Part shown: positions 1 to 64,000 of the stretch, in pieces
Layout of the letters: the number at the start of each line of letters is the position of its first letter
Position numbering within the stretch: position 1 is the first letter of the stretch
From: a virus
Length of the DNA: 64,000 nt
Direction: 5' to 3' (one strand)
Virus record (IMG/VR): IMGVR_UViG_3300005732_000005
Coordinates: 64,001-128,000 of that record
Made by a program: the position numbers and the translations under genes
Notes under the pieces: model-generated
Seen by the model: only the letters and a program-made list of their open reading frames with translations
What the model was told of the DNA's origin: nothing
Database searches by the model: none

Positions 1-635
1 TTAGTAACTCTACTTATGCTAAAGATCGTGCTGGTAATGACCGTGCTGGTTATGTTAAGAACTTCCAAACAGCTTTCGAAGTTGCTGATGCTGATATGTA
101 CAACGGTGCGGCTAACGGTGCTAAGACTATCGACCTAGATGACCAAACTATTAACCCAGCAGATGAGTTTGAATTGTTCCGTAAGCACGTATTCAATAAA
201 GCTGGTGATGGTGGTGACAACTATCGTCTAGTAGTGTTAATGGGTAGCGGTTCATTCACTAAGCTTAAGAATCACTCAGACTACGTAGAAGCTTTTGCTA
301 ACTATGCTTCTAACGAAGAGCCTTTACGTCAACGTTTAGGTGGTCTACGTACTTCACGTGTTCTTGAGTGGCAGGGTGTTACTTACATCGAAGATGTTTC
401 TGGTAAGATTGATGATGACAAGATTATCGGTTTCCCACTAGATATGGAAGATATGTTCCAACTTCACTATGGTCATGCTGACACTATCGCTGCTCAGAAT
501 GGTGATGAGGCTGTTTCAGAAGCTTACCTTTACATCAACGAAACCGATGCTCGTAAGGTTGGCGTTGAAAGTGAAGCTGCTCTTGTGGCATGTATCACAC
601 GTCCTGAGTTGATCGCTCGTTGGACAGAATCATAA
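1..635 (+). CDS. Major capsid protein, C-terminal part (5' end outside window)
   Basis: Frame is open from the window start; ends ESEAALVACITRPELI, like the C-terminus of lambda-gpE-type capsid proteins; strongly biased codons (GCT, CGT, GGT); followed by a terminator. Confidence 0.8.
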   Translation, partial: SNSTYAKDRAGNDRAGYVKNFQTAFEVADADMYNGAANGAKTIDLDDQTINPADEFELFRKHVFNKAGDGGDNYRLVVLMGSGSFTKLKNHSDYVEAFANYASNEEPLRQRLGGLRTSRVLEWQGVTYIEDVSGKIDDDKIIGFPLDMEDMFQLHYGHADTIAAQNGDEAVSEAYLYINETDARKVGVESEAALVACITRPELIARWTES

Positions 636-656
636 TCGTTTATAAAACAATGACTT

Positions 657-684
657 AGAGAGGACTTGTTCCTCTCTTCTTTTA
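657..684 (+). terminator. Intrinsic terminator after capsid gene
   Basis: AGAGAGGA-cttgt-TCCTCTCT followed by TCTTTT. Confidence 0.6.
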
Positions 685-741
685 CTAAAGTATTTTCTTA
701 GTAGAATATTTCACTAAAAGAATAAATCAGGAGAACAAATT

Positions 742-1251
742 TTGCAAGTAGCAGTTTTAAAAACTAAAAAACTATTCCTAGAGTTCCTTATTGAAAAGGG
801 TCTAGATAAAATTAATATGAATAAATCTCTTCAGGACAAAGCTCGTTGGTCTGTATATGTTGATGACTTACGTATCTATAATGCCCGTCTAGCAGACTTA
901 ATCCTAGAGTTGAACGAGTCTTTAGATATCTTTATTGACCCTTCTAAGAGTCGTCCTTTAACAATCAATGCTATCAAGTTAGTTTATTCAGAGGATAAGA
1001 AAGTTGCCGTACAACAAAAAGAAGCAGCAAAGCAAATCTTCCAAAAAGAAGAAGACAAAGAAGAAGCAAAAGATTCGTCGTTAATTGTTCCTGCGACAGT
1101 TGATTGGAAATGGATTGAGTCTTTAAAGAATAATAAAGAAGATAAAGTTAAGTTGGATGAGTATGCTCAGAAAGAGTTTAATATTGAACTGAAACGTTCT
1201 ATGACTCTTAAGAATATGATCGCTGACTTCAAAGAACAATTAGAAAAATAA
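742..1251 (+). CDS. Head-associated protein with T4 Inh-like domain at its C-terminus
   Basis: TTG start after AGGAG; C-terminal VDWKWIESLKNNKEDKVKLDEYAQKEFNIELKRSMTLKNMIADF resembles the T4 Inh N-terminal motif. Confidence 0.55.
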   Translation: MQVAVLKTKKLFLEFLIEKGLDKINMNKSLQDKARWSVYVDDLRIYNARLADLILELNESLDIFIDPSKSRPLTINAIKLVYSEDKKVAVQQKEAAKQIFQKEEDKEEAKDSSLIVPATVDWKWIESLKNNKEDKVKLDEYAQKEFNIELKRSMTLKNMIADFKEQLEK

Positions 1252-1278
1252 ATAACAATTATAATTGTATAATAAGAT

Positions 1279-1312
1279 GCCCCTAACCTGATAAGGTTCA
1301 GGGGCTTTTTTT
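1279..1312 (+). terminator. Intrinsic terminator
   Basis: GCCCC-TAACCT/AGGTTCA-GGGGC stem followed by T7. Confidence 0.8.
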
Positions 1313-1339
1313 GTTTCTGTAATACACTAAGGAATACAG

Positions 1340-2233
1340 ATGAATTATAACAAAACTGTCTACACATCTCCAATGGTATTTGCGGCAGGACAGGATCATG
1401 AAATAGAAGCTCCTCTAGGTGATACTTATTTCATAACACTGACGGAATGGCAAAACCGCCCTTTAAACCTTCTTCCTGCGAGACCTGCTATTGAAAGAGA
1501 TAAGGTTATACGTAACACCTTGTTTATCCGAGACACTAATAGTCATATTGCAGATATTGTTACAGAAGGTGAAGATTTAAATGTAGTTGTGGCGCTCACA
1601 GAAGCCTATGGGATAGATATCTCATTTGATTGGACAATCACTCACGGTGGAGATTTTATCAACGGAGAAGCGAACTGGGAGAAGGACGAGAGTAACTATA
1701 ACTACCAGCAACTTCACAGAGACACTGTGGATGCGGATTACAACGCAACACTTACTGGGCAAGCTACTATTGCGGCAGGGGATACCACTGTGACTATCAC
1801 TATTCCCACTGTAGACGATGCTGTTTTCACAGGTGGTGAAAACTCTTACAAGGTAAGTACAATCACTTTAAGTAATTACTCTGTCGGTACAGGTGATATT
1901 CTTCCAGATGAAAGTCGTACAAGTTCTTTGATCATTATGAGTGATAGTTCTCCTAGACCTATTATAGAGGGCGTGGTCTCTTTATGGGTTCGTATGGGTG
2001 AAGATACTGAAATGGAGAGATTAGGTGGCAGGTCTGATGCTGTGAGTTTTTCTCTTGGTCAAGACACTAATGGAGATAGTCTTTTAGAAACTTGTATCTT
2101 TGATGATACCCCTATCGAAAAGCTTATTTTTAGAGTAGCGGAAGATCCTACAGCACCCAACGGTGAAGATATTACACAAACCACTTTAAGGTTTAATGCA
2201 CAAATTAAGTCTGGTAGAAGAAACCTAAATTAA
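1340..2233 (+). CDS. Calx-beta domain virion protein (decoration/adhesin)
   Basis: VTEGEDLNVVVALT...DY...GQATIAAGDTTVTITIPTVDD...ITLSN follows the Calx-beta consensus. Confidence 0.65.
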   Translation: MNYNKTVYTSPMVFAAGQDHEIEAPLGDTYFITLTEWQNRPLNLLPARPAIERDKVIRNTLFIRDTNSHIADIVTEGEDLNVVVALTEAYGIDISFDWTITHGGDFINGEANWEKDESNYNYQQLHRDTVDADYNATLTGQATIAAGDTTVTITIPTVDDAVFTGGENSYKVSTITLSNYSVGTGDILPDESRTSSLIIMSDSSPRPIIEGVVSLWVRMGEDTEMERLGGRSDAVSFSLGQDTNGDSLLETCIFDDTPIEKLIFRVAEDPTAPNGEDITQTTLRFNAQIKSGRRNLN

Positions 2234-2234
2234 G

Positions 2235-2243
2235 TGTTATAAT
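2235..2243 (+). promoter_or_regulatory. Extended -10 (late-type) promoter TGTTATAAT
   Basis: Exact motif recurring upstream of structural genes. Confidence 0.65.
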
Positions 2244-2271
2244 AGTAGTATTAACAGAATAAGGAGCTATT

Positions 2272-4116
2272 ATGGCTATACCTAAGAGAGGATCTGGTGT
2301 TCCACCAAGGTCTGTTGGAGGAAAAGGTGGTGAAATTGCTGTACATAACACAGACTGTTCCTTACCCAATGAAGTATCTTCCTCAGTTAAAAGATTGGTA
2401 ATAGGTGAAGGTTTAGGTTTCACAGCTTATGTAGATGCTGATGATGAAGGTTGTATAATCATAGGGCAGCCGCCAAACTTCCTACCACCTCTTTGGCAAA
2501 TGGATAACCAAACCTCAACTATTGTAAGAGTAGGTCTTCCTGATGGAGGTAACTTCTTTGCAGGGCTAAATGATAACTGGGCAGGAACAGCGCGCACTGC
2601 AACACAGAACACATCACTAACATGGACTTCTGGACAATCAACGGGTTTCGGAAGTACATCCTCTGTTAATGTAAATATTACTGATGGTGGTTTGACACCT
2701 TATGCCAATTTGAATTTCCCTACAGCAGGTAACAGTGATACCACAACTGGTAGAGTACGGGTTCGTGTTACAGGTACAACTGCTGATGGTGATGGTAGTC
2801 GGAATGCAGCAACCATTGCAATAACGGTAGATTTACAAGGTTTACTTGATGATGCGGGAAATGGGCATACATCAGGTAGTTTTAGAGTAAGATTCACTCA
2901 CACAGATTTTGACGGTACTCAAAGGGTTTTTGAAGAAAGTTTCTTCTTAGATGATAATAATAATGCAGATATATTTATAAACCCTAATGCAACTGGCTTA
3001 AGAGAGTTTCACATAGAACGTGTACAACACGGTATAGGTAACGGTATTGTTAAGTACTTATCAGGTATTGGTTATTATACAACAGGTACTCGTTACAGTA
3101 TGACCACAGGTGTTGTTGAGAATCATAATCTTGACAGTAGTCGTGTAGACCAAAGTTATGTATTTGATATGGATGGTTTTGGAGTAGCTGACTATAATAC
3201 ATCTCCTTGGACTAGTGTCTCAGATTTCCAACTTATGCTTACAGATGTTGATAGGTTTGATAATCAAATGGGTTATGTACCTGATGACAGTACTAATACT
3301 ATCAACCGAGCAAACTTTAGACATATAGGATTTACTCAAGCACTAGTTAATGTTCGAGATGCTTGGGGTAGTAGTCCACAATACCCTTCTCCTAGTTTTA
3401 ACATGATGGTTGACACTTTTACTGATGATAGTACCAATCTAATTGAAACCTTCAACGGAGAAACTTTACGCTTAGAGGGTGATTATGCAACACCTTGGGA
3501 TAGTGAAACTATTAGAGCTGACGGCCATGCAATTGTGTTTGGTGGGGGATTGTATCGTGGAGTAGACTTGCCTACTATAGACGAGAATGTTTTAGGGGTA
3601 ACAGGTAGTTTAGGGGATGCTTCTGCATTCTTTCCTGACAAGTTTATGGATGACTCTGTAAGACCACAACCTAATTATTCAACTCACGCACAAAAGGCTG
3701 TATACTTCAGAGAGTTCAGGGCAAACAACCCAACCACCAGTTACGGCAGTATGACATTCACTATTACAACAGAGAATGGTATTGAGACGGATATCAATGC
3801 AGGTAATGTTGAAATTTACATTTGGAAGTTAGGTTCTAGTGCTCCAACTTCACCCAACCTAGTATTACCTCCAACATACGACCCTGCTAACCCTGACCTA
3901 AGTAAGGTTAATAGTATTTGGTTACATGAACCTTATGACTTTGGTAATTTTGATGACGGTGCTACACAAAATGTAGGTACGAATGGTTGCCTAGTTAATA
4001 TAGCAGGTAGTACTTTAACAGCTACCTTTGGTGGTGCTAATGTTGAAGGTGGTGTATTAGTAAGAATAGATATAAGCGGAGGCGCTAGGATAGATCATAT
4101 AGTAGCCGCTTTTTAA
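2272..4116 (+). CDS. Putative virion fibre/structural protein
   Basis: 614 aa, G/T/N/D-rich beta-type composition, AGGAG RBS, structural context. Confidence 0.55.
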   Translation: MAIPKRGSGVPPRSVGGKGGEIAVHNTDCSLPNEVSSSVKRLVIGEGLGFTAYVDADDEGCIIIGQPPNFLPPLWQMDNQTSTIVRVGLPDGGNFFAGLNDNWAGTARTATQNTSLTWTSGQSTGFGSTSSVNVNITDGGLTPYANLNFPTAGNSDTTTGRVRVRVTGTTADGDGSRNAATIAITVDLQGLLDDAGNGHTSGSFRVRFTHTDFDGTQRVFEESFFLDDNNNADIFINPNATGLREFHIERVQHGIGNGIVKYLSGIGYYTTGTRYSMTTGVVENHNLDSSRVDQSYVFDMDGFGVADYNTSPWTSVSDFQLMLTDVDRFDNQMGYVPDDSTNTINRANFRHIGFTQALVNVRDAWGSSPQYPSPSFNMMVDTFTDDSTNLIETFNGETLRLEGDYATPWDSETIRADGHAIVFGGGLYRGVDLPTIDENVLGVTGSLGDASAFFPDKFMDDSVRPQPNYSTHAQKAVYFREFRANNPTTSYGSMTFTITTENGIETDINAGNVEIYIWKLGSSAPTSPNLVLPPTYDPANPDLSKVNSIWLHEPYDFGNFDDGATQNVGTNGCLVNIAGSTLTATFGGANVEGGVLVRIDISGGARIDHIVAAF

Positions 4117-4130
4117 AGTAAGGACTTGAT

Positions 4131-4280
4131 ATGCAATTTTATAAAAACATTTCGTTGGTGGAAATCTCTGACGGAAAGTGGCAACTAGTGGTGAAGGTTA
4201 ATGAGGTTAAAGAAGAGCGTATTAACTTGACAGATTCTCAACTTAACTACATCCTCTCTATGTTCCGTCAAGGAGTTTAA
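4131..4280 (+). CDS. Small protein, 49 aa (not in ORF track)
   Basis: AAGGA RBS; MQFYKNISLVEISDGKWQLVVKVNE...FRQGV*; fills the gap between neighbours. Confidence 0.6.
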   Translation: MQFYKNISLVEISDGKWQLVVKVNEVKEERINLTDSQLNYILSMFRQGV

Positions 4281-4282
4281 AT

Positions 4283-7111
4283 ATGGCTTTTACGAACGAG
4301 GAGATTATAAAACTAGCTGGTAATGTTCTAGCAGCGGGGGTTATAGATGCGGCAGGTAATAGTTGGTACGAAACATTAAACCCTAATAGTTTCATTACAG
4401 ACCCAGAAAGTATTTGGTCAGACATGACCTCTTTAAAAGGATTACCTGCTGATAACTTCAATCAAGCCGTACAAAACAGTGTAAATAATCCTGACCTTAT
4501 TGGAAGATACGGTATTGACGATGATGGTACTTTTAATGACACCACTGCATTAAGATTAACTCCCGTTGCAGGTACGAATAATACAACTTATATTTGTTAT
4601 AACGCATTTGGTGATCCTTCTGGGGGTGTTCAGAAAAACTGGATACAACCTCAGTTAATACCTAGGTCGAATGGTTTCCCTAGTTCAGCCTACTCACCTG
4701 TAATATTTTCAGGTTTACCTAGTGGAGGTAATAGGATACTCACTTCTTCTGGTAATGACGGTAACTGGGTATCACACTTCTGGAATCCTGCGGGTGGTTT
4801 GTTACTAATTTCTACTGATGAAGCGCCCCCTTCTGCGGTATTCCCTTCACAAGATTTATACCTCTGTGGTTTCTTTTATAATGGACAAACAGGCGGGGCA
4901 GGGGGTTCTTCAGGTAGCAGTATCTTATTAGAAGATCCTAACGGTAGGTGGAGAATTACGGCAGAGGATGGTGCTCATTTACATTTCCAGAGATGGGATT
5001 TAGAAGGTGGTGTACCTCAATGGAACACTCACTTTAAAATAGGCGCTTCTGCAACCACTGATGGTATCAACCTAACTAAACCTTATGCAATAAATGCCGA
5101 CCTCAATTTAAACTCCTTAGAGGACGGTGGTGACCCTATACTGAGGCCTATATTCTCTGTCAAGGATTTAGATGAGAACTTTGTATACGGCAATAGCGAC
5201 CACACTACAGTACTTGAAACAGCTAAAGGTAAAGAAGTAGAAAGAGCTGTAACTGTAATAAATCAACAGGAGTTTGAAAACAGACCCTTGTTTGATGAAG
5301 ATATAGTTTTAGATACCACAGATACTCCTGAACCAGACAGTGTTACAGAAATATCTTGGCACAGCGATATTAATTACAGTACAGATGCTTCTCATATACG
5401 TTTCAATGAAATAGCTTTTGATGTAGTGGAGTCTAGTGACGATGTTAATGGTGTACCTATAAGAATATCTGTTGAAAGGCAAGATGGAGAATTAGTACAA
5501 GAGAATATCAGTCTAGCTTCCCTCCAAGCGGGTGTTAATGGCGGTTTTAACTTTAAAACGGGTTATAATTTTTACACAATAAACCCTAAGTACAGTGATG
5601 TGCGTACTGCAAGAAACATCACTAGATTACAATTACCTATAGGTTACAAGGTTAAACTTAAGGGTGGTACTTATACCTTCTTCAATACTCAAACCAATCA
5701 AATGGAGAACCAGTTTGTACCTAGGCAAAAGTCTAAAGTTGAGTATGTGAATTATGTTAATGTCCTTGACGGTTCTAATGTAAAAGAGGAAGTGTACAAA
5801 GATTCTAATGTTGTATTGGATCACGGTGTAGGTAGTTGGTATCCAACTGAGACTACTCAGTTTACATCGCTGGCCTCCCCCTCTGAACATTCTGATATAT
5901 CCAGAGCGGTACTCGGTAATTATAACTCCAAGACATACGTTGCTTCAGGTAATGAAGGTCTACATATACTTTTCCAAGACGACTCAACTAGAAGACAATT
6001 CTGGACAGAACCCTCAGTAGAGCGCAGGAATGCAGGGGATGTACCACTACAAACAAAAACTATATCACGTCTTGAGATTGACGTAGAGAATTTGTTTGCT
6101 TCTGAATTGCAAGAGACGATTTGGGATGTAGTCAACATTGAGAAGATTTTACCTTTATTCAGGTATGAAGGCGATACACCTATCTCTTATCGTGTCTCCA
6201 TCGAATCTGCAAATAGTGTGGGTAATTTCTTGTTACAGGAAAACCAGACTAGGTATGCCTTACTGAATAAGAAGGGGGATACAAGGTTTGTTATAAATCC
6301 TGCAAACAACCCTACTGACCCAGACTACCACGAATTACGGTTACCTAGAGAAACCCTGACTGTGGATAACTTCACCAAAAAGAAGATAGTTTTTGAGTTC
6401 CATGAACCTATAAAAGTTTACGGTAACTATATAAATGTAACAGACCCTTTAGATCCTGAAGGTACAGGAACTTTTATTCCTAGTATAAAAGCTACGGTGG
6501 TACGAGTATTTGAGAGACCTATTGTTACAGGAGATGACTTAGAGCAACGGGTAGATGAAATAGAAGGTCAACAAGAGTGGGCTTATGCTACGCAACATAA
6601 TTGGCCCACTATTCATGAGATACCTACGGATATGTGGTTGGCAGATGGTGATGGAGAACCTATCTTCTGGGCTGAGGAGTCAGGGCTGGCAGCAGACCAA
6701 GACGAACATCAATGGTTGTTCGATACAGGGATGGAAGCTTATTACCAACCTTTAATCACCCAAGGTACTGTAGCTAATAACAATATAACCTTAAACCCCT
6801 TAGTTGTTCATGTACCTTATGATTCTGTTAAAGAGTTTAGTGTGGTATTCGGTTGGGATAATTCTTTGAATGATGATCCGCTTATCGAGACTGCTAGTTT
6901 TACATTTTACATAGCTACACATGGAAGAAATGCTGATACACAAATTAGTATACAAGTACCTAAAGGTGCAAGCTTAATTTACAATTTCACTAAGAGACGT
7001 AACGGAAGATATGGCTATAGGGCAACCCCGTTTAATGATAATCTTGCATCTACTTCGCAAGTAGGTGACTTATCTGACACATACCCTGCAGATCCGAATC
7101 CACCAATTTAA
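4283..7111 (+). CDS. Large virion fibre/structural protein
   Basis: 942 aa; Gly/Ser hinge followed by LLEDPNGRWRITAEDG beta-meander typical of trimeric fibres. Confidence 0.55.
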   Translation: MAFTNEEIIKLAGNVLAAGVIDAAGNSWYETLNPNSFITDPESIWSDMTSLKGLPADNFNQAVQNSVNNPDLIGRYGIDDDGTFNDTTALRLTPVAGTNNTTYICYNAFGDPSGGVQKNWIQPQLIPRSNGFPSSAYSPVIFSGLPSGGNRILTSSGNDGNWVSHFWNPAGGLLLISTDEAPPSAVFPSQDLYLCGFFYNGQTGGAGGSSGSSILLEDPNGRWRITAEDGAHLHFQRWDLEGGVPQWNTHFKIGASATTDGINLTKPYAINADLNLNSLEDGGDPILRPIFSVKDLDENFVYGNSDHTTVLETAKGKEVERAVTVINQQEFENRPLFDEDIVLDTTDTPEPDSVTEISWHSDINYSTDASHIRFNEIAFDVVESSDDVNGVPIRISVERQDGELVQENISLASLQAGVNGGFNFKTGYNFYTINPKYSDVRTARNITRLQLPIGYKVKLKGGTYTFFNTQTNQMENQFVPRQKSKVEYVNYVNVLDGSNVKEEVYKDSNVVLDHGVGSWYPTETTQFTSLASPSEHSDISRAVLGNYNSKTYVASGNEGLHILFQDDSTRRQFWTEPSVERRNAGDVPLQTKTISRLEIDVENLFASELQETIWDVVNIEKILPLFRYEGDTPISYRVSIESANSVGNFLLQENQTRYALLNKKGDTRFVINPANNPTDPDYHELRLPRETLTVDNFTKKKIVFEFHEPIKVYGNYINVTDPLDPEGTGTFIPSIKATVVRVFERPIVTGDDLEQRVDEIEGQQEWAYATQHNWPTIHEIPTDMWLADGDGEPIFWAEESGLAADQDEHQWLFDTGMEAYYQPLITQGTVANNNITLNPLVVHVPYDSVKEFSVVFGWDNSLNDDPLIETASFTFYIATHGRNADTQISIQVPKGASLIYNFTKRRNGRYGYRATPFNDNLASTSQVGDLSDTYPADPNPPI

Positions 7112-7123
7112 ATAGGAATTACC

Positions 7124-9631
7124 ATGCCTAGACGCATAAATGATATACCTTTCCGCACAAGGGATCAGTTAAACAACACTTTCCAGATGATTACCACTAA
7201 TCCTGCGGATTTTACACAATTAAGTCGTGTAGCTGTGACAGATTTTCGTGGATCTGGTATATTTTACTCGTCACTTGAACCAACTATAAATCCCGAAGCA
7301 AATACAAACTTACCTAACTATATCCAGAATGATATATTTTTACGTGACTCTGCTGCGGGTCTACAACTGTACACATGGAACCATGTCGATGATTCTTGGA
7401 GCACCCCTAAGAAGTTAAACGGTATAAGGTTATTAGATTCTTCAGATTTCCCTTTAATACCTAACCTAGACTTACGTATCACCAACCTCATAAGTAATAT
7501 ACCTTTTGAAGCAGATTACTACCTAAACAATACACTTTCCCTTATTTTCGGTGGTTACGATGGAGCATTAGGTTTTAACTTCTCTGCTCAAGAGTTTAAT
7601 CGTTATAAAGCGATACGTAACGTTATCACTTTTACCTACCAAGGTACAGATGTTATTGGTTATGACGATCCCGCAGCTTACTGGACAGCTTTTATGGCCG
7701 ATACTGGTAAGACTGACCTTCAAAAAGCCACTTACAACTTCCCCACACACGGTGATACGGTACACATACTTCTAGAAGGTGATGAAGGTCACGGTGGTTG
7801 GTTATATACTTTTGACAATGGTATTACTGCTAACGATCCCTCTCAACAAGTTAATTATAATCTGAAATTTAATGCTGACCCTGCTGATTCCACAAGAAAA
7901 GTACATGCACGTCAGGAGAGGGTTTGGAGTGAGTTTGCAGAGCCTGTCCAGAACGATAAGAAATACCGTCAAGGGGATAGTCACTACGACACAGATAACG
8001 GTGTTCTGTGGTCAGGTTACAATGAAGGAATAGCACCAACAACTGACTTAACTGTATTGTTTGATAACTTTACTCACATGAAAGGTTCATCTCTTCTATC
8101 TGCTAAGGATGTTAATGGAGATTGGGAAGTTCCTGTTAAAGATGATGCTACCTATCAAGCAAATGATTATATCTTAACGAATACTAACAGTACACCAAGA
8201 ATACACGGCCCGTATGTAATGGGTGCTGCTAACGATCATGAAGCTTGGCCTTTGTATACTATTTTACGTGGCAGCATTGTTCATGACGTAACAGTAGGTA
8301 ATATTCCTACAGTCTTCACAGGTGATTACCCTACGATTGATGGTGTTATGGTTGCTTCGGGTGACACTATCCGAGAAATATATACACCTGATGTTAAAAT
8401 CTATGAGTACTATGATGGTGTTTTGATAGATTATAACTTAAAAGGTATGGCTTGGGGTGTGCTACGCAGACCAATACACCCAACAAGGGTATCCTACTCC
8501 TCAGAAACTTTACTTCCTGTTCGTAATGATAATATCTATTATGAAAATGAGATTGTAAGGAATGCCGTTGGGGACTTATTCCGTTATACAGAAGGTCAAG
8601 CTACTGACCAAGATGCCTTTACTCAGTTAGAGAATCTTAAAGCAAATGTAATATTTGTAGTAGAGGATGTTAATGGAGATTACGTACCTACTACCGTTAA
8701 CGACGGATCAATAGGTTTTATTGCTCAAGATAATGATACTCTAGAAGTGAGATGTACAGCTACTGGTAGTACCAAAGTTGTCCTTTATACTGCAAATGTA
8801 TCTGCTGATGGTACAACTATTACTTGGATAGATAGGCGTAGTAAGTTTGGTCAAAGAACTTTTGAAGATACAGGTTTTCTTGATCCTACCCCTAGTGTAG
8901 ATTTATATACTGAGGGAGACTATGTGGTCACAGCTTCAGGTAGAAGATACGAATACCATGAAACTAGTAATAATTTACAGTTTTCGGATTGGGTGCGTGG
9001 TAGTCATATTGAAGTAACCAATTCACTAGATAACAACTTCGCACCAAATATTGATAATGCCACTGGTCAGGTTTCAGGGTTCGGTAATATGATGGTTAAG
9101 ACAGGTGATGTTGCTGAGATTGTTATAACTGGGTCACCTACTGATAAAACCTTTAGGTATGAAGTTGTACAAGATTTCCCTATAGTACTAGGTCCCCGTA
9201 CAAATGTACACCCTACACGGTTATTCGACAGATCAAGTACAAACGCAAGACCTGTTGCTGATGACAGTCAATATACTAACGGGGACTTTGTAGATAATTC
9301 CGTGACTGGTATGAGATATGGTCCTTATGTAGAAAATGCCCCTGACGATGTAACAGCTTGGCCTGACTATCAACGTATTGGTGGTGAAGATTACAGTATC
9401 GACCTAGGGCATCAACCTAACAGACACTATCTTCAAAATGATCATGCTATTCACGATGGTAGTTTGTATAAAGCCCGTGTTGCTTTGAATGGTACAAGTT
9501 CTCCTATACCTTTTAACGAAGCAGATTGGGATTTAGTATTACAAGGTGTTCAGGATCTACGTGACAGTGACAACTCTAAACACACCATGAGTTTAGTAAA
9601 CGGGGTATTCACAGTAACACCTAAACCTTAA
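7124..9631 (+). CDS. Repeat-containing fibre protein with C-terminal CBM5/12-like module
   Basis: Recurrent P-x2-(N/D)D-x2-Y-x2-(G/N)D motifs; C-terminal HYLQNDHAIHDGSLYKA...P...W. Confidence 0.6.
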   Translation: MPRRINDIPFRTRDQLNNTFQMITTNPADFTQLSRVAVTDFRGSGIFYSSLEPTINPEANTNLPNYIQNDIFLRDSAAGLQLYTWNHVDDSWSTPKKLNGIRLLDSSDFPLIPNLDLRITNLISNIPFEADYYLNNTLSLIFGGYDGALGFNFSAQEFNRYKAIRNVITFTYQGTDVIGYDDPAAYWTAFMADTGKTDLQKATYNFPTHGDTVHILLEGDEGHGGWLYTFDNGITANDPSQQVNYNLKFNADPADSTRKVHARQERVWSEFAEPVQNDKKYRQGDSHYDTDNGVLWSGYNEGIAPTTDLTVLFDNFTHMKGSSLLSAKDVNGDWEVPVKDDATYQANDYILTNTNSTPRIHGPYVMGAANDHEAWPLYTILRGSIVHDVTVGNIPTVFTGDYPTIDGVMVASGDTIREIYTPDVKIYEYYDGVLIDYNLKGMAWGVLRRPIHPTRVSYSSETLLPVRNDNIYYENEIVRNAVGDLFRYTEGQATDQDAFTQLENLKANVIFVVEDVNGDYVPTTVNDGSIGFIAQDNDTLEVRCTATGSTKVVLYTANVSADGTTITWIDRRSKFGQRTFEDTGFLDPTPSVDLYTEGDYVVTASGRRYEYHETSNNLQFSDWVRGSHIEVTNSLDNNFAPNIDNATGQVSGFGNMMVKTGDVAEIVITGSPTDKTFRYEVVQDFPIVLGPRTNVHPTRLFDRSSTNARPVADDSQYTNGDFVDNSVTGMRYGPYVENAPDDVTAWPDYQRIGGEDYSIDLGHQPNRHYLQNDHAIHDGSLYKARVALNGTSSPIPFNEADWDLVLQGVQDLRDSDNSKHTMSLVNGVFTVTPKP

Positions 9632-9678
9632 TATGAGAGGCAGAGATGTCTCTTTATTTTTAAAAGAGAGATTAATAT

Positions 9679-10338
9679 ATGTTAACTCAAGCTATGGAAC
9701 TTGAGCCTGTCGTTAAAGGTATGGTAGATATCTATACAGGCGATCCCAACAATTTACCTACTGGATGGTATGTTGCAGACGGAAGAACAGTTAATATAAA
9801 CGGTACTAATGAAGTTCTTGTAGATTTGACAGGAAATCGAGGTTTTCTTATGTTGGCGGGACAGATTGGTGACCCTGAACTCCTTACAGACATAATCCAG
9901 TCTACAGGTGCTCCTAGTGCAGTGGTAACCGCTGAAGGTGCTTCCGAACACACCCACGTTTTCACAACAACCCCTAGTGCAAACTTTAATACTAATAGTG
10001 ACGGTGAACATGGACACACCGTTAACTGGGAGGCTAAAGTTAATTTCTCCTCAGATGAGCAAACTGTTGACGTGGATAGCGGTAGTGATCCCGCAAGGTA
10101 TACTAATGCGGGTAATGCTGACGTTTGGGAGTACAGAAACAGGTTTTCAGGTCATGTCAGTGTCTCTACAGGAGGAGCTGGATGGGCTAATGATCACTCT
10201 CACCACAATCATACTATTAATGCAAGTTCTAGGCAATTTAGCACTAATACAGGACACGAGCATAATTTTGTAGGACAAGATAATATAACTCAACCTAGGC
10301 ATAAAGAGATTTACCTAGTTGTTTATATGGGAGGTTAA
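9679..10338 (+). CDS. Tail-collar/HxH needle fibre protein 1
   Basis: IYTGDPNNLPTGWYVADG collar motif; HTH, HGH, HSH, HNH, HEH motifs. Confidence 0.75.
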   Translation: MLTQAMELEPVVKGMVDIYTGDPNNLPTGWYVADGRTVNINGTNEVLVDLTGNRGFLMLAGQIGDPELLTDIIQSTGAPSAVVTAEGASEHTHVFTTTPSANFNTNSDGEHGHTVNWEAKVNFSSDEQTVDVDSGSDPARYTNAGNADVWEYRNRFSGHVSVSTGGAGWANDHSHHNHTINASSRQFSTNTGHEHNFVGQDNITQPRHKEIYLVVYMGG

Positions 10339-10341
10339 TAT

Positions 10342-10959
10342 ATGGCAACTAAAGAAATGCAGTACTCTAGTATGTGTGACAACACTATAGATATGTTCAT
10401 AGGTGATCCTGCGGATATACCTTTAGGGTGGGTAATATCGGATGGAGGGATACATAATGGTATTCAAACGGAAGATTTAAGAGGTATCTTTTTAAAAGGA
10501 GCACCTTCTACAGGAAGGGACCTAAACATACAAAACCATACAACTGCAGCACCATCTAATACTGTTACGGTGAATTCAACCAGTGAACATAGGCACAATA
10601 TACGGTTCAACACTACCACCCTGTCAGAAGGTACTCATGAGCACAGCTTCAGAAGTGTTAATGGATTAGCTTCTTTAAGGTGTAGAGGTTATAACAGGTC
10701 AGGTTTAGATACAAATGGTAACTGGTATGGTTACATACGTTCTCATGGTAATATTAACACTATGATTAGTCAAACTGTAGCTTTACAATATGACGGTACT
10801 ACGAATTCCTCCGAACACTCTCATGCCGTGCTTAAAGATACAAATACTTTTGCAACAGATGACACAGGGTCGGAGCACACGCATAATCTCACAGGTGGTG
10901 ATGGTCAAACTGAACCTAAACACATAAAAGTAATTTACATAACATTCGTGGGATTCTAG
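10342..10959 (+). CDS. Tail-collar/HxH needle fibre protein 2
   Basis: MFIGDPADIPLGWVISDG...DLRGIFLKG collar motif; HRH, HEH, HSH, HTH. Confidence 0.75.
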   Translation: MATKEMQYSSMCDNTIDMFIGDPADIPLGWVISDGGIHNGIQTEDLRGIFLKGAPSTGRDLNIQNHTTAAPSNTVTVNSTSEHRHNIRFNTTTLSEGTHEHSFRSVNGLASLRCRGYNRSGLDTNGNWYGYIRSHGNINTMISQTVALQYDGTTNSSEHSHAVLKDTNTFATDDTGSEHTHNLTGGDGQTEPKHIKVIYITFVGF

Positions 10960-10960
10960 T

Positions 10961-11572
10961 ATGACAATAAGACTAAAATATGCTGTATCAGGATCAGTTA
11001 AACTTTTTGTAGGTGATCCTTTAGACCTAGTAGATACTGGGTGGGAAGTAGTAGAAGACTTGACACTTGAAGGTCACTTTATAAAAGGTGCGGCAGTTAA
11101 TGAAAGTGGTAGCTTAACAACTAAATTTTCAGGTAATACTTCTGTTCAAGGGATAAGCTTAAGTGGGGGTGCTCATACGCACGATGATGCAAATGATTCT
11201 GGATGGATAGGTGATGTTGCAGGAGGGACTTGTACTTCCGACCTCCACAGTCATAGGGCAACTAATAGGACTACATTTTTTGAAGACGCAACGGCTTTCT
11301 TAGAGGGTTGCTCTTATGTAACTTCAAGTGGTTATACAAAAGGCGGGGGTAGTAATAACTCTAGGGCTTTAGGAATAAACCGAGGAACTGGTAATACAAA
11401 CGGAAACTATGTGACAACAGATGCATCAGGACACAACCACCCAGAGGGTGTAGCCAATTATCAACAATTTGATGGTGGTAGTGATCACAATCATGCTATA
11501 GAAGTAGATTCGTGGGATGCAGAAACAAGACCTAACTGTACTAAAGTTTACCTGATTCGATGGACTAGGTAG
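10961..11572 (+). CDS. Tail-collar/HxH needle fibre protein 3
   Basis: LFVGDP...GWEV...GHFIKG; HTH, HSH, HNH x2; ETRP C-terminal motif. Confidence 0.7.
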   Translation: MTIRLKYAVSGSVKLFVGDPLDLVDTGWEVVEDLTLEGHFIKGAAVNESGSLTTKFSGNTSVQGISLSGGAHTHDDANDSGWIGDVAGGTCTSDLHSHRATNRTTFFEDATAFLEGCSYVTSSGYTKGGGSNNSRALGINRGTGNTNGNYVTTDASGHNHPEGVANYQQFDGGSDHNHAIEVDSWDAETRPNCTKVYLIRWTR

Positions 11573-11579
11573 AGAAGCT

Positions 11580-12305
11580 TTAATAAGCTTCTCTTCTATT
11601 AGTAGTAACCCAACTTGTGACAATACTCTTATCAACAGAGCCTACCCGATTACCTCTGTGTTCACAATCTACCCAAGGACTGAATAAAACAAGTTGACCT
11701 GCTTTAGGTCTGACAGCTATCTTCTGCCCAGTGAATACAGTGTATCCTTCTTGATTCTTAGTTACAGGGAGTTCATTAAGTGTAAGCATCCAAGTAAGTA
11801 CCCTAAATCTGCTGCGCTGGTCATCCCCTGCGAAGGTTTCTGAGTGATTGGAAGGGTAACCCCCTCCTTTACCTTTAATGCCGTAAGGGTTGCTCTCCTG
11901 AGGTGCATAGTATTGAAACTGTCCATGTTGTATAGAGTAATAATCTGCCAACACTGTTTCAGGAGAAGGTAAGTTTTGATAACTGTTTAATCCAAAATCA
12001 CCTGCACTGTACAACATGTTAGGATTATCTTTATAGTAATCTACAATACATTCGGCTACCTTCCTCTCTATTTCTTCTGCGACAACTCTGAACTCGTGTC
12101 CAACAGGATATTGCTGAATAGGGTTCATATCTCTCGAATCTTTCACTTCCTTGTTTTTACCACTCCCTGTTACACCATCCCTGTCCTGTCCTTGATCTCT
12201 ATACTTTTTAAATAAAGTATTAGCCTTAAAAGCTAAATCTCCTGAAAGACAATTGTGGTATATACTAATCCCACCTCTTTGGGTTTTCTCTCCCTTGTAC
12301 ATCAC
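11580..12305 (-). CDS. 2OG-Fe(II) dioxygenase (prolyl-4-hydroxylase-like)
   Basis: H-S-E...RVLTWMLTLN...GYTVF...RPKAGQLVLF...HRG...KSIVTSW. Confidence 0.85.
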   Translation of the reverse strand: MMYKGEKTQRGGISIYHNCLSGDLAFKANTLFKKYRDQGQDRDGVTGSGKNKEVKDSRDMNPIQQYPVGHEFRVVAEEIERKVAECIVDYYKDNPNMLYSAGDFGLNSYQNLPSPETVLADYYSIQHGQFQYYAPQESNPYGIKGKGGGYPSNHSETFAGDDQRSRFRVLTWMLTLNELPVTKNQEGYTVFTGQKIAVRPKAGQLVLFSPWVDCEHRGNRVGSVDKSIVTSWVTTNRREAY

Positions 12306-12925
12306 TCGCCTCCCTTTAAATTCTCTTTAAGGAAAATACGTAAACAATTATCATATGTATCGATTGACTCTAAGAACATCTCTTTCTTAGTTTGGAGTTC
12401 TAGGAGTTTCTTATCTGCATCTTCTTTAATGCGATCCATTTCACTTTCAACTTTGGCAAGAGAATAAACCTTCTGCCCACGCTTGTTGACCATATCCATG
12501 TAACAATCAAGGGAAGTTCCTTTTTCCGCAGAGGTTCTTTGTTTATCAGATTCTGTAGATAATTCTTCCACAGAAGATTCAGAGAACTGTTCGATAAAAG
12601 TATCTTCTTGTTCAAAAACATCTTCCACAGTTTTATCCTTTAACCCAAACCCCACTAACAAATCGTCGGGTGCAAGGGATAATTGGTGGAAACCTTTCGG
12701 TATATAGGTCATACCTGTTTTATCAAACCAACCTTCTTCATCGATATCCATTCCCTTTAAGAAAAGTAAACTTTTATCTTCTGAATTCTTAAGGCAAGGG
12801 ACTAAATCTTCCATAAGATTCTCACCTTCTGCAGTTACTAAGTTGAAAAGTTTAATTGGCTTGCCATCTTTTTCTTGTTGACAAATCCATTCATCATCGT
12901 TACCAAACTTACAAATCTTTATCAT
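12302..12925 (-). CDS. Hypothetical protein, C-terminal coiled coil
   Basis: GAGG RBS; overlaps oxygenase start (coupled). Confidence 0.6.
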   Translation of the reverse strand: MIKICKFGNDDEWICQQEKDGKPIKLFNLVTAEGENLMEDLVPCLKNSEDKSLLFLKGMDIDEEGWFDKTGMTYIPKGFHQLSLAPDDLLVGFGLKDKTVEDVFEQEDTFIEQFSESSVEELSTESDKQRTSAEKGTSLDCYMDMVNKRGQKVYSLAKVESEMDRIKEDADKKLLELQTKKEMFLESIDTYDNCLRIFLKENLKGGE

Positions 12926-12961
12926 ACAAATATTCCTCTCTTTTTAAATTAACCTAATTTC

Positions 12962-12979
12962 AGTATAACATGTTATAAT
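12962..12979. promoter_or_regulatory. Back-to-back extended -10 promoters
   Basis: AGTATAACA-TGTTATAAT near-palindrome: TGTTATAAT on +, TGTTATACT on -, between divergent genes. Confidence 0.6.
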
Positions 12980-13009
12980 AAGTAGTCAATAATAATAAAG
13001 GTTATAATT

Positions 13010-14335
13010 ATGGTTAATGAATTGGATGATTGGGGGTTTTACCCCTTAGATGCTCAAGGTAACCCTTACCAAGAAGTAGGTTTACAACATGGAGCTACTT
13101 TTGAAGGCAGAGTAAACTCCAGATTTACAACAGCATGGAACCGAATGAAGATTACGTCTGTTGCTACTCAAAGATCTATATTTGATAGATCTGTCAATGG
13201 AGACTTATCTAAAGGTATATACATCTTAGAATACGAACAACCTCCTACTAAGGATTATGTAAGATTTTTAGATGATTCCAAGGCAAGACAAATATATAAG
13301 AGTCAGCCAAGGGATTTAGTATCTTCTAACTGGTATCTAGATTTTCTAGTATTTGAAGTTCTTGAGTCCACACAACCTCAGGTTGATGTTTGGAGGGCAG
13401 CTAATCTGGACACCCTTTTCAGAACTAAGTTATATAAGGTTGCAGAAAGTACTACTTCTTTTGACAGTTTACAAGATTTTAAAAACTTACAATACCAGTA
13501 CCAAGGTTGGAAAGCAGATAATTACTTAATAGGTGTTTCTAGATACGATACTATGGATGTGGACGAATCTAGGATAAGGTACTTAGATATCACAGCCAAA
13601 AATGATGGTAGGTTTTTTAATACGTTCCACCAAAATGTACATCACAATAGTAAAAACGACTTTCCAAAAGGTATGTATGCAGTATACTCTCAGGCAGAAG
13701 GTTTAGATGTTAATGTACGGTACGATATATCTAGTTTTCAAATAAAGAGGGATTTAGACGGGATTTCGGGATCGGATACACTATTAAGTACCAACAGTAT
13801 AGAGAGAGGGGTAAGACCTAGCGGATATTGTCACTTGATAAGGAGGATTTCTAGTTTTACAAATTCGCCTGAGAGTAACCCTAAATTTCCTGAAATAAAA
13901 GTACCTTCTTATATGTTAGGTACGTATAGAGGTGCTAGAGTGTACACGTTCAAACTAGATAACTCTAATGTGAATAACAACTCGGTAACTTTCAGAAGTA
14001 ATATACATGGTAATGAACCTGTAAACACAAGTACACTTGTACTGGATACAAAAGACCCTAACACAGGCAGCCTACATGGAGGACTTGCGCGCGCGGTAGG
14101 TTTCTTGAAATGTGTTAAGGGTGGCGGTAAACTTAAAGTTTCTAGAAGTGACCCACAAGGGAATTATCTGAGCGTATACCAAGGTTTAACATCTTGTGGT
14201 TTTTATTCTACAGATAATCCTACAAAAATTATTATGCAGGATTCTGCAGACGGTACTGTATTTCTAGGTTTGAATTTAAAATTGGAAGGGACAGGTACTT
14301 TGGAAGGGACAGAGTGGGAAGTGGTTTATATATGA
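13010..14335 (+). CDS. Hypothetical protein, possibly structural
   Basis: 441-aa ORF behind TGTTATAAT promoter. Confidence 0.6.
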   Translation: MVNELDDWGFYPLDAQGNPYQEVGLQHGATFEGRVNSRFTTAWNRMKITSVATQRSIFDRSVNGDLSKGIYILEYEQPPTKDYVRFLDDSKARQIYKSQPRDLVSSNWYLDFLVFEVLESTQPQVDVWRAANLDTLFRTKLYKVAESTTSFDSLQDFKNLQYQYQGWKADNYLIGVSRYDTMDVDESRIRYLDITAKNDGRFFNTFHQNVHHNSKNDFPKGMYAVYSQAEGLDVNVRYDISSFQIKRDLDGISGSDTLLSTNSIERGVRPSGYCHLIRRISSFTNSPESNPKFPEIKVPSYMLGTYRGARVYTFKLDNSNVNNNSVTFRSNIHGNEPVNTSTLVLDTKDPNTGSLHGGLARAVGFLKCVKGGGKLKVSRSDPQGNYLSVYQGLTSCGFYSTDNPTKIIMQDSADGTVFLGLNLKLEGTGTLEGTEWEVVYI

Positions 14336-14338
14336 AAT

Positions 14339-14362
14339 AAAGGGAGCTAGATACTCCCTTTT
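14339..14362. terminator. Bidirectional terminator
   Basis: AAAGGGAG-ctagata-CTCCCTTTT between convergent genes. Confidence 0.7.
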
Positions 14363-14372
14363 ATAGTTATCT

Positions 14373-15464
14373 TTAATTTCTTATTTCTAACTCAAAAAGT
14401 ATACATTGTTTCATATCAGGTAAATAGTTTGTTGAATCCGCATACAGTACTATTTGGATAGTGTTAGCTTGATAGTTACCAGAAGTTTTACCACAAGCCA
14501 CCCATGCTTCATCGAAGGTTAAACTGAAACCTGTAGTCCCTGTGACGTTTGGTAAAGGTCTCATATCTTCATTGTGTAGACCTATCTCCCATACAGGATT
14601 GGTAAGACCAGTTAAAAGTCCTGCACCTGAACTACCATTTAATGTCAATGCACCATTACCTTCAGTTAAGGAAACATCCCACACCTCGTTACCTGTCAAA
14701 GATCCTATGGAAACTCTACCACTACCAAAAGCTGTCAGGTTAGTTATCCCTGCACTGCCAGATGCATCTCCTAGTATAATATCTACAGTTTCATGAAATG
14801 TCTCGTTGCCTCCCTGAGAATGTATCGCAGTATACCCTGTAGCTACGTTCTGGGGGCTATCCGAGTCTAAGGCGGTAATTATAAACCTGAGACCTTCCTC
14901 TCTGTACCTATTAGTTACTGGGTATTTTATGCCTTTATTCCCCCACGCTTGTCTATACAACTCTAAAGTGGTCTTGGTGTCTGTGTGGTTCATTCTTACA
15001 GCACCATCGTAATCTGACAATTGCCTAGGTCGTTGATCATTGAAACCACTTAACATTTTCCATCTTATAGAAGCAGGTACTATCGGTGGGGTAAATCCTG
15101 CAGTACCAGCTACATCTCCTAAGGGGTCTATACCGTCATACACTAAACTGTCATTCCATCCCACAAACCCTTCATAACGTGCATTCCAAATATTACCATC
15201 TGAGTATACACCTCCTCCTGTATAACCTTGCCAGTGTCCGTCAGGGATGTTTATCCAACCATCTTTACCTGTAGGTATATAATCTGGGTCTGGGGGCGGG
15301 TACTCTTGACCAACATCAGGTAATCCTCCACTTCCACCGTCAACATTACCACCTTTACCGAAACCTGCACCTATAAGACCAGTCCCACTCCAACCATTAT
15401 GTCTAGCACCCATATTAATTTCTTGGATGATACCTGACCACCCATTATGTCTTGAATTAGGCAT
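14373..15464 (-). CDS. Putative virion protein, Gly-rich
   Basis: AGGAG RBS; duplicated RHNGWSG at N-terminus. Confidence 0.6.
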   Translation of the reverse strand: MPNSRHNGWSGIIQEINMGARHNGWSGTGLIGAGFGKGGNVDGGSGGLPDVGQEYPPPDPDYIPTGKDGWINIPDGHWQGYTGGGVYSDGNIWNARYEGFVGWNDSLVYDGIDPLGDVAGTAGFTPPIVPASIRWKMLSGFNDQRPRQLSDYDGAVRMNHTDTKTTLELYRQAWGNKGIKYPVTNRYREEGLRFIITALDSDSPQNVATGYTAIHSQGGNETFHETVDIILGDASGSAGITNLTAFGSGRVSIGSLTGNEVWDVSLTEGNGALTLNGSSGAGLLTGLTNPVWEIGLHNEDMRPLPNVTGTTGFSLTFDEAWVACGKTSGNYQANTIQIVLYADSTNYLPDMKQCILFELEIRN

Positions 15465-15477
15465 AATATTCTCCTAA

Positions 15478-15858
15478 TTACTTATAAGTAGCTTCTCGGT
15501 TACCAGCTAGCGAATCTTGGTAGAAGTAGATTGAATATGTACCTGTGACACTTGTTGGAGTAACTGTTACTGAATGCACCCAGTTATTTTCGATAGTGAA
15601 TGATTGTAAATCTGCTGCTGAAAGTGTAACAGTTCGTGCTGCTCCCGCCGCATCTAGTAAGACTTCATCATTAGCTTTAGGATGATACTTCACATGAAAA
15701 GCTAATGTACCTAAATCATCTGTTGTGTTTGCGTATGCAAAAGATACTTGTGTAACAGGTGCTCTCCAATGACTAAGAACAATCTCTTGAGCACCATCTG
15801 CCTGAGTAAGTCCTTCTACTTCTGTTGTATACTTTTCCACTTCGCCTAAATTTGCCAT
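15478..15858 (-). CDS. Small beta-rich protein, possible decoration protein
   Basis: Behind minus-strand TGTTATAAT (15894-15902). Confidence 0.55.
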   Translation of the reverse strand: MANLGEVEKYTTEVEGLTQADGAQEIVLSHWRAPVTQVSFAYANTTDDLGTLAFHVKYHPKANDEVLLDAAGAARTVTLSAADLQSFTIENNWVHSVTVTPTSVTGTYSIYFYQDSLAGNREATYK

Positions 15859-15893
15859 AATTTTTATTTCCTATTGTTGTATAAACTATAGGT

Positions 15894-15938
15894 ATTATAA
15901 CATACCTGTTGATACTTAGGAAGCTTCTGTGGTATAAT
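15894..15938. promoter_or_regulatory. Divergent extended -10 promoters
   Basis: TGTTATAAT on - (15894-15902); TGGTATAAT on + (15930-15938). Confidence 0.6.
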
Positions 15939-16025
15939 AGCTTACAGTAAGAGGGGAGGTGCTTGGTGGACACAACCTTTAGATATTTACACCACTGATT
16001 ATAATCATAAAATAGGAATAAAAAT

Positions 16026-16385
16026 ATGCGTAAGTTAGAAATGGTTTCAAAGGTATACCCTGAGGTTGTAGAAGTTAAAGGTAGTGATGCAGCTATCACT
16101 CATGAGTTAGATCGTGTTGTTGATTCTCTAGAAGTAATCCCTGCTGGTATCACTCTTATTGCAGATGGTTCTGTTGTTACCGCTGCTGCAGGTGATGATA
16201 TTGTAGTGACAGGTTCTCTTGACGGTATTAACTTCTTCGGTTTAGGTGCTACACATGCTGCACCAGCTACTATGGCACTAGATGAGCCTATCCCTGTAGC
16301 AATCACTTCTGCTGTTAAATACCTTCGTTTTACTTCTGCTCAAATCCAGAATACGGAAGAGTGGAAAGCTCATATCGTACTTTAA
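16026..16385 (+). CDS. Small jelly-roll-like protein, possible capsid decoration
   Basis: VTGSLDGINF...KYLRF pattern; capsid-like codon bias; own terminator. Confidence 0.5.
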   Translation: MRKLEMVSKVYPEVVEVKGSDAAITHELDRVVDSLEVIPAGITLIADGSVVTAAAGDDIVVTGSLDGINFFGLGATHAAPATMALDEPIPVAITSAVKYLRFTSAQIQNTEEWKAHIVL

Positions 16386-16398
16386 TAGTGTAAATAAT

Positions 16399-16424
16399 AA
16401 GGAGGCTTAGTGCCTCCTTTTTTA
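16399..16424 (+). terminator. Intrinsic terminator
   Basis: AAGGAGGC-ttagt-GCCTCCTT followed by a T run. Confidence 0.8.
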
Positions 16425-16437
16425 TTGGGAGAAATTT

Positions 16438-16725
16438 ATGTCACAAGAAAACAACGATTTTCAAAAGCAAGCTTTAGGAAAAACACCTTCCGCAGCACTA
16501 GCTATCTGTGGAATAATTATAGCTCTTTCATTAAGTTTCAATATCGCCAATATAAATATTTCTGAAGGCATTAATAGGTGGTTAGCTGCAAAAGCCCTTG
16601 CCACGGAATTAGAGGTTCAGAGAGAAAACGTTCCTGTAGATAAAGAACTTTTAAAAAGAGTTGAAACTTTAGAGGAAGTGGTGGAAGATCTGAAAAAGAA
16701 CTCCCACCCTCCTGCAAGGAAATAA
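16438..16725 (+). CDS. Single-TM coiled-coil protein (holin/spanin-like?)
   Basis: AALAICGIIIALSLSF TM segment plus heptad C-terminus. Confidence 0.4.
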   Translation: MSQENNDFQKQALGKTPSAALAICGIIIALSLSFNIANINISEGINRWLAAKALATELEVQRENVPVDKELLKRVETLEEVVEDLKKNSHPPARK

Positions 16726-16726
16726 T

Positions 16727-17293
16727 ATGGCTACAGATAATACTATAAAACCTGTGGCGATTATAGATCCACAAACCAAACGGGAAGTGTACACATCTTC
16801 CTTAACAAATATGCGGGGAAGCGGTTTTTATGGCTTCCAAGATACACAATACACTGGGGCTAATAAACTCCTTGTAGCAGAAGACATCCAAACAAAACTC
16901 ACTTTCACTAGTCCAACATTTGTCAAAGATAAACGTCCTCAAATAGGAAACACTTTCTACGATATGTATGATTTCACTTCACAAACAATTATGACATATC
17001 CTGAGTTTGAAGATGGTATTTATCGTGTAAGGTTACAATTTGTTGCAGAGAATACTACAGGTGCGAGTGGGCAAGGTGTCAGGGTTAGTCTGTACAGTCC
17101 GTCACAGGGTTTTTCTTTGGATAGGAATACGATTGCACTAGTTAAGGGTGCAGGTGAGCCACAGAGGGTTAGAGAGGTCTTTACCTTCTATTCAGATTCT
17201 TTGACAGATGATGGTTTAGAAATAAGGATCACTCCTTTGAATGGAGATGTTCGTATCTATAATGCTAACCTTTTAATAACAGCTAATATGTAG
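16727..17293 (+). CDS. Hypothetical beta-sandwich structural protein
   Basis: Tightly packed ORF with RBS in structural operon. Confidence 0.5.
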   Translation: MATDNTIKPVAIIDPQTKREVYTSSLTNMRGSGFYGFQDTQYTGANKLLVAEDIQTKLTFTSPTFVKDKRPQIGNTFYDMYDFTSQTIMTYPEFEDGIYRVRLQFVAENTTGASGQGVRVSLYSPSQGFSLDRNTIALVKGAGEPQRVREVFTFYSDSLTDDGLEIRITPLNGDVRIYNANLLITANM

Positions 17294-17301
17294 GAAAAAT
17301 A

Positions 17302-17661
17302 ATGGCTTTTACAAAAACATTTTCTCACACAATAGATATTGCTTCAGGAAATTATTCTACTGGGACAGATGATATTGTGATGAATATTCTCGACAAAGAA
17401 GTTTATACTTTACAATTAACAATTGTAGATGGTGGTACTGCTGTCGATCTAACCTCTCTCACAGCAGAATTCTTGGATGGGACAGTTGCCTTACCAAATG
17501 TATCTGTTACGGATGCTGCTACTGGTAGAGTGGATATTACTTTTGCAGATGTATCTGGTTATTCACAGAATGACGTTAAGAGTATTATCTTGAAGATTAC
17601 AGATGGCACTCTAGAACGTCATTACAAAGGATTTAAGATGTCTTTCTACACATTACCTTAG
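17302..17661 (+). CDS. BppU-N-like Ig-fold protein
   Basis: LQLTIVDGGTAVDLT...VTDAATGRVDITF pattern. Confidence 0.5.
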   Translation: MAFTKTFSHTIDIASGNYSTGTDDIVMNILDKEVYTLQLTIVDGGTAVDLTSLTAEFLDGTVALPNVSVTDAATGRVDITFADVSGYSQNDVKSIILKITDGTLERHYKGFKMSFYTLP

Positions 17662-17678
17662 AAAGAAGATATAGCCTC

Positions 17679-17906
17679 TCAGAGTGGATTTGAGGGGCTT
17701 TCCATAAACATCTCAACAGGACTTTTCCCTCCTAGAATAGAATAATATTCTCCATCCTCCTTATATTGTGAGAAGTAGTGAAGTGCTTCATCTAATTGTT
17801 GCTTCTCTGTTCCACCATACACACTCCACAAACCAAGCTTACACTCAATACTATTTTCCTTCACAATAACACATTTCTGAAAATCCTCTAGTAATTTAAT
17901 AGTCAC
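17679..17906 (-). CDS. Hypothetical protein
   Basis: GGAGG RBS, GTG start. Confidence 0.55.
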   Translation of the reverse strand: MTIKLLEDFQKCVIVKENSIECKLGLWSVYGGTEKQQLDEALHYFSQYKEDGEYYSILGGKSPVEMFMESPSNPL

Positions 17907-17907
17907 T

Positions 17908-18270
17908 TCACACCTCCCAAGTTTTATCTTTCATATCAAAAATACCTTGCTCAAATAAACACACCCCTTGTCCAAGACAGTATGCTATCAAGAACGTATA
18001 GTTGTCAAGCATTTTATATTCTGAACGTTTCTCTATTGCATCCAAGAGAGTGTGATACAAAGTATAACCAATTTTCTTATAAGCTCCATATGCAAAAGTG
18101 CCACTTTCTTTTAGAGAGTGCATTGTTGTTAAGGGTTTACGTTTCTCAGACATGATTATGTAATAATGGTGCGTTAGTTCATCATCAACACACTTTGCCA
18201 GATTAAGTTGTGGAAGATGATATTCACCTTTTCCAATGATAATTTTTCCTTCGATATTTAGTTTGTACAT
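17908..18270 (-). CDS. Hypothetical protein
   Basis: AGGAG RBS. Confidence 0.6.
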   Translation of the reverse strand: MYKLNIEGKIIIGKGEYHLPQLNLAKCVDDELTHHYYIIMSEKRKPLTTMHSLKESGTFAYGAYKKIGYTLYHTLLDAIEKRSEYKMLDNYTFLIAYCLGQGVCLFEQGIFDMKDKTWEV

Positions 18271-18327
18271 GGTATACTCTCCTAAATGTTATTAATTTAG
18301 AAGTATGTTATAATAGAGTATTATATA

Positions 18328-19614
18328 TTGTCAAGAATGATTTTTGTTGAGGAGGTGATTTTGAGAGGAATAGAAGATAGTTTTACAGGTACAAAGTTTG
18401 ATACTCCTAAAGGAGGTGTACTTACTGTGCTAGGTCATAATGGTTTGGCAGGGAATAAGAGGAAGTATTTCGTTGAGTGCAACATTTGTAGCAAGGATGA
18501 GGAGTTATTTCCTGATGGTTTTGTCTCCAGTAAAGGTAACCTTTTAATTGGTAGGATTCCGTGTGGCTGTGCTGTTAGTACTAAGTGGACGGAAGATCAA
18601 AGAATTGTCCAGATAAAACGGAAGTGTGAAGAGAGGGGTTACGATTTTCTAGGGTTGGCAGAAGAGTTTAAAGGTGGTCGTACTAAATTGAAGTTGTACA
18701 ATCCCAAAACAAACAATACTTGGGAAAGTTCAAATATAACAGGTTTCCTTCGAGGAAGTGGAGATCCTATTGAAGGGTTTTTGAAAACTAAGGAGGCTAG
18801 TACTTCACTTGATGAGGTACACATTGAAGAGTTTATTAAGACAGGTAAGTTCTTAGAAGGCACAACCTTCACACGTAATACAACTAAGAAGGATTCTAGA
18901 GGAAGGTATCCGTACTGGGATGTAATATGTCCTTTGTGCAGTGATGATGAATACGTGAAGAATCGTGTATGTTCTGGTATTTTTTCATGCGCGACCAGTC
19001 ACCTTAAAAGGGGTAAACTTACCTGCAGGTGCTCCAAAACTTACCGTTGGACACAAGATCAAAGAGAGTATCAAATCGGAAAAGTATGCTCGCAAGAAAA
19101 CCTTACTTTCATTGGTTGGGAGGGAGAGTATAAAAACTGTAAAAGTAAATTTAATTGGAAGTGCTCAGAAGGCCATAGGAACGTAACTTCTTTAAATGAT
19201 TTCTTAAAAGGTATCAGATGTACACAATGTTTTCAAGAATACTCGGTTATTAACGGTTATTACCCTGACCGAACGAAAGAACAAGATTACTTATATATCT
19301 ACTATTTATCTGAGGAGAATTATCTAAAGGTAGGAAGAAGCTTCAACTTAAGCCGAAGGCAAAAAGAGAACCAAATACGTATAAATAACTACAACCCACA
19401 TTCAAAAATACGTGTCCTTAAAACCTTTACAGGTACTCACAAAGATATATACGATCTTGAACAAAAAATCCTATCTGACTTGAAAAGTTTCCAAGTAAAT
19501 GGTTACGGTTCGAGTGAATTATTGTCTGTAGAAGCCTTACCTTCTATATGGAATATCATTAATAGTTGTCAGGAAGTGACTCTATACCAAAATAAACTTA
19601 TAAAAGAGGAATAA
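18328..19614 (+). CDS. Free-standing homing endonuclease, T5orf172/GIY-YIG type with repeated Zn-binding (CapR-like) domains
   Basis: Two CxxC...GxF...L..G..(P/T)CxC...WT repeats; C-terminal YLYIY...YLKVGRS...RR; likely start TTG 18361 after GAGGAGG; TGTTATAAT at 18306. Confidence 0.75.
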   Translation: MSRMIFVEEVILRGIEDSFTGTKFDTPKGGVLTVLGHNGLAGNKRKYFVECNICSKDEELFPDGFVSSKGNLLIGRIPCGCAVSTKWTEDQRIVQIKRKCEERGYDFLGLAEEFKGGRTKLKLYNPKTNNTWESSNITGFLRGSGDPIEGFLKTKEASTSLDEVHIEEFIKTGKFLEGTTFTRNTTKKDSRGRYPYWDVICPLCSDDEYVKNRVCSGIFSCATSHLKRGKLTCRCSKTYRWTQDQREYQIGKVCSQENLTFIGWEGEYKNCKSKFNWKCSEGHRNVTSLNDFLKGIRCTQCFQEYSVINGYYPDRTKEQDYLYIYYLSEENYLKVGRSFNLSRRQKENQIRINNYNPHSKIRVLKTFTGTHKDIYDLEQKILSDLKSFQVNGYGSSELLSVEALPSIWNIINSCQEVTLYQNKLIKEE

Positions 19615-19618
19615 AATA

Positions 19619-20170
19619 ATGGATTTTTCAAGTAAATCGGTTCCAGTTATTGCAGAGTACCTGAGGTTTTGGCTAGGTTCGGCAGGAGACTCTGTAATTT
19701 CAGATGAAACCCTGAATTATATCATTGAACTAACCCTTGCCCAAAATGAAAGTGCCTCGGGTTGTGATATAATTTTCAAATCGGCCATATCAACATTGGA
19801 ATGGTTGATTCGTAAAAGCGAACAAGGTAGTGCTGGTACTAGTGTTGGTGCGAGCGGAGAGTTGGAGAGTTTCACAGAGCAGGTGGGCGAGGTCACCATA
19901 ACCAAGAAATTTGACGTTTCTGGAACAACAACTTCGGGCAAGGAGGCTGGGTGGGATCGAATATTGTCTGATCTCCTTGCCGACCCAAACAGCATCGGGT
20001 GTGTTGTCACTCAATCTGAAGCTGTTGTTAAAGGTGTCGGGGAATGTCACTTCGGAGGAACATCCAACGAAGAATACTCACGTGTCAAGAACAACCCTGA
20101 CTCAAGAGGGGCATTCTCTTCATACTCAGCACCTTACCGACAGAATCTTGCTGGAAGAAAACTTTACTAA
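19619..20170 (+). CDS. Head-tail adaptor protein
   Basis: Helical N-terminus, EQVGEVTI motif, size and context. Confidence 0.6.
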   Translation: MDFSSKSVPVIAEYLRFWLGSAGDSVISDETLNYIIELTLAQNESASGCDIIFKSAISTLEWLIRKSEQGSAGTSVGASGELESFTEQVGEVTITKKFDVSGTTTSGKEAGWDRILSDLLADPNSIGCVVTQSEAVVKGVGECHFGGTSNEEYSRVKNNPDSRGAFSSYSAPYRQNLAGRKLY

Positions 20171-20198
20171 CAAAAAGGAGGCTTACGCCTCCCTCCCC

Positions 20199-21179
20199 TT
20201 ACCTCAAAACCTTCTTCTCAACAATTTTCCACTTCTCAGCACCACTCACACCTTGCACAAAAGAAGTAAACCCTGCCACAAAGAATCTCTGCTGCCCAAT
20301 ATAAGCCTCTGTTTCAGTGAAGTAACTATCCCTAACAAAGATGCTTATACGTTTCTGATTGTTATATGGAACTGTAAACACTTTTGCCGTCTTTGGCAAG
20401 TTCTTTTTAATCTCATTAAGATATTCTTTCAAAGAAGCAAACCCTGTGGCAGAGTTACAATTCTTATCACAACCATTCACCCAATCAAGAAACCTTACTC
20501 GATACTCATGATACCCTACCTTAACTTTCTCTCTTACAATTTGATACTGTGGCTGAGACATTGCTGCTTGTGCCTTAGCTAAGTTTTCTTCAACAACCTT
20601 TCTTTCGTGATCATTACTTGCCCATAGTTCGAACATTGGTTGACAAGTAGTTCTGATCAAATTGTCCTTTGGTAAACGTAAAAGTGTCTTTAAGGGAGAC
20701 TGATTACTTTCTACATGTGTTCTGTATGTCCTTAAGCAATGCATATTACTTTCCACAGCAAAACTAAACTCTGCAGACTCTTTCATTACAGATTGAAATC
20801 CTGCACAATTATTATCCTTATCAGCAAACACTCTTCCAACCTGAACACCTGCAGCCCAACTACCATTCCCGAAAGCATTATTCTGCACACCAGATAACCT
20901 TGCCTTAGAAGCACCTGCTGATACATAACTAAAACTCTGAGCACAACTAGCACCATCCTTACCAACACTATTTACAGGAATATTACCTATTGGACTACTG
21001 AGATACATTTGTTGCTGCATAACCGCTGTGTTGGCATTAGATATCGCTTGTGATTGATCCTGACTCCACACCTCATTCTCACTAGAAGGGTAATTTGGGC
21101 AAGTTCCATCTGAGCAAGTGTTATTTGCCAAAGTGTTTGTTGCAAAAAGTAAAGCTGTTGTTAAAATAAGTTTCTTCAT
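20199..21179 (-). CDS. Exported protein with Sec signal peptide
   Basis: MKKLILTTALLFATNTLA after AGGAG; paired cysteines. Confidence 0.65.
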   Translation of the reverse strand: MKKLILTTALLFATNTLANNTCSDGTCPNYPSSENEVWSQDQSQAISNANTAVMQQQMYLSSPIGNIPVNSVGKDGASCAQSFSYVSAGASKARLSGVQNNAFGNGSWAAGVQVGRVFADKDNNCAGFQSVMKESAEFSFAVESNMHCLRTYRTHVESNQSPLKTLLRLPKDNLIRTTCQPMFELWASNDHERKVVEENLAKAQAAMSQPQYQIVREKVKVGYHEYRVRFLDWVNGCDKNCNSATGFASLKEYLNEIKKNLPKTAKVFTVPYNNQKRISIFVRDSYFTETEAYIGQQRFFVAGFTSFVQGVSGAEKWKIVEKKVLR

Positions 21180-21317
21180 CAATAATCTCCTAATGTAATC
21201 AAATTTAGTTACTTTGCCTAATGTAACCATTTTCAGTTACAGCTAAATTTCAGGCAATAAAAAAGCTTGACCAGAATAATATCCGACCAAGCTTTTATTG
21301 TCAACAACTATTTTAAA

Positions 21318-21914
21318 TTAATCAAAATATGATTTAACGTTGTAAGATGTCTTATGTTCAGTAGTGACTGTTTGTAAATTAGTTTTCACTGTTTGGTTAT
21401 AAGTATTACCTTCATTGATACTGCCAATCTCTACACCAGTATCATAAATCTTACCAGAGAAACGGCTACCACCACTCACTTCTGTCACAGACTGATTATC
21501 CATCGTAGTGATATTTGTGTGAGATAAACGCTCTGAAGAGTTACCTGCCTTGAATGCTCCCAACTCGGTTGACACTTCGCAGATAGTCCCTGTTGCAGTG
21601 TTATCAATTGTTTGAGTAATATCTAGTTGTGTAGTGGATTTTTCCCAAGACTTGAAATCGCCGATCACAGAGTAATCATTACCTTTATTCACATCAGTAA
21701 CACAACCCGAACAAGGATACACTGTGATATCATAATCACCTTTGATACCCTTAAGACTTACATTTGACCAAGACTTGTCTTGACCAGTGATCTTTACATC
21801 ACCAGTTGTTCTAACAGTTTTTGTCCCTGTAGTAAAGTTGCTTGAGAAGTCTACAGCTTGTGAACTGAATGTTGTTGCTAAAAGTAATGTTGCTACTGCT
21901 AATAATTTTTTCAT
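21318..21914 (-). CDS. Exported Thr/Ser-rich beta protein with Sec signal peptide
   Basis: MKKLLAVATLLLATTFSSQA; TGTTATAAT on - at 21952-21960. Confidence 0.65.
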   Translation of the reverse strand: MKKLLAVATLLLATTFSSQAVDFSSNFTTGTKTVRTTGDVKITGQDKSWSNVSLKGIKGDYDITVYPCSGCVTDVNKGNDYSVIGDFKSWEKSTTQLDITQTIDNTATGTICEVSTELGAFKAGNSSERLSHTNITTMDNQSVTEVSGGSRFSGKIYDTGVEIGSINEGNTYNQTVKTNLQTVTTEHKTSYNVKSYFD

Positions 21915-21996
21915 AGAATATTTCCTCTTTGTTAATGTTTGTTTATATTTAATTATAACACTTTTGTAGTAGGTATGCTACCAACCTTTTATCTAA

Positions 21997-22512
21997 TCAC
22001 TCCTTCAAACTACCCTCCTTTGTTCTGATTAAGTATATTTCACTCTCATCACAATTACGTTCATAATGATACCAAGATCCAGGACGGTGTTTTCTGCAAC
22101 TCAATCTTAAGAAAGTTGTTCCGTTAAAAAGAGTGGATTCTACATCTAACACATCTACAACGTTACCCTCGTCCATATAAAAATCCGCATCCCCACTAAC
22201 AACAATTTCCACCTCATCACCAACCTTAATCCCTAAATCCTTCCAATTTTCCAGAGTGATACGTACTCTGTTAGAGCTTACCTTATTGGTAGGTGTTTCT
22301 AGCTTCTCAGTGATACTCTGAGGGACTTTCTCTACCAAGCAAGGTGAATACTCCTCGGGAGATAACATACGCTCCAAAGCTTTCTCATGAGCCGATAGAA
22401 TACCTTTTGCAAAGTGTAATTGTTTCTCAAGGGTTTTAATCTTAAGATTAATCTCTTCTACAGCAAGTTTATCGTTGTAAATAGTTTCTTGTAAATTTGT
22501 AATTTGTTTCAT
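21997..22512 (-). CDS. Hypothetical protein
   Basis: GAGG RBS before MKQIT; coiled coil plus SH3-like beta domain. Confidence 0.55.
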   Translation of the reverse strand: MKQITNLQETIYNDKLAVEEINLKIKTLEKQLHFAKGILSAHEKALERMLSPEEYSPCLVEKVPQSITEKLETPTNKVSSNRVRITLENWKDLGIKVGDEVEIVVSGDADFYMDEGNVVDVLDVESTLFNGTTFLRLSCRKHRPGSWYHYERNCDESEIYLIRTKEGSLKE

Positions 22513-22889
22513 AATTATAACCTCTCTAAGATTGAAACCGCTATTAAAATTAAAACTGGAGTAAATAACGCACCCATACAAAAACCTTTCCAAAAATCAT
22601 CCTTATCTAGCGAATTCACTTCCCTGCAGTGTAGTGCTTTTGGTGGAACTAATCTACTCTTACCATTACTACCTGAAAATTCTGACATCACTCTTTCTCC
22701 TCTAGCTAAAAACCACTTCCCACAATACCACTATCATTGCAAACAAGCAACCTATTTTTGCACCTAATGTGAAACTTTGCACAACACGTTTCTTCACCCT
22801 AGGAACTCTTTTCATAATGGCTTTGCTTGAGAGTAATGTCAATGCTACCAAATAACAAATTGTTGCATAAATTATTATTGGAATAGCTG

Positions 22890-23300
22890 TCACTTTGTTT
22901 TCTCCTCAAACTTTTTCTTTAAACGTAGATATTCCTTCTTCTCGAAATATTCTTTTGGTAGAGTGCAAGTGTATTTCTGAGTACCTGCTTGTCGAGAACA
23001 ATTCCTCCGAAAGAACTTATCTATTGTATCAAAATAGCCACCTGAGTCAATACCTTTTTCAGGGATATGTTTCACTAAGATTCCATGATCACGGCAATCT
23101 ACTTCTGTCATATATGCTTGGTGACCTGACAATACTCTATAATAACATTTACCAGAGACCTTTCCTTGGTATAATTTACTACTCCCTCCCCAAACACCTC
23201 TGTTAATATCTTTAATCTCTACGTAACCCTCTGGCAGAGCATAACTCATACTAGGTAATCCAACCATACCTACCAACAATAAAACCTTCTTAAAACTCAT
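22890..23300 (-). CDS. Hypothetical exported protein
   Basis: AGGAGG RBS before MSFKKVLLLVGMVG signal-like N-terminus. Confidence 0.5.
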   Translation of the reverse strand: MSFKKVLLLVGMVGLPSMSYALPEGYVEIKDINRGVWGGSSKLYQGKVSGKCYYRVLSGHQAYMTEVDCRDHGILVKHIPEKGIDSGGYFDTIDKFFRRNCSRQAGTQKYTCTLPKEYFEKKEYLRLKKKFEEKTK

Positions 23301-23404
23301 TCTACGTCCTCCTAAAATCAATTTCACAAACAAGAAAGCCCTCTCACCAAGACTCCCTCTTCAATAAGGAAATATTAGCAAAAGGGCTTATGTTGTGTCA
23401 AGAG

Positions 23405-23644
23405 TTATTTTTGTAAATCCACCAATTTAATTTCAATAAGGCCACATTTATAACGAGACTGTCCTTCCCACCACTCATCCACTTCGTCGTCAGTTTTCCA
23501 ACCCAAAATCTCATAAGTGTGGTTACTTAGAAACAATTCAATACTATCCGTTTTACAATAATGAGCTGTCTCAATAATAACACCTGAACCTAAAGTGTCA
23601 TGTACAACCCAAAATTTAGGTGAAAGTTTTTGTTGTTTGTTCAT
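23405..23644 (-). CDS. Hypothetical protein
   Basis: AAGGAG RBS before MNKQQ. Confidence 0.5.
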   Translation of the reverse strand: MNKQQKLSPKFWVVHDTLGSGVIIETAHYCKTDSIELFLSNHTYEILGWKTDDEVDEWWEGQSRYKCGLIEIKLVDLQK

Positions 23645-23655
23645 TATCTTCTCCT

Positions 23656-23922
23656 TTATATAAAATTTAAACATCCATATAAATAAGCTTTTATAGACTT
23701 ATCGCAATTAGCTCCGTTAATAACTTGATATTCTCCGTCACCTAAATCGAAATACAATTGCGAACCTGTACTCAACGATGACATAAAACCTGCCTTTTGG
23801 TAAACTTTAAAATCTGCAAACCATTTTGGTTCGTCATAATGAGAGTTAATCTCGTTTAATAGGTCAGCGATCTCTTCATCAGGGTGTTGTGGTTTGTAAG
23901 GTAAAAATGTTGTTGATGGCAT
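23656..23922 (-). CDS. Hypothetical protein
   Basis: GAGGAG RBS; operon packing. Confidence 0.55.
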   Translation of the reverse strand: MPSTTFLPYKPQHPDEEIADLLNEINSHYDEPKWFADFKVYQKAGFMSSLSTGSQLYFDLGDGEYQVINGANCDKSIKAYLYGCLNFI

Positions 23923-24479
23923 TATCTATTCTCCTCAAAATTAATTCTTACACTTTGCCAATACTTATCACTAACAGTTTTCTGACCTTCACACCTGTTT
24001 TTGCAATAATAGAACTTTCCAAACTTACCTTCTTGAGGTGTCATACTTTCTCTACAACAATTACATGTAGGAAATTCTTTATAAAGGTTATTGCTTGCTT
24101 CTTTATTCAACCAAGTAGTGTCATTTAATTTGGTGTAACCTAGGTCAATTAAATCTTCTTCTGATAGTGTTTCTGGATCAAAACGGTCTCTTTGGACATT
24201 TCCTGTTCTAGACTTAAGTGAGTGTGCTAGTTCAAAATCCTTCACTGCATGAGCTAACTCATTTTCAACAGCTTCCTTTGTAGGGATATAACTTCTATCC
24301 CAAGCAGATTCAACACTAGGATCACACTCTTGTCCCAGTTCATTAATGATACCTGCTTCATAAGCTTCGTGGATTCCTACTCTCCCTGCAACATAATCAT
24401 CACAAAAAGCTTCGTGGTCAATACACATATCTAAGGAATCTTGTGCATGTTGTCCAATTACAAAGCCTCCCAAACCCAA
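23922..24479 (-). CDS. Hypothetical protein with C-terminal topoisomerase-type C4 zinc ribbon
   Basis: CNCC...M...GKFGKFYYC...C. Confidence 0.65.
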   Translation of the reverse strand: MGLGGFVIGQHAQDSLDMCIDHEAFCDDYVAGRVGIHEAYEAGIINELGQECDPSVESAWDRSYIPTKEAVENELAHAVKDFELAHSLKSRTGNVQRDRFDPETLSEEDLIDLGYTKLNDTTWLNKEASNNLYKEFPTCNCCRESMTPQEGKFGKFYYCKNRCEGQKTVSDKYWQSVRINFEENR

Positions 24480-24775
24480 GTTTCAACTTTCCTAAGTCTA
24501 CATTTTACAAACTCCTCTCCGTTTTCTAAGCAGTGTTTGGCATCTTTATATCTATTGTCTCCTTGGTACTCTTGCATCCAATATCCTCTCAAATGGTCTG
24601 GTGTAGGTTTATCACAATAATCTTCGTAACAAAAATAAGTATTATTTACAGAAATTAAGTACTTGGTTTGTGGTACACCCTTCCTCCTGTCAACAAGTAT
24701 TTCATCTTCCTCTGTGAAATTATCTACGAGTATGTCTAAGTCTTCTTTAGAAAGGTTGTGTGTTGATGTTACCAT
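24458..24775 (-). CDS. Hypothetical protein
   Basis: GAGGAG RBS. Confidence 0.55.
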   Translation of the reverse strand: MVTSTHNLSKEDLDILVDNFTEEDEILVDRRKGVPQTKYLISVNNTYFCYEDYCDKPTPDHLRGYWMQEYQGDNRYKDAKHCLENGEEFVKCRLRKVETWVWEAL

Positions 24776-24843
24776 TATTTATTCTCCTCAAAATTAATTT
24801 CAACAAAATGTATCTTATCGTAAAAGGGTTGTTTGTGCAAGTG

Positions 24844-26118
24844 TTAAAACTCTATGTCGTAAAAACAGTTTCTATTATCACCAAGCACTTCTTTCCAACC
24901 ATCCCTCATAGTCTGTATCAGAAGGTCTCTATCATTAACTGAAACTACAAAACTATCGTGCCAAGGAAGTACACATTTACTAAGGTTCGTGAACACGTTT
25001 ATAACATAAGCTGCAATCTCAGAATCATAGTGTTGCAACATTGCCCACAAATCTTCTTTACCAAACCAGTGAGCTATATTTTCATTCTTTTCAATAAGCC
25101 TATCGAATATTTTTGTTATATCTCCCTTCCCAAGACGGATACCTTTGAATTCAGACTTTTCTGAGAATATCTTGAACAAAGCTGCTTTTGCTGTTTTAAT
25201 ATCCTTGGAGTTAAGTAGACACATCATAGCATATTTACTTAAAAGTCTGGATGAATTTGTATCATCACCCTCTCCAAGTATATCTTTTATACAACAGTAA
25301 GGTTCCCAACTCATAGGTTTATAAACTTTATCTATTTCCATTAAGATTCTAGGGTGCATCTGTTTAAAATCAACTTCTGTTGTTTTCATTCCATTAATGG
25401 TTATGTGTTTCCTGAACTCAGATCTGGTAGTTTGTAAACAACTTTGAGTGTACCACCTACCATGCTTATCTAAACAGTCAGTGAAAACTCTTTTATATAC
25501 TGCACAAACAGGATGCATTTTACACCTTATATCGAAAGCTTCAAGAACCTTATTATACTTTACTACAAGCTCTCTTTTATTCTTTATACCTCTTAATTTA
25601 CTTAATTCGGTAATAAGGTCTCCCGTCTTAGAATCCCTAAGTTCGATAAATGTTGCAACAGGAAGTGGTCTACCTACACGCTCCATATCTACCTTATCAA
25701 AAACTTCTATAAGTCTATCAGTTATAGTGTAGCAACTTTTTAAACTGGTATTTGTTTCTAGATCAAAGAAACCTTTATACAGATTTATGTAACCTAGTTT
25801 ATCAAGTGTTTCAACAACCCTCTTACACTTTACATAAGAGATCTTACTTCCATTAAGTTCATTTGCCTTTGTGTAATTAGCTTTTCGTAAGGAAAACATG
25901 CTACCACTAAGTCCCTTTTTTATAGGGTTAATAGCTGATGTGATAAAAACCCAAACCTCTTTTTTGTGATTACTAGGTAAGTACTTCATAAAATGATTGT
26001 GGACAGGTATAAGCTTCTTATTCTCATTGAAACCTATATAGAAAGGTTCACAACCTATCGTTATTAATGTTCTGTCTTCTGGAGATAGATCCTTTAGATT
26101 TATTGTCATTACATTCAC
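24844..26118 (-). CDS. Minimal A-superfamily (T7 RNAP/PolA-fold) polymerase with N-terminal wHTH-like region
   Basis: DKHGRWY (DxxGR), EVDFKQMHPRIL (motif A), RLLSK (motif B), LQHYDS, LPWHDSF (motif C). Confidence 0.7.
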   Translation of the reverse strand: MNVMTINLKDLSPEDRTLITIGCEPFYIGFNENKKLIPVHNHFMKYLPSNHKKEVWVFITSAINPIKKGLSGSMFSLRKANYTKANELNGSKISYVKCKRVVETLDKLGYINLYKGFFDLETNTSLKSCYTITDRLIEVFDKVDMERVGRPLPVATFIELRDSKTGDLITELSKLRGIKNKRELVVKYNKVLEAFDIRCKMHPVCAVYKRVFTDCLDKHGRWYTQSCLQTTRSEFRKHITINGMKTTEVDFKQMHPRILMEIDKVYKPMSWEPYCCIKDILGEGDDTNSSRLLSKYAMMCLLNSKDIKTAKAALFKIFSEKSEFKGIRLGKGDITKIFDRLIEKNENIAHWFGKEDLWAMLQHYDSEIAAYVINVFTNLSKCVLPWHDSFVVSVNDRDLLIQTMRDGWKEVLGDNRNCFYDIEF

Positions 26119-26251
26119 CTTCGTTATTTAGGTTAATATTGTTAATCATTATGTAATTTACGCATTTAAGTATATAAGTGGCTCTGGACATACTAGCTCT
26201 ATTAGAATCAATATACTCTAATATAGGTCTAGGAAGTATCAATTTCAACAT
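26048..26251 (-). CDS. Ribbon-helix-helix (CopG-like) protein
   Basis: MLKLILPRPILEYIDSNRASMSRATYI pattern; GGAG RBS. Confidence 0.6.
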   Translation of the reverse strand: MLKLILPRPILEYIDSNRASMSRATYILKCVNYIMINNINLNNEGECNDNKSKGSISRRQNINNDRL

Positions 26252-26344
26252 AAGTATTTCTCCAATAAGTATGTATATAGTTAGAAAGGGGAGTTCATAT
26301 GGTTCGCTAAAAACTATAAAACCTATATAAAATAATCACTTAAC

Positions 26345-26593
26345 CTACGTTTTTTGAATTCGGTTTGTTAAATGTATCTCTATTTCACCTCCCAATACCT
26401 TAATAACTTCTACTATTACATCCACACTTACATCAGATCCTGACCTAGTTAAAATAGAGGTTAATTGGGATTTGTGAAAACCTCCATCTCCCATCGCAAC
26501 TATTTGGTCGTAGGTGAGCTTGTTTTCATACTTGAGAGTTTTAACTATATCGCAAAGCTTGCTTTTAACATTCATTTGATTTCTCCTGTTCAT
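26345..26593 (-). CDS. XRE-family HTH protein
   Basis: LTYDQIV...HKSQLTSIL...VSVDVIVEVIKVLGG; likely start 26575 after AGGAG; TGGTATAAT at 26599-26607. Confidence 0.65.
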   Translation of the reverse strand: MNRRNQMNVKSKLCDIVKTLKYENKLTYDQIVAMGDGGFHKSQLTSILTRSGSDVSVDVIVEVIKVLGGEIEIHLTNRIQKT

Positions 26594-26822
26594 AATACAT
26601 TATACCATGAATATTTCTATATACCAAGTTTCCTGAACAACTATAAAAGTAGGTAGGTTTTATCAAGATTATTCTCCTACAAATTACCCCTATTATACAA
26701 CTATGGTGCCCTCTAAGACGTAAGTCTATGTTTCATAAGGAAAAGCACCTCTAAAATTACCTATCACTGGAACACTAAAAAACCACTCCCATTTGCAACA
26801 ATTTTCCTTCGAAATAATGACC

Positions 26823-27104
26823 TCATCTCAACTTCACACTACTGGCACAAAACTTATAGCTAGAACAATCATTAGCCACAATATGCTTGCCAATAAAAGT
26901 TTTCATATGTTCAATAAATTCATCATTTGTCATATCATCTAGTGTATCCACATCTCCAAAGGTGCCATCTTCATCATCAATTGCAAAATCAATAATTACA
27001 ACACCTCCAGTAGTTGTCTCTACAATAAACCCTTCGAAATAGGATTGTTCCCACACATCATCATAACCCTCTTCCACACCTACAATTTCACCTTCAATCT
27101 TCAT
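26823..27104 (-). CDS. Hypothetical acidic protein
   Basis: GAGG RBS. Confidence 0.55.
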   Translation of the reverse strand: MKIEGEIVGVEEGYDDVWEQSYFEGFIVETTTGGVVIIDFAIDDEDGTFGDVDTLDDMTNDEFIEHMKTFIGKHIVANDCSSYKFCASSVKLR

Positions 27105-27146
27105 AACAACCTCTCACCATTATACCTACAGTAGTGTGATATTTAA

Positions 27147-27395
27147 TCACTTCCAAACCCATTGAATCTTTGTCTCAGAATATCCTTTTGGGAAAACTAT
27201 GTCAATTGTGTAATAAGTATCAAGGTCTTTAATTACATCAATAATTTCGAAACAATACTCATTTTTCAATTGATCAATCACTTCATCAAGACCTCTTATA
27301 GACCCGTAAGCACTCAAATAGTTTTTAATGGAAAGTTTATCCGAAAAAGGGAAATTATATCCATCACTATCTAGGTAAAAATATTTCTTATTCAT
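27147..27395 (-). CDS. Hypothetical protein
   Basis: Overlapping stop/start packing. Confidence 0.5.
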   Translation of the reverse strand: MNKKYFYLDSDGYNFPFSDKLSIKNYLSAYGSIRGLDEVIDQLKNEYCFEIIDVIKDLDTYYTIDIVFPKGYSETKIQWVWK

Positions 27396-27763
27396 AACAA
27401 CTCCTTCAAATGACTTAGTGTAAAAGAAAATCCATCAAGATATCTTTCTTCTAACCTTGTAATAAATTCTTTAGCAGTTTCCTCTTTTGTAGAAGAGTCT
27501 GTCAATTCCTCTAACAAATCTTTAATCCAATATTCTTCCCAACAAGAATCATAACCATCATCCTCAAAGTAGCCAACTGTACCATCAAGATACACTACCA
27601 AACTCTTATCACCACCATCCGTTACAACAAAACCTTCTTCTGTAGTTTGTTCCTCTTCATGAAGGACATTATTTGTAATAAATTTTGGTTTAATATCATA
27701 CCTACTATCTTCGATATATTCCATCATAAGCTTTAGTTCTTGTTTAGTGATTAAGTTTTTCAT
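27392..27763 (-). CDS. Hypothetical acidic protein
   Basis: GAGGAG RBS. Confidence 0.55.
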   Translation of the reverse strand: MKNLITKQELKLMMEYIEDSRYDIKPKFITNNVLHEEEQTTEEGFVVTDGGDKSLVVYLDGTVGYFEDDGYDSCWEEYWIKDLLEELTDSSTKEETAKEFITRLEERYLDGFSFTLSHLKELL

Positions 27764-27764
27764 A

Positions 27765-28148
27765 TTATTTCTCCTCTAATTTTCCAACACTACCATAAAC
27801 TAATTCACTCTCAACTTCAACATCCACTTCACCATAATAATCTTCTGTGTAAGATGTTTTCAATTCAACTTTGATCATAACGTTATCACCTTCTCGGACA
27901 TCAAAATTATCTTTAATCAGCCCATGCATATCCATACATTCCCAATGCAAAACAGATTCCTCATCATAAGAGAGATATTCTGTATCAAACTCCACATCTT
28001 TGTCAAGGATTTCATAGTTAATATCACCTAGATAATGTAGCTGGTATTTTATTGTGCATGTTGGAGAGATTTCTTGTAATCTATATTCCGTACGTTCAAT
28101 GTCTCCAATCTCTTGTATTGCTATATTCCAGTTAAAACTACTCATCAC
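27765..28148 (-). CDS. Hypothetical acidic protein
   Basis: GAGG RBS; operon packing. Confidence 0.55.
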   Translation of the reverse strand: MMSSFNWNIAIQEIGDIERTEYRLQEISPTCTIKYQLHYLGDINYEILDKDVEFDTEYLSYDEESVLHWECMDMHGLIKDNFDVREGDNVMIKVELKTSYTEDYYGEVDVEVESELVYGSVGKLEEK

Positions 28149-28314
28149 TCACCTCTAATTCAAAATCACACTCAAGGATAGCACTCTTTACATCAGATAG
28201 TGACATTTCCTTACATTCATAATCCCAGTGATACTCAATCGAACTCACGGTTATATTAATCTCACCATCACGGATCATCTCTTTGATAACCTCTTTAATT
28301 AATTTCTTATCCAT
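28138..28314 (-). CDS. Small protein, 58 aa (not in ORF track)
   Basis: GGAGG RBS; MDKKLIKEVIKEMIRDGEI...; fills gap. Confidence 0.5.
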   Translation of the reverse strand: MDKKLIKEVIKEMIRDGEINITVSSIEYHWDYECKEMSLSDVKSAILECDFELEVSDE

Positions 28315-28502
28315 ATTAACCTCCCAATAAATAACCTATAATGAAAAATATAACCGTCACCAATACCTGTGCATCACGTATACTTTCTAAACGATTCTGT
28401 ATGTCATCTTCTAACTTACTCAAGTGTATCCTTTGTAGGGTAGCATCCTTGCCCAGAACAGCTTGATTGTAAGATTCAAGAGTATCTTGGTTGATACGGT
28501 AT

Positions 28503-28823
28503 CTACTGGACATCCCCACTCTCTATCATCACCATACACCCTTGGTAAATATCTTTATTCACTTCTTCTACAACAAACCATGTGTGAACAAAACCTAGCA
28601 TCACAGCAATTACATGTAGGAACATTAAAGCACCTCCTGTAATAAACCCTAAAGCAAGAAGCATAAGGATTGCTAATCCCCAATCGTTCTTACCGCAATA
28701 GAAGTAGTGTGCTCCGAAAGCTCCTAAGAAAAATCCAACGATATATGCGATAAGGGCATTCTTCTTGCGACTGTTGTATAACATTTCTACTTGTAACATC
28801 TTATTCATCATTCTTCTCCTCAT
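28503..28823 (-). CDS. TM2-domain membrane protein
   Basis: KKNALIAYIVGFFLGAFGAHYFYCGK. Confidence 0.85.
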   Translation of the reverse strand: MRRRMMNKMLQVEMLYNSRKKNALIAYIVGFFLGAFGAHYFYCGKNDWGLAILMLLALGFITGGALMFLHVIAVMLGFVHTWFVVEEVNKDIYQGCMVMIESGDVQ

Positions 28824-29040
28824 TGTTAATTTCTACCGACTCCATATCTTCGAAAGGGTTTAACTCCCAAGACACCACCTCATTCTCACTGAGTAACGTT
28901 TTGAGAGCATTTCTCAAGTGACGAGTATCTTGTTCTACCTTACGGTCATATTCCTCTTTGTGAGCTTTCTCTACTTCAAGGATACGTTTATGGTAAGCAT
29001 CTATTCTTGCTTGAACTAATGGTTCGTATAAGAGTTTCAT
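28801..29040 (-). CDS. Hypothetical protein
   Basis: GAGGAG RBS; sigma70-like promoter upstream. Confidence 0.55.
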   Translation of the reverse strand: MKLLYEPLVQARIDAYHKRILEVEKAHKEEYDRKVEQDTRHLRNALKTLLSENEVVSWELNPFEDMESVEINNEEKNDE

Positions 29041-29127
29041 TGTTAGTCTCCTCTGTTTCGATAGGTATAATATTCTCAGAAAAGATCTCTCTAGTCAAGG
29101 ACTTTTTGAAAAATCTTTTATTAGGTA

Positions 29128-29847
29128 TTAAATAAACTCATCCTCTTTAAGTTTCTTATGTAAATAAAGCTCACCTTTTCCAGTGACCATTGTTACATTG
29201 AAAACTCGACTGTTCCTAGTAGTCTGTTTCACCACAAAGTAACCTTGATCCACAAATCTTTGGTAAGGGCGGTTGTTGTCCATAAGGATCTTAAGTTCTC
29301 TTAATTTATCGTATAGCTTATTCCTGCCTACACCAAGAGCTTTCGCTACACTATTCATATCCTGCAGATTAACTACCTCACTAACATCATTGGCGAAATC
29401 AATCTTGTGCTGATTGTCTTTTCTGAAAATCAGTCCTTCTCTGATTATAGTTTTAGCATCTGCAGGTAAGTCTTTGTAGAATGTCTCCATAATAAGGTCT
29501 ACATCACTAACAAAACCACCTGTCTTACGTATTGTTGGTAATACTTCTTCCATCACCCAATCTTGGAATTCTTCTGCATTAGACATCCTACTCCTCATTA
29601 CCAACCTATACACATCTTTCTCAGGGATGAGTTTAATACCTGTAGGTTTTGCATCCATACCTAATTCTAACGTTTCGTTATAATTAAGTTTAATCAAGAA
29701 CTTACAATGGTCTTTTAAGGTTTTACTAGGATTTGTGTACTCTAGTATCTTACAAACCTCGTTACCTACAAAATAAGGTTTATCCTCATAAACCACCACT
29801 TCCAATTGACCAAAAACTTCATGGTCAAACTTATTCACTTTCGTCAT
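29128..29847 (-). CDS. BRO-N / KilA-C (ANT) antirepressor-type DNA-binding protein
   Basis: FQDWVMEEVLPTIRKTG; GRNKL...NRPYQRFVDQGYF...VTGKG. Confidence 0.9.
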   Translation of the reverse strand: MTKVNKFDHEVFGQLEVVVYEDKPYFVGNEVCKILEYTNPSKTLKDHCKFLIKLNYNETLELGMDAKPTGIKLIPEKDVYRLVMRSRMSNAEEFQDWVMEEVLPTIRKTGGFVSDVDLIMETFYKDLPADAKTIIREGLIFRKDNQHKIDFANDVSEVVNLQDMNSVAKALGVGRNKLYDKLRELKILMDNNRPYQRFVDQGYFVVKQTTRNSRVFNVTMVTGKGELYLHKKLKEDEFI

Positions 29848-29919
29848 AATCTTTCTCCTCTTTTATTAATAAATTTATTCCCACATTTAACCTTCCTTTT
29901 CAAAACTACTCTTCCATAA

Positions 29920-30255
29920 TCATTCCTCCATCAAATTTTCAATGTCACTAAGTATATCGTCACAATCTTCAAAGTCAACCATTTCTTCAAATAAATTTTC
30001 CTCGGGATTGTTCATTAAGAAAGTGTTTCTCAAGTCTTCAATATCCAGACAAGGGTCTACCTTAGACCAACACCCCACTTCCAACTCGCCACTTTCTGCC
30101 ATCTTCCTTAACTCATTAAGACGTTCTCTTATCTTAAGATACTCTTGTTTTGGCATACGATCTATGAAGTCAAGATGTAACCTAGCAAAGTAAAGTTTAT
30201 CCCAATACTCTTTGTTTATAACAGGATCTAGGAATGACGGAACATGACCTTTCAT
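29920..30255 (-). CDS. Hypothetical protein
   Basis: GGAG RBS. Confidence 0.55.
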   Translation of the reverse strand: MKGHVPSFLDPVINKEYWDKLYFARLHLDFIDRMPKQEYLKIRERLNELRKMAESGELEVGCWSKVDPCLDIEDLRNTFLMNNPEENLFEEMVDFEDCDDILSDIENLMEE

Positions 30256-30389
30256 ATAATACTCTCCAAAACATCTTTCAAAATAAACATATCTATCACT
30301 AACAATATCAACCCAACAAGAACTTTAATCTCCAAGGGAATACTTGGGTCAACAAGAACGTTAATTAAAATAAAAGCCATTACACACAT
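30252..30389 (-). CDS. Small two-TM membrane protein, 45 aa (not in ORF track)
   Basis: AGGAG RBS; MCVMAFILINVLV...VLVGLILLVIDMFIL; ATGA overlap with next gene. Confidence 0.5.
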   Translation of the reverse strand: MCVMAFILINVLVDPSIPLEIKVLVGLILLVIDMFILKDVLESII

Positions 30390-30491
30390 GATCTGCTCCT
30401 GATTTATTTAGTAAGAACATTGTAAGAGAAGAAACCTTTTACGTCAACAACTTTTTGAAAATTTTATCTAATTGATAATGGTTGTTATTCC

Positions 30492-30500
30492 TGTTATAAT
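30492..30500 (+). promoter_or_regulatory. Extended -10 promoter of neck/tail operon
   Basis: TGTTATAAT at strand switch. Confidence 0.7.
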
Positions 30501-30525
30501 AACTAATAAACACGGAGACATATTT

Positions 30526-30666
30526 ATGACAAAGAAAGTTGTTAAAGTGACACGTAATTATCCAGATGGTTCCAAAGAGGAACTTGAGATTGAGGTCACT
30601 CCTAAAAAGAAAACAACTCCTCGCAAAAAGAGGACAACTAATGCAAATAAAGATAACGAGAAGTAA
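30526..30666 (+). CDS. Small basic protein
   Basis: GGAG RBS; K/R/T-rich tail. Confidence 0.5.
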   Translation: MTKKVVKVTRNYPDGSKEELEIEVTPKKKTTPRKKRTTNANKDNEK

Positions 30667-31117
30667 AGATAGACGACCATTAAATAGGTTATTATCTAGA
30701 ATCCAAACTCTCCACAATAAAAGTGTCTCAATAGGTTACTTTAAAGACCAACGTGCTCACAAACAAGCTGATATGCCTTATGCAAACCTCCTTTTTATAC
30801 ACGCTTTTGGTTTGGTAGATGGTGCTCCTGTGAGGGATGTGATGTCTAACATTAAACCTTTCTTGGGTGGTGGTGAGCAACAGAGTAACTTTTTTAAAGA
30901 CCTTCTTAAGAGATATTTTAAGAAAGGTTCTAGATATACAGCACAAGAGTTTCTGAGTGATATTGGCCAGAGTTATAGAGATAAAGGTAAGGCAGTGTTT
31001 GGTAACCCTAACTTACTGGAAGTTACTAACAATCCTACACCTTTACTAGACACTAAAGAGCTTAGAGATAACTTTGCTTACAAAACTTCTATTACAATGA
31101 AAACAGTTACGAGGTAG
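30641..31117 (+). CDS. Neck/tail-completion protein
   Basis: VSIGYF...IHAFG...PVR...TPLLDTKELR; GAGG RBS. Confidence 0.7.
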   Translation: MQIKITRSKDRRPLNRLLSRIQTLHNKSVSIGYFKDQRAHKQADMPYANLLFIHAFGLVDGAPVRDVMSNIKPFLGGGEQQSNFFKDLLKRYFKKGSRYTAQEFLSDIGQSYRDKGKAVFGNPNLLEVTNNPTPLLDTKELRDNFAYKTSITMKTVTR

Positions 31118-31119
31118 GT

Positions 31120-31485
31120 ATGTCGATTAGTTTATTTAACAGATCAGAGACCTTGTACAGGACAAACTCTAACAATTGGTATTATGGTGAAGATGGTAGA
31201 CCTGTCTTCACGGAAGATACTGAGACAATAACTTGCTCTATTCAACCATATCGTGATGGTAAAAATACCTTCCGAGTGCCAGAGGGTTTCCAAAGTATTT
31301 ACGGTATAAAGGTTTACTCTAAAGAACAGATTATTGCCAACGATGAAGTGCTTGAGACGCTCGGAGACGAGATTGAATATGAAGGTCAAAGGTTTGTATG
31401 TATTGATGTAGCAAACTTCACAGGACACGGCCTGACTATCCCTGAACACTACTTAGCTCTGTTCTACAGAAAGGATAAACGATAA
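31120..31485 (+). CDS. Head-closure (stopper) protein
   Basis: CSIQP...PEG...IKVYS...GDEIEYEG. Confidence 0.75.
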   Translation: MSISLFNRSETLYRTNSNNWYYGEDGRPVFTEDTETITCSIQPYRDGKNTFRVPEGFQSIYGIKVYSKEQIIANDEVLETLGDEIEYEGQRFVCIDVANFTGHGLTIPEHYLALFYRKDKR

Positions 31486-32063
31486 TGAGTTTTGAATCCA
31501 AGAAATTAGAACTAGCTTTAGGTGATATGGTGTCCGTAGCAATTGGTGACAAACTATCTACTATGAGAAAAATGGTTGATGGCACAGTGGTTGATGTCCC
31601 AAGTGTGATCCTTGCTAGAAATATGTCGCCCATTAGTGGGAAAGTTCCTCCTGCCCCTGATTATCCTTTCTTGATGGTAGATAAAGCTCAGACACAAAAA
31701 GTGGTTAGTGTACAAGAGAAATACTTTGATGGTGATGATCATATTCACGAAACAGGTATTGTTGTCAGAGTAAATGTTAAAATCTTTGGAACAAGTGATC
31801 ACGATGTAGATGATATTGCTGGATTACTTGACCAATCTTTCACTGTTGATGATTACAGAAACTTAATAGAAACAAATTACGGTAAAAGATGTCGCATGAT
31901 GAGGACAAGTGATGTGGTAACAACTGCAGCCTCTCTAAACGATGTCTACCAAGAAGTAGCTACCTTTGATGTATATTTCTCTACAGTAAGAAGTTTCACT
32001 GTAAAGGATGCACCTTCTTTCGGAAAAGCCGAAACACCAGATTTAGACTTGAAAAGAGTTTAA
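31485..32063 (+). CDS. Tail terminator protein
   Basis: PDYPFL motif; directly upstream of sheath. Confidence 0.65.
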   Translation: MSFESKKLELALGDMVSVAIGDKLSTMRKMVDGTVVDVPSVILARNMSPISGKVPPAPDYPFLMVDKAQTQKVVSVQEKYFDGDDHIHETGIVVRVNVKIFGTSDHDVDDIAGLLDQSFTVDDYRNLIETNYGKRCRMMRTSDVVTTAASLNDVYQEVATFDVYFSTVRSFTVKDAPSFGKAETPDLDLKRV

Positions 32064-32117
32064 ACTCACAGTGTATACGCGATGCACTAAAAATAACTAT
32101 AATTATAGGAAGATAAG

Positions 32118-33539
32118 ATGACGGTACAATTAGCAACCGCAGATATCTCGTTCGGTAGTTCTACTGTTGCAAGACCTTCTGTTCAAAAGCAGATTTTCTT
32201 AGCACGACATAACTACTGGTCTGAGAAAACAAAAATTTATACAGACTTGGATAGTATCATTGAGGATGGTGTTCCGTCAACAAGCTCTATCTATCGTGCA
32301 GCACGTTCTCACTTCGCACCAACTCCCCATTTACGAGAGTTTAAAGTGGGTCGTTTAGAAACGACAAGTATTATTGCTCCAGTGGATGTTGTTACTGGTA
32401 AAATTTATGGTCTTACTCTGGATGCTAAAGATGCTGCGGCAAGTGTTGACTTTGCTTATACAGCTCAAGCGGCAGACACAGAAGAAGATATCGTAACAGC
32501 TCTAAAAGCAGCTATTGACGCACAAGCTGATATTACAGCAAAGATTACGGTGACAGTAGTAGGTACTGGTGCAAATGCTACTATCACTCTGGCACACGCA
32601 GTAGAAGATGATTGGTTCACTGTTTCAGCACTTCTTAACGTTACAGAAACATTCCCTGCAACACCAGAACGTCCTGCTGCAGAAGAGTTAGCTTCTATCA
32701 ACGATAAAGATGACGACTACTATGTAGTGACGAGTGATGTTAAAGATGGTACGTTTGTTACACAATTAGCTGGTGAACTTGAGTCACGTTTCAATTTCTA
32801 TTGTGTATCTCTTGCTGAAGCAGATGTTTACTTAGGTACAGCTACTGGTTCATTCAAGACACTTATTGCAGACAATGCTTACTTGTCAACATACCCGTTC
32901 TATCACCACGAAGCAGAAACTACTTACCCAGAATGTGCTCACATGAGTGAAGTGTTTACTTTAATTGACACAGGTATTACTTTTGCAAACCGTCCTACTT
33001 CAGGGGTTGGTGAGAGTAAAACTGTTGATGGTGAACCGCTTACAGCTACTCAAACAAACAACCTTATGACAAATGGTGTTAACTTCTTTGCACGTACTCA
33101 GGTTGCAGGTAGCCAATCAGCTCAAGCTCTTAACTCTGCTATCTCAACAGGTAAAGATGGTGGTGGTCGTGTTGCTTCAGGTGAGTATGCTTTCAACGTG
33201 GTTGGTCGTGATGTAATGCAGATTGAGATTGAAGCTTCTCTGACAGATTTACTTACTTCTCAGAAGACAGGTCGTTTGGCATGGGATTCAGCATCTCTTG
33301 CAAAAGCTTACTCTTCTATTAACAAAGTTATGAAGAAGTTTGCTAACACTGATGGTTGGAACTTAATCTATGGTCAACAAGACTTAGACTTCCCATACCG
33401 TATCACTTTACCAGAACTAAATTCGCTATCAGCAGCAGATCGTAAACTTGGTGTATTAAAGAACGTTACGTTCCGAGCATTCCTTAAAGATGCTATTCAC
33501 CTTGCACAGATCACTGGTAACCTTGATCGTCCAGCATAA
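32118..33539 (+). CDS. Contractile tail sheath protein (DUF3383-type)
   Basis: 473 aa; YRAARSHFAPTP...KVGR; C-terminal FRAFLKDAIHLAQITG. Confidence 0.85.
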   Translation: MTVQLATADISFGSSTVARPSVQKQIFLARHNYWSEKTKIYTDLDSIIEDGVPSTSSIYRAARSHFAPTPHLREFKVGRLETTSIIAPVDVVTGKIYGLTLDAKDAAASVDFAYTAQAADTEEDIVTALKAAIDAQADITAKITVTVVGTGANATITLAHAVEDDWFTVSALLNVTETFPATPERPAAEELASINDKDDDYYVVTSDVKDGTFVTQLAGELESRFNFYCVSLAEADVYLGTATGSFKTLIADNAYLSTYPFYHHEAETTYPECAHMSEVFTLIDTGITFANRPTSGVGESKTVDGEPLTATQTNNLMTNGVNFFARTQVAGSQSAQALNSAISTGKDGGGRVASGEYAFNVVGRDVMQIEIEASLTDLLTSQKTGRLAWDSASLAKAYSSINKVMKKFANTDGWNLIYGQQDLDFPYRITLPELNSLSAADRKLGVLKNVTFRAFLKDAIHLAQITGNLDRPA

Positions 33540-33554
33540 TAGGAAATAATAACA

Positions 33555-34052
33555 ATGGCAAAGATTTATTCACCAGAAGACGTTAAGCTGACATTTGCTG
33601 GTATCGAAGAACTATCTGGTTGGAAGAGTATCTCTATTACACGTAATAATGATAACTTCTCTCCAAACCCTTCTGCAGACGGTGTTCAGGCTTACACAAA
33701 GATTGCTGATAAGTCGGGTATGATGACTATCTCAGTTCCTCACACAGCAACTAAATTCCACACAGCAATGGCTGCTTACCAAGCACTTATTGACGCAAAC
33801 CCTTCTAAGGATGTGACAGTAGATGCTTCTTTAATTGACCCTGCGGGTGGTAACTGTACTATCCTTGATGGTATCCGTCTTAACAAAATGGCAGATCCTT
33901 CATACGAAGCAGAGATGACTGACTCAGAGTATACTTTCTTAATTGACAATGTGTATTATGCACCTGTTCCAGAAGGTTATGACGAGACAGCAAGTGAAAT
34001 CAGCAACGCATATACTTTCGCAAGCACTATTGCAGCAAACGCTGGCTTATAA
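33555..34052 (+). CDS. Tail tube protein
   Basis: IYSPEDV...ADG...SGMMTI; follows sheath. Confidence 0.8.
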   Translation: MAKIYSPEDVKLTFAGIEELSGWKSISITRNNDNFSPNPSADGVQAYTKIADKSGMMTISVPHTATKFHTAMAAYQALIDANPSKDVTVDASLIDPAGGNCTILDGIRLNKMADPSYEAEMTDSEYTFLIDNVYYAPVPEGYDETASEISNAYTFASTIAANAGL

Positions 34053-34067
34053 TATAAAATAATAATA

Positions 34068-34106
34068 AAAGCACTATCCCACTTCATTAGGGGTGGTGCT
34101 TTTTTC
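34068..34106 (+). terminator. Intrinsic terminator
   Basis: AAAAGCACTATCCC...GGGGTGGTGCTTTTT. Confidence 0.75.
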
Positions 34107-34127
34107 GTTTAAAGAGAGAGAAGAACT

Positions 34128-34604
34128 ATGGCATTCGTAGCAAAGAAAATCGAATCAAAGCAAAAGAATCACACATTTGAAATTGAGTTTAAAACATTAG
34201 ATATTTACAAAGCATTTTCGTATCAATCATTTATTGGTGAAATCATTCTTCCTATCACAGGTGGTATGATGGATGAGCAAAGTAACGTTTCTGAGGATGA
34301 TATCTTTGGCAATAAGAGCACAATGTTCAAGGACTTATTCACCCACTTAGCTAAGAGTTTAAGCGATCCTCGTATGCAAGAATTGTTTGCAGAGATGATG
34401 GAAGGTGCTCAATACAAGTGTCCTATTACAAAACAACAGAAACCTCTTAATCCAGAAGAATTATTTGATGGTGACTTTGCATTTATGAACGATGTGTTCA
34501 TGCAAGCATTGGAGGTGAATTTCAGCCACCTTTTTACAGAAGGCGGTATTCTCAAGTCACTGACAGGAAAGACACTGGGTCTACTGTCAACAGAGATCGA
34601 GTAA
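34128..34604 (+). CDS. Tail assembly chaperone (gpG analogue)
   Basis: Between tube and tape measure genes. Confidence 0.75.
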   Translation: MAFVAKKIESKQKNHTFEIEFKTLDIYKAFSYQSFIGEIILPITGGMMDEQSNVSEDDIFGNKSTMFKDLFTHLAKSLSDPRMQELFAEMMEGAQYKCPITKQQKPLNPEELFDGDFAFMNDVFMQALEVNFSHLFTEGGILKSLTGKTLGLLSTEIE

Positions 34605-34813
34605 TTAAGCAAGTAGAAAACTTCAAACAAGATCCTATCTTAAATAGAATTCACCGAGTAGGGAAGTATGTAGCCAAACACTACTTACTTCCTTTAGCTT
34701 ATGTTAAGGATAATATGAGTGTGAGTGAGTTTCTTGATATGGAAGATGAGATGTTGATATCAGAAGATTTTGAAAATGCCTATTATCTGGATACCGCACC
34801 AAAACAAGAATAG
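34529..34813 (+). CDS. -1 frameshift extension of tail chaperone (gpGT analogue)
   Basis: -1 frame open from ~34475 to TAG 34811-34813, ending 7 nt before the tape measure ATG; slippery candidates CCTTTTT 34529 and AGGAAAG 34565. Confidence 0.65.
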   Translation, partial: PFYRRRYSQVTDRKDTGSTVNRDRVIKQVENFKQDPILNRIHRVGKYVAKHYLLPLAYVKDNMSVSEFLDMEDEMLISEDFENAYYLDTAPKQE

Positions 34814-34820
34814 GTAATTT

Positions 34821-37031
34821 ATGGCAAAGAATTATATTGAAGAATACTTCATAAAAATCTCCGCTGACAGTAATGATGCTGTTAAAAAGATTAAACAGGA
34901 TATGGCGAGCTTAGTTGCCAATTCTACAAAACTTACTAAGCAAGCTTCTAAGATAGAGGAGAATCTTAAGAAGAAGACCACTGCAGCAAAGACAGCCGCT
35001 GAGAAGGAGTATGATACTGTAGCAAGCGCTCTTAGAAAGAAAAGGGTCTCTGATGAGGAAAAGGCTTCTAAAAGAGAGATTGACTTAGCAAAATCTGCCT
35101 ACAGTAAGAAAGTTAATATCACAAAAGCTGCTGTTGCTCAAATAACCAACTCTAATAATGCAACCTTGTCTAAAATGAAGGACTTCTATGAAGATCAGGT
35201 TAAGATTGCTAAGGGTGCTAATGAAGATTTCTTACTTGTAGAACGAGCTTTAAACAAGAAGATACTTGCAGATACAAAAGACAAGACTCAAAGAGAAATT
35301 GACTTAGCAAAAATCAAGCACAAAAGAGAAACCCAATTCACTAAGCAAGTTGTTTCACAGATAACTGATAAGAATAACACTGTTTTACAACAGATGAAAG
35401 ATTTTTATAAGGAAGAAGAGAAACTTGCTAAGAAGAGTTATGATAACAAGAATACTAGACTTAGTGCCATTGAAAGAAGAGTTAATGCTATAACAAGGAC
35501 AGCCTACTTCCAAGACCTTGAGCAAATGTCTCCTACCAAACACAAAGCTGCTATGAAGAATATTCGTGAGGCAGCAATGAGTGGTGATTTAGAGGCTGTT
35601 AAGGATGCTGCTGCGGGTGCCCAGAGGGAAGTGAGAAATCTTCGTAGGCAAATGGTTGGTCTGCAAGCTGTGCAGAATGGATTAACTGATTCTACGAGGA
35701 ATATGTTGAGAAGTTATATTTCCTTGTTTGCATTGTTTGAAGCTACAACTGCTATTAAGAATGTTGGTATGCAGTTTGAAGGTATGCGCGCCTCTATGTT
35801 AGCTGCAACTTTTGGTACTGAAACTTCTGCTGACAACCTTAAGTTCGTAGATGATCTAGCTGTTCGTCTAGGTATTAACTTGAAAGATGCAACAGATGCC
35901 TATATCAAGCTGAAATTTGCTGCTAAAGGTAAGATGGATACGGGTCAAATGGAAGAACTCTTTACAGCAGTTACAGAGTTTGGTACAGCGTTGAAAGTTG
36001 ATAAAGAGGCTATGAAAGGTGCTCTAAAAAGTATCTCTCAGATGTTGAATAAGAATCAGTTAATGGCAGAAGAGGTCAAGAACCAATTTTCGGAACATTT
36101 GCCCGGTGGTTTAGGTATTTTTGCCAAGGCAATGAATGTCACTGAACGTGAGTTTTTGAAGATGATGGAACGTGGAGAGTTGATGGCTACAGAGGTTCTT
36201 CCTCTAGTTACAAAAGAGCTTCACAAATCAGCAAGAGCTAACGGTGCATTAGAGCAAGCATTAAAATCTGTATCTGTTACTGAAGGTCAATTAATAACAC
36301 AATCTCAAAAGGCTGGTGATGAGATATTTAGGTCTGGTTTTGGAGAAGGCCTGACAGAACTATACAGAACACTAACAAATATTTTGAAAGATGCAGGACC
36401 ACAGTTACAGAAAATAGGTAAAGTTTTTGGGACGATCTTCAAAGGTATAGCTCATGTACTGAAACTAATTGAACCTCCTTTAAAAGCTATTATCAACAAC
36501 ATAGAGCTTCTAGGTGGTGCTTACATTATAGGCAAGTTGGCAACCTTACGAGTAGCACTGATGAGAACATTCTTACCTATAACAGCAGCTCTTGGTGCAG
36601 CAGAAGAGTTAATTTCGTTATTCAGTGATAAGCTTGTCGGTGCAACAGAGAAGAAGTTAGGTTACCAAATCAATGTTGCAGAAGGGACTAGAACAGACCT
36701 TGTGCAGAGAGGTGATAAGATTTACTCTCAAGCTCAAACAAGGCGATCACTACTAGCAGACCCTTCTTCAGGTAAAACAGAATTAGCTACTATGACAGAA
36801 GCTCAGTTCGACAAACTAGGTATGTTAGACAAAGCAGGTTTAGTGGTTGAACAAATAGGGGCAATGCAAGCTGACCTTTTCAAACAAGGTCTTCATAAGC
36901 TTTTCTGGGACGATATTAAACCTGTTTCACCTAACGTTACAGTTAACAACAATATCTCAGGTGCTGGAGACCCAGAAGCAGTTGCTAGAGAGGTTGTGAG
37001 ACAATCTTACCAGAATTTAGGAGTCAGGTAA
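34821..37031 (+). CDS. Tape measure protein
   Basis: Helical Ala/Lys-rich; ISQM...LMAEEVKNQFSEHLPG tape-measure domain. Confidence 0.9.
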   Translation: MAKNYIEEYFIKISADSNDAVKKIKQDMASLVANSTKLTKQASKIEENLKKKTTAAKTAAEKEYDTVASALRKKRVSDEEKASKREIDLAKSAYSKKVNITKAAVAQITNSNNATLSKMKDFYEDQVKIAKGANEDFLLVERALNKKILADTKDKTQREIDLAKIKHKRETQFTKQVVSQITDKNNTVLQQMKDFYKEEEKLAKKSYDNKNTRLSAIERRVNAITRTAYFQDLEQMSPTKHKAAMKNIREAAMSGDLEAVKDAAAGAQREVRNLRRQMVGLQAVQNGLTDSTRNMLRSYISLFALFEATTAIKNVGMQFEGMRASMLAATFGTETSADNLKFVDDLAVRLGINLKDATDAYIKLKFAAKGKMDTGQMEELFTAVTEFGTALKVDKEAMKGALKSISQMLNKNQLMAEEVKNQFSEHLPGGLGIFAKAMNVTEREFLKMMERGELMATEVLPLVTKELHKSARANGALEQALKSVSVTEGQLITQSQKAGDEIFRSGFGEGLTELYRTLTNILKDAGPQLQKIGKVFGTIFKGIAHVLKLIEPPLKAIINNIELLGGAYIIGKLATLRVALMRTFLPITAALGAAEELISLFSDKLVGATEKKLGYQINVAEGTRTDLVQRGDKIYSQAQTRRSLLADPSSGKTELATMTEAQFDKLGMLDKAGLVVEQIGAMQADLFKQGLHKLFWDDIKPVSPNVTVNNNISGAGDPEAVAREVVRQSYQNLGVR

Positions 37032-37032
37032 C

Positions 37033-37638
37033 ATGACAGCTAAAACAAAGTTTTACTTTACACGGAAAGATAACTCTGACACTTATGAACTGTCATCAAC
37101 AACAGCTTGTAGGGTATCAGAATCTGCCCGTATTACAAACAGACGTGTTGAGGATGGTAAGTCTCTTTCGGACAACTACTATCTTGAGAATAGAGTGGTA
37201 ACCTTTGATGGAATCATCACCGATATTCGTAACAATAGTAGTGTTGAAGGTACAGAGAAATTCTTGAATGAATTACGTGAGTTGAGAGGACTGGATATTC
37301 CAGCTCTTCTCGATGTCCAAGCAAACAATCAATTCATTCCAAATTGCCTTATCCAAACACTAGATATTTCAACTGATCCTAAGACAGGTGTTTACGCTTG
37401 GAAAGTGAATATGGTTTTGAAGGAGGTAACTTTTGCAGAAAGAGCTTCTCTAGTGGAAGTTGCTGAACCAAAAGAATCTCGTAAGGATGAAGTTAGCGGT
37501 ACAAGAGACCGTTCTACCAACACTGTCCAAGAAGTTGAAGTGAGCACCACTATCGGTGCAGATGCAGCTTCTACAATAGGGCTACTTCCTTCAGGAATAC
37601 CTGTAATACCACCACCTACAGACAACGGAGGCACATAA
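37033..37638 (+). CDS. Tail tube initiator / Dit-like protein
   Basis: ITNRRVEDGKSLSDN motif; follows tape measure. Confidence 0.7.
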   Translation: MTAKTKFYFTRKDNSDTYELSSTTACRVSESARITNRRVEDGKSLSDNYYLENRVVTFDGIITDIRNNSSVEGTEKFLNELRELRGLDIPALLDVQANNQFIPNCLIQTLDISTDPKTGVYAWKVNMVLKEVTFAERASLVEVAEPKESRKDEVSGTRDRSTNTVQEVEVSTTIGADAASTIGLLPSGIPVIPPPTDNGGT

Positions 37639-37994
37639 TGCCAAAGGCTATACGTGTAGATGATTTATCTTCTCAAGTGCAGCAAATCACTTTAAATGGT
37701 ATCACCCTTTACTTGAAGATTTACTTCCTAACAGGATACACTTCTAACGGGTGGTATGTAGATTTCTTGGATCAAGATAGGAACCTTCTTTACGGAGGTA
37801 GACGTATTACAGCAGGAACTAACCTCACATACCTTTCTCCTGATGTAGTGGATACTTTAGGGGGTCATATCTTCTGTGTAAATGTTGCCGCCACAAGAGA
37901 ACCTCTCACAAGAGATAATTTCTCTACAAAAGGAGATTATCAGTTGTGGTATTATACTAACGAGGAGATTGCAAATGCCACTTCTCAAGCGTAA
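37638..37994 (+). CDS. Baseplate protein
   Basis: QITLNG...WYVD...G pattern; position. Confidence 0.65.
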   Translation: MPKAIRVDDLSSQVQQITLNGITLYLKIYFLTGYTSNGWYVDFLDQDRNLLYGGRRITAGTNLTYLSPDVVDTLGGHIFCVNVAATREPLTRDNFSTKGDYQLWYYTNEEIANATSQA

Positions 37995-38955
37995 ATATAG
38001 ATTAGTGGTAGGAAAGCCTCCTATCACTACTATCACTACAGAGTATATTACTGAAGATGAAGTATTTGGTCAACTGTTTATTCCCAAAGAGAATGATTAC
38101 CGTACAGTGACATTAAATGCTGTAGAGATAACCGAGCTTGATATAAACGCCACTATTTCAAGTAAGGCAGGTGGTAAGAATTCGTCATCTGTAATTAAGA
38201 TTTATAACTTGTCAGAAGATACTCGTAATATTGTGGAAAGAGTGAATAACTACGTTATTCTAGAGGCAGGTTATGCTTCTGATGAAGAGCTTAAAGTTGT
38301 ATTTACTGGTCAAGTGAGTGAGTTCTTTACAGAGAATGTCGGAGAAGATTTAGTGACTACTTTACAATGTAAAGATGGTTATATTCCAAACAATACCCTC
38401 AGGGTAGACAAGTTCTTCCCAGCAGGGGTTACCGCAGATACCATATTTAAGTACATAATTGACCAGTATAAAAAGGTTGGTGTTCCGTTAGGTTTCTATT
38501 CAGGGTTTAGCGATAAGAAGGAACGTGTTGAGTATGTCCAACTTCCTATGCCACAAGACACCACTTTCTATATGGGATACACTTTAACAGGTTATCTCTG
38601 GGATGAACTAAAAGACTTGACTAAAAGTTTGGGCTATGTTTGTTATATTACAAACGGAAGATTGTTCATCCACCCGAAGGGATTCACTCGTGCAGTGGAG
38701 CAGTTTGAAGTAGATCATTCTCAAATATACTCTATTAAGAAAAGTGGTAAAGCCAACAACAATACTACTGGTAAATCAGATACTGGTGTAAATATATCAC
38801 TTCCTTTAGATGCAAGGATGGATGTTGATAAACAGATCAAAGTTATTGGCGGAGACTTTGAAGGTGTTTATAAAATTATGGAACGTTCATTTAATATCAG
38901 TATTTTTGATGGAAACTTTGATACCAATCTAGTTTGCAAATCGGTAGAGGCATAA
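37975..38955 (+). CDS. Baseplate hub protein
   Basis: IKIYNLS...LEAGY...VFTGQV...CKDG; GAGGAG RBS at 37975 start. Confidence 0.75.
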   Translation: MPLLKRKYRLVVGKPPITTITTEYITEDEVFGQLFIPKENDYRTVTLNAVEITELDINATISSKAGGKNSSSVIKIYNLSEDTRNIVERVNNYVILEAGYASDEELKVVFTGQVSEFFTENVGEDLVTTLQCKDGYIPNNTLRVDKFFPAGVTADTIFKYIIDQYKKVGVPLGFYSGFSDKKERVEYVQLPMPQDTTFYMGYTLTGYLWDELKDLTKSLGYVCYITNGRLFIHPKGFTRAVEQFEVDHSQIYSIKKSGKANNNTTGKSDTGVNISLPLDARMDVDKQIKVIGGDFEGVYKIMERSFNISIFDGNFDTNLVCKSVEA

Positions 38956-39017
38956 TCTTGCCTTTACCACACTCATTCTCTCCCGTCAACACTCCTCTCG
39001 CATAATCCTCTCTTTAA

Positions 39018-39026
39018 TGTTATAAT
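39018..39026 (+). promoter_or_regulatory. Extended -10 promoter of spike/wedge genes
   Basis: TGTTATAAT. Confidence 0.65.
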
Positions 39027-39055
39027 AAATAATACAAACAACATAGGAGAGAGGG

Positions 39056-39715
39056 ATGCCCTTTTCAACACAAGACGCTCCTGATTTAAAGATTATTCTG
39101 GAAAAAGAATTAGATATCTTTAAAGAAAGGGTTAACGTCTCAATTCCTGCTGTTATCCAAGAATTCGACCCAGAAGAACAAGTTGCAAGAGTTAAACCTA
39201 CTATTTACGAAATGTATAAAGATGGTGTAACTAAATCTATGCCAGATATATTTTACGTTCCAGTCATATTTCCTTCTAGTGGAGGTGGTAGTTTAACTTT
39301 TCCAGTAAAGAAAGGTGATGAAGTTATGCTGGTATTCTCCCAAAGAGCTTTTGATCAGTGGTGGGTGAGTAGTAAAGTTCCTTCTAAGCCGACTGTACAA
39401 CGGTATCACGACTATAATGATGCGGTGGCTATCATTGGGTTAAAGAGTAGACAAAACAGCCTCAAAGCAAGCACAGAGAACGTAGAGCTAAGGTTTGATG
39501 ATGATCAAGGGGAGATGATTAATAAAATCACAATGACCCCAGAAGGTAAGTTCAAAATAGAGAATAAAGAAGAAGAGTTGTTACAGGTGATGGAAGATTT
39601 TATCACTGCTGCAATCAATATGACAACAAGTACTCTTCCAAACCCTCTACAACCTCCTAACAATAAAGCTGAATTTGAAGCACTATTACCAAGAATAAAG
39701 AAATTGAAGGGGTAG
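39056..39715 (+). CDS. Baseplate central spike (Gp138-N type)
   Basis: VPVIFPSSGG...TFPVKKGDEVMLVFSQR...RYHDYNDA. Confidence 0.85.
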   Translation: MPFSTQDAPDLKIILEKELDIFKERVNVSIPAVIQEFDPEEQVARVKPTIYEMYKDGVTKSMPDIFYVPVIFPSSGGGSLTFPVKKGDEVMLVFSQRAFDQWWVSSKVPSKPTVQRYHDYNDAVAIIGLKSRQNSLKASTENVELRFDDDQGEMINKITMTPEGKFKIENKEEELLQVMEDFITAAINMTTSTLPNPLQPPNNKAEFEALLPRIKKLKG

Positions 39716-39721
39716 AATATT

Positions 39722-39904
39722 ATGCCAATGGTAGATGCAGATGCTGTAGCAAGAATTATGGCAAGAGTAAGAGCAGTAGACTATAACAACACTCCTGTCG
39801 ATAATGAGCAGCACATACAGACACTTGTCGAAGAGATATTAGCTGAAGTTAGAAATGCCACGGTCACCACACCAACAGACGGAGCTTCAGGAACAATATC
39901 ATGA
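39722..39904 (+). CDS. Small baseplate/spike-associated protein
   Basis: Operon packing between spike and sheath initiator. Confidence 0.5.
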   Translation: MPMVDADAVARIMARVRAVDYNNTPVDNEQHIQTLVEEILAEVRNATVTTPTDGASGTIS

Positions 39905-40260
39905 CAGATGTAGTATTAGATGAAAATTTCGGAATAGTTTTTGAAGACAATGATATGAAACTTTTCCAAGAAGATGACCCTCGTTTGGTGGCACAACGTT
40001 TAGAGATAAAATTATCCTCTTACAAAGGTGAGTGGTTCTTAGATAGAAACTATGGTATTCCTTGGATACAAGAGATCTTATCTAGAAGAGGAACTAAAGA
40101 CCTTGCAGATGCTAACATTCGAAGAGTAATATTATCAGATCCTGATGTTAAGTCAATAACAAATTACCGAAGCAGTGTAAGAAATTCTAAGTTAGAGGTA
40201 GTTTTTGACGGAACACTTGTTAACGGATCTAGTTTCACAAGTTTAACATTACAGGTGTAA
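39901..40260 (+). CDS. Sheath initiator (gp25-like)
   Basis: QRL...L...GEWFLD...GIPW. Confidence 0.8.
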   Translation: MTDVVLDENFGIVFEDNDMKLFQEDDPRLVAQRLEIKLSSYKGEWFLDRNYGIPWIQEILSRRGTKDLADANIRRVILSDPDVKSITNYRSSVRNSKLEVVFDGTLVNGSSFTSLTLQV

Positions 40261-40261
40261 G

Positions 40262-41710
40262 ATGGCAGATTTTGGTTTAACAGATAAAGGTTTTGTGGCA
40301 AAACGGTTTGAGGATATCGTTAATGACCGCAAGAGCCAGATACAACAAGAGTTTGGGATAGATTTAGATTCTAATCCAGATAACGCTCTAAAGATTTATA
40401 CACAAATTTTATCACTAGCTTCCTCAGAAAACTGGGCTACAACTGCAGCACTACAATCCGTAATGGATATTGACAATGCGAGTGATGTTTACTTAGATAT
40501 ACTGTGTGCTGCAAAACTTATTTATCGTCAAGGAGCTGAACCTTCAAGAGGAGATGTTCTTGTTGAGATAAATGAGATTTCAGAACTAACACTTCCTGCT
40601 GAAAGTAGCTTCTATAACGTTAACAATAAACAATTCAATACTGAAGAGATATTCACTTTAAGTGTAGCTAATCCGCAAACAGTAAGTATTACTCCAGAAG
40701 CAACTTATACAGGAGATATTAATTTCTCAGTAGCAGGTGCAAGTTTTAGTAAGAATGTTACCGCAGAAGGTGGAATTTTACAAGCATTACAAGCCTTGAG
40801 AGATGACCTTTTAGCAGTAGATTACTTTGCAGAAGTAGTGGATGCCTCCACATTAAAGATTCGAAAGATTGAGGATGTAGGTGCTACAAGCTCAGACTTC
40901 TCTTATGCAAGTGTTTCTGGTACAGGTGATGTTCTTATCGGAAGATATGTTACGGTAGCTTACACAGAGTCTGGAGACTTCACATTCCCTGAGGACACAC
41001 TTACCGTTGCCCCTAGTTTCTCGGTCATACAAAGTTTCTATAACAAAGAGATTACTGGTGGTAGGTATCGTGAGACAGATGAAGAACTTCGTTACCGTTT
41101 TAAGAATGGTCAGAGTGTTTTAGGTAATGGTACACCTTCTGCAATCAAGTCCAAGCTTTTAGGTATAGATGGAGTAAGTGCAGTAAGTGTTGAAGAAAAC
41201 CATACAATGTTTGAAGACAGTAATGGTCGTCCACCTAAGAGTCAAGAGATTATTGTAAAGGGTGGAGAGGATGTTGAAGTTGCTCAAATGATTCTTGATA
41301 GTGCAGCAGGTGGTATAGAATTATTTGGTAATACAAGTGTTACAATCAGAGATTTGAACGGAGATAACAGGGCTGTAAAATTTAGCCGTATTACCCAACA
41401 ATATATCACTTTACGTATTGTATTTGAAAAGTACGATGAAGAGCAATTCCCTGCAAACGGTGCAGAACTTATTGCACAAGCTTCTCAGGATTATATCAAC
41501 TCTTTGAATGTAGGTAATGATGTAATAGGTGGTAGGATTTCTGCGAACATTTACAATAAAGTGAGTGGTATAGAAGTGGTGGAAGTTCAGATGTTTGTTT
41601 CAGATGATCCTTCTCAAGCAGCTACAAGCTACCAAACAGCCCCTATCAGAATTTCAACTTCTCAAGAAGCAGTTTGTTTAGATGGGAAAATATTAGTCGT
41701 AGAGGTGTAA
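40262..41710 (+). CDS. Baseplate wedge protein J-like
   Basis: FGLTDKGF; GRYRETDEELRYR; GIDGV...EN. Confidence 0.9.
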   Translation: MADFGLTDKGFVAKRFEDIVNDRKSQIQQEFGIDLDSNPDNALKIYTQILSLASSENWATTAALQSVMDIDNASDVYLDILCAAKLIYRQGAEPSRGDVLVEINEISELTLPAESSFYNVNNKQFNTEEIFTLSVANPQTVSITPEATYTGDINFSVAGASFSKNVTAEGGILQALQALRDDLLAVDYFAEVVDASTLKIRKIEDVGATSSDFSYASVSGTGDVLIGRYVTVAYTESGDFTFPEDTLTVAPSFSVIQSFYNKEITGGRYRETDEELRYRFKNGQSVLGNGTPSAIKSKLLGIDGVSAVSVEENHTMFEDSNGRPPKSQEIIVKGGEDVEVAQMILDSAAGGIELFGNTSVTIRDLNGDNRAVKFSRITQQYITLRIVFEKYDEEQFPANGAELIAQASQDYINSLNVGNDVIGGRISANIYNKVSGIEVVEVQMFVSDDPSQAATSYQTAPIRISTSQEAVCLDGKILVVEV

Positions 41711-41711
41711 T

Positions 41712-42512
41712 ATGTCAGACGTTAAAAACATTGACTTTAATACCTTTCCAGATGAATTACTTCCTACCAGATTCTTATCAGATGATAGTCACACCCGTTT
41801 CTTAAAGGTATTCCTTGAAGAAGAGCAATTGTTCCAAGATGAACTGAGAAAGTTTATCGAACAAGGGATGGACGTTGACAAGGCTACTGGTAGACAGTTA
41901 GATATTGTTGCAAAGTTATCTAATATTATCAGAGACACTGATGAGGCAGATGAAGATTTAAGAAGCAGAGTTAAGCTTCGAAGGTTTATTGATAATTCCT
42001 CAGGAACGATTAATGAACTTTTAAGATTTCTAAATGAGATTACAGGTAATACAGAGAGTAAACTCTTTGAATACTATCCTGCTTCTATAATGGCACAGAC
42101 CACTTCTGAAGATTACCCTGCAGACCTAGCAAATAGTTTTGATAAATTATGTGCCTCGGGTGTGAATGGTCATACAGTTTTACACCTTCGAGGTGGTAAT
42201 GGTTTAATTTTCGAAGATAGTGCTGCTACCCACACTCTTGTTGCAACAGGAAGTGGTGAAGTTGGTATGGGGGCAGGAGAGGATACAGCACTCTCAGCAG
42301 GGTATGTATTACCAGACGACCCATCTACCGTAAAAGAGTCCAGTAAGTTGGTAGATTCTACATTACTATATAGAAGCTCTCTAAGAAACTCTGGTGAAGA
42401 CAGGATGCACTCTGGAGAAAATGAAGCTGATTCAGGCGGACTTATTTTAAATGATCCCCCTATTCTGAAAGGTGTTCTTGGTAATACATACACTAATGAT
42501 AAATATTTGTAG
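41712..42512 (+). CDS. Baseplate wedge protein (DUF2612/gpI-like)
   Basis: ATGRQLDIV...DEDLR...SSGT. Confidence 0.75.
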   Translation: MSDVKNIDFNTFPDELLPTRFLSDDSHTRFLKVFLEEEQLFQDELRKFIEQGMDVDKATGRQLDIVAKLSNIIRDTDEADEDLRSRVKLRRFIDNSSGTINELLRFLNEITGNTESKLFEYYPASIMAQTTSEDYPADLANSFDKLCASGVNGHTVLHLRGGNGLIFEDSAATHTLVATGSGEVGMGAGEDTALSAGYVLPDDPSTVKESSKLVDSTLLYRSSLRNSGEDRMHSGENEADSGGLILNDPPILKGVLGNTYTNDKYL

Positions 42513-42523
42513 GAAATTATATA

Positions 42524-43390
42524 ATGGCGAAGGTTAATAAACAAGCTATTACTTGGTGCTGGGAACTTACATACGATGTAAACGGCAGACCGAGTAGAGA
42601 ATTTATGCCATATGAGATTGCTTTGAAGGGATTAGTTTCTGATGAGCAAGGTATTGGTAGGCAACAATTTAATGAATTATTTTACCAGTTTGGTCAAGCG
42701 ATTGTTACTGTAGAAGAAGGTTATGAAGAGGCAGTTTCTGCTGAGGCAGATGCTCGTTCTCAGGCAGATAATGCTTTACAGCAGAACATTAATCAAGAAG
42801 TAAGCGATCGTCAACAGGCTGATCAGACTATACAAGAGAATCTGGATAGAGAGATTGACTTTTTAAACCAAGATCTTGAACCTCTTACAGGAGCTTTAGC
42901 TCAAGCTATCATGCAACAGCTACACCCTGTAGGGAGTGTGTGGACTACTGCTGGAAATCAAAATCCTGCTACACAATTAGGTTTTGGTACTTGGACTAAG
43001 AGAGGCGGTTTCGTAGTAGGTCAGGAAGATGGTGATGCAGATTTTGGTACTGCAGGTAACACTGGTGGTAGTAAGGATCATACACATACATTCTCAGATG
43101 ACCCTACAACATCAAGTAATGGCGGAGAAAATCTAACTATTCCTAGAGATGGTTGGGGGGTAGATGGCGTTACTCCTGCTCCTGCACAGGCAACTACCTC
43201 AGGAAGGATGATGGTTGGAAGTGGTCTAGTGGATAACACAGAAACCTTGGAATCGTTAAACGGTGCAGGTAATGACCAAACTGTTACCACAACAGACCAC
43301 ACTCATACAGTAAGTGTCTCTGGAACAACAGGTTCATCTTCAAATCTACCTCCTTATCGAGTGTATAATGTCTGGGAAAGGACAGCTTAA
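42524..43390 (+). CDS. Short baseplate fibre with T4 gp10-C-like tip
   Basis: Coiled coil, then LHPVGS...NPATQLGFGTW...NLPPYRVYNVWERTA. Confidence 0.75.
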   Translation: MAKVNKQAITWCWELTYDVNGRPSREFMPYEIALKGLVSDEQGIGRQQFNELFYQFGQAIVTVEEGYEEAVSAEADARSQADNALQQNINQEVSDRQQADQTIQENLDREIDFLNQDLEPLTGALAQAIMQQLHPVGSVWTTAGNQNPATQLGFGTWTKRGGFVVGQEDGDADFGTAGNTGGSKDHTHTFSDDPTTSSNGGENLTIPRDGWGVDGVTPAPAQATTSGRMMVGSGLVDNTETLESLNGAGNDQTVTTTDHTHTVSVSGTTGSSSNLPPYRVYNVWERTA

Positions 43391-43427
43391 GAAAGGAATA
43401 TTTTCTGAGAAGGAATTTTGGACAAAA

Positions 43428-43463
43428 AGAAAGCCCGTCACAATTAAGTGAACGGGCTTTTTG
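43428..43463. terminator. Bidirectional terminator at convergence of late and replication arms
   Basis: AAAGCCCGT...ACGGGCTTTTT. Confidence 0.8.
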
Positions 43464-43494
43464 TTTATGTAAGTTATTGTTTTAAAACAACTTT

Positions 43495-44718
43495 TTAGAA
43501 AGGGATCGTATCATCAAAGTCATCTAAATCTTCTACAGGTAAACTTTCTACAGGTTTACTTGCATTAACTTCCTCTTTAGGAACACTCTCTTTCACAGAA
43601 GTTTCCTTTCGAGCAGGAGGTTGTTCCTGAGATTGTTCACCTCGGATTTCAGAAATAGCTTTAGCAAAAGGAGTAGATGTATAATCAACACCCTTCTCAA
43701 AACTATACTCATTACCTGTCTTCTTAGAAACACCTTCAATCAAGAATGTCTTACTAGATGAAGCACGTTTAAGGAAACCATAACTATCTAGGCTGATGTA
43801 TTTCATCTCATCCTGTGATAAGTGACTTACATCGTCAAGCAGCGCCCCAATGAAAGGCATTAACTCTTTACCGTCAAAAGCTTTCTTAATCTGCTGGTCT
43901 GCTGTGAAAACAGAATCATCTGGCATATCAAGGTCTTGCACTTCAGTAGGTTTTGCACAGCTAAAGAACACACCTACCTTACCTGAACCATCTTCTTCAT
44001 TGTAATCACGATCATCTAAATCAGCTTTAACTGTAAATGAACAAACAGCTTCTGCTAAAGTCGCAATATCGAACTCACTAGAGATTAACTCTTTCTCTCG
44101 ACCTGCTGCTGCACAAATCTTATAAACAAGATTGTTTTCACGAACAGGTTTGTAACTGCCATCAAAAACAATTGTCTTGTAGAAGTCTGTGTGGAAGCCT
44201 GTAGAACCATTCAAACAAACACGTAAAGGTTTTTCACCTAAATGTCGCATACTTTCATTAGGGTTCTTTGAATGATCAATCATAACCTGTGGAAAGTCTA
44301 CCGTCACACCATATTCCTGTTGAGGAAAGCTAGGTGATGTTTGTTTACGAACACGTTCACTTTTCTTAGTCTGATCATTATACTCCATAGTCCAAACGAA
44401 ATCGTGAGTAGGGTTCTTTTCTTTCCAAGCAAGCTCTTCCTGAGAATACTCTTCACCTTCTGCGGGTAAAGCACACTTCGTAGTCCACTCACTATCTTTT
44501 GCAGGAGGGAAGCCTAAGTCTTGGATGTAACTTACCACACCAATTAAACTCTTCTCCTTGCGTTTCTTACCGTTAGCTAATTCTTTCGCTTTAGCATTAA
44601 AACATTCCCACTGATATAAATTCCAAGCATTACGTTCCTCTTGTGACACACCGCCACCTGATTCACCGTTACCTGTATTCATGGGTTGGTCTGCTGCTGC
44701 TTTCTTAGAAAATGCCAT
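43495..44718 (-). CDS. Putative ssDNA-binding protein
   Basis: Acidic tail DLDDFDDTIPF like bacterial SSB C-terminus; replication arm; own sigma70 promoter. Confidence 0.55.
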   Translation of the reverse strand: MAFSKKAAADQPMNTGNGESGGGVSQEERNAWNLYQWECFNAKAKELANGKKRKEKSLIGVVSYIQDLGFPPAKDSEWTTKCALPAEGEEYSQEELAWKEKNPTHDFVWTMEYNDQTKKSERVRKQTSPSFPQQEYGVTVDFPQVMIDHSKNPNESMRHLGEKPLRVCLNGSTGFHTDFYKTIVFDGSYKPVRENNLVYKICAAAGREKELISSEFDIATLAEAVCSFTVKADLDDRDYNEEDGSGKVGVFFSCAKPTEVQDLDMPDDSVFTADQQIKKAFDGKELMPFIGALLDDVSHLSQDEMKYISLDSYGFLKRASSSKTFLIEGVSKKTGNEYSFEKGVDYTSTPFAKAISEIRGEQSQEQPPARKETSVKESVPKEEVNASKPVESLPVEDLDDFDDTIPF

Positions 44719-44914
44719 ATTATACTTCTCCTCTGTTAGTTTTAAGTATATTCATTGTTGTATCTCAAATGTTTGTATATCTAAATTCTGTGATTAAGTC
44801 ACAACTCTGTGTTGGAATATCTCTATCCCGAAAGGTTCTTATTACGAGCTACCTTTTGTCAGAAAATCACGTTTCAAAGGTTGTCTGATTCAACAAAGTG
44901 GTAGCTTATAATGT

Positions 44915-44943
44915 ATGATAACTTTTTAAAGGTTGTGTGTCAA
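44915..44943 (-). promoter_or_regulatory. sigma70 promoter
   Basis: TTGACA-17 bp-TATCAT. Confidence 0.75.
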
Positions 44944-45150
44944 GGGAGATGTTAGATAAATCTAACTTTTCCCTCTAATTAAAAATTTTACCAAAAAGTT
45001 TATTTATTTTCTGCGAGTATCTTACACTAAAGACTTTCAAAAGTAAACCTATTAATGTAAATAATCCTAGTAAGAAAATGCCCGTCATTCCCAGAAAGAA
45101 TACCATTGCCCCGAGAATGAATCCTATTAGTAGTGATAATTTGTTCATAG

Positions 45151-45435
45151 TTAATCTCTCCAACCTAATAATTTAGCTACAATATTTTCGTGCTGGTTAA
45201 ACACACCTTTAGGCCAACAACTTAATTGAGAATTACCTGCAACATAGGTGATCAATTCTTCCTGTGTTTGCTCCAAACAATTAATACCTACGTCCTTCCT
45301 GCCATACAAATAAGGATAGGCAATTTGCTTTAAAGCTTTACGTTCCTCACCTTTAATACTTTCATCTTGGAGTAGTTGGATAAGTTTTAACGTATCTACG
45401 TCACCCTCGCAGATAAATTGTGTTTCTTTAGTCAT
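45151..45435 (-). CDS. Hypothetical protein
   Basis: AGGAG RBS. Confidence 0.55.
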   Translation of the reverse strand: MTKETQFICEGDVDTLKLIQLLQDESIKGEERKALKQIAYPYLYGRKDVGINCLEQTQEELITYVAGNSQLSCWPKGVFNQHENIVAKLLGWRD

Positions 45436-45458
45436 AATCTTCTCCTATAATTTTTAAA

Positions 45459-46238
45459 TTAACTCTTAACAACACCCTTAAACACTTGAGCGATTTCATT
45501 GATATTCATTTTACTCTTTGCTTCGAATAAGTCAAGACTTTCTTGAACAATTTTTGTTGTGCAGACAATATTATCTTTAGAGACAGGTTTTGTCTTATCC
45601 TTCACCCACACAGAACGGTCTGACAAGCTCTCTGGCAAACTATTTCCTGTTAGCTGACACTTCTTACGCAAGAGAGTTCTTTTGTAGTCAGAGAATCGTA
45701 CATCAAGCCTGCCACCACTGTCAACAATTAGTTCTCCCCACTCAGAGAACATCTTAGTAACATTCACTTCTTCTAAACGTTTCTTTCTCTCACGAGCTTC
45801 ATTTGCCAGACGAATATTCTCTTTAGCAATGTTACTCTTGATGTCAAGGTATGGCTTCTGTCGATCAGATAATACTTCTGGAGAGTTGAATAGTTTTGTC
45901 AAGGATTTGACAAGGTTTTCTTCCTCCACAGTGTTTGCGACAAGGGATTCTCCTCTATCGATAATAACGTTCTTGATGTCATTGGCTACCTTTGTCACCC
46001 ATACACAGTTTTCAAGAGAGTAAGGCATCTCTGAGTTGATACGTTCTATCGTAGGGTAGTAATTATGGTTACTGCTTTTATTGAAAACAAACTTCTTGTT
46101 GGTATAAGCACAATTCTCCGTAGAGCGTAATTTGTAAAAGTGTTCAAACTCTTCAAGAGAGAAATTCCATGCAAGGTTACGTTTTGCTGCAAGTTCTTTC
46201 TTGTGGTTGTAATATTCTTTGATAGACATGTTTGACAT
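45459..46238 (-). CDS. Tandem HNH-like/Srd-like domain protein
   Basis: CAYT...PTIERINSEMPYSLENCV...AN, plus a degenerate second copy KKCQLTG...SKDNIV. Confidence 0.55.
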   Translation of the reverse strand: MSNMSIKEYYNHKKELAAKRNLAWNFSLEEFEHFYKLRSTENCAYTNKKFVFNKSSNHNYYPTIERINSEMPYSLENCVWVTKVANDIKNVIIDRGESLVANTVEEENLVKSLTKLFNSPEVLSDRQKPYLDIKSNIAKENIRLANEARERKKRLEEVNVTKMFSEWGELIVDSGGRLDVRFSDYKRTLLRKKCQLTGNSLPESLSDRSVWVKDKTKPVSKDNIVCTTKIVQESLDLFEAKSKMNINEIAQVFKGVVKS

Positions 46239-46367
46239 AAATTATTCTCCAATTGATTAACTGTGATAATGATAACCTTGGTGGTGAGGGGTGTCAACAA
46301 TTATTTGAAATAAATTTTATATAAAAAGCCCACTCTCCGAAGAGAATGAGCTTTTGTTAAGGAGAGA

Positions 46368-46667
46368 TTAATCCTCTAGTTTACGTAGTTCTTTTAAGTG
46401 AGACATACCTTTAGAAAGATCCTTCTCTTTATTCTTACGAATATAGTTGGCAAATTGAAGAAGATCCTTGTTGTTAGAGAGCTCCTTTGCAGAAAACTTT
46501 GTACGGGATTTACTAGTTCCACGACCATTAGTGATCTCTATAGAAATAATATCCTCTGCATTTAGGCTTTCTAGCTGAAGGATAAGTTCTTTAACAACCT
46601 CTACATTTTCTTCAAGAATATGTTCCATCTCATCAGGCATACCTTTGAACATTTTACTTTTTGACAT
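46368..46667 (-). CDS. Hypothetical protein
   Basis: GAGGTG RBS; terminator at ~46324-46355. Confidence 0.55.
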   Translation of the reverse strand: MSKSKMFKGMPDEMEHILEENVEVVKELILQLESLNAEDIISIEITNGRGTSKSRTKFSAKELSNNKDLLQFANYIRKNKEKDLSKGMSHLKELRKLED

Positions 46668-46873
46668 AATACATCACCTCTTAGATAAATGTCTGTAGGA
46701 GAAGTATTTCCCCTACAAAAGTATTATATCACGAAAGAGACTATTCTGGAAAAGGGTGTTCCTCTGAGTAAGGGTATTTGTTGTAGAGAGTGATTTCTGT
46801 GGTCATGTTATTTCTCCTAAATATTTAATCTGTTAATTATATTACTGTGTGAAAGTTAAGTTGTCAAGGGAAT

Positions 46874-47104
46874 TTAATTAAATTGCAACTTAATAAACTC
46901 TCCTCGAAGATTGCACACATTCTGCTTATTACTTCTATAAGCAAGGTAACTTTCCCAAGATAATCCATGACTTCTATGAGCAGGAACTCTGTAAACATTA
47001 ATCAACTCCACACCAAGATCATTCTTCCAAAGATATAACCCTTCTGAGTTAATATGATTACCTGTGAAAAGGGATTTATCTATTTTAAGGGTTGGTACTT
47101 TCAT
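46874..47104 (-). CDS. Hypothetical protein
   Basis: GGAG RBS; TTGACA at 47167-47172. Confidence 0.55.
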   Translation of the reverse strand: MKVPTLKIDKSLFTGNHINSEGLYLWKNDLGVELINVYRVPAHRSHGLSWESYLAYRSNKQNVCNLRGEFIKLQFN

Positions 47105-47239
47105 AATATTATTTTCTCCAAAAGGTTTGTTTCGTTGAGAGGTATATTAGGGGAAAAGGAGGTGGATGTCAAGGGGGAATTTTGGGAAAAGTTTTTGTTG
47201 GGGAGGTGGGTGGACACGCTAGGTGTCCGATGTGGGAGG

Positions 47240-48307
47240 TCACACAATAGATGTGTATCGTTCTTGACGAACCAGAGGGTAGATGTTGCCATCAAAGAGT
47301 TTATAGCATTTTTGAGGAGGAAGATCCTCCTTGACAACCTTCATCGTTGTCTGGTGAGGCTTATTCTGAAACTTGTACCATAAGCACTCATTGGTCTTCC
47401 CAGTTTTATTGGTGTAGAAACCCTTACTTCCCGTAGAAACATTATAACCTGAAAGAATTCCAGCAAGATGAACACCTTCAGATATATTTGTCCAGTTCTG
47501 AGTGATAACTTTTATACCATTTTTACTAAGGTGTCCATCTGCTTTTTGAAAAGCATCCATAAAGGCTTCGACATTACTGGTCGGTTGATCAATAATAAAC
47601 CCAACAAGGTCTATTTTATATTTACAAAGTCTTTCAAACCCTAATTTTTCCCAGTAATCCCTGAACCATTGAGACTCTATGTAGTAGTTTCTGCATACGT
47701 TTGGTGACCGTTTTCTCTTGTGTGAGAAAGATAAGCAGCCTAACCTATTCATTAAGTTTTCTATCTCCTTGCCATACTTGTTATCATTCTGAGTTACTGT
47801 TGCAATGACACCTTTCCTTTTACCAAAAGATGCTGATGTCCTCTCAGATTTCTTGCTCCAACTTATATATCCGTCAGATAATAACCACCCTAGTAATCTA
47901 CACTCGTCTTCTGTTATATTAGTTTCACTGTTGTTCCGAAATGTAGCGCTGTTTCTGATATGGAATTCGCAAGATAAATTGTCCACATTCCTATGATCCA
48001 AAATATGTTTTCTGGAATTATCTGATAGAGTCATTCTCCTATATCCAAAAACTTTGTTGTCCTTTGAATACTTAAATTTCCAAAAACTATGTGATAACTC
48101 TACAACGCCCTTAAAACCTTCATGGATATTCTCAATAGTGTACCAAGAGTATTTGAATTCTTGGTCGGAACAAAGGATCTCTGTACCATTATAAATGTTC
48201 CAGACGGGTTTCCAACCTTGTTTAGTTAAGACATAACTGTCATCCGTAATCCAAGAATCAGATTCCATGTCACTTCTTTCATGTAAAATAATGTTGCTCA
48301 AACTCAA
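47240..48307 (-). CDS. Free-standing intein-derived LAGLIDADG homing endonuclease (splicing residues lost)
   Basis: TTG start after AAGGAG; Hint-like WITDDSYVLTKQGWK; LLGWLLSDG and AFMDAFQKADG; block F/G-like C-terminus ...LVRQERYTSIV* without terminal Asn. Confidence 0.75.
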   Translation of the reverse strand: MSLSNIILHERSDMESDSWITDDSYVLTKQGWKPVWNIYNGTEILCSDQEFKYSWYTIENIHEGFKGVVELSHSFWKFKYSKDNKVFGYRRMTLSDNSRKHILDHRNVDNLSCEFHIRNSATFRNNSETNITEDECRLLGWLLSDGYISWSKKSERTSASFGKRKGVIATVTQNDNKYGKEIENLMNRLGCLSFSHKRKRSPNVCRNYYIESQWFRDYWEKLGFERLCKYKIDLVGFIIDQPTSNVEAFMDAFQKADGHLSKNGIKVITQNWTNISEGVHLAGILSGYNVSTGSKGFYTNKTGKTNECLWYKFQNKPHQTTMKVVKEDLPPQKCYKLFDGNIYPLVRQERYTSIV

Positions 48308-48333
48308 TATTTTCTCCTTATTTATTAATAAAC

Positions 48334-48358
48334 AAAAATACCACCCCGAAGGGTGGTT
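48334..48358 (-). terminator. Terminator after DNA polymerase
   Basis: ACCACCC-TTCG-GGGTGGT followed by ATTTTTG. Confidence 0.75.
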
Positions 48359-48366
48359 AGTTAAAA

Positions 48367-48792
48367 TTAGTGTGCTCCAGCCCACCCTTCTGTGTGATGA
48401 GCTACCAAGTATTCCCCTGTAATGTGTACAGGACAGTTTAATTCCTTGTAGGCATCCTCTATACACCTTACCATTAACTCACCTGCTCTGGAGTAGCACC
48501 TTCCTATACTTCCGTCCTCAAGAACTTTAGTATTACCTGAAAGTATAAATTTTCCACCCTCAAGATTATCAGCCTGATCTTTTGCCTCTATGATACACTT
48601 GAGTTGCTCCATTGTCATGTTGTATTCTTTTAGCATTTCTTTAGCTGTCTTATAGGGCTTCCCTTTTGATTTAGCTTTCTTAGATTTAGCTACATCTGCA
48701 AGTAATCTTTTTACAAGGTCTTGATCTGAAAAACCTGTTTCAAATCTCTTCCATCGGACAAGTTTGTCTGGAACTTGTAGCTGGTATTCATC
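48367..48792 (-). CDS. DNA polymerase family A, exon 3
   Basis: Begins DEYQLQVP, completing motif C H|DE; ends GWAGAH. Confidence 0.9.
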   Translation of the reverse strand, partial: DEYQLQVPDKLVRWKRFETGFSDQDLVKRLLADVAKSKKAKSKGKPYKTAKEMLKEYNMTMEQLKCIIEAKDQADNLEGGKFILSGNTKVLEDGSIGRCYSRAGELMVRCIEDAYKELNCPVHITGEYLVAHHTEGWAGAH

Positions 48793-49021
48793 CTTCCTGT
48801 TATAAGAGTCGTTAGCTCTTTCTGAGATCACTCTCAGTGTCGGGTCATATCACATTCCACGAGGGAATCCCACCGTTTCAGATACACTTGTATCCTACGA
48901 ACAACTACGTTCTGACCTCCGCACGTTCCCTTTCGGGCTTCGCTCAGGATTACCTCGTAAGGCTTCCCTGAATTAGATGGGTTTTTCGACATACATTGCT
49001 GTATGAAGCCACAATGAGTTT
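48793..49021 (-). ncRNA. Group I intron 2 (229 nt, no ORF) in polymerase motif C
   Basis: P1 CCAU|AA with UUGUGG (U.G at splice site); terminal G; P10 UCAUU/GAUGA; P7 GAGGUCA/UGACCC; removal restores YYHDE. Confidence 0.9.
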
Positions 49022-49354
49022 ATGGTAGTAAATGGTCCTAGCTACACCCTTATCCAACAAACCTTCTTCTAAAGCTCTCTCGTGCCACAAAATACCTGCC
49101 AAATCCATCCCTATAGCTCCTGCACTTTGGAGATAACAATTTAACAATGAGTGCTTACTTCGTGTCCAGATTTTTCTTCCGTCAACGGCAACGATATACT
49201 TTTTACCTGAAGATTCCCAAACTTTCTCTAGATGTTCCTTTCTTTTCTTTAATCCGATGTTTCCATCCCAGAAAGCATCAATAACTTTTTGTCCTACTTC
49301 CTTACTTACTCCTAACATATTTGCTATTTTAGGGGCTGCTGCACCATACATTAT
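49022..49354 (-). CDS. DNA polymerase family A, exon 2 (111 codons)
   Basis: IMYGA...DGRKI...SKHSLLNCYLQSAGAI...YYH. Confidence 0.9.
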
Positions 49355-49648
49355 CGTTACAGTCACACAAGGTCGTTAATCTTGCGCGGTTCTCTTATGA
49401 ACTCCTGTACGTCTCCGTACAGACTAGACTATATCTTTCTCTTCAACTTTACTTGTTAAGAGATCTGCCGTTTCGATTTAAAGCTTTCCGCTACCACTTG
49501 GCTCTACTCCCATCTCAGGGATAGTCGTTACACGTTCAAGAACATAATGTTCAAGCTTCGCTCGGTATTGTCTCTTCAAAAGAAGTAACTTCCACCGAAT
49601 TAGACAGTATTCAATTATAGGTTTCCCTATAAAGGGGCTAATTATTTA
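49355..49648 (-). ncRNA. Group I intron 1 (294 nt, no ORF) in polymerase motif B
   Basis: P1 GGU|UAA with UUAGCC; P7 ACGACUA/UAGUCU and AAGAUAUAGUC S element; terminal G; removal restores RQGGKGITYG|IMYG. Confidence 0.93.
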
Positions 49649-51607
49649 ACCATAAGTGATGCCTTTGCCACCTTGCCTAGTTACCTCCCTTCCTGCAGCC
49701 TTGGAGTAGTTTTCAGCATTTCTTGAGTGAGCATCTTCTTCCTCCATTATCCTAAGATATTCTCCTCCGTCAAAGTCATAGGCTGCCCACGCTGCACACA
49801 TCCCTTCCAAGTTACTACCATCGATACCTAGTTGCCAGAATCCTTTTGGAACGGTGAATAAGCTCCTCATTTCATGACCTAAAAGTGCATCTGTAGAAGG
49901 TATATTTGCTATAACTGAGTGTTTTCTGCGATTCGTATTGGTCAGACCACTATATCTTGCAGGTAATTTACCATCTATTTTCAGACGAGGGTGGTTCAGC
50001 CAACCAGTTTCCTTATCTTCGTCAAAAGCTTTAATTACCGACCTCCTGTTACGAAGAGATAGCCACTTAACTATCTGACCCGCCATCTCACCATCAATCT
50101 TTTCCAGATTAGGGCAAAGCTCCCCACGATCATCTTTCAACTTTGCAGACATCGGTAAGAATCTTCCCTTTTTAACCACCCTTTGCATATCTTTGTGCTT
50201 CTCAGAGGTGATTTTCCTAATATCGAAGCCCATCTCCTCATTAATCCATTTTATGTAGATGGAGTCCTTCTTATCCTGCACCCATTCCCATGCCCTTTCC
50301 AAGACTTCAAATTCTGGGCGGTTCTTCTTGTTCTCGTCTCTTGTAACATCTTTTGTTCCTAGTATGGTAGGTATCCAACCACCTTCCTTAACCAACCACT
50401 CCTTTATATCTGCCTGATTAGCTAGTTTCATCGGCTCTTTTAAGAACTCTTCTGGAATATGTCTATCCTCTAATTGTTTTCTTAGTTTCTTCATCTGGTC
50501 ATCAGGTAAAGGAACTAAGGTATTAGCTTTATTAAGCTGACCACGTATAAAATCGGGCATCTTATCTTCATCCTCCACACCCATCTTAATACAATAGTTA
50601 TAACCGTTCTTACTTAGAGATCCGTCCTTCTTAAAGGCAGTTTTCGGAGGAGATACGTGTTGAAAGTATTCCTCATTAGGTTTGTAGCCTAAATACTTTC
50701 TTGCATAGTTCCATCCGTGACTACTTATTTCCCCTGCCTTATCAAAAGGATTAGCTGGAAAGTTAGGTTGACGACTCTCAGGTACATGTTTTAAAGGCAG
50801 TTTGGGTTCCACATCTTCCTCTATTTCCCTCATCATACTATCCACTTTCTCAAGCAATTTCCAAGCAGCCTTTTCATCGAAGACTACTCCCTGCTCCTCT
50901 TGGATTTGCATCAGATAGTCTGATTGAGAATTTCTTAATAAGGGAACTCTCCAATCAATACCCTTATCCTTCCCATCCTGAGATTCTTTAACCAAAGCTT
51001 GCCATTGCAATTCATTTATGATCACATCAACCCATACTCTGTCGCAATACTTCCACAAAGGTAGCCCTCTCCAGTCTTCTATTTGAACTTTTTGATTTGC
51101 AAGCTTATAGCCCCAGCTCTCTAATGAATGGCTGCCAATCGTCTTAGCCTTACCTCCAGAAGGATTCTTAACCTTAGAGGGACATCCGTGAGGTAATGGT
51201 CGGTCAGGGTATAGTGCCCTTGACATACTTAGTGTATCAAACAATCTTAGTTTTCTACTACCAATACTTTCTGGAAACATACTTGATTCCAATCCAAATT
51301 GATCAGCGATTGCCAGCAAATCGAATCCAAACTGGTTTTGACAACCTATAGCAGAAATGTCAGAGTCGTTCTCAATCCAATCAGGAAACTCTTTTAAATC
51401 TTTAATTCTTAGGTTGACATTTTTCTTATCAACAAATTCTTTTGCTTCTTTAAACTCGGGATGGGAGTGATCAAGAAAGATCACCCAATCATCTTTTGCA
51501 TATTGTTTAAAGAGCATTACGTGAAAGTGCGTCATATGGTCTTCAGGTGCAATGCTTTTACCAGCTAAACCGTCACTTTCAGTATCGTAAATATATAAGC
51601 CCTTCAA
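49649..51607 (-). CDS. DNA polymerase family A, exon 1 (3'-5' exonuclease, motif A); spliced product 905 aa
   Basis: YDTESDG ExoI; HSLESWG; TNTNRRKH...NIPS; GIDGSNLE motif A; Tyr at the Pol I 762-equivalent site. Confidence 0.92.
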
Positions 51608-51620
51608 TACTTATCTCCTC

Positions 51621-53447
51621 TTAAAATGGTTCATCATCTTCCATATCTTCTTCGAAGTCGGGTAGAGGATCAAAGGTTTCTTCCTTCTCGTCGTCCCCTG
51701 CAACCGCTACCTCAGGTTCTTGATATCTTTGAACAGGTGTCCATTCACTCAACCTTTGACAGTATTCATCTTCAAGAAAGCCTTCAGGAGGCTCATCCAG
51801 AACCCCTGTATCTACATCATAGAACAAAGGTATTTTTGCTGTCCTACCGAACTTCCTATCATCTAGAACTAGGAAATGCCGTGTGTTTCTGACTTTTTCT
51901 GGTTGCTCAGGATCTTTATTGCCTTCTAATCCGAACATGTAGTGACAGGCTTGCATCATCGATCTAGATCCACGGAACTGACTACTCATAATCTTACCAC
52001 CAAACTCGTGAGAAGGACCTCTCTCGGGAGCTTTCAGGTGGCAAAAGCAGTAGTAAGTAAAACCTAAATCTTGACTCATCTTACTAATCTCATCAGCAAA
52101 TCTTTCCAACTCTGTGTTGGCTTCTGCAGCACTCATACCAGCAGTTAAACGAGTAATAGGATCAATAAAAATATCCTCTATATGCTCTACTAATACAGCG
52201 TGTCGTATAGCCCCCTTCAACTCATCCCAATTACAACGACCATAGTTATTGTACATCACTAATTTATGACCTACAGAGTCTACAGCTTCTGTCAATTCTT
52301 CATGAGTGAAGTAACTATTTTTAACAGTTTCATCTAAAGGGTTTCCCCATATATCTACTTCATTACCTTCGTTATTTATGAATATAATTTTCTCAGGATC
52401 AGAAAAGTTCTTCCTGTAAAACTTACCTGCTACTTTCTTGACAGTTTCATCTGGTTGCTCTTCAAATTTGAACAGAGCTACCTTTTGCGGATCTCCAAGT
52501 TTGTTTTTATCGTGAGTTGTTATGTGCTCAGTCAAAGTATCTACGATAACAGATTTACCCATCTTAACCCCTGCACCAAAGTAATACCCCTCGCCTATAC
52601 GTCTACCTAACGTAACTTTAGTAAGGCTTTTCCAAGGCCAAGGTTTACCTAGTGTAGGTAACTCAATAGCTTTATCACGGATTTCATCATATTTAACAAA
52701 ACCTTCAGGTGTAAACTGGATCGGCTTCATTAACGTCCAATAAAACTCTTCCTCTCCAAGTTCTTCCCAAGCTTCGCAAGGGTCTTTATCTTCAGGTAAA
52801 CTCACAACTTTGATATCTGGTAGGAGTCCATACACATTTGCCGTTGCTTCTTTACCCTTAACAATACCTTTTACTTTTTCATCGGCCGTTGCAGAATCGT
52901 TGTCAAAACATAGTATGTTTTCTGGGAACTTTTTCAAGTACTTTAAGTTATGTTTTTGGCCTATATTTTGAACTGCTGTAGCCGTACCGTTAGATATTGA
53001 AACAACACTTGGATTCCCAGAGGGATATTTGTTTTTTAGAGTTTGCCAAACAATCATGGCATCAAATTCACCTTCTGTGATCCAAATCTTCTTACCTCCA
53101 GTCTTATTGGATGCGTGAGTGCCAAACAAATCACATTTTATACCTTGATAACCAACCACATCAAAATGTCCTGCCTGCTGTTTAGGTTTTGTTAAATCTC
53201 TTTTCTTAAAACCTACAAGCTCTCCGTCAATGTGGTAAGGGAAGTAATAGGCGATAGGAGTTATACCGTCTTTACCACTGTAAGCAGTTCTAACACCGAA
53301 TTTCTCTGCAGTTTTCTTACCGATACCTCTACTATCGATCGCATCACAAGGGTAATTTAATATGTCCTCTAAAGTCTCTTTTGTGTAAGTCATCTTCTTA
53401 TTACCCCCTGTTCTTTTGTTCTTATAATAACCATCAGAATTTCCCAA
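51621..53447 (-). CDS. Primase-helicase (T7 gp4-like)
   Basis: TOPRIM ITEGEFDA and FDND; Walker A GAGVKMGKS; FIDPIT; FRGS; likely start ~53393. Confidence 0.92.
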   Translation of the reverse strand: MGNSDGYYKNKRTGGNKKMTYTKETLEDILNYPCDAIDSRGIGKKTAEKFGVRTAYSGKDGITPIAYYFPYHIDGELVGFKKRDLTKPKQQAGHFDVVGYQGIKCDLFGTHASNKTGGKKIWITEGEFDAMIVWQTLKNKYPSGNPSVVSISNGTATAVQNIGQKHNLKYLKKFPENILCFDNDSATADEKVKGIVKGKEATANVYGLLPDIKVVSLPEDKDPCEAWEELGEEEFYWTLMKPIQFTPEGFVKYDEIRDKAIELPTLGKPWPWKSLTKVTLGRRIGEGYYFGAGVKMGKSVIVDTLTEHITTHDKNKLGDPQKVALFKFEEQPDETVKKVAGKFYRKNFSDPEKIIFINNEGNEVDIWGNPLDETVKNSYFTHEELTEAVDSVGHKLVMYNNYGRCNWDELKGAIRHAVLVEHIEDIFIDPITRLTAGMSAAEANTELERFADEISKMSQDLGFTYYCFCHLKAPERGPSHEFGGKIMSSQFRGSRSMMQACHYMFGLEGNKDPEQPEKVRNTRHFLVLDDRKFGRTAKIPLFYDVDTGVLDEPPEGFLEDEYCQRLSEWTPVQRYQEPEVAVAGDDEKEETFDPLPDFEEDMEDDEPF

Positions 53448-53952
53448 TTTCCATCTCCTCTAACTTTTTCAAACCGTCACTAGCCTCACAAGCTAATCTA
53501 TCCGCTAAGTCATTCATTGGGTGGTCGGAATGCCCTTTTACCCACTCCCATTCTACAGAGTGATATTGGCAAAGCTTATCTAACTTTTGAATAAGGTCTT
53601 TGTTCTTAACATCCTTACCGTTAGCCGTTTTCCACCCTCGCCTTTTCCAACCACTCAACCAAGTTGTCATACATTGTATACAATACTTGGAGTCCGTTAT
53701 TAACTTCACATTGCAAGGCTCCTTTAAAGACTCCAATGCTAAGATACATGCTGTGAGTTCCGAGATATTGTTAGTCCCTTCAGGTATAGGATGCGAAATC
53801 TCTTTCATTTTACCTTTATACAACAAAACAACTCCTGCTCCACCATGATACTTAGTTTTGTCCTTTATTTGTTTTATAGCACTTCCGTCTGTGTAGGCTA
53901 CAACACACTTCCTCTCCCCACTCACAACTCTCTCCCCAAAACACCCACACAA
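53434..53952 (-). CDS. rnhA: Ribonuclease HI
   Basis: YTDGS; TNNISEL; TDSKY; VKNKDL; WVKGH...NDLADRLA. Confidence 0.95.
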   Translation of the reverse strand: MCGCFGERVVSGERKCVVAYTDGSAIKQIKDKTKYHGGAGVVLLYKGKMKEISHPIPEGTNNISELTACILALESLKEPCNVKLITDSKYCIQCMTTWLSGWKRRGWKTANGKDVKNKDLIQKLDKLCQYHSVEWEWVKGHSDHPMNDLADRLACEASDGLKKLEEMEIGKF

Positions 53953-54170
53953 TTATCCAAACTCCCTTCCACAAAACATTCCTTCACGACAACAAACCCT
54001 TTCTCAAGTAAACTTCTTGCTGTAAGGGTTGTGTAAATTCTTGCACAAGTGTTGTCCTTGTAATAACTAAAACTCTGTTTACCATTATCCATTTGGAACA
54101 CATATATTATTTTTCCAAAAGATATCTGTATAAGCATAGTTTTCTGAGCACTGGTTAATTTATCCATCAA
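53922..54170 (-). CDS. Hypothetical protein
   Basis: Operon packing. Confidence 0.5.
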   Translation of the reverse strand: MMDKLTSAQKTMLIQISFGKIIYVFQMDNGKQSFSYYKDNTCARIYTTLTARSLLEKGFVVVKECFVEGSLDNCVGVLGREL

Positions 54171-54361
54171 AACACCCTCATATCAAAACTATAATTTATC
54201 CGATGACATAACGCTTTTGCAGATTGTCTATCTATTCCTAATAAATCAGCAAATTGTTGGTGTAAATCTACTCCTTCTGCAATTAACAGATTTGCCTTAG
54301 GTTGTTTATACACTTTAACAAAAGCTAATATCTGTTCATCATTAATAAAAGTATAATCCAT
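54167..54361 (-). CDS. 64-aa protein resembling the PolA fingers (O-helix) subdomain
   Basis: AGGAGG RBS; GVDLHQQFADLLGIDRQSAKALCHRINY. Confidence 0.6.
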   Translation of the reverse strand: MDYTFINDEQILAFVKVYKQPKANLLIAEGVDLHQQFADLLGIDRQSAKALCHRINYSFDMRVF

Positions 54362-54746
54362 CTTGCTCTACCTCCTTTTCTTCGTAACAACTGTTCATAT
54401 GATCATACCACTCATCAAACTCTTCGTAAAGACTTTTATACTCACCTGATATAATGTAAGGCTCGAACATTTCAAAAAGGTTTTCTATCTGACTTTCATA
54501 GTTCTTCAGTTCCGCTGTACCTTTTACATGCAACAAATCATCTTCTGCTTCAATCATTTGAACACTTGTAAACCACCCTTTCCGACCATTATTAAAGAAT
54601 TTGTAATCTTTAAAATGAGGAGGGTAAATCTTATATGTAAAGTGTTCACTTTCGCTGTGTGGTTCTTTCAGCCACTCAATAAGTTCTATCAAGTTGGTAT
54701 CTTTCTGCAATACTAAGTCATACTTGAGTTCCGTATACATACCCAT
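54342..54746 (-). CDS. Hypothetical phage protein
   Basis: GGAGG RBS; MGMYTEL...LKNYESQIE. Confidence 0.65.
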   Translation of the reverse strand: MGMYTELKYDLVLQKDTNLIELIEWLKEPHSESEHFTYKIYPPHFKDYKFFNNGRKGWFTSVQMIEAEDDLLHVKGTAELKNYESQIENLFEMFEPYIISGEYKSLYEEFDEWYDHMNSCYEEKEVEQDGLYFY

Positions 54747-54748
54747 CT

Positions 54749-55069
54749 CTATCCTCCAATCTTCATAACAACATTATGTACCATTGCCAAATATTTTTCA
54801 GCAGCACGTTCCCATAATAAATCTTCCACTTGTTTAATGCAAACTTTAATATCTCCATCTTCTTCTAAATCAGATAATTTTATGTCCAACCTCTTTGGTA
54901 GGAGATCATAAGCATCCACATAAACCTCTATAATATAATTACAGAAAGACCAATCTACAGCAAGGAATTCATCTTCAAGTATACCTGTGATAACACCTTT
55001 TGTGATATCAGGGCAACCACTTTCCGTCTTTTCCAACCCAATCATCTTCGCCAATTCTACTTTATTCAT
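54749..55069 (-). CDS. Hypothetical protein
   Basis: Operon packing; start MNKVEL. Confidence 0.5.
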   Translation of the reverse strand: MNKVELAKMIGLEKTESGCPDITKGVITGILEDEFLAVDWSFCNYIIEVYVDAYDLLPKRLDIKLSDLEEDGDIKVCIKQVEDLLWERAAEKYLAMVHNVVMKIGG

Positions 55070-55277
55070 TACCACTCTCCATAAGACGACCCCACTCTTC
55101 ACTTAAAATCTTCTCTACAGATTCTCTGTGGTATTTCAATTGTGACAAATGATTCCATAAAACAGGATTCACTTCCACCTTAAAGAACTCTGGAGCAATG
55201 TCCTTAAACCCTTCATCAAGATTATAATACTCTTGAATCATTAATATTTCATATTCGTTTGGTAACTTACTCATCAC
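55062..55277 (-). CDS. Hypothetical protein
   Basis: Operon packing. Confidence 0.5.
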   Translation of the reverse strand: MMSKLPNEYEILMIQEYYNLDEGFKDIAPEFFKVEVNPVLWNHLSQLKYHRESVEKILSEEWGRLMESGNE

Positions 55278-55515
55278 CTACCCCTCTTTCTAAAACAGTA
55301 TTTTTATAAGAGTTTAGATCCCATTCAGTTGGGTCACCTTTACACCAAACACCTGCCTGACCTGAAAAATATTCCGACATATAATTTACAGTACTCCCTT
55401 TCTCAGCACAAAGCTTTTCAGCATAATAAATATCTACACCATCGATTGTTTGCCAAAAACAACCTGACAAGGATAGTACTCCTGCAGTAATAATTGACAT
55501 CTTAATTTTACTCAT
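55267..55515 (-). CDS. Lipoprotein
   Basis: Signal peptide with lipobox LSGC; GGAGG RBS. Confidence 0.7.
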   Translation of the reverse strand: MSKIKMSIITAGVLSLSGCFWQTIDGVDIYYAEKLCAEKGSTVNYMSEYFSGQAGVWCKGDPTEWDLNSYKNTVLERGVGDE

Positions 55516-55566
55516 AACAAATATTTCCTCCGTCTATCCACTATTTTAATATATTAATACCTATCT

Positions 55567-55587
55567 TTAGTGATTGTCAATCACTAA
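55567..55587. promoter_or_regulatory. Perfect 21-bp palindrome over the -35 of the leftward promoter
   Basis: TTAGTGATTG-T-CAATCACTAA containing TTGACA on -. Confidence 0.6.
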
Positions 55588-55626
55588 TTAGACAAATTTG
55601 TATTTATTTAAAATAATGTTATAATT

Positions 55627-55876
55627 AAGTATAGGGTGCAGGGAAAGCAGAGCTTTCTTTACGTCACCACCCTGATACTTGGTTAATCCTGTATAAACCA
55701 CTAGGTTTGATTAGGTTCGAAACTGATCACTATAAACGCTTAGAGGCAAAGCCTCAACGCTTAGGACTGAATCCGTTTAGTGGATAGCGTTAGCTATCTT
55801 CAGTATGTGGCATCACAATTTTCTTGACTAGCCAAATCTTCTAATACTTGTTGTATTGGGTGAAGTTCATCCCATC
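55627..55876 (+). ncRNA. Candidate structured ncRNA (~245 nt)
   Basis: ORF-free intergenic; TGTTATAAT at 55617-55625; at least seven stems visible. Confidence 0.55.
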
Positions 55877-56134
55877 TTAAAGGGTGTTTAATTTCCATTC
55901 TTCCTCCATACACTCTTTCATTCTTAAAGTTGTAGCATCATTCAAATACCAAGTATCAAAAGGTAGTTTACCTTGTTCACGTTCACTTAGTTCCAAATTA
56001 GCTAACCAAATCTTTGCATTAGTAAGGGCTGTGAAATTAGGATTACCCTTCCCTTTACCAATTGTATTATAATCAATAATTTGTTGACATTTTTCTCTTG
56101 TTACAATCACACCCACCTCCTCCAAAATTTCCAA
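55877..56134 (-). CDS. Hypothetical protein
   Basis: Operon packing. Confidence 0.5.
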   Translation of the reverse strand: MEILEEVGVIVTREKCQQIIDYNTIGKGKGNPNFTALTNAKIWLANLELSEREQGKLPFDTWYLNDATTLRMKECMEEEWKLNTL

Positions 56135-56397
56135 TCTTTATAAATAATCTGCCCGTTAAAGTGTACCTCTTTGAACCGAGATAAATCTTGGACAGAATAA
56201 CCTTGCTCATAATATGTATCTTGGTCAGTTGTTGTATAAAGTTTACCACTGTGAATTAATTGTTCACACCAAAAATGTTCCACATTATGTCCGATAATAA
56301 TTCTTGAAACATTAACAATACCTGTCCAAGTTATAGTTGTCAAGTAAGCATATTGTTTTTCACTAGTATCATTTTGCATAAAACTTTCCTTTGTCAC
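56107..56397 (-). CDS. Hypothetical protein
   Basis: Operon packing. Confidence 0.5.
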   Translation of the reverse strand: MTKESFMQNDTSEKQYAYLTTITWTGIVNVSRIIIGHNVEHFWCEQLIHSGKLYTTTDQDTYYEQGYSVQDLSRFKEVHFNGQIIYKDWKFWRRWV

Positions 56398-56504
56398 AAT
56401 AATTGCATGGTAACTTCTGAGGTTTTTGCCAACGGTAAATTGTCATTCCGTCTAGTTTATATCCTTCAGTGTATCCTTTATCTTTGCAGTGTTTACATTT
56501 TGGT

Positions 56505-56939
56505 TCACTCACTCTCCCACTCCTTAAACTGTTCTTCCAAGAACTCTACTGCATAAGGATCATTTGTTTGGAAACTACTATTGGAAAGCAATTCTTTGCA
56601 GAAACCCTCCAATACAGAAAATTTATCTTCAACAGGTGTTTTTGCCGAAGGTAGTTTATCTTTATAGTCTCCCCATTTAGGATTCCAATCTTTCCCAATA
56701 ATCAATCGTGCTCGCCAGTCTGACATATCCGCATAACGACCACTTTCATCAACAATAGTTACACTTACAGAATCAATTCCATCTACATGACGTTCAATCT
56801 GTTCTTGGATTTCTGCTGCTTGTGAAAGGCATTCTTTGATGGTACGTGACATACCTCCCATACTAATACATCCAAAATCACCTGCACTTTTAGGAGTGAG
56901 TTCTAAAGTAAAATCGAAACACACCATTTTTGTCATCAT
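56505..56939 (-). CDS. Hypothetical protein
   Basis: 144-aa ORF in operon. Confidence 0.55.
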   Translation of the reverse strand: MMTKMVCFDFTLELTPKSAGDFGCISMGGMSRTIKECLSQAAEIQEQIERHVDGIDSVSVTIVDESGRYADMSDWRARLIIGKDWNPKWGDYKDKLPSAKTPVEDKFSVLEGFCKELLSNSSFQTNDPYAVEFLEEQFKEWESE

Positions 56940-56948
56940 AATAACTCA

Positions 56949-57107
56949 TCACCTTCTTCCTCCACTATCAATACATTTCTTGCACATCACTTTATCAAAA
57001 GCTTTCCCCGTTAACAAGGAACTCTTTCCACAATAGTCACATTTTCTTCTAACACTCACTATTGCTAAGAGGAAAACTGTTATACAAATAAGAGCTACGA
57101 TACTCAT
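56949..57107 (-). CDS. Small membrane-anchored CxxC-CxxC protein (not in ORF track)
   Basis: MSIVALICITVFLLAIV...CDYC...CKKC. Confidence 0.5.
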   Translation of the reverse strand: MSIVALICITVFLLAIVSVRRKCDYCGKSSLLTGKAFDKVMCKKCIDSGGRR

Positions 57108-57108
57108 A

Positions 57109-58812
57109 TTACATTCCCAAAGCTGTCATAAACATTCGGAAAATAAAGGATGCCACAACTAAAAATACCACTATCACTACAGGTAGTGCAAAGAATAAAA
57201 TAAATGTAGTACACACCTTATCACTTAAATTATCTTCGTTGTGGTAACTTATAACTAAGCATATACAAAACCATACGCAACCTATAATAGCAATACTTTG
57301 CTCATCCATCACACAACCTCCAACCTATTCACTTCAGCAAGCTTCTCTTTTGCATCTTCAACCTCTTGTTCAAGTTCACGGATCTCTAACTTCAGATTAC
57401 GAACCTTGTCAGCATATGTATCAATAGTGAAACGACAACGTTGTGTGATACGAATCTTCTCTTCTTTGGTGATAGTTTTAACATTACTCATCAAATCTCT
57501 CCCTCTTTAATCATCTTAACGATTTTACTAATTTCTGCAGCAATTCCTGTTTCTGGCAGGGTGTCTGTATTATGGATAAGCTCACCATCTCGGTATACAT
57601 ATAAACAATGACCATATTGCTGAATGACACAATCCTTATAAATTTGAATATTGTGCATCTACCTTCCCTCCTCAAAACGTTCTTCCGAAATAACACCTAT
57701 ATCACTATTCATACACTCCAAAACTACCTCACTAGGATAATGTCCATGAGTAGATTTAAAATCCTCTTGAACACTTACTCTCAGCCAATCCTTTGCAAGA
57801 GCTTCACCTTTATCAGTCCACTTCTGAGGAGGTAACTCTACCTCAATCCCAATCTTCTTGTCAACAACTTTCACTTTAAAAATATATTCTTTCACACATC
57901 CTCCTCAAACCCTCTCAAACACTCCTGACGCTTCTTATGTTTCTTTAAGGAACGTTCGTCCTTTCCACAAGAGATATCCTCTCCAGAAGCTTCCTGCTTA
58001 CTAGAATTAATCTTTTCTAGTATGTTTTCCTTAAAAGGTTTATATGTATCCCCTTGTTCAGCCATCCCTGCCAAATAAATCATCCCTTTCTTAGACAACA
58101 CTTTCAGCATCTCATATTGCCAAGCGTTATACTTTCTTTTGAGGTAGGACATTATTTGCAAGTTCTTCTTTGCAATAGAAAGTTGACTCTTGAGAGCAGT
58201 GTTATCTTCTTCAAGTTCACGGATTCTCTCTAGGTAATGTTCGTTCTTCATAGACATACTCATTCTCCTACAATTTAATTGTTTCAAGGTTATTTGTCTT
58301 CAATTTACGCATCAGTTCTTCAAATGTCAAGTCCGAAAGTTCATCCCCATCAGGGTTTATTTTCTTGAGCTTATCTTCTGAACAAGCGATAATATTCCCC
58401 TCTTTAGTTGTGAATGGTAAGAACCAACCAAATTCGTAATCGTTTTTTAACGGGTTATAATATTTACTAGATTCATTCAGTACAAACCTCTTACCTAACA
58501 AACTCTTGTTTTTGTGCTGATGAACATAAATAATCTCCACCAAATCACCTTTCTTGAATTTCATTATTTCTTCCTCCAAAGTTTCTTATTTTGTTGCTGC
58601 TTCACCCAAAAATGTTCTTCTTCTAGTATACCGTCTTTTGGTAGAAGGAGTGTAACCGAGTCACATATCAATCCTTCTTCAGGAATACCTACAACCACTA
58701 CCTCTTTTCCCGCAACCTTTAGTGCAGTAATAATATCTTCTGAGTAAACAACATCCTCATCTGCTGTAAAACTTACATAAATCTTTTCTTCGTACATAAT
58801 TATTTCCTCCAA
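57109..58812 (-). other. Run of small early genes (57109-57312 membrane, 57309-57494, 57659-57895, 57892-58287, 58268-58579, 58564-58812)
   Basis: Tightly packed ORFs with GGAGG RBSs behind TTGACA promoter at 58850-58855. Confidence 0.55.
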
Positions 58813-58819
58813 TCAACTT

Positions 58820-58975
58820 GCCAACAAATCTATCTCACAAATATTCCTGTGTCAAATATTATTTTCGGTAAACTTTAATTTACTTATAAATGTTTTGTAA
58901 GAGGTATTCCTCTTAAAGTAAAATATATTTTCCCAAGTAAAGTTGTTGACAAGGAGAATATGTTTGGTAAGATGT
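58820..58975. promoter_or_regulatory. Divergent sigma70 early promoters at strand switch
   Basis: TTGACA on - (58850-58855) and + (58946-58951), both with A/T-rich upstream tracts and GAATAT in the spacer. Confidence 0.7.
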
Positions 58976-59006
58976 GTCTTGTTGAAACGAATTAGGAGAG
59001 TAAATA

Positions 59007-59405
59007 ATGATGAATAAACAATTAATACACAACAGCATACAGTGCCCTGATGGAACTATCCTTGTGTCTAAACACAGGTATGATTTTAAACAGCACATTC
59101 AAGAAGATGGAAGAGAGTACTTTGTAGATGGAGGAGTAGATTATCAAAGAGTAGGTCACTCCGATGACGAGTGGATTAATCTATCAGTGTATGTAGGTGA
59201 TGCACATGGCAAAATTAGAGAAGTTTTCACTTGGACTAGACAACTAGACGCCAACGGAAATGTATTACCAGAACCAGAAGTTGTTTTATTAAAAGATATT
59301 ACTGATGACCACCTGAACGCTTTGGTAGAATGGACTCTTGACGGATATCCTGATTATATCAATAGTGTTTTTGTTGAAGAAGTTAACTGGAGAAAGGGAG
59401 AATAA
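59007..59405 (+). CDS. Hypothetical phage protein
   Basis: AGGAG RBS; NSIQC...SKHRYDF...VDGG.DY.R. Confidence 0.7.
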   Translation: MMNKQLIHNSIQCPDGTILVSKHRYDFKQHIQEDGREYFVDGGVDYQRVGHSDDEWINLSVYVGDAHGKIREVFTWTRQLDANGNVLPEPEVVLLKDITDDHLNALVEWTLDGYPDYINSVFVEEVNWRKGE

Positions 59406-59408
59406 GTA

Positions 59409-59816
59409 ATGAATATCAAAGAATTTTACACAGCAAATTTTAAGCAACAAGTGGAAGAAAGAAATAAACCTATCGACACAACTCAGCTTCAATTAGATAG
59501 TGTCCAACTATTTATGGAACAACTTGGGTATAAATTGCACCACCCTCAAAAAGATTACCCTTCTCTATGGAAAGGTTTTATTAGAAAGGTTGATATTGAA
59601 GGCGTGTTGTTACCAAAGTGCCTGAGTTTTCAATACACCTGTCGTTTACATAACGCTGTTACAGAGAAAGAGTACCAGTTTACAGGTGCAGTAGCTAATT
59701 TCCCTGTAAACGTACTTATTTCCGCTTGCAAAGCTAAATTAGTTGAAAAAGTTTATTTACAACGAAAAGGTAAAAGTGTTAAAGTACAACAACATTGGGT
59801 AAAATTAGTAGATTAG
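59409..59816 (+). CDS. Hypothetical protein
   Basis: GGAG RBS. Confidence 0.6.
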   Translation: MNIKEFYTANFKQQVEERNKPIDTTQLQLDSVQLFMEQLGYKLHHPQKDYPSLWKGFIRKVDIEGVLLPKCLSFQYTCRLHNAVTEKEYQFTGAVANFPVNVLISACKAKLVEKVYLQRKGKSVKVQQHWVKLVD

Positions 59817-59819
59817 GAG

Positions 59820-60047
59820 ATGCTTATTATGAGTAACAGGTTAGATATTAAGATTTTAGGTGTGACTGTATGACATCATTTCAATATGATCAGTGAACAT
59901 ACGAAAGATAAGGGTAATTTAGATTGGAACTTGTTAGTGAATAGTGGTACACAGATTGTAACAAGAGAAGTTTGGGGGCATACTTATGAAATTGTTTTTA
60001 GTTATTGCCCTTATGAGGAAATTCTTATAGCAGAGTGTGTAAGATGA
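59820..60047 (+). pseudogene. Small gene interrupted by an in-frame TGA
   Basis: AGGAG RBS; single TGA at 59871; frame continues to ATGA overlap with next gene. Confidence 0.5.
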
Positions 60048-60256
60048 AAATTAAACAAACATACGTCAGAACCTTTAACCCTGCAGAAGCCTCCTATGCA
60101 AGTATCAGGACTGCAGCATGGTATCCTGTCACAAAAGCTGGTGTTTGGGGTGGAGGTAGAATAGTCAATAACAATGGCGAGGTATATTATATAGATTTGC
60201 ATAGTGTAGAAGTATGCCCTTATTGGGAAATTAAAACTGTGGAGGTGGAGTTGTGA
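60044..60256 (+). CDS. Hypothetical protein
   Basis: Overlapping stop/start on both sides. Confidence 0.5.
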   Translation: MKIKQTYVRTFNPAEASYASIRTAAWYPVTKAGVWGGGRIVNNNGEVYYIDLHSVEVCPYWEIKTVEVEL

Positions 60257-60768
60257 AAATGAAACACTTCCTTACAATATTACTTATCTTCTCAGGAATG
60301 TCTATGGCAAAAGATTGTTCTAAGTGGTATGATTTATCAGATGAACAAAGATATCGTCTCCAGTGGGCATATAGCTATGGTAAACAGTATGATCTAGGGT
60401 GGAGTATGTCTTCAATAGCGTGGCACGAATCTAAGGCAGGGGTGTATAAAGTCAACAGTAATTCTCAAGACTATGGCATCTTCCAAGTGAATATTACTAC
60501 GGCAAGCGACATCTTGGGGGTGTCAGGTTATTGGAATAAGCAAGCCCTTATTACAAGAATGGTTGTTGATGATGAGTTTAATGCTTACTTAGCTCTACAC
60601 GTATTGCAACATTTCCAGAAAACAAGAAAGTCTTGGAAGAGTGTTATTAGGTCATACAATGAAGGTAACAAATGGCTAAGGGATGAAAAATCTTCAAAGA
60701 AAAGTCTTGACTATTACCAAAAGATACGTAACAATGTGGTTACTTTGAGACAGTGTAGTGGATTTTAA
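60253..60768 (+). CDS. Lytic transglycosylase (SLT) with signal peptide
   Basis: IAWHES catalytic Glu; DYGIFQVN; SYNEG. Confidence 0.85.
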   Translation: MKMKHFLTILLIFSGMSMAKDCSKWYDLSDEQRYRLQWAYSYGKQYDLGWSMSSIAWHESKAGVYKVNSNSQDYGIFQVNITTASDILGVSGYWNKQALITRMVVDDEFNAYLALHVLQHFQKTRKSWKSVIRSYNEGNKWLRDEKSSKKSLDYYQKIRNNVVTLRQCSGF

Positions 60769-60852
60769 GGGGAGCAAATGTACCACTTAGCAATAAAACA
60801 ACTTTACAAACAACAATCTGAACAACAGAAAACTTTAGAGGAGAAATAACTT

Positions 60853-61209
60853 ATGGCGGATTATGATTACAACTTAGCAAAACAAACTATTCAGAAATAT
60901 TCAGACCTACTGGAAGAAGCATCGCTTGGTATGGCAGAAGATTGGTTTTGGACAGCAGAAACTGTTTACGAAGAAGGTGTGTTTAAAATTAATTTAGATG
61001 AAGAAAATCTAATGATTGCAGGTATCGGGGGATCTACTTGGGCAACACCTACATTAAGCTTAAAGTTTAAAGATGGCTCGGAAAAACTACTACCTTGTTA
61101 TACAGGTGAAACAGATATTACTAAACGTCCTGAATGGTTAGAATTAGGTTGTTTGTCACAGCCTTGCCAAGATGAAATGGATAAGAAGCTAGGTAAGTAC
61201 TTAAACTAA
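60853..61209 (+). CDS. Hypothetical protein
   Basis: GAGGAG RBS. Confidence 0.6.
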   Translation: MADYDYNLAKQTIQKYSDLLEEASLGMAEDWFWTAETVYEEGVFKINLDEENLMIAGIGGSTWATPTLSLKFKDGSEKLLPCYTGETDITKRPEWLELGCLSQPCQDEMDKKLGKYLN

Positions 61210-61223
61210 AGGAGAAATAGATT

Positions 61224-61478
61224 ATGGAATTCTTGAAATACCTGTACTTTAGTTTTAACCCTTTCCACAAACCAAGATTTAAAATTGGTGACAAGGTGCA
61301 AGAGAAGCCTAAGATTGTTTTTGAGGAGGAGGTTGTAGATTACAAAAAGATTCGCACAATAGCAAATATCTCCACTTGTGGAAAACATTATAAACTTTAT
61401 GATTTTATGGAATGTGAATCAAAATCTTCTGTAGCTTACACCGATGCAACACACCGACTAGTTGAGGAGGAGAAATAA
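61224..61478 (+). CDS. Hypothetical protein
   Basis: AGGAG RBS. Confidence 0.55.
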   Translation: MEFLKYLYFSFNPFHKPRFKIGDKVQEKPKIVFEEEVVDYKKIRTIANISTCGKHYKLYDFMECESKSSVAYTDATHRLVEEEK

Positions 61479-61479
61479 T

Positions 61480-61755
61480 ATGAATTTCAAAGAAAAACTG
61501 CAGTCAATCTACACAGCACCTTCTGAAGAAGAGATCCTTGATATGCAAGACTTTCTTCATCGACACGTAGAATATTGTTTTAAAGAGGGTGTTGATTCAA
61601 GAAGAATTCTTATTTCAAGTGAAGAATTTATGAGGAATGATATTGACTCGAAGAAGTTTATCAAGTATCTTGAACAGGAAGATATCGAGCACGAAGTTGG
61701 TAGGACAAATGCTTTGAGTAAAATTGAGAATGTTGTGATTGATTTGGAGGTGTAA
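61480..61755 (+). CDS. Hypothetical protein
   Basis: GAGGAG RBS before MNFKE. Confidence 0.55.
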   Translation: MNFKEKLQSIYTAPSEEEILDMQDFLHRHVEYCFKEGVDSRRILISSEEFMRNDIDSKKFIKYLEQEDIEHEVGRTNALSKIENVVIDLEV

Positions 61756-61758
61756 GAG

Positions 61759-62634
61759 ATGAGTACAGAGAAGAAATATTTATCAGATGGTCGTAAAGTT
61801 GTAGTTATTGGCTCTATCAACAAAACAGAATATATTGTGCAAGAGGTGTATGTTACTGAGGATGGTAGTGAGATCCCAAGTGGTGAAAACTTTACAGCAA
61901 AGAATCTTCTTGATGAACCAGCTAAATCTTGGAAAGAGAAAGAAGCTGAGAAAATTGAGAAACAATTAGAGGATTGGAAACTTGAGAAAAAGAAGCTTGA
62001 CACGGAGATCCGTAACCTTAAACAAAAGCGTCTTGCACATAGTACCTTATTACAATCAAATGAGAAGTTTTTAGAATTGTTCGAAGGTTGTGATACAGAA
62101 TTTATGGCTGACCTAATGACAGGTAATATGAAATATGTTATGCCTAAAGAGGATGCTTATTCACGTTTCGAAGTGAAAACTTTTGAAGAGGCAGTATATC
62201 GTTTTGAACGTCAATACTATGATGATGTTTATACTTTTGAAGGTATTCGTATGATTTCAGTAATGGCCGCTAAAGGAAGTAATTACCCTTCAGATAGAAA
62301 GTTTCATGCAAAGATTCACACTTACCAAGATGGTAGTGGTGGTAGTCGAGAACACGATTTCTTCAAGGACTTGGAATCTGTTAAAGAGGAACTTACTAAA
62401 CGTATGTATAACCTTTTAAAGGAACGTAACAAGAAGAGTGATAAACCTTCTGCAACCACGCCTCGGACAACATTAACCTTTAAAGAGATTGCTGATCTTG
62501 AAAAGTGGATTATTGTTCCAGAGGAACTAAAGGAAGCTTCTAAAGAAGAAGATGTTCGTTTGGCAAAGGTTCGTTATGAAGAAGCTATTAAACGTGCAGA
62601 GGAGCAGTTTAATAAAGAAATTGGGGAGGTGTAG
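61759..62634 (+). CDS. Hypothetical coiled-coil phage protein
   Basis: 291-aa ORF, GGAGG RBS. Confidence 0.65.
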   Translation: MSTEKKYLSDGRKVVVIGSINKTEYIVQEVYVTEDGSEIPSGENFTAKNLLDEPAKSWKEKEAEKIEKQLEDWKLEKKKLDTEIRNLKQKRLAHSTLLQSNEKFLELFEGCDTEFMADLMTGNMKYVMPKEDAYSRFEVKTFEEAVYRFERQYYDDVYTFEGIRMISVMAAKGSNYPSDRKFHAKIHTYQDGSGGSREHDFFKDLESVKEELTKRMYNLLKERNKKSDKPSATTPRTTLTFKEIADLEKWIIVPEELKEASKEEDVRLAKVRYEEAIKRAEEQFNKEIGEV

Positions 62635-62637
62635 AGT

Positions 62638-62904
62638 ATGTGGCTTAATTTATTTTTAATTTATGTTGGAAGTGTATTAATCTTGCTGGGGATGTTGAAA
62701 CTTAGTAATAATAGTGATACTTTCCGAGAGTGGAGTTGTATTGGTCATAACGATAATTATAATACGTTGGTTAATACTTCTCTTGTTCCTGTGATTAACA
62801 CTTTTATGTGCATAATTATTGTGATGGCAGCTTTAATTAATACAGCTTTCAAAAGTGGATTTGGTAGTAAGATTGGCAATTTTATTAAGAAGATTGTGGA
62901 GTGA
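62638..62904 (+). CDS. Membrane protein
   Basis: Two hydrophobic segments. Confidence 0.55.
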   Translation: MWLNLFLIYVGSVLILLGMLKLSNNSDTFREWSCIGHNDNYNTLVNTSLVPVINTFMCIIIVMAALINTAFKSGFGSKIGNFIKKIVE

Positions 62905-62946
62905 GTATGAACCTTTTAAACACATATAAAACTAATCTCTGCAGAA

Positions 62947-63870
62947 ATGCTTTGGAACACTGGAGGGTTTATGGCTACAAGTAAAGTATTTACTAAAGGG
63001 AAGAGATACTTCTCGGAAAAGTATGGTTGGGCACAGATTGTTGAGTACAGAGATAAGTATGACGTACTTATAAGATTTGATAGGACAGGTACTATATCTT
63101 CTGTAACTTGTGCTTCGTTAAGAGGGTGTTCTTTTCAGGATCTCAACCAACCTACCTTACTTGGTGTAGGTTACAGAGGTTATGGGAAGTACTCTACGAG
63201 AAGTTCTGATAAGAACGGTAAATCAAGTTCATACCTCTACTGGCAAAGGATGTTAAGACGTTGTTATGACCCCAAGTGTGCTGATTATAAAGATTATGGT
63301 GCGAAGGGTATTACTGTTTGTAAAGAGTGGCATAACTTTCAGAATTTTTCTGAGTGGTTTTATTCTCAAAAGAACCATACAAGGAAAGGTTACCATTTAG
63401 ATAAAGATCTAACTGTTAGAGGTAATAAGATCTATTGTGCAAAGGCTTGTAATTTAATACCCGCAGAGTTAAACATTATGAATATAGATAAGATTGCAAA
63501 AAAGTTTTCCGTTAGTTCAGCAGGTAATTACAGGTTCAGTTCTAGGGAAGGTGGGTATTACTCTTCTTACGAAGAGTGTAAAAAGGAGTATACTAAGTTT
63601 AAAAGAATTAAACTGGGAAACCTGATAATTAAAAACTATGAGGAAGGTTTGATACCTTATGAAGTTTACAAGAATCTTCTATTTATATTGAATGATAATT
63701 TTCCCTCTGAAAGTGTAGATGAGTTTTCTTTATGTAATATGGACACACCAGAAGATACGGTGAAAGATATTATAGATCTTTTACCAGAAGTTAATGCACC
63801 AGAGGGGTGTTACCATCTTTTGAATAAACTAGTGGGTAAGGTTGAATGGGATAACAAACATTATAAATAA
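62947..63870 (+). CDS. HNH-type homing endonuclease
   Basis: YWQRMLRRCY...ITVCKEWHNFQNF...LDKD...GNKIY...C. Confidence 0.8.
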   Translation: MLWNTGGFMATSKVFTKGKRYFSEKYGWAQIVEYRDKYDVLIRFDRTGTISSVTCASLRGCSFQDLNQPTLLGVGYRGYGKYSTRSSDKNGKSSSYLYWQRMLRRCYDPKCADYKDYGAKGITVCKEWHNFQNFSEWFYSQKNHTRKGYHLDKDLTVRGNKIYCAKACNLIPAELNIMNIDKIAKKFSVSSAGNYRFSSREGGYYSSYEECKKEYTKFKRIKLGNLIIKNYEEGLIPYEVYKNLLFILNDNFPSESVDEFSLCNMDTPEDTVKDIIDLLPEVNAPEGCYHLLNKLVGKVEWDNKHYK

Positions 63871-64000
63871 CCTCAAAAACTAATTGCTTTATTGAAAGAG
63901 GTTCTTCATACTAGAGTCTCTTTCTTAATAATACAATTCATAAATAGATAAGTTTTTACAGGAGAAAATTATGAAACAATTTAATGAAGATTTTTACACT

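Follow-up and report, generated by a model that had tools for sequence, protein, structure and literature searches.

A minimal family-A polymerase of the divPolA2 family encoded with HTH and ribbon-helix-helix genes in a Vibrio-type phage

The stretch of DNA analyzed here (64,000 nucleotides, positions 64,001 to 128,000 of IMG/VR record IMGVR_UViG_3300005732_000005, hereafter the window) comes from a Vibrio-type phage and encodes a minimal polymerase of the PolA/T7-RNAP superfamily, in what appears to be the last gene of a three-gene unit coding for an XRE-type helix-turn-helix (HTH) protein, a ribbon-helix-helix (RHH) protein and the polymerase. By sequence, the polymerase belongs to divPolA2 in the wide sense. 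This kind of enzyme is already known, divPolA2 having been named in 2024 (Yutin, Tolstoy, Mutz, Wolf, Krupovic & Koonin 2024, Virol J 21:200, PMC11348598; reference AUR84708 from Vibrio phage 1.063.O), and taken alone the window contributes a further member. Added to the published family are a split into two clades, a recurrent HTH-RHH-polymerase gene order and, in one lineage, a Rep_3 neighbor.

Polymerase gene and conserved residues

The gene and the residues referred to throughout are as follows.

24844..26118, minus strand: minimal family-A polymerase gene (divPolA2 family, H...DS clade); phrog_4756, E 3e-129
Residue map, N-terminal part: winged-helix-like (wH-like) N-terminal domain, ~48-147; vestigial thumb region, ~154-215; GR hairpin, G220-R221
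Residue map, motifs A and B: motif A, D250 (H255 at the Pol I E710 position); motif B, R291/K295 (M299, N303)
Residue map, C-terminal part: Q362; motif C, H387-D388-S389

A preliminary description of this region, made from the letters alone, had reported a 424-aa protein with four ordered motifs. The open reading frame indeed has 424 open codons from a GTG at 26118 and contains, in order, DKHGRWY (217-223), EVDFKQMHPR (248-257), RLLSK (291-295) and WHDSF (386-390). In homologues and in the public gene call the start is the ATG at 26109, which is probably the true start and would give a protein of 421 aa. In the alignment the four motifs are not a product of chance, since their key residues are kept across 191 relatives: R221 and R236 are invariant, while G220, D250, R291, K295, H387 and D388 each occur in 186 or more of the 191. 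The two catalytic Asp recognized earlier, D250 and D388, are thus present and invariant or nearly so. Superfamily motifs A (Asp), B (R...K) and C (H-D) are present and conserved, and the Arg hairpin, two Asp and RxxxK fingers characteristic of TV-Pols are all found (R221, D250, D388, R291...K295). The "DxxGR" hallmark that had been proposed did not survive the comparison: D217 is variable among relatives and the conserved part is G-R alone. The Tyr-Gly of motif B (O-helix) is replaced by Asn-Ser (N303-S304), as had been noted; across the family Asn is the majority residue at the Tyr position (138 N, 24 Y, 24 F). Judged from model and sequence together, the polymerase appears to be catalytically competent.

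Predicted structure and sequence-level links

An AlphaFold model of the polymerase was obtained with high confidence (pLDDT 94.3, pTM 0.92), and its predicted fold is the PolA/T7-RNAP palm plus fingers. In a structural search of 48,161 PDB representatives, the top 21 matches were all family-A DNA polymerases or T7-type RNA polymerases (Z 6.4-14.7), bearing out the fold assigned from motifs. The best scores were obtained with apPol (14.7), Pol nu (13.5), yeast mitochondrial RNAP (13.4), Klenow fragment (13.2) and T7 RNAP (13.0); N4 RNAPII scored 8.2. These alignments cover residues ~154-424. Foldseek returned 86 matches at E<=1e-3, with E of 1e-6 to 1e-4 to Pol I enzymes, and the matches listed are all family-A DNA polymerases (Pol I-type, apicoplast Pol, Pol theta, Pol nu).

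Residues 1-147 are modeled as a small N-terminal unit followed by a winged-helix-like domain (Z ~5 to winged-helix proteins), which agrees with the N-terminus described previously. Only this wH-like domain precedes the core in the model and no exonuclease domain is found, also as described. In the model only ~60 residues, with one 16-residue helix (178-193), separate the wH-like domain from the GR hairpin in the place of the Pol I thumb, so that the polymerase is predicted to be essentially thumb-less, with no canonical thumb. Yutin et al. also see no thumb in divPolA2 (PMC11348598).

Links at the sequence level are faint. A Pfam scan of the polymerase gave no family at E<=1 and an NCBIfam scan no match; among the relatives scanned, 1 of 64 matched Pfam RNA_pol, weakly (E 0.0046). 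A PDB sequence search with the family profile produced a chance match only, hhalign of the polymerase family against the phage's own replicase gave a probability of 0.2%, and matches of the family HMM to T7 RNAP and Pol I were not significant, although the local alignments did fall on the expected motifs. Two further hits were set aside. An "EF hand family protein" (9d5n, phmmer E 1.8e-4) is taken to be a compositional match, being absent when the family profile is used, and AbiA, the only PADLOC match (E 0.005, 13 bits), was rejected as a chance one.

The preliminary description held that this polymerase is additional to a replicative one, and the replicase was located, in pieces, in the window together with a primase-helicase.

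48367..51607, minus strand: gene for the replicative DNA polymerase, split into three coding pieces, 49646-51607, 48950-49366 and 48367-48831; phrog_17, phrog_8888, phrog_6375
51621..53447, minus strand: gp4-type DNA primase-helicase gene; phrog_239, E 1e-146

Searches with the query protein, the reference protein and the HMM revealed no second copy of the small polymerase in the genome.

Partner genes, promoter and surrounding DNA

The remaining elements of the cassette are listed in order of transcription.

26599..26635, minus strand: host-type cassette promoter; -35 TTGGTA at 26627-26622, 17-nt spacer, extended -10 TGgTATAAT at 26607-26599
26635-25: dyad CAGGAAACTTG, overlapping the -35 element; reads CAAGAAACTTG/A in relatives
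26345..26575, minus strand: XRE-type HTH gene, 76 aa; probable start ATG 26575 behind AGGAG at 26587-26583
26252..26344, minus strand: HTH-RHH spacer, 93 nt, with box GCGAACCATATGAAC and no stable structure
26048..26251, minus strand: gene for a 67-aa ribbon-helix-helix protein; phrog_31326; strand-helix-helix model

Both partner genes had been named correctly. The HTH protein has a sub-threshold match to HTH_37 (E 4e-5; 23.7 bits, where 27 are required) and matches phrog_2339 "HTH DNA binding protein". Its reading frame is open to 26593, but the ATG there coincides with or precedes the predicted start of the transcript. The RHH gene shares 62 nt with the polymerase gene, read in a different frame, and the two are probably translationally coupled. 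The RHH protein has no Pfam match; its model consists of an extended segment (1-7) and two helices (8-17 and 23-36) with pLDDT above 83 for residues 1-40, followed by a tail that is of low confidence from about residue 41 and falls below pLDDT 50 from residue 49. The top 50 structural neighbors of this model among 48,161 chains are nearly all RHH proteins, with Z of 2.6-4.0, low values that are expected at 40 residues.

A conserved promoter of the sigma-70 extended -10 type precedes the three genes. Relatives whose polymerase is as little as 32% identical still have both this promoter and the dyad, and in ICP1 a sigma-70 promoter is annotated just before ORF98. The dyad is possibly an operator, and box GCGAACCATATGAAC is kept in the three closest relatives. 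The commonest intergenic word in the genome is likewise host-type, TGnTATAAT / TGTTATAAT. No phage-specific promoter set was found in 140 kb, in a word count that degenerate promoters could escape; words of at least 12 nt recurring there are Shine-Dalgarno-like or else a few unrelated 12-13-nt words with 4 copies each.

A search of 24700-27000 revealed no iterons, dyad arrays or structured DNA, and hairpins and origin-like repeats were likewise lacking near the cassette; direct and inverted repeats are ordinary. The z value was +1.16 for DNA folding of 26594-26822 and 0.1 for RNA folding of the spacer between the HTH and RHH genes, and neither terminators nor an Rfam match turned up. The interval 26252-26822, which had been singled out as a template for incorporation assays, is mostly the HTH gene and an ordinary host-type promoter. 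The cassette lies within an early block of small accessory genes, beside an anti-repressor-like gene; its G+C is similar to that of the block, and the neighbors of the polymerase gene are small ORFs with no assigned function. The only helicase found, the gp4-type enzyme, is encoded 25 kb away.

The family, its two clades and gene order in relatives

The family comprises 2,632 clusters (at 50% identity) at E<=1e-3. BLASTP aligns the polymerase with AUR84708 at 24% identity over 279 aa (E 1e-13), and an HMM built from relatives of the polymerase recognizes AUR84708 with E 1.6e-45. The nearest Atlas cluster carries the automatic name "DNA-directed RNA polymerase family protein". The family splits into an E...DE clade, which is DNA-polymerase-like and includes AUR84708, and an H...DS clade with the polymerase studied here and ICP1 ORF100; AUR84708 falls in a clade separate from that of our polymerase with an SH-aLRT of 99. 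All 30 sequences of the reference clade have Glu at the E710 position and [FY]-D-E, a signature that our polymerase lacks, having H255 and H-D-S instead. This is a difference between clades, and the residues concerned form no stated part of the divPolA2 definition. Both clades can co-occur in one phage, and the relatives' genomes hold 1-3 paralogs each.

A neighborhood survey, which the preliminary description had called for, revealed that the HTH-RHH-polymerase order recurs in the loci of relatives, distant ones included. A small ORF homologous or analogous to RHH is directly upstream of the polymerase gene in 10 other loci, of which 9 are distinct (L005 and L006 are near-identical). An RHH-like ORF directly upstream of or overlapping the polymerase gene is seen in the window, L001, L005/6, L008, L015, L016, ICP1, L020 and L022, and an upstream XRE-HTH gene in the window, L001, L005/6, L008, L009, L015, L016, ICP1 and L021. 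The RHH partner was observed with H...DS genes only. Gene neighborhood is variable across the family as a whole; within this phage group the cassette keeps its position together with its promoter and does not look recently acquired. A Rep_3 initiator gene adjoins the polymerase gene in L013/L014, small phage or phage-plasmid fragments, a link that represents one lineage and two near-identical contigs. Relatives also occur on alphaproteobacterial plasmids; such matches are few and one is truncated by IS21, while a copy on a Thioclava plasmid is near AbiE and methyltransferase genes. The one apparent domain fusion among longer relatives, to T4_baseplate, is probably a gene-call fusion.

Proposed function and alternatives

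As a best guess, and one that we put somewhat short of probable, the polymerase is an early, low-processivity starter (priming) polymerase, recruited by the wH domain and perhaps by RHH and/or HTH. We infer activity, priming, substrate, partner binding and autoregulation along the following lines. Host RNA polymerase would transcribe the cassette early from the sigma-70 extended -10 promoter. Because the thumb is predicted to be only vestigial, low processivity is expected: the enzyme would be distributive and make short products. Recruitment of the polymerase to DNA would fall to the winged-helix-like N-terminal domain, possibly aided by the RHH protein, the HTH protein or both. The polymerase would then initiate or elongate short nucleic-acid chains, to be taken over by the intron-split replicase, a role resembling that proposed for TV-Pols and that demonstrated for CcPol-MP. 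The RHH/HTH pair may also, or instead, autoregulate the promoter through the dyad over the -35 element.

H255, M299 and S389 occupy the positions of Pol I E710, F762 and E883. In Pol I, E710 and F762 are the residues that exclude ribonucleotides, and T7 RNAP has M635 and S813 at the F762 and E883 positions. Since both excluding residues are lost and motif C is the RNAP-like H-D-S, the product may be RNA or mixed; the bulky His at the E710 position might still exclude rNTPs.

Several points argue against a starter polymerase. The phage already has a gp4-type primase-helicase, so an extra primase is not obviously needed. Origin-like repeats, hairpins and iterons are lacking near the cassette, and there is no adjacent helicase, unlike in TV-Pols. 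The O-helix Tyr, to our knowledge near-universal in active family-A enzymes, is Asn here. The Rep_3 neighbor in L013/L014 was counted in favor of a replication context and its restriction to a single lineage against.

The substitutions at the active site also bear on a second possibility, which we consider doubtful, that the protein is a miniature single-subunit RNA polymerase for a subset of phage genes, with HTH and/or RHH as promoter-specificity or regulatory factor. Motif C, the O-helix Met at the T7 M635 position and the loss of both ribonucleotide-excluding residues are consistent with it, as are the tie of yeast mitochondrial and T7 RNAPs with DNA polymerases in structural Z, the single weak RNA_pol match in the family and the automatic Atlas name. 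N4 RNAPII, with its 404-aa subunit, demonstrates that small enzymes of this fold can transcribe; it needs gp2. Yutin et al. keep an RNAP role possible (PMC11348598), and a hidden RNAP would fill a gap in ICP1, which is said to encode none of its own (PMC9040626). Such an enzyme should, however, be set against a genome with no repeated phage-specific promoter and a host-type commonest intergenic word. The equivalents of T7 Y639, H784 and G542 are N303, Q362 and H255 (motif alignment with the T7 record), there is neither a specificity loop nor a T7-type promoter-binding N-terminal domain, and the DNAP-like sister clade means that the family is not uniformly RNAP-like. An extension of this reading, for which our expectation is similarly low, is that the H...DS clade, to which the polymerase here, ICP1 ORF100 and the majority of the 2,600 clusters belong, makes RNA, guided by the winged-helix domain and a dedicated RHH, E...DE being a DNA-synthesising sister.

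We think it unlikely that the protein serves in repair, gap filling or lesion bypass as an additional DNA polymerase, with HTH and RHH as ordinary operon regulators. DNA polymerases (apPol, Pol I, Pol nu, Pol theta) head the structural matches, and two of them, Pol nu and Pol theta, are repair/bypass enzymes. Q362 agrees with Pol I Q849 and not with T7 H784, a proofreading domain is absent, the neighborhood varies across the family, and repair is on the list of options of Yutin et al. (PMC11348598). At the same time Pol I E710, F762 and E883 are all replaced, the gene stands among early small genes with no repair genes adjacent, and repair polymerases are not typically coupled so tightly and recurrently to an overlapping RHH gene.

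A counter-defence or host-takeover enzyme with no part in genome replication or transcription, making for example decoy or protective nucleic acid, is improbable: its location in the early accessory block beside the anti-repressor-like gene, the 1-3 paralogs per relative genome (a pattern common for arms-race genes) and the Thioclava copy near AbiE and methyltransferase genes would suit it, but known defence families are unmatched apart from the AbiA hit dismissed above, and the strongly conserved template- and primer-contact residues fit ordinary templated synthesis. Finally, the captured replicon with a site-specific initiator suggested earlier, a copG-rep-like plasmid unit autonomous from a nearby origin, is very improbable: the gene order recalls pMV158 copG-repB, where an RHH gene is followed by an initiator gene, and relatives lie beside Rep_3 and on alphaproteobacterial plasmids, but no iterons, dyad arrays or structured DNA were found in 24700-27000 (nor hairpins, origin-like repeats or unusual structure at 26252-26822), cassette and promoter hold the same place throughout the phage group, with G+C like the surrounding early block, and the polymerase is not an HUH or Rep_3 initiator.

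The polymerase and its relatives matter beyond this phage. With >2,600 clusters at 50% identity the family is very large, and well-studied phage groups including cholera phage ICP1 carry it. It shows how much a Pol I/T7-type enzyme can be trimmed, to a ~270-residue polymerase core with a DNA-binding head, and the paired E...DE and H...DS clades are a natural experiment on sugar selection in the superfamily. If chain starting or RNA synthesis is true, the view of replication or transcription in these phages would change and a useful small enzyme might be at hand. Should the H...DS clade make RNA, no single-subunit RNA polymerase or RNA primase now known would be smaller than its members, and ICP1-like phages, thought to be RNAP-less, would carry one.

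Comparison with known systems

With pMV158 copG-repB the cassette shares a small RHH gene immediately upstream of, and co-transcribed with, the gene for a replication-related enzyme; the downstream protein here has a polymerase fold and is not an HUH nickase, and no origin was found.

The single-subunit RNA polymerases T7 RNAP and N4 RNAPII have in common with it the palm-fingers fold, the G-R hairpin, the H-D-S motif C and Met at the M635 position. The polymerase here is less than half the size of T7 RNAP and has no promoter-recognition elements, no Pfam RNA_pol match and no phage promoter set in its genome.

The only tested case known to us of such an enzyme starting chains de novo is CcPol-MP. 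This SCCmec system, whose primase activity has been demonstrated by experiment and depends on a small partner (Bebel et al. 2020, eLife 9:e55478, PMC7581432; see also Rice 2022 bioRxiv 10.1101/2022.12.02.518924), likewise combines a truncated family-A polymerase with a co-encoded small protein. Its partner is a downstream OB-fold ssDNA binder, whereas here an RHH gene lies upstream, and a helicase follows in its operon, while none is adjacent here. CcPol keeps E710 and F762 and prefers dNTPs (PMC7581432), in contrast to H255 and M299 of our polymerase.

TV-Pols are predicted primase-polymerases (Iyer, Abhiman & Aravind 2008, Biol Direct 3:39, PMC2579912) and, like the protein described here, minimal superfamily-A polymerases of viruses and mobile elements with the Arg hairpin, two catalytic Asp and RxxxK fingers. 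The likeness drawn in the preliminary description is reasonable: the family HMM weakly matches a 515-aa polymerase-like ORF of Ma-LMM01, a TV-Pol host genome (E 0.003 per genome, 40 residues, GR-to-motif-A), and this ORF also has D-x4-H and H-D-G. TV-Pols appear to differ in having a two-helix antiparallel thumb, where the corresponding stretch of our model has one short helix, and do differ in being linked or fused to D5-like helicases, none of which is adjacent here.

The closest known system is divPolA2 itself. Its reference has Glu at E710 and F-D-E in motif C, where our polymerase and ICP1 ORF100 have His and H-D-S, and the HTH-RHH cassette and the two signatures are not described in the divPolA2 paper (PMC11348598). 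In other respects the two agree: both are proteins of ~430 aa with palm and fingers bearing motifs A, B and C, have a globular N-terminal domain with no exonuclease and apparently no canonical thumb, are encoded in addition to a regular DNA polymerase in 1-3 paralogs per phage, and have structural matches that tie between DNA polymerases and mitochondrial/T7 RNAPs.

Gene and fold of the small polymerase

The preliminary description had reported a 424-aa protein carrying four ordered motifs. All four were found, in the same order, in the product of the following ORF, hereafter the small polymerase:

24844-26118 (-), small polymerase ORF, 424 open codons

Homologue starts correspond to an ATG at 26109, which gives a protein of 421 aa. 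Sequence searches of Pfam, NCBIfam and PDB returned no match, and the protein was assigned to phrog_4756 (PHROGs), a group without assigned function. A search among 1.8 billion representatives yielded 2,632 matching clusters at E≤1e-3, mostly of ~430 aa. In the alignment of 191 relatives no substitution occurs at R221 or R236; at least 186 retain G220, D250, R291, K295, H387 and D388, including both catalytic Asp residues noted earlier (D250 and D388), and Y223, Q229, E248, H255, Q362, D365 and S366 hardly vary. The Asp of DKHGR does vary, so that G-R alone, rather than the proposed DxxGR, is the hallmark.

An AlphaFold2 model built on 64 sequences (pLDDT 94.3, pTM 0.92) was compared with known structures. 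Foldseek revealed 86 PDB matches at E≤1e-3, headed by apicoplast PolA, Klenow, Bst, Taq, Pol theta and Pol nu. In exhaustive alignment against 48,161 PDB representatives, ranks 1-21 were all family-A DNA polymerases or T7-type RNA polymerases. The two kinds were tied: Z was 14.7 for apPol, 13.5 for Aquifex Pol I and Pol nu and 13.2 for Klenow, versus 13.4 for yeast mtRNAP and 13.0 for T7 RNAP; N4 RNAPII, also proposed for comparison, matched at 8.2. These matches span residues ~154-424. The suspected winged helix is modestly supported by the model, residues 48-147 matching winged-helix proteins at Z ~5, and there is no exonuclease domain, as had been stated. Only ~60 residues with one 16-residue helix separate the winged-helix-like domain from the G-R hairpin in the model, which suggests that the thumb of Pol I has been lost or survives only as a vestige.

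Active site

Residues were mapped to reference motifs checked on actual T7 and E. coli records.

Equivalent positions in Pol I, T7 RNAP and the small polymerase
Hairpin Arg: R668, R425, R221
Motif A Asp: D705, D537, D250
Sugar-gate position: E710, G542, H255
Motif B Arg: R754, R627, R291
Motif B Lys: K758, K631, K295
ddNTP/sugar position: F762, M635, M299
O-helix Tyr: Y766, Y639, N303
Minor-groove contact: Q849, H784, Q362
Motif C: H881-D882-E883, H811-D812-S813, H387-D388-S389

Judged from this mapping, the site is predicted to have every residue needed to bind metal and to contact the triphosphate. It is mixed in character, with DNA-polymerase-like Q362 and RNA-polymerase-like M299 and H-D-S. 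Asn does replace the motif B Tyr, as first noticed (N303).

Genome setting and the HTH-RHH-polymerase cassette

The virus record comprises 140,374 bp with 68-bp terminal repeats, the window being its bases 64001-128000. Tail sheath, tape measure, baseplate, intron-split DNA polymerase and gp4-type primase-helicase genes identify a myovirus. Most closely related to it are 120-140 kb phages of Vibrio and Pseudoalteromonas (249E41-1, 11895-B1, J2-1 and VnaP); ICP1 is among the more distant relatives. The following features were located:

48367-51607 (-), replicative DNA polymerase gene, three coding pieces with two group I introns between them
18328-19614 (+), homing-type endonuclease gene, phrog_681 endonuclease
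45459-46238 (-) and 62947-63870 (+), homing-type endonuclease genes, phrog_3118 and phrog_2081 HNH
29128-29847 (-), anti-repressor gene, Ant/Bro-N type, phrog_130 (E 5e-61)
26627-26599 (-), σ70 promoter with extended -10 upstream of the HTH gene: TTGGTA, 17 nt, TGgTATAAT
24458-24775 (-), 105-aa gene directly downstream of the small polymerase, phrog_11441, without assigned function

Rfam Intron_gpI matched at 49405-49657 (74.9 bits, above gathering) and at 48821-49031 (33.5 bits, E 7e-6, below gathering). The first piece of the replicative polymerase stops just past motif B. The anti-repressor gene shares the leftward early block with the cassette; a similar gene of ICP1, ORF89, lies upstream of the ICP1 cassette. 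A conserved hypothetical gene of 249E41-1 is placed 3′ of the polymerase similarly to the phrog_11441 gene, and in phage S4-7 an endonuclease-like gene (4257-5069 of locus L015) overlaps the polymerase 3′ end.

An RHH gene overlapping the polymerase had been proposed. A 67-aa ORF, with 19 close homologues besides itself, overlaps the polymerase start, and its modelled product (extended N-terminus and two helices, pLDDT >83 for residues 1-40) is consistent with this assignment. Ribbon-helix-helix proteins, among them Arc, CopG-like ORF56, omega, ParG, NikR and many antitoxins, make up nearly all of the 50 PDB structures closest to it, with Z of at most 4.0, usual for so small a domain. An equivalent ORF immediately precedes the polymerase gene, or overlaps it, in 249E41-1 and PWH3a-P1 (two paralogs each), J2-1, S4-7, an IMG/VR contig and ICP1 (ORF99). 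In most such loci an XRE-type HTH gene is found one step further upstream (ORF98 in ICP1).

A dyad, CAGGAAACTTG, overlaps the -35 element of the cassette promoter. Promoter and dyad are kept in relatives whose polymerase is just 32% identical, and a σ70 promoter is annotated at the corresponding place in ICP1. These features suggest that the three genes form a single unit, transcribed early by the host polymerase and probably autoregulated. The HTH ORF's first ATG coincides with the point where transcription is predicted to begin, so translation probably starts at the ATG at 26575, which is preceded by AGGAG.

The divPolA2 family and its two clades

Yutin et al. 2024 (PMC11348598) described divPolA2 as an extra PolA of ~430 aa, of which a phage has 1-3 copies. 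In their description the palm is active, exonuclease and recognisable thumb are lacking, the N-terminal domain is unassigned, and the structure matches DNAPs and mitochondrial RNAP alike. All published traits fit the small polymerase. The reference protein AUR84708 (Vibrio phage 1.063.O) aligns with it at E 1e-13 and matches the HMM of the small polymerase's relatives at E 1.6e-45. The small polymerase is almost certainly an active-looking, thumb-less family-A polymerase of this already published family.

The family divides. AUR84708 relatives have Glu at the E710 position and [F/Y]-D-E motif C (30/30; E...DE), while small polymerase relatives have His (173/191) or Gln (13/191) there and mostly H-D-S (175/191; H...DS), His and D-E occurring together in only 2. 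Overall, a Glu gate is paired with D-E in 33/33 sequences and a non-Glu gate in only 2 of ~190. An unrooted maximum-likelihood tree (105 sequences) places the E...DE set on one side of a branch with SH-aLRT 99. Our phage has a single H...DS gene, and ICP1 ORF100 belongs to the H type, its motif C reading H-D-A. Both types co-reside in 249E41-1 (two H...DS genes, one E...DE) and S4-7 (one of each), which argues for different jobs. No RHH gene was found at the E...DE genes examined. The clade split and the cassette are what the present analysis adds to the divPolA2 description.

Possible functions

Some relatives occupy other contexts:

L013 2643-4663 and L014 607-3212, Rep_3 (Rep3_N + Rep3_C) initiator followed by an H...DS polymerase
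L031 6812-7747, plasmid copy on Thioclava electrotropha pTElox9, 5′ side truncated by IS21

L013 and L014, GC-rich fragments of a phage or phage-plasmid, are almost the same in sequence. Genes for TerL, capsid, protease and portal lie near the initiator-polymerase pair; in L014 a BrnT/BrnA toxin-antitoxin pair intervenes. The copy cut by IS21 is one of a few on alphaproteobacterial plasmids; an AbiE toxin-antitoxin pair and a methyltransferase/DEAD-box helicase cluster flank it.

We infer, tentatively, that the small polymerase may act as an early, distributive starter polymerase. The grounds for this reading are the lack of a thumb, an N-terminal head that would bind DNA, the coupling to an RHH gene, the proximity of Rep_3 in one lineage and the precedent of CcPol-MP, the SCCmec primase. 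Repair or RNA polymerase had been suggested for divPolA2 (PMC11348598). A mini RNA polymerase would agree with the H-D-S/Met signature and the lost sugar gate but is doubtful, since Y639 and H784 equivalents are absent and no repeated phage promoter was found genome-wide. The commonest intergenic word is the host-type extended -10 TGTTATAAT (~10-13 of 91 intergenic segments of the whole genome), which suggests wide use of host σ70 polymerase without -35 dependence. A repair DNA polymerase is unlikely and a counter-defence role very unlikely. The captured replicon proposed earlier is highly improbable, and the site-specific initiator is not supported: iterons, dyad arrays and unusual folding were all lacking in the 93-nt spacer between the HTH and RHH genes and in the 229 nt that precede the HTH gene, and Rfam gave no match. 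Together with the lack of repeated promoters, this leaves nothing that points to an origin or to a T7-style transcription system. The preliminary observation stands, its interpretation in part.

Comparison with known polymerases

Two residues serve Pol I and CcPol against ribonucleotides (PMC7581432); the small polymerase differs from both enzymes in having neither. The family HMM weakly matches a 515-aa polymerase-like ORF of Microcystis cyanophage Ma-LMM01 (L030, around 23445-23564). That genome is listed among TV-Pol carriers (PMC2579912), and the ORF is probably its TV-Pol. It shares with the H...DS clade the G-R to motif A stretch and D-x4-H, and has H-D-G. The H...DS clade and TV-Pols may therefore be close kin, and TV-Pol and divPolA2 may overlap. 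The small polymerase is a further member of a known, uncharacterised enzyme family.

Follow-up and report, generated by a model that had tools for sequence, protein, structure and literature searches.

Two ORF-less group I introns in the polymerase gene of an ICP1-like vibriophage and an adjacent intein-derived nuclease: a candidate for collaborative homing

A cluster of selfish elements resides within the single, essential polymerase gene of an ICP1-like vibriophage. Motif B and motif C of the polymerase are each split by a compact group I intron lacking an ORF, and predicted splicing restores an intact family A polymerase (PolA). The gene is followed by a free-standing nuclease, the family of which is, on sequence comparison, nested among inteins at the PolA motif-B codon boundary occupied by the first intron (intron 1). 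The nuclease and this intron probably spread together. The fuller reading, that the former intein and intron 1 form a collaborative homing system in which the second intron (intron 2) would be a passenger, is given an even chance. The window analysed is a stretch of 64,000 nucleotides (positions 64,001 to 128,000 of IMG/VR record IMGVR_UViG_3300005732_000005) from a complete 140-kb genome of an ICP1-like Vibrio phage, and the locus is arranged on the minus strand as follows, in the direction of transcription.

49649..51607, minus strand: polymerase exon 1, 653 aa, family A, T7-like (ORF; colinear with intron-less homologues)
49355..49648, minus strand: group I intron 1, 294 nt, no ORF (RF00028, 74.9 bits, E 3.5e-17)
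49022..49354, minus strand: polymerase exon 2, 111 aa, IMYG...TIYYH, last base T (ORF and homologue alignment)
48793..49021, minus strand: group I intron 2, 229 nt, no nuclease ORF (RF00028, 33.5 bits)
48367..48792, minus strand: polymerase exon 3, 141 aa and stop (ORF and homologue alignment)
48340..48357, minus strand: terminator-like hairpin, ACCACCC-TTCG-GGGTGGT, then a T run (consensus match only)
47240..48307, minus strand: free-standing, splicing-dead intein homologue, Hint and double LAGLIDADG (sequence and fold matches)

Exon 1 ends within motif B (R-QGG-K-GIT-Y-G) at ...KGITYG, its last base being T, and matches T7 DNA polymerase at residues 535-631 (E 2.5e-5). Exon 2 is 75-91% identical to the polymerases of ICP1-like phages. 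The coding part of exon 3 (48792-48370) runs from DEYQLQV to GWAGAH, the usual C-terminus of Pol I, and is followed by a stop. When joined, the exons (653+111+141) yield the stop-free 905-aa PolA that the original prediction expected from precise intron removal. Across 906 aa this product is 63-67% identical to intron-less polymerases, and it is colinear end to end with the uninterrupted enzymes of ICP1, eugene and 193E37-1. Comparison with these homologues places the breaks precisely at 653/654 and 764/765, and removal of the introns restores the reading frame. The predicted DNA of the spliced motif-B junction is AAAGGCATCACTTATGGT/ATAATGTATGGTGCAGCA, where the slash, here and below, marks a junction. 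Pfam returned no match at E 0.01 for the separate exons, and PF00476 searched over the whole genome gave only a 10.9-bit match, in exon 2. The gene is accordingly assigned to PolA on the basis of the T7 match, the motifs and homologues annotated or scored as DNA_pol_A. As a whole-genome search found only this PolA-like gene in the complete genome, the polymerase would depend on two splicing events, in agreement with the earlier proposal that replication does so. The highly divergent middle of exon 3, compared with the related genome L031, was considered as a recombination boundary and rejected; it is a variable loop that cannot be aligned to nepoznato either.

Intron 1 is inserted in phase 0 between G653 and I654 of motif B (KGITYG/IMYG), at a site equivalent to 763/764 of E. 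coli Pol I. Its first bases form an in-frame TAA, its last base is G, and homologues occupy the same site in VPMCC14, VnaP, S4-7 and L030. Intron 2 lies in phase 0 between H764 and D765 of motif C (HDE; YYH/DE), also ends in G, and is located at the equivalent of E. coli Pol I 881/882. This is site 881, known from the polymerase introns of phages phiI and W31 (PMC3428280), and is not new. The gathering score of RF00028 (Rfam) is 50; intron 1 scores above it and intron 2 below (E 6.7e-6 in a 5-kb search). Same-site counterparts of intron 2 reach 60 bits in VPMCC14, 58.5 in S4-7 and 94 in L018, and the shared aligned bases amount to 60-65% with the first two and 51% with L018. For each intron, the U that ends the upstream exon is able to pair with a G in the internal guide sequence (GGU/UAA with UUAGCC in intron 1; CCAU/AA with UUGUGG in intron 2), so that the P1 U-G pair and the terminal intron G are both present in the sequence and the model alignment. 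The predicted intron coordinates, 49355-49648 and 48793-49021, and their junctions proved exact. The core sequence said to be common to the two introns was found in each, as TCTAATTC, GAGCGAAGC and GAACGTG. No ORF above 52 aa lies within either intron, in keeping with the claim that neither encodes a nuclease. Among sequencing runs listed for the stretch there were DNA metagenome runs, in which it has a small share, and no RNA run.

The nuclease gene is separated from the polymerase stop by the terminator-like hairpin. Its product is 355 aa long if translation starts at TTG 48307 and 342 aa long if at ATG 48268. The TTG is a better start than the 48466 of the ORF list, because AAGGAG lies 6 nt upstream and the database protein P0001 is 355 aa long. 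Predicted fold and profile search agree on a Hint fold with an inserted double-LAGLIDADG domain, the two motifs being LLGWLLSDG and EAFMDAFQKADG (the second including AFQKADG). The best Foldseek matches of the AlphaFold model (pLDDT 76) are inteins associated with homing endonucleases, namely TliVMA (E 1.4e-13), PI-SceI and PI-PfuI. The protein lacks the in-frame insertion, block-B His, terminal Asn and +1 nucleophile of an intein: Cys1 is replaced by Ser, the block-B His by Asn (TxxH to SKDN), and the chain ends ...RYTSIV, two residues short of the GN (terminal Asn) of its relatives, with no C-extein. As a separate gene after the polymerase stop and hairpin that has lost its splicing residues, it is intein-derived and not an intein.

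Nuclease activity is plausible, as the catalytic residues D145 and D257 are invariant in nine homologues and a dN/dS of 0.08 indicates strong purifying selection. The lost splicing residues and the weak Pfam LAGLIDADG_3 match (17 bits) would suit a decaying, inactive relic in an arrangement without present function. This is highly improbable given that selection, a confidently predicted fold, conserved leader and catalytic motifs, and an ORF intact in at least nine homologues down to 48% identity. A somewhat better, though still improbable, explanation is that the former intein was co-opted, not primarily for homing, but as a maturase for one or both introns or as a weapon against the DNA of competing phages or satellites. 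Such a role would account for the purifying selection; LAGLIDADG maturases exist, I-AniI is among the weaker fold matches, and a homing-type nuclease of ICP1 has been repurposed against satellites (cited in PMC10448857). However, pure maturases often lose the catalytic LAGLIDADG Asp residues, both of which are invariant here. Homologues of the nuclease also adjoin intron-less polymerases, so a maturase role cannot be general, and the patchy distribution and mosaic locus resemble those of a mobile element.

The intein ancestry of this neighbouring gene, which the original prediction had assumed, is borne out by sequence matches to inteins as well as by the predicted fold. The nuclease is 30% identical to the polymerase intein of nepoznato over 280 aa (E 1e-25) and 36% identical to the P0010 intein. 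The nepoznato insertion (...AKSVKYG/C-intein-GN/CTYGAQ) aligns with KGITYG/IMYG of the window. Longer proteins related to the nuclease escaped a word-index search but were recovered by a full HMMER profile search, with 795 matches of which the best are inserts of 330 aa in proteins of 950-1200 aa. The flanks K...[YF][AGS]/C...GN/[CS]xYG recur in approximately 35 of the 40 homologous inserts checked, and among these flanks no nuclease homologue was found at motif C. The polymerase of P0038, 45-55% identical to that of the window, carries an intein at the window junction 653/654. What is new here is that the relatives of the nuclease are almost all true inteins in PolA motif B, at a boundary shared with intron 1. 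This ancestry points to motif B as the ancestral target of the nuclease.

In the maximum-likelihood tree, the window nuclease clade groups with seven inteins (SH-aLRT 99), and window-type and VnaP-type nucleases are separated by starred branches. Independent escape of the two types is not claimed, as a single free-standing clade is not rejected (AU p 0.11). Within this polymerase lineage the same boundary is found either empty or filled by an intein, an HNH-bearing intron or an ORF-less intron. It is conceivable, although we put it at somewhat below even, that PolA motif-B inteins left the reading frame, perhaps repeatedly, and survive as free-standing nucleases after the polymerase gene, with an intron holding the old boundary as an immunity element.

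The locus combines an ORF-less intron in a conserved gene with an adjacent free-standing endonuclease gene, which is one feature of collaborative homing systems. Under this mechanism, the nuclease would still recognize the motif-B DNA of polymerase alleles without an insert there and would cut such alleles in a co-infecting phage. Repair of the break from the donor would copy intron 1 into the cut allele, and the phage's own polymerase gene would be immune because intron 1 splits the target site. The idea is testable for intron 1, as relatives of the nuclease insert at the same motif-B boundary. The specificity of the nuclease may have moved, since its identity to the nearest inteins reaches only 30-36%. 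Transfer of the nuclease gene itself would need a conversion tract of approximately 1.4 kb downstream, spanning exon 2, intron 2 and exon 3, so that intron 2 would travel as a passenger, by trans homing. It is more likely that intron 2 rides in this tract than that it is a third specific partner. The latter idea was dropped, as motif C yielded no nuclease homologue.

Collaborative homing as originally predicted stands in part: it gains indirect support for intron 1 from the descent of the nuclease from inteins at that boundary, and its three-part form is not supported. Motif C holds no relative of the nuclease, intron 2 occupies the known site 881, related nucleases lie beside polymerase genes with no motif-B intron, and the same introns lie beside other nucleases. 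Of six lineages with the nuclease, three have a motif-B intron (window/L031/L044, L030 and VnaP/VPMCC14); of about 14 without it, three do, and two of these three have an HNH gene of their own. The sample is small and phylogenetically non-independent. No loci were recovered when IMG/VR and JGI metagenomes were scanned with the nuclease alignment, which keeps this comparison small. The nuclease family also follows intron-less polymerases (L034-36, L045-47, L052) and is present in 249E41-1 and PS17B-2, which have the motif-C intron only. In the intron-less, nuclease-bearing type the motif-B boundary reads KGLSFA/SLFG, and FA/S at the junction in the divergent RRKKSK polymerase lineage may be a resistance change. 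As the family occurs beside an uninterrupted motif B, the intron is not needed for self-immunity, and the link between nuclease and intron is not obligatory.

These distributions also suit a rival reading in which the elements are independent and share a hot spot. In that case the nuclease, an ordinary free-standing homing endonuclease, would cut phages without it near its own insertion point, at the 3′ end of the polymerase gene or in the intergenic region. Protection would come from sequence differences and not from the intron, and the introns would be older residents of the known polymerase intron sites, moved only by general recombination or nearby breaks. Homologues of the nuclease do lie beside polymerase genes with 0, 1, 2 or 3 introns. 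At least three other nuclease types use the same slot, with or without introns: CapR/T5orf172 in eugene (intron-less polymerase), a CapR-domain protein in S4-7 (both introns) and an AP2-domain protein in L004/5 (intron 2 only). A slot that accepts unrelated nucleases fits a general landing pad, and islands of homing endonuclease genes surround essential genes in ICP1-like phages (PMC10448857). Intron 2 is moreover 88-91% identical among VnaP, S4-7 and L004, despite their different downstream nucleases. Nonetheless, a shared hot spot leaves unexplained why a family derived from motif-B inteins sits beside an intron at exactly that boundary in three lineages. An endonuclease that arose from a site-specific element and stands alone usually retains a target in the neighbouring gene, as HO and WHO do (cited in PMC10448857). 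This explanation is considered rather doubtful, and collaborative homing of the nuclease with intron 1 is preferred.

Signs of recent exchange at the locus, in the form of near-identical introns amid divergent exons, speak for collaborative homing. Introns 1 and 2 are 98% and 92% identical to their L031 counterparts, whereas the flanking exons differ from those of L031 by a dS of 0.65-1.8. Between intron 1 and its VnaP counterpart identity drops to 68%, and the closest relative by segment alternates between L031 and L044 along the locus. On the other side, the nuclease gene has a dS of 0.65 against L031, so the most recent exchange moved the near-identical intron 1 without it.

Several known systems resemble parts of this arrangement. 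Collaborative homing by I-TslI and F-CphI was reportedly described by Bonocora and Shub (2009) and Zeng et al. (2009). In these cases, free-standing I-TslI of phage T3 acts with the ORF-less polymerase intron of phiI and W31, and F-CphI with a cyanophage psbA intron (PMC3984707, PMC10448857, PMC3428280). Intron 2 shares its site, 881, with the phiI and W31 introns. In contrast, the nuclease here is a Hint-LAGLIDADG former intein and not of HNH or Endo VII type, it descends from elements of motif B (intron 1) and not of 881, two introns are present, and cleavage at an intron site is a prediction. MobE of phage T4 mobilizes the defunct nrdB intron by trans homing (PMC2790892). There, too, an adjacent free-standing endonuclease carries a non-autonomous intron in its tract, which is the likely situation of intron 2. 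MobE, however, is an HNH enzyme whose action was shown by crosses; here the case is drawn from geometry, as the presumed cut site and the nuclease gene flank intron 2.

The intein side of the arrangement has a likeness in yeast. The HO and WHO elements are reportedly the subject of Coughlan et al. (2020). Both are LAGLIDADG endonucleases that descend from an intein, stand alone and lie next to the gene they target (cited in PMC10448857). As here, the whole intein scaffold is kept without protein splicing, in a separate gene beside the presumed target. HO and WHO are, however, eukaryotic, derived from the VMA1 intein and without an intron, whereas this is a phage system with a PolA motif-B intein parent and a group I intron in the ancestral site. 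ICP1, in the same phage group and with the same logic, carries a T5orf172 endonuclease next to a terL intron that lacks an ORF (Barth et al. 2023, PMC10448857). The available part of that source also describes a LAGLIDADG intein in ICP1 nrdA and the validation of terL and TMP splicing by RNA-seq and RT-PCR; no description of a split polymerase or a free-standing former intein was found in it. The polymerase of ICP1 (L006), in contrast, is uninterrupted. Multi-intron polymerase genes are also found in Bastillevirinae, SPO1 and Twort-like phages, with two or three self-splicing group I introns (PMC11878797), but these mostly carry HNH, GIY-YIG or LAGLIDADG genes and lie at other sites (674, 676).

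The locus offers a testable pair, a nuclease whose target is predicted by ancestry to the codon and an intron placed on that target, with empty, intein-filled and HNH-intron-filled sites in close relatives as natural controls. How homing endonucleases move among intron, intein and free-standing life is a long-standing question for which, to our knowledge, few intermediate forms exist. If the proposal is true, these phages would present a living series of such shifts between intein, free-standing and intron-associated lives. Intein-derived LAGLIDADG enzymes, with their long targets, are in addition useful starting points for genome-editing reagents.

Public annotations of the related phages VnaP, VPMCC14, S4-7 and 249E41-1 divide the polymerase among three or four proteins and record the nuclease as a polymerase/exonuclease domain.

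The complete virus record comprises 140,374 bp with direct terminal repeats, and the window corresponds to its bases 64001-128000. The polymerase locus is arranged as follows.

51607-49649, minus strand: polymerase exon 1, 653 aa, C-terminal end R-QGG-K-GIT-Y-G
49648-49355, minus strand: intron 1, group I, in motif B
49354-49022, minus strand: polymerase exon 2, 111 aa, from IMYG to TIYYH
49021-48793, minus strand: intron 2, group I, in motif C
48792-48370, minus strand: polymerase exon 3, 141 aa, from DEYQLQV to GWAGAH
48307-47240, minus strand: free-standing LAGLIDADG nuclease gene

The end of exon 1 supplies the first half of motif B (T7 counterpart: RDNAKTFIYGFLYG). The DEYQLQV at the start of exon 3 completes the HDE of motif C, and GWAGAH is the usual Pol I C-terminus. 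The joined exons encode a 905-aa family-A polymerase on the minus strand, nearest to the polymerases of ICP1-like vibriophages (e.g., VnaP, VPMCC14, 193E37-1, eugene 12A10, S4-7 and ICP1). From end to end, this product can be aligned with the unsplit polymerases of contig L003, ICP1, 193E37-1 and eugene (63-67% identity), whereas its alignments to split relatives stop exactly at 653/654 and 764/765. The split polymerase of the original prediction was thus correct in every detail. A search for a second PolA-like gene across the complete genome found none; with only one such gene, the further proposal that replication would depend on two splicing events is sound.

In Rfam, intron 1 (294 nt) reaches 74.9 bits. 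Intron 2 (229 nt), with 33.5 bits, stays under the gathering score but has an E-value of 6.7e-6 in a local search. The corresponding introns of relatives score 58-94 bits; these are the motif-B and motif-C introns of VPMCC14 and S4-7 and the motif-C intron of contig L018. In both introns of the window, the 5′ exon terminates in a U able to pair with a guide-sequence G, and the last intron base is G. The core strings named previously are indeed common to both, and both introns are too short for a nuclease gene (largest ORF, 52 aa). Two further group I introns of the same genome, at 21924-22140 (minus strand) and 57915-58157 (plus strand) outside the window, exceed the gathering score with 95.4 and 65 bits, which brings the total for the phage to at least four.

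Motif B and motif C are insertion hot spots in this polymerase family. The introns of phiI and W31 are located at site 881, which is the motif-C site (PMC3428280).

Occupancy of motifs B and C in the window and its relatives (L numbers, contigs; P numbers, database proteins)
Motif B, empty: ICP1, eugene, 193E37-1 and many others
Motif B, ORF-less intron: window, L031/L044, VnaP/VPMCC14, S4-7, L030
Motif B, intron with HNH gene: L009, L014
Motif B, intein: P0038/L037
Motif C, ORF-less intron: window, VnaP/VPMCC14, S4-7, L004/5, L018, 249E41-1
Motif C, intron with HNH_3 or LAGLIDADG_2 gene: L007, L015, L011

A terminator-like hairpin follows the polymerase stop and precedes the nuclease ORF. The best start of this ORF is a TTG at 48307 with AAGGAG six bases upstream, and the corresponding database entry (P0001) is 355 aa long. 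The leader MSLxNIxxHxRSD is kept in homologues of as little as 48% identity, and the Asp residues of the two LAGLIDADG motifs are invariant across nine homologues. The closest structures to its AlphaFold model (pLDDT 76) are whole endonuclease-bearing inteins, namely TliVMA, PI-SceI and PI-PfuI. The protein itself does not qualify as an intein: its gene stands apart from the polymerase, Ser occupies the Cys1 position, the block-B TxxH has become SKDN, and the chain stops two residues short of the terminal GN of its relatives, with the C-extein absent. Its dN/dS of 0.08 against the homologue on contig L031 points to a working protein under selection. That the nuclease is a dead relic is very improbable, and a domesticated role for it is unlikely.

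By tblastn, the nuclease matches an insert that interrupts the E. coli phage nepoznato polymerase, with 30% identity across 280 aa (E 1e-25). This insert is an intein with the flanks ...AKSVKYG|C...GN|CTYGAQ, at a codon boundary equivalent to KGITYG|IMYG of the window. When 1.8 billion representatives were searched with a profile, 795 matches were returned, the best of which were nearly all inserts of ~330 aa inside proteins of 950-1200 aa; about 35 of the ~40 inspected had the flanks K...[YF][AGS]|C...GN|[CS]xYG. A few, e.g., in Pseudomonas phage KIL1, P0018 and P0045, are placed four codons upstream of the usual boundary. The intein-bearing polymerase P0038, 45-55% identical to that of the window, carries its intein at the window junction 653/654. 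In the maximum-likelihood tree, the window-type free-standing proteins are monophyletic (SH-aLRT 100) and nested with seven inteins (SH-aLRT 99); those of VnaP, VPMCC14 and 249E41-1 are placed elsewhere among inteins. A single free-standing clade was not rejected by the AU test (p 0.11). The nuclease is therefore descended from the PolA motif-B intein family, whose usual homing site, by sequence comparison, is the present position of intron 1. Collaborative homing, trans homing, multi-intron phage polymerases and intein-derived free-standing nucleases (e.g., HO/WHO) are already known; the key new result is this ancestry and the coincidence of the two sites.

The tblastn search with the nuclease also matched four unannotated records of about 146 kb named Campylobacter phage (30.0% identity, query residues 7-280, E 1e-19), the same as the E. 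coli Phapecoctavirus records; their host label may be wrong. The annotated KIL1 polymerase (L029, 2228-5335), with its motif-B intein, has a frame ending ...FHDES* right at motif C, which suggests an unannotated interruption there. A search for a downstream KIL1 exon with the nepoznato C-terminus found none, nor was there an Rfam match.

It is proposed that the nuclease would cut motif-B DNA in alleles without an insert. The donor's own target would be split by intron 1, which would be copied into the break by collaborative homing. The nuclease gene, about 1.4 kb downstream, would lie inside the conversion range of roughly 2 kb reported for T4 (PMC2790892). A tract carrying it must cross intron 2, which would thus be a passenger. 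This proposal as a whole is given an even chance. Compared with contig L031, intron 1 is 98%, intron 2 92% and the nuclease gene 87% identical, and exon DNA is 75-90% identical (dS 0.65-1.8). The order differs in contig L044, with intron 1 at 94%, intron 2 at 97%, exon 3 at 83% and the nuclease at 77%. Intron 1 of VnaP is only 68% identical, so the ribozyme tolerates change. The closeness of intron 1 to its L031 counterpart suggests that it was shared recently. The changes of rank between the two contigs indicate a mosaic structure of the locus. The pattern fits active gene conversion, irrespective of which enzyme makes the breaks.

The main rival, possible though given less weight, has the nuclease homing on a target close to its own gene, with the introns as residents unrelated to it. 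Free-standing ex-intein nucleases were found downstream of the polymerase in six lineages. The motif-B intron is present in three (window/L031/L044, L030 and VnaP/VPMCC14) and absent from the others, with an intron-less polymerase in L034-36/L045-47 and L052 and only the motif-C intron in 249E41-1/PS17B-2. The same slot is also occupied by other nuclease-like genes: a CapR plus T5orf172 gene in eugene (polymerase intron-less), a CapR-domain protein in S4-7 (both introns) and an AP2-domain protein in L004/5 (intron 2 only). The intron-nuclease association, though enriched, is therefore facultative, and the 3′ flank of the polymerase is a general landing pad, as Barth et al. (PMC10448857) describe for ICP1-like phages.

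The nuclease-carrying intron-less polymerases at L034:905-960 and L045:743-800 have a motif B that reads KGLSFA|SLFG. With Ala preceding the boundary and Ser following it, they show the pattern typical of alleles with an intein (..FA|C..) rather than that of empty alleles (..YG|I..). These residues could have been left behind by a lost intein or could be a change that confers resistance. An intein-bearing ICP1-like allele has a NUMOD4/HNH_3 endonuclease gene directly upstream of the polymerase (L037:3910-4419); therefore, this polymerase has nuclease genes upstream in some relatives and downstream in others.

In the public records of VPMCC14 (L001, 2880-7219), VnaP (L023, 3784-8123), S4-7 (L002) and 249E41-1 (L026), the introns are without annotation, the split polymerase is entered as separate proteins ("DNA polymerase II, III, IV"), and the ex-intein nuclease is named "DNA polymerase/3′-5′ exonuclease domain V". 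Some 4-5 kb downstream of the polymerase, VPMCC14 (L001:10395-10676) and 249E41-1 (L026:13254-13533) carry another strong group I intron (91 and 83 bits, respectively), which adjoins a gene of roughly 400 aa; in the window, nothing equivalent scored as high as the gathering score. The divergent RRKKSK-type polymerase of a metagenome contig (L030:4421-5517) has three interruptions, one at each of motifs B and C and a further one of about 223 nt in between, and is followed by a nuclease 52% identical to that of the window.

Follow-up and report, generated by a model that had tools for sequence, protein, structure and literature searches.

A Probable Orphan Single-Guide RNA of the TnpB/Cas12f-Like Type in a Complete Vibrio-Type Phage

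A conserved structured RNA is encoded on the plus strand of a complete 140-kb Vibrio-type phage genome, directly behind the element TGTTATAAT. Because its homologues adjoin TnpB/Cas12f-like nucleases and the CRISPR arrays of these nucleases, sequence comparison assigns it to the guide-RNA family (tracrRNA or omega-RNA-like scaffolds) of that nuclease lineage; a first-pass annotation, made from the DNA letters, had taken it for an unrecognised class of RNA, which no longer holds. With high probability, we are dealing with a natural single-guide RNA that belongs to a miniature type V (TnpB/Cas12f-like) system and is orphaned in this phage. The new point is a complete phage with a guide RNA and no nuclease at all.

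Results

The Locus and Its Relatives

The window, by which we mean the whole 64,000-nt stretch of DNA that was analyzed, corresponds to bases 64001-128000 of a 140,374-bp IMG/VR virus record, which has direct terminal repeats and is rated 100% complete. The primase/helicase of this phage is 82% identical to its counterpart in Vibrio phage 11895-B1, and the rV5-like Vequintavirinae are more distant kin. The RNA locus is surrounded by small minus-strand genes, which form a block upstream of RNase H, primase, and polA; almost none of these small genes are common to 11895-B1, and the region is hypervariable, being populated by small orphan genes.

DNA relatives of the locus were absent from 50,697 phage records in both near and distant search modes, and comparison with the whole records of Vibrio phage 11895-B1 and Cronobacter phage CR3 gave chance matches only. 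As queries, both flanking proteins were without a phage match, an 82-aa ORF with a lipoprotein signal motif was an orphan among 5.8 billion proteins, and RNase H had no relative in IMG/VR. The sequencing runs listed for the stretch comprised one estuary metagenome with 4% of the sampled words and no RNA run. When IMG/VR was scanned for the pattern of the repeated AACGCTTAG motif, most matches were due to chance, and one was a contig, L029, which was also the sole IMG/VR match of an 18-mer from the conserved GGACUGAAUCCGUUUAG core; a 16-mer scan from a hairpin resembling a tRNA T-loop gave chance matches only. L029 is a 7-kb contig of a related phage, with 87% identity to window positions 61741-62633, and its positions 6153-6411 are 85% identical to window positions 55542-55809.

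Promoters

Two putative promoters diverge from the gap ahead of the RNA:

55617..55625, plus strand: extended -10 promoter element TGTTATAAT, a recurrent motif, followed by TAAGTATA as in other copies of the motif
55551..55588, minus strand: divergent promoter TTGACA-18-TAATAT (55580-55551), predicted to drive the next minus-strand gene

The element TGTTATAAT, which the first-pass annotation had placed directly ahead of the RNA, is indeed there, and it recurs 13 times in the 140-kb genome against 3.6-5.3 copies expected. Nine of the 13 copies are intergenic and lie 22-105 nt upstream of an ORF on the same strand, one of these ORFs being the structural tail-completion/Neck1 gene; the copy at 55617 is the only intergenic one without a same-strand ORF downstream. 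The bases that follow the motif are often T/A-A-n-n-T-A, and they are so at 55617 as well. Since the motif recurs in this way, mostly upstream of same-strand ORFs, its assignment as a promoter appears reasonable. Homologues carry predicted promoters at an equal distance from the RNA (TTGACA-16-TAAAAT in L029 and TGTTACAAT in L059, another nuclease locus), and in both the window and L029 the conserved RNA block starts directly behind the plus-strand promoter. Thus placed, TGTTATAAT would give rise to the plus-strand RNA; a plus-strand terminator or defined RNA 3' end was not seen at the locus. The minus-strand promoter sits in a palindrome, TTAGTGATTGTCAATCACTAA (55568-55588), and L029 partly keeps the region 55551-55588, with the same promoter and leader placed ahead of its nuclease gene.

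The Neighboring Nuclease

The neighbor of the RNA in L029 is a divergently transcribed gene for a 483-aa TnpB/Cas12f-like protein. This protein matches PF07282, the Cas12f1-like TNB domain (1.2e-15), as well as RuvC and OrfB_IS605, and reaches 108 bits with the NCBIfam model guided_TnpB (cut-off 100), with similarity to Cas12f2 below threshold. The closest solved structures are TnpB and Cas12f chains, matched weakly and over the C-terminal half only (best E 3e-11). The homologues retain the Asp-Glu-Asp catalytic residues, as judged by eye on the L029 translation. About 65 relatives, 36-96% identical, occur in phage-like contigs and in Vibrio, Photobacterium, Veronia, and Motilimonas genomes; those in bacteria are 54-62% identical to the phage type, with tracrRNAs that are far more diverged. 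A scan of genome contigs with the nuclease alignment produced no confirmed relative.

We built a covariance model, R1, from a seed alignment of seven RNA copies at five loci. With this model, the RNA was found beside eight of the nine homologous nuclease loci that were fetched with their DNA, for 13 matches in total; the ninth, L066, gave no match, and its contig starts inside the array, to which the RNA would lie upstream. Outside the seed, there are four matches in three bacterial genomes (Vibrio and Veronia), at 45-79 bits and E 1e-9 to 1e-19: 79 bits for L062, 57 for L063/L064 (a duplicate pair), and 55 and 45 for L065. The whole phage genome holds a single RNA copy by R1.

Fold and Covariation of the Scaffold

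The consensus structure resolves the window copy as follows:

55632..55811, plus strand: guide-RNA scaffold of ~180 nt (model R1, 188.6 bits; covariation over 12 homologues)
55632-38/55668-74, plus strand: helix H1
55640-48/55652-60, plus strand: helix H2
55677-91/55702-16, plus strand: helix H3, 14 bp
55717-26, plus strand: conserved single-stranded GGUUCGAAAC
55727-37/55775-83, plus strand: helix H4/5
55738-47/55751-60, plus strand: helix H6
55764-66/55772-74, plus strand: helix H7

RNAalifold, run on the seven-copy alignment, gave 50 pairs, 30 of them with compensatory changes. The check on covariation among homologues that had been proposed for this RNA came out in its favor, with double changes at 35 of the 50 consensus pairs in the 12-member alignment. 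Paired cells made up 91.7% across the 12 RNAs, as compared with 36-50% when partners were slid by 1-3 columns, and none of 500 shuffles reached the observed pairing values; these counts come from an alignment fitted to the model, in which seed members or a near-duplicate of one make up eight of the 12 rows. The window copy forms 49 of the 50 consensus pairs, and since nine of the 49 are G-U, the plus strand is fixed, which bears out the earlier strand preference.

Folding energy is less telling. Single-sequence folding was only moderately better than shuffled controls, and equally so on both strands (z -2.41 for plus, -2.63 for minus), and it would not by itself establish a structured RNA; minimum-free-energy folds of the single sequence also mispredict the central domain relative to the comparative structure. 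The substitutions between the window and L029 speak more clearly: two of 100 paired columns differ, both wobble-neutral, against 18 of 94 unpaired columns (Fisher p = 7e-5), a pattern which shows that the RNA fold was under selection somewhere along the two lineages. This pattern does not show function after loss of the nuclease, because it may predate that loss or have arisen wholly in the L029 lineage.

The core of the first-pass annotation, a highly structured non-coding plus-strand RNA antisense to its neighbors, thus stands, as do several of its helices (UAGGGUG/CACCCUG, GAAAGC/GCUUUC, GAGGC/GCCUC, and GAUAGC/GCUAUC) and the long-range pairing of UAUAAACG with CGUUUAGUG that it had listed as an alternative. 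Comparative analysis lends no support to UGGUU/AACCA, UGAUUAG/CUGAUCA, or ACUGAA/UUCAGU, in whose place it finds the 14-bp helix 55677-91/55702-16 and a GGA-CUGAA-UCC hairpin. The fold of ~245 nt proves to be a scaffold of ~180 nt plus a guide.

An RNA of another known class (a group I intron as in polA, a tRNA-like RNA, a ribozyme, or a terminator cluster) is a far-fetched explanation. It could draw on an Rfam group I intron 6 kb away, on the GUUCGAAA loop, which resembles a tRNA T-loop, and on the near-equal folding of both strands; yet the T-loop-like hairpin is not conserved in homologues, and neither the two polA introns nor any other part of the window showed similarity to the RNA. Rfam returned no family at gathering thresholds, the IS605-orfB motifs included, and, at E <= 10, only an irrelevant snoRNA-like match (E 3.3), and ARAGORN found nothing at the locus, consistent with the earlier statement that the RNA is not a tRNA, tmRNA, or RNase P. 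The intron reading was considered in its own right and rejected: the RNA is unlike the two polA introns of the source phage, and the small ORF described below has no exon 2 in any frame and no PHROG match for the downstream frame.

Split and Fused Forms, and a Covarying Pseudoknot

In bacteria, the order at these loci is RNA, CRISPR array, nuclease. The arrays have 28-nt repeats and 32-nt spacers in an exact 60-nt period, with 3-10 repeats, and Veronia carries a second set of RNA and array downstream. At phage loci, the 28-nt repeat is present two to three times. The bacteria have a split form, in which a separate tracrRNA has a 3' anti-repeat against the 28-nt repeats, and so do three of the five phage-type loci examined; the split copies in three phage loci end in GAGAUAUAACAC, which can pair with 15 of the 16 bases at repeat positions 1-16. 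The fused forms are the window copy, the divergent copy of L029, two L059 copies (one of them followed by a degenerate repeat), and the single L058 copy. The scaffolds of L058 and L060 are 96% identical, and one is fused while the other is split with an array.

In the fused form, as judged from the alignment, the repeat:anti-repeat duplex is reduced to a short hairpin or a direct joint, which would therefore place scaffold and guide on one transcript. In the window copy, the hairpin is followed by a tail like the 3' half of the repeat, then GUGGC, then the guide. The elements concerned are:

55784..55797, plus strand: hairpin AUAGC-GUUA-GCUAU (5 bp), which replaces the repeat:anti-repeat duplex, from the alignment with tracrRNA-type copies
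55663..55667, plus strand: pseudoknot strand a, GUCAC, in the internal loop between H2 and H1, pairing with 55807-11
55807..55811, plus strand: pseudoknot strand b, GUGGC, the last scaffold block, corresponding to the GUAAG repeat end

Five loop pentamers occur in the family, and each is matched by its own repeat end or 3' tail, giving 59 of 60 pairs across 12 RNAs; in this count, the partner for the minus-strand copy of L059 was chosen by eye. The combinations are:

Loop CUUAC, partner GUAAG
Loop CUUCA, partner UGAAG
Loop CUUCU, partner GGAAG
Loop GUAGA, partner UCUAC
Loop GUCAC, partner GUGAC (L029) or GUGGC (window)

In the solved Cas12f and TnpB complexes, the guide RNA forms a pseudoknot at the equivalent place. 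Based on this anatomy and on what is established for TnpB and Cas12f, the ~180-nt scaffold would bind the ~483-aa nuclease, its internal loop would form a pseudoknot with the five nucleotides ahead of the guide, and the next ~20 nt past the scaffold would pair with target DNA.

The Guide Segment and a Broken Gene

Two features meet at the end of the scaffold:

55812..55843, plus strand: candidate guide segment, first ~20 nt AUCACAAUUUUCUUGACUAG, flanking DNA; homology ends sharply at 55811/55812
55800..55898, minus strand: 32-codon ORF with a GGAGG ribosome-binding site, a remnant of the 65-aa phrog_15899, CR3_233-like

The window and L029 diverge exactly past GUG(G/A)C, at window position 55811. 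The guides of the window, L029, and L058 appear to be whatever DNA lies beyond the scaffold end, as in the omega-RNA of transposons. The guide segment of the window is antisense to codons ~19-29 of the small minus-strand ORF and has no other match in the genome or in the fetched loci, nuclease promoters and loci included.

The 32-codon ORF matches phrog_15899 positions 1-29 (E 1.7e-7) and shares 57-60% identity with CR3_233-type proteins over their N-terminal half. Its native codons end at an Asp (55812-14), and the scaffold end supplies Ala-Thr-Tyr-stop; the C-terminal 35 residues of the phrog_15899 family are absent across the whole genome. Because the native ORF ends there and the C-terminal half is absent, the RNA module abuts a truncated gene at the scaffold/guide boundary, much as the omega-RNA of TnpB abuts its insertion site. 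An uninterrupted allele of the truncated gene was not found; a search for the intact phrog_15899 gene in the L058 phage and 11895-B1 gave no match, and the control genomes were equally silent. The presence of this ORF corrects the view of the region as an ORF-free gap, since the right third of the RNA once proposed is coding on the other strand, and UGGC/GCCA, CUAAUAC/GUAUUGG, and the terminal hairpin of that proposal fall within the ORF region and are not conserved.

The same overlap raises the question of whether the plus-strand transcript is a cis-antisense regulator. It would base-pair with, or run into, early minus-strand transcripts of the 32-codon ORF and its upstream genes when promoters of the TGTTATAAT class become active, with the fold as a mere stabilizing 5' structure. 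Past 55800, such a transcript would be complementary to the minus-strand genes over its full length; no plus-strand terminator is seen; and the same promoter class precedes the tail-completion/Neck1 structural gene. However, conservation and covariation of the scaffold extend to loci with unrelated downstream sequence, and conservation ends exactly where the antisense overlap begins; we therefore regard this role as improbable.

The L029 Cassette

Two bases past the point of divergence, L029 becomes homologous to the source phage genome from 127942 downwards. In the orientation of the nuclease, the contig reads as backbone up to 127942, an outward-reading fused guide RNA, the divergent promoters, and the nuclease; the nuclease stop is followed by a diverged, full-length RNA paralogue (the tracrRNA) with its own TTGACT-17-TATAAT promoter, two 28-nt repeats separated by a 32-nt spacer, and backbone homologous to the genome from 128697 onward. 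The homology of the flanks at 127942 and 128697 thus indicates that the cassette replaces ~750 bp of backbone. Each end gives rise to a guide directed out of the cassette, into the adjoining flank.

Of 30 positions in the L029 guide, 28 match the source phage, and the two mismatches fall within the first 10 nt; given this near-match, the source phage would be a target of L029-type cassettes. The other spacers and guides had no significant match in the source genome or in any fetched locus, and the array spacers of L062 and L065 had none in the phage collection. We read the L029 cassette as an RNA-guided homing arrangement, in which it would cut the cassette-free alleles of co-infecting relatives; as no insertion-free allele was found, this reading draws on one comparison, that of L029 with the source genome. 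The called genes in the fetched flanks (2-3 kb per side where the contig allowed) include no transposase. Lacking TnpA and present as a single copy in the genome, the element does not look like an IS200/IS605 or IS607 right end, and mobility is suggested only by its differing insertion sites in two phages.

The Orphan State

The source genome contains no TnpB/Cas12f-like gene by protein search, tblastn, or Pfam and NCBIfam profiles, with profile searches that do match control genomes, and no copy of the 28-nt repeat. The orphan is most likely the surviving outward-reading end of a lost RNA-guided cassette: the source phage would have kept one such end, joined to the stump of the interrupted gene, and would have lost, or never received, the nuclease. 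The candidates for its present role are a trans-acting guide or decoy, or a recent fossil.

As an inert relic, the RNA would be the leftover end of a deleted cassette, perhaps still transcribed, with no cognate nuclease ever present. A complete genome with neither nuclease nor repeat is what such a history would leave, as are a junction in a broken gene whose other half is gone, a hypervariable setting of small orphan genes, and a guide that is plain flanking DNA with no other match. On the other hand, the 49 of 50 pairs and the pseudoknot are intact, equal to or better than those of nuclease-adjacent copies; the full-consensus phage promoter is kept; and the substitutions relative to L029 avoid paired positions (p = 7e-5). 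Weighing these points, we see the relic as a real possibility that falls somewhat short of probable.

In the trans-acting role, the orphan RNA would load a nuclease supplied by a co-infecting, cassette-bearing phage or by the host. One version makes it a decoy or hijacker: the nuclease-less guide RNA would load the Cas12f/TnpB-like nuclease of a putative Vibrio-family host or of a rival phage and either titrate it away from its own crRNAs or redirect it, as a type V counterpart of the viral single-guide RNAs for Cas9. Of the functions first suggested for this RNA, antitoxin mimic, ribozyme, and packaging RNA have nothing in their support, and the protein sponge persists solely in this altered shape, as an orphan RNA soaking up nuclease made elsewhere. 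The combination of orphan status with a strong promoter, an intact fold, and purifying selection is suggestive; cognate nucleases exist in related phages and in Vibrio, Veronia, Photobacterium, and Motilimonas genomes; the source phage itself carries the 28/30 near-match to the L029 guide; and there are precedents in phage sgRNAs against Cas9 (bioRxiv 10.64898/2026.06.01.729453) and in single-repeat RNA anti-CRISPRs (PMC11656645). Against this, the fused RNA type co-resides with a nuclease in L029 and L059 and would thus be a normal component of the system, not a dedicated inhibitor; the guide matches no fetched nuclease promoter or locus; and no spacer of the fetched arrays matches the source phage. 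We therefore entertain the decoy or hijacker role tentatively, as an unlikely outcome.

Discussion

The RNA resembles the tracrRNA-crRNA of Cas12f (type V-F/V-U) and the omega-RNA (reRNA) of ISDra2 in having a long structured scaffold that adjoins a 400-500-aa RuvC/zinc-ribbon nuclease, in its 3' anti-repeat:repeat pairing, in a pseudoknot directly before the guide, and in the 3'-terminal position of that guide. The fused form further recalls the IS200/IS605 omega-RNA, whose guide is likewise the DNA that flanks the element. Unlike those RNAs, the scaffold matches no Rfam family; the RNA genes appear to have their own promoters, stay clear of the nuclease ORF, take upstream, downstream, or divergent positions relative to it, and can number two to three copies per nuclease; the fetched flanks hold no TnpA, and the window holds no nuclease at all.

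The re-fused omega-RNAs of Altae-Tran et al. (2023; PMC10691335) are a close parallel, with a tracrRNA joined to the 3' half-repeat, a single hard-wired guide, and whole guide units duplicated around the effector. Those lineages (Sigma-TnpB) are described there as immobilized, nuclease-dead regulators in bacteria. In contrast, the nucleases considered here are phage-borne and keep Asp-Glu-Asp, as judged by eye, and the guide reads into the phage backbone.

A second parallel is with vsgRNAs, rAcrIIA1, and Racr, where a phage has a compact natural sgRNA or a repeat mimic without the effector gene. Inhibition of Cas9 or of class 1 effectors has been demonstrated experimentally for these RNAs (vsgRNAs and rAcrIIA1, bioRxiv 10.64898/2026.06.01.729453 and 10.64898/2026.06.03.729762; Racr), and the guides of vsgRNAs aim at the cas9 promoter (the same two preprints). 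The present RNA differs in belonging to a TnpB/Cas12f-like system and in having flanking DNA as its guide. Precedents for nuclease-less phage guide mimics thus exist for Cas9 and class 1, and none was found in the literature consulted for type V/TnpB.

Small phage-borne, TnpB-like Cas12 proteins with tracrRNA and short arrays have also been described as Cas12 hacker/Cas12p (bioRxiv 10.1101/2025.01.20.633832), CasPhi, and CasLambda, with the TranC intermediates between transposons and CRISPR as a related case, and the phage miniature Cas12 systems are thought to target rival nucleic acids (bioRxiv 10.1101/2025.01.20.633832). Cas12p has 500-700 aa (same preprint), as compared with 483 aa here. 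The match of the 483-aa protein to CasPhi and Cas12e-type chains is confined to the RuvC/zinc-ribbon core, and no named subtype is assigned.

With 12 members, a covarying pseudoknot, and a covariance model, a scaffold family absent from Rfam now has a definition; it appears to serve an uncharacterised lineage of ~483-aa TnpB/Cas12f-like proteins in Vibrio-family bacteria and their phages. Within this one close family, split (tracrRNA plus array) and fused (omega-like) forms coexist, which bears on how omega-RNAs and type V CRISPR systems change into one another. For genome editing, a small nuclease that comes with its own compact natural sgRNA may be of practical interest as well.

For the biology of these phages, the outward-reading cassette of the L029 type looks like RNA-guided homing between phages, and the complete phage with a guide RNA only may carry the recently fossilized remains of such a cassette or else an RNA that makes use of the nuclease of another. 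A bolder proposal, which we put forward as speculation and consider rather unlikely, is that the phage deliberately keeps its nuclease-less sgRNA as a weapon or shield against other phages, a late flood of scaffold capturing the nuclease of a rival or of the host. If true, capture would block cleavage of the phage's own genome, with its near-match to a rival guide, or would alternatively turn the nuclease on alleles of the gene that adjoins the RNA. Type V/TnpB systems would then have their first described RNA-based anti-nuclease or hijacker, and lytic marine phages would be a pool in which RNA-guided homing cassettes and counter-measures both circulate.

Promoters and neighbors of the guide-RNA gene

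The motif TGTTATAAT, a phage-specific element that resembles a promoter, occurs 13 times in the whole phage genome against about 4-5 copies expected, often continues as (T/A)A-n-n-TA, and in most cases lies 22-105 nt upstream of an ORF start. Copies within the window are at 1352 (-), 2235, 12971, 15902 (-), 18306, 21960 (-), 30492, 39018, and 55617. A perfect 10-1-10 palindrome, TTAGTGATTG-T-CAATCACTAA (55568-55588), overlaps the -35 element (TTGACA) of a minus-strand promoter, with the guide-RNA promoter just downstream; its core, TTGTCAA...ACTAATT, is kept in L029, the contig of a related phage that carries the nuclease gene, and the palindrome looks like an operator serving the divergent promoter pair.

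An 82-aa ORF on the minus strand (55267-55515), which bears a lipoprotein-type signal (…LSLSGC…) and has no relatives among 5.8 billion proteins, sits where L029 has its nuclease gene, and the promoter and leader ahead of the two are homologous. Elsewhere in the window, the split polA gene holds a group I intron (74.9 bits, Rfam).

Features of the split polA gene
48950-49366, polA ORF
49405-49657 (-), group I intron
49646-51607, polA ORF

Nuclease loci in related phages and bacteria

The mini-array, tracrRNA, nuclease, and fused guide of L029 form a 2.2-kb cassette (4219-6411) that replaces about 750 bp. In the genome of the window phage, these correspond to 127943-128696 (from window 63943 on) and take in the first part of a gene whose start is near position 127967. 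The guides at the two ends of this cassette both point into flanking DNA.

In the bacterial relatives, the arrays comprise 3-10 repeats, each 28 nt long with GUAAG or GAAG at its end, and the spacers are 32 nt.

CRISPR arrays at bacterial loci
L062: 1330-1837
L063: 1817-1964
L065: 1275-1841 and 3798-4065
L066: 27-474

No cas1 or cas2 gene was called within 2 kb at these loci. At L062 and L065, integrase genes of phage type are no more than about 1.5 kb away, and the array spacers had no match in the phage collection.

Split and fused guide forms

Another phage-type locus, L059, is a single 2.2-kb metagenome contig on which one nuclease gene is surrounded by three guide-RNA genes.

Guide-RNA genes of L059
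43-270 (-), divergent, promoter TGTTACAAT
336-558 (+), fused unit with a degenerate repeat after it, immediately ahead of the ribosome-binding site of the nuclease gene
2089-2232 (+), downstream of the nuclease, incomplete at the contig end

The scaffolds of two further phage-type loci, L058 (4196-4255) and L060 (4680-4925), share 96% identity and yet take different forms: in L058 the scaffold runs straight into half a repeat (the 3' half) plus one guide, whereas in L060 the anti-repeat is free and a two-repeat array comes next. This pair looks like a recent interconversion between split and fused guide forms.
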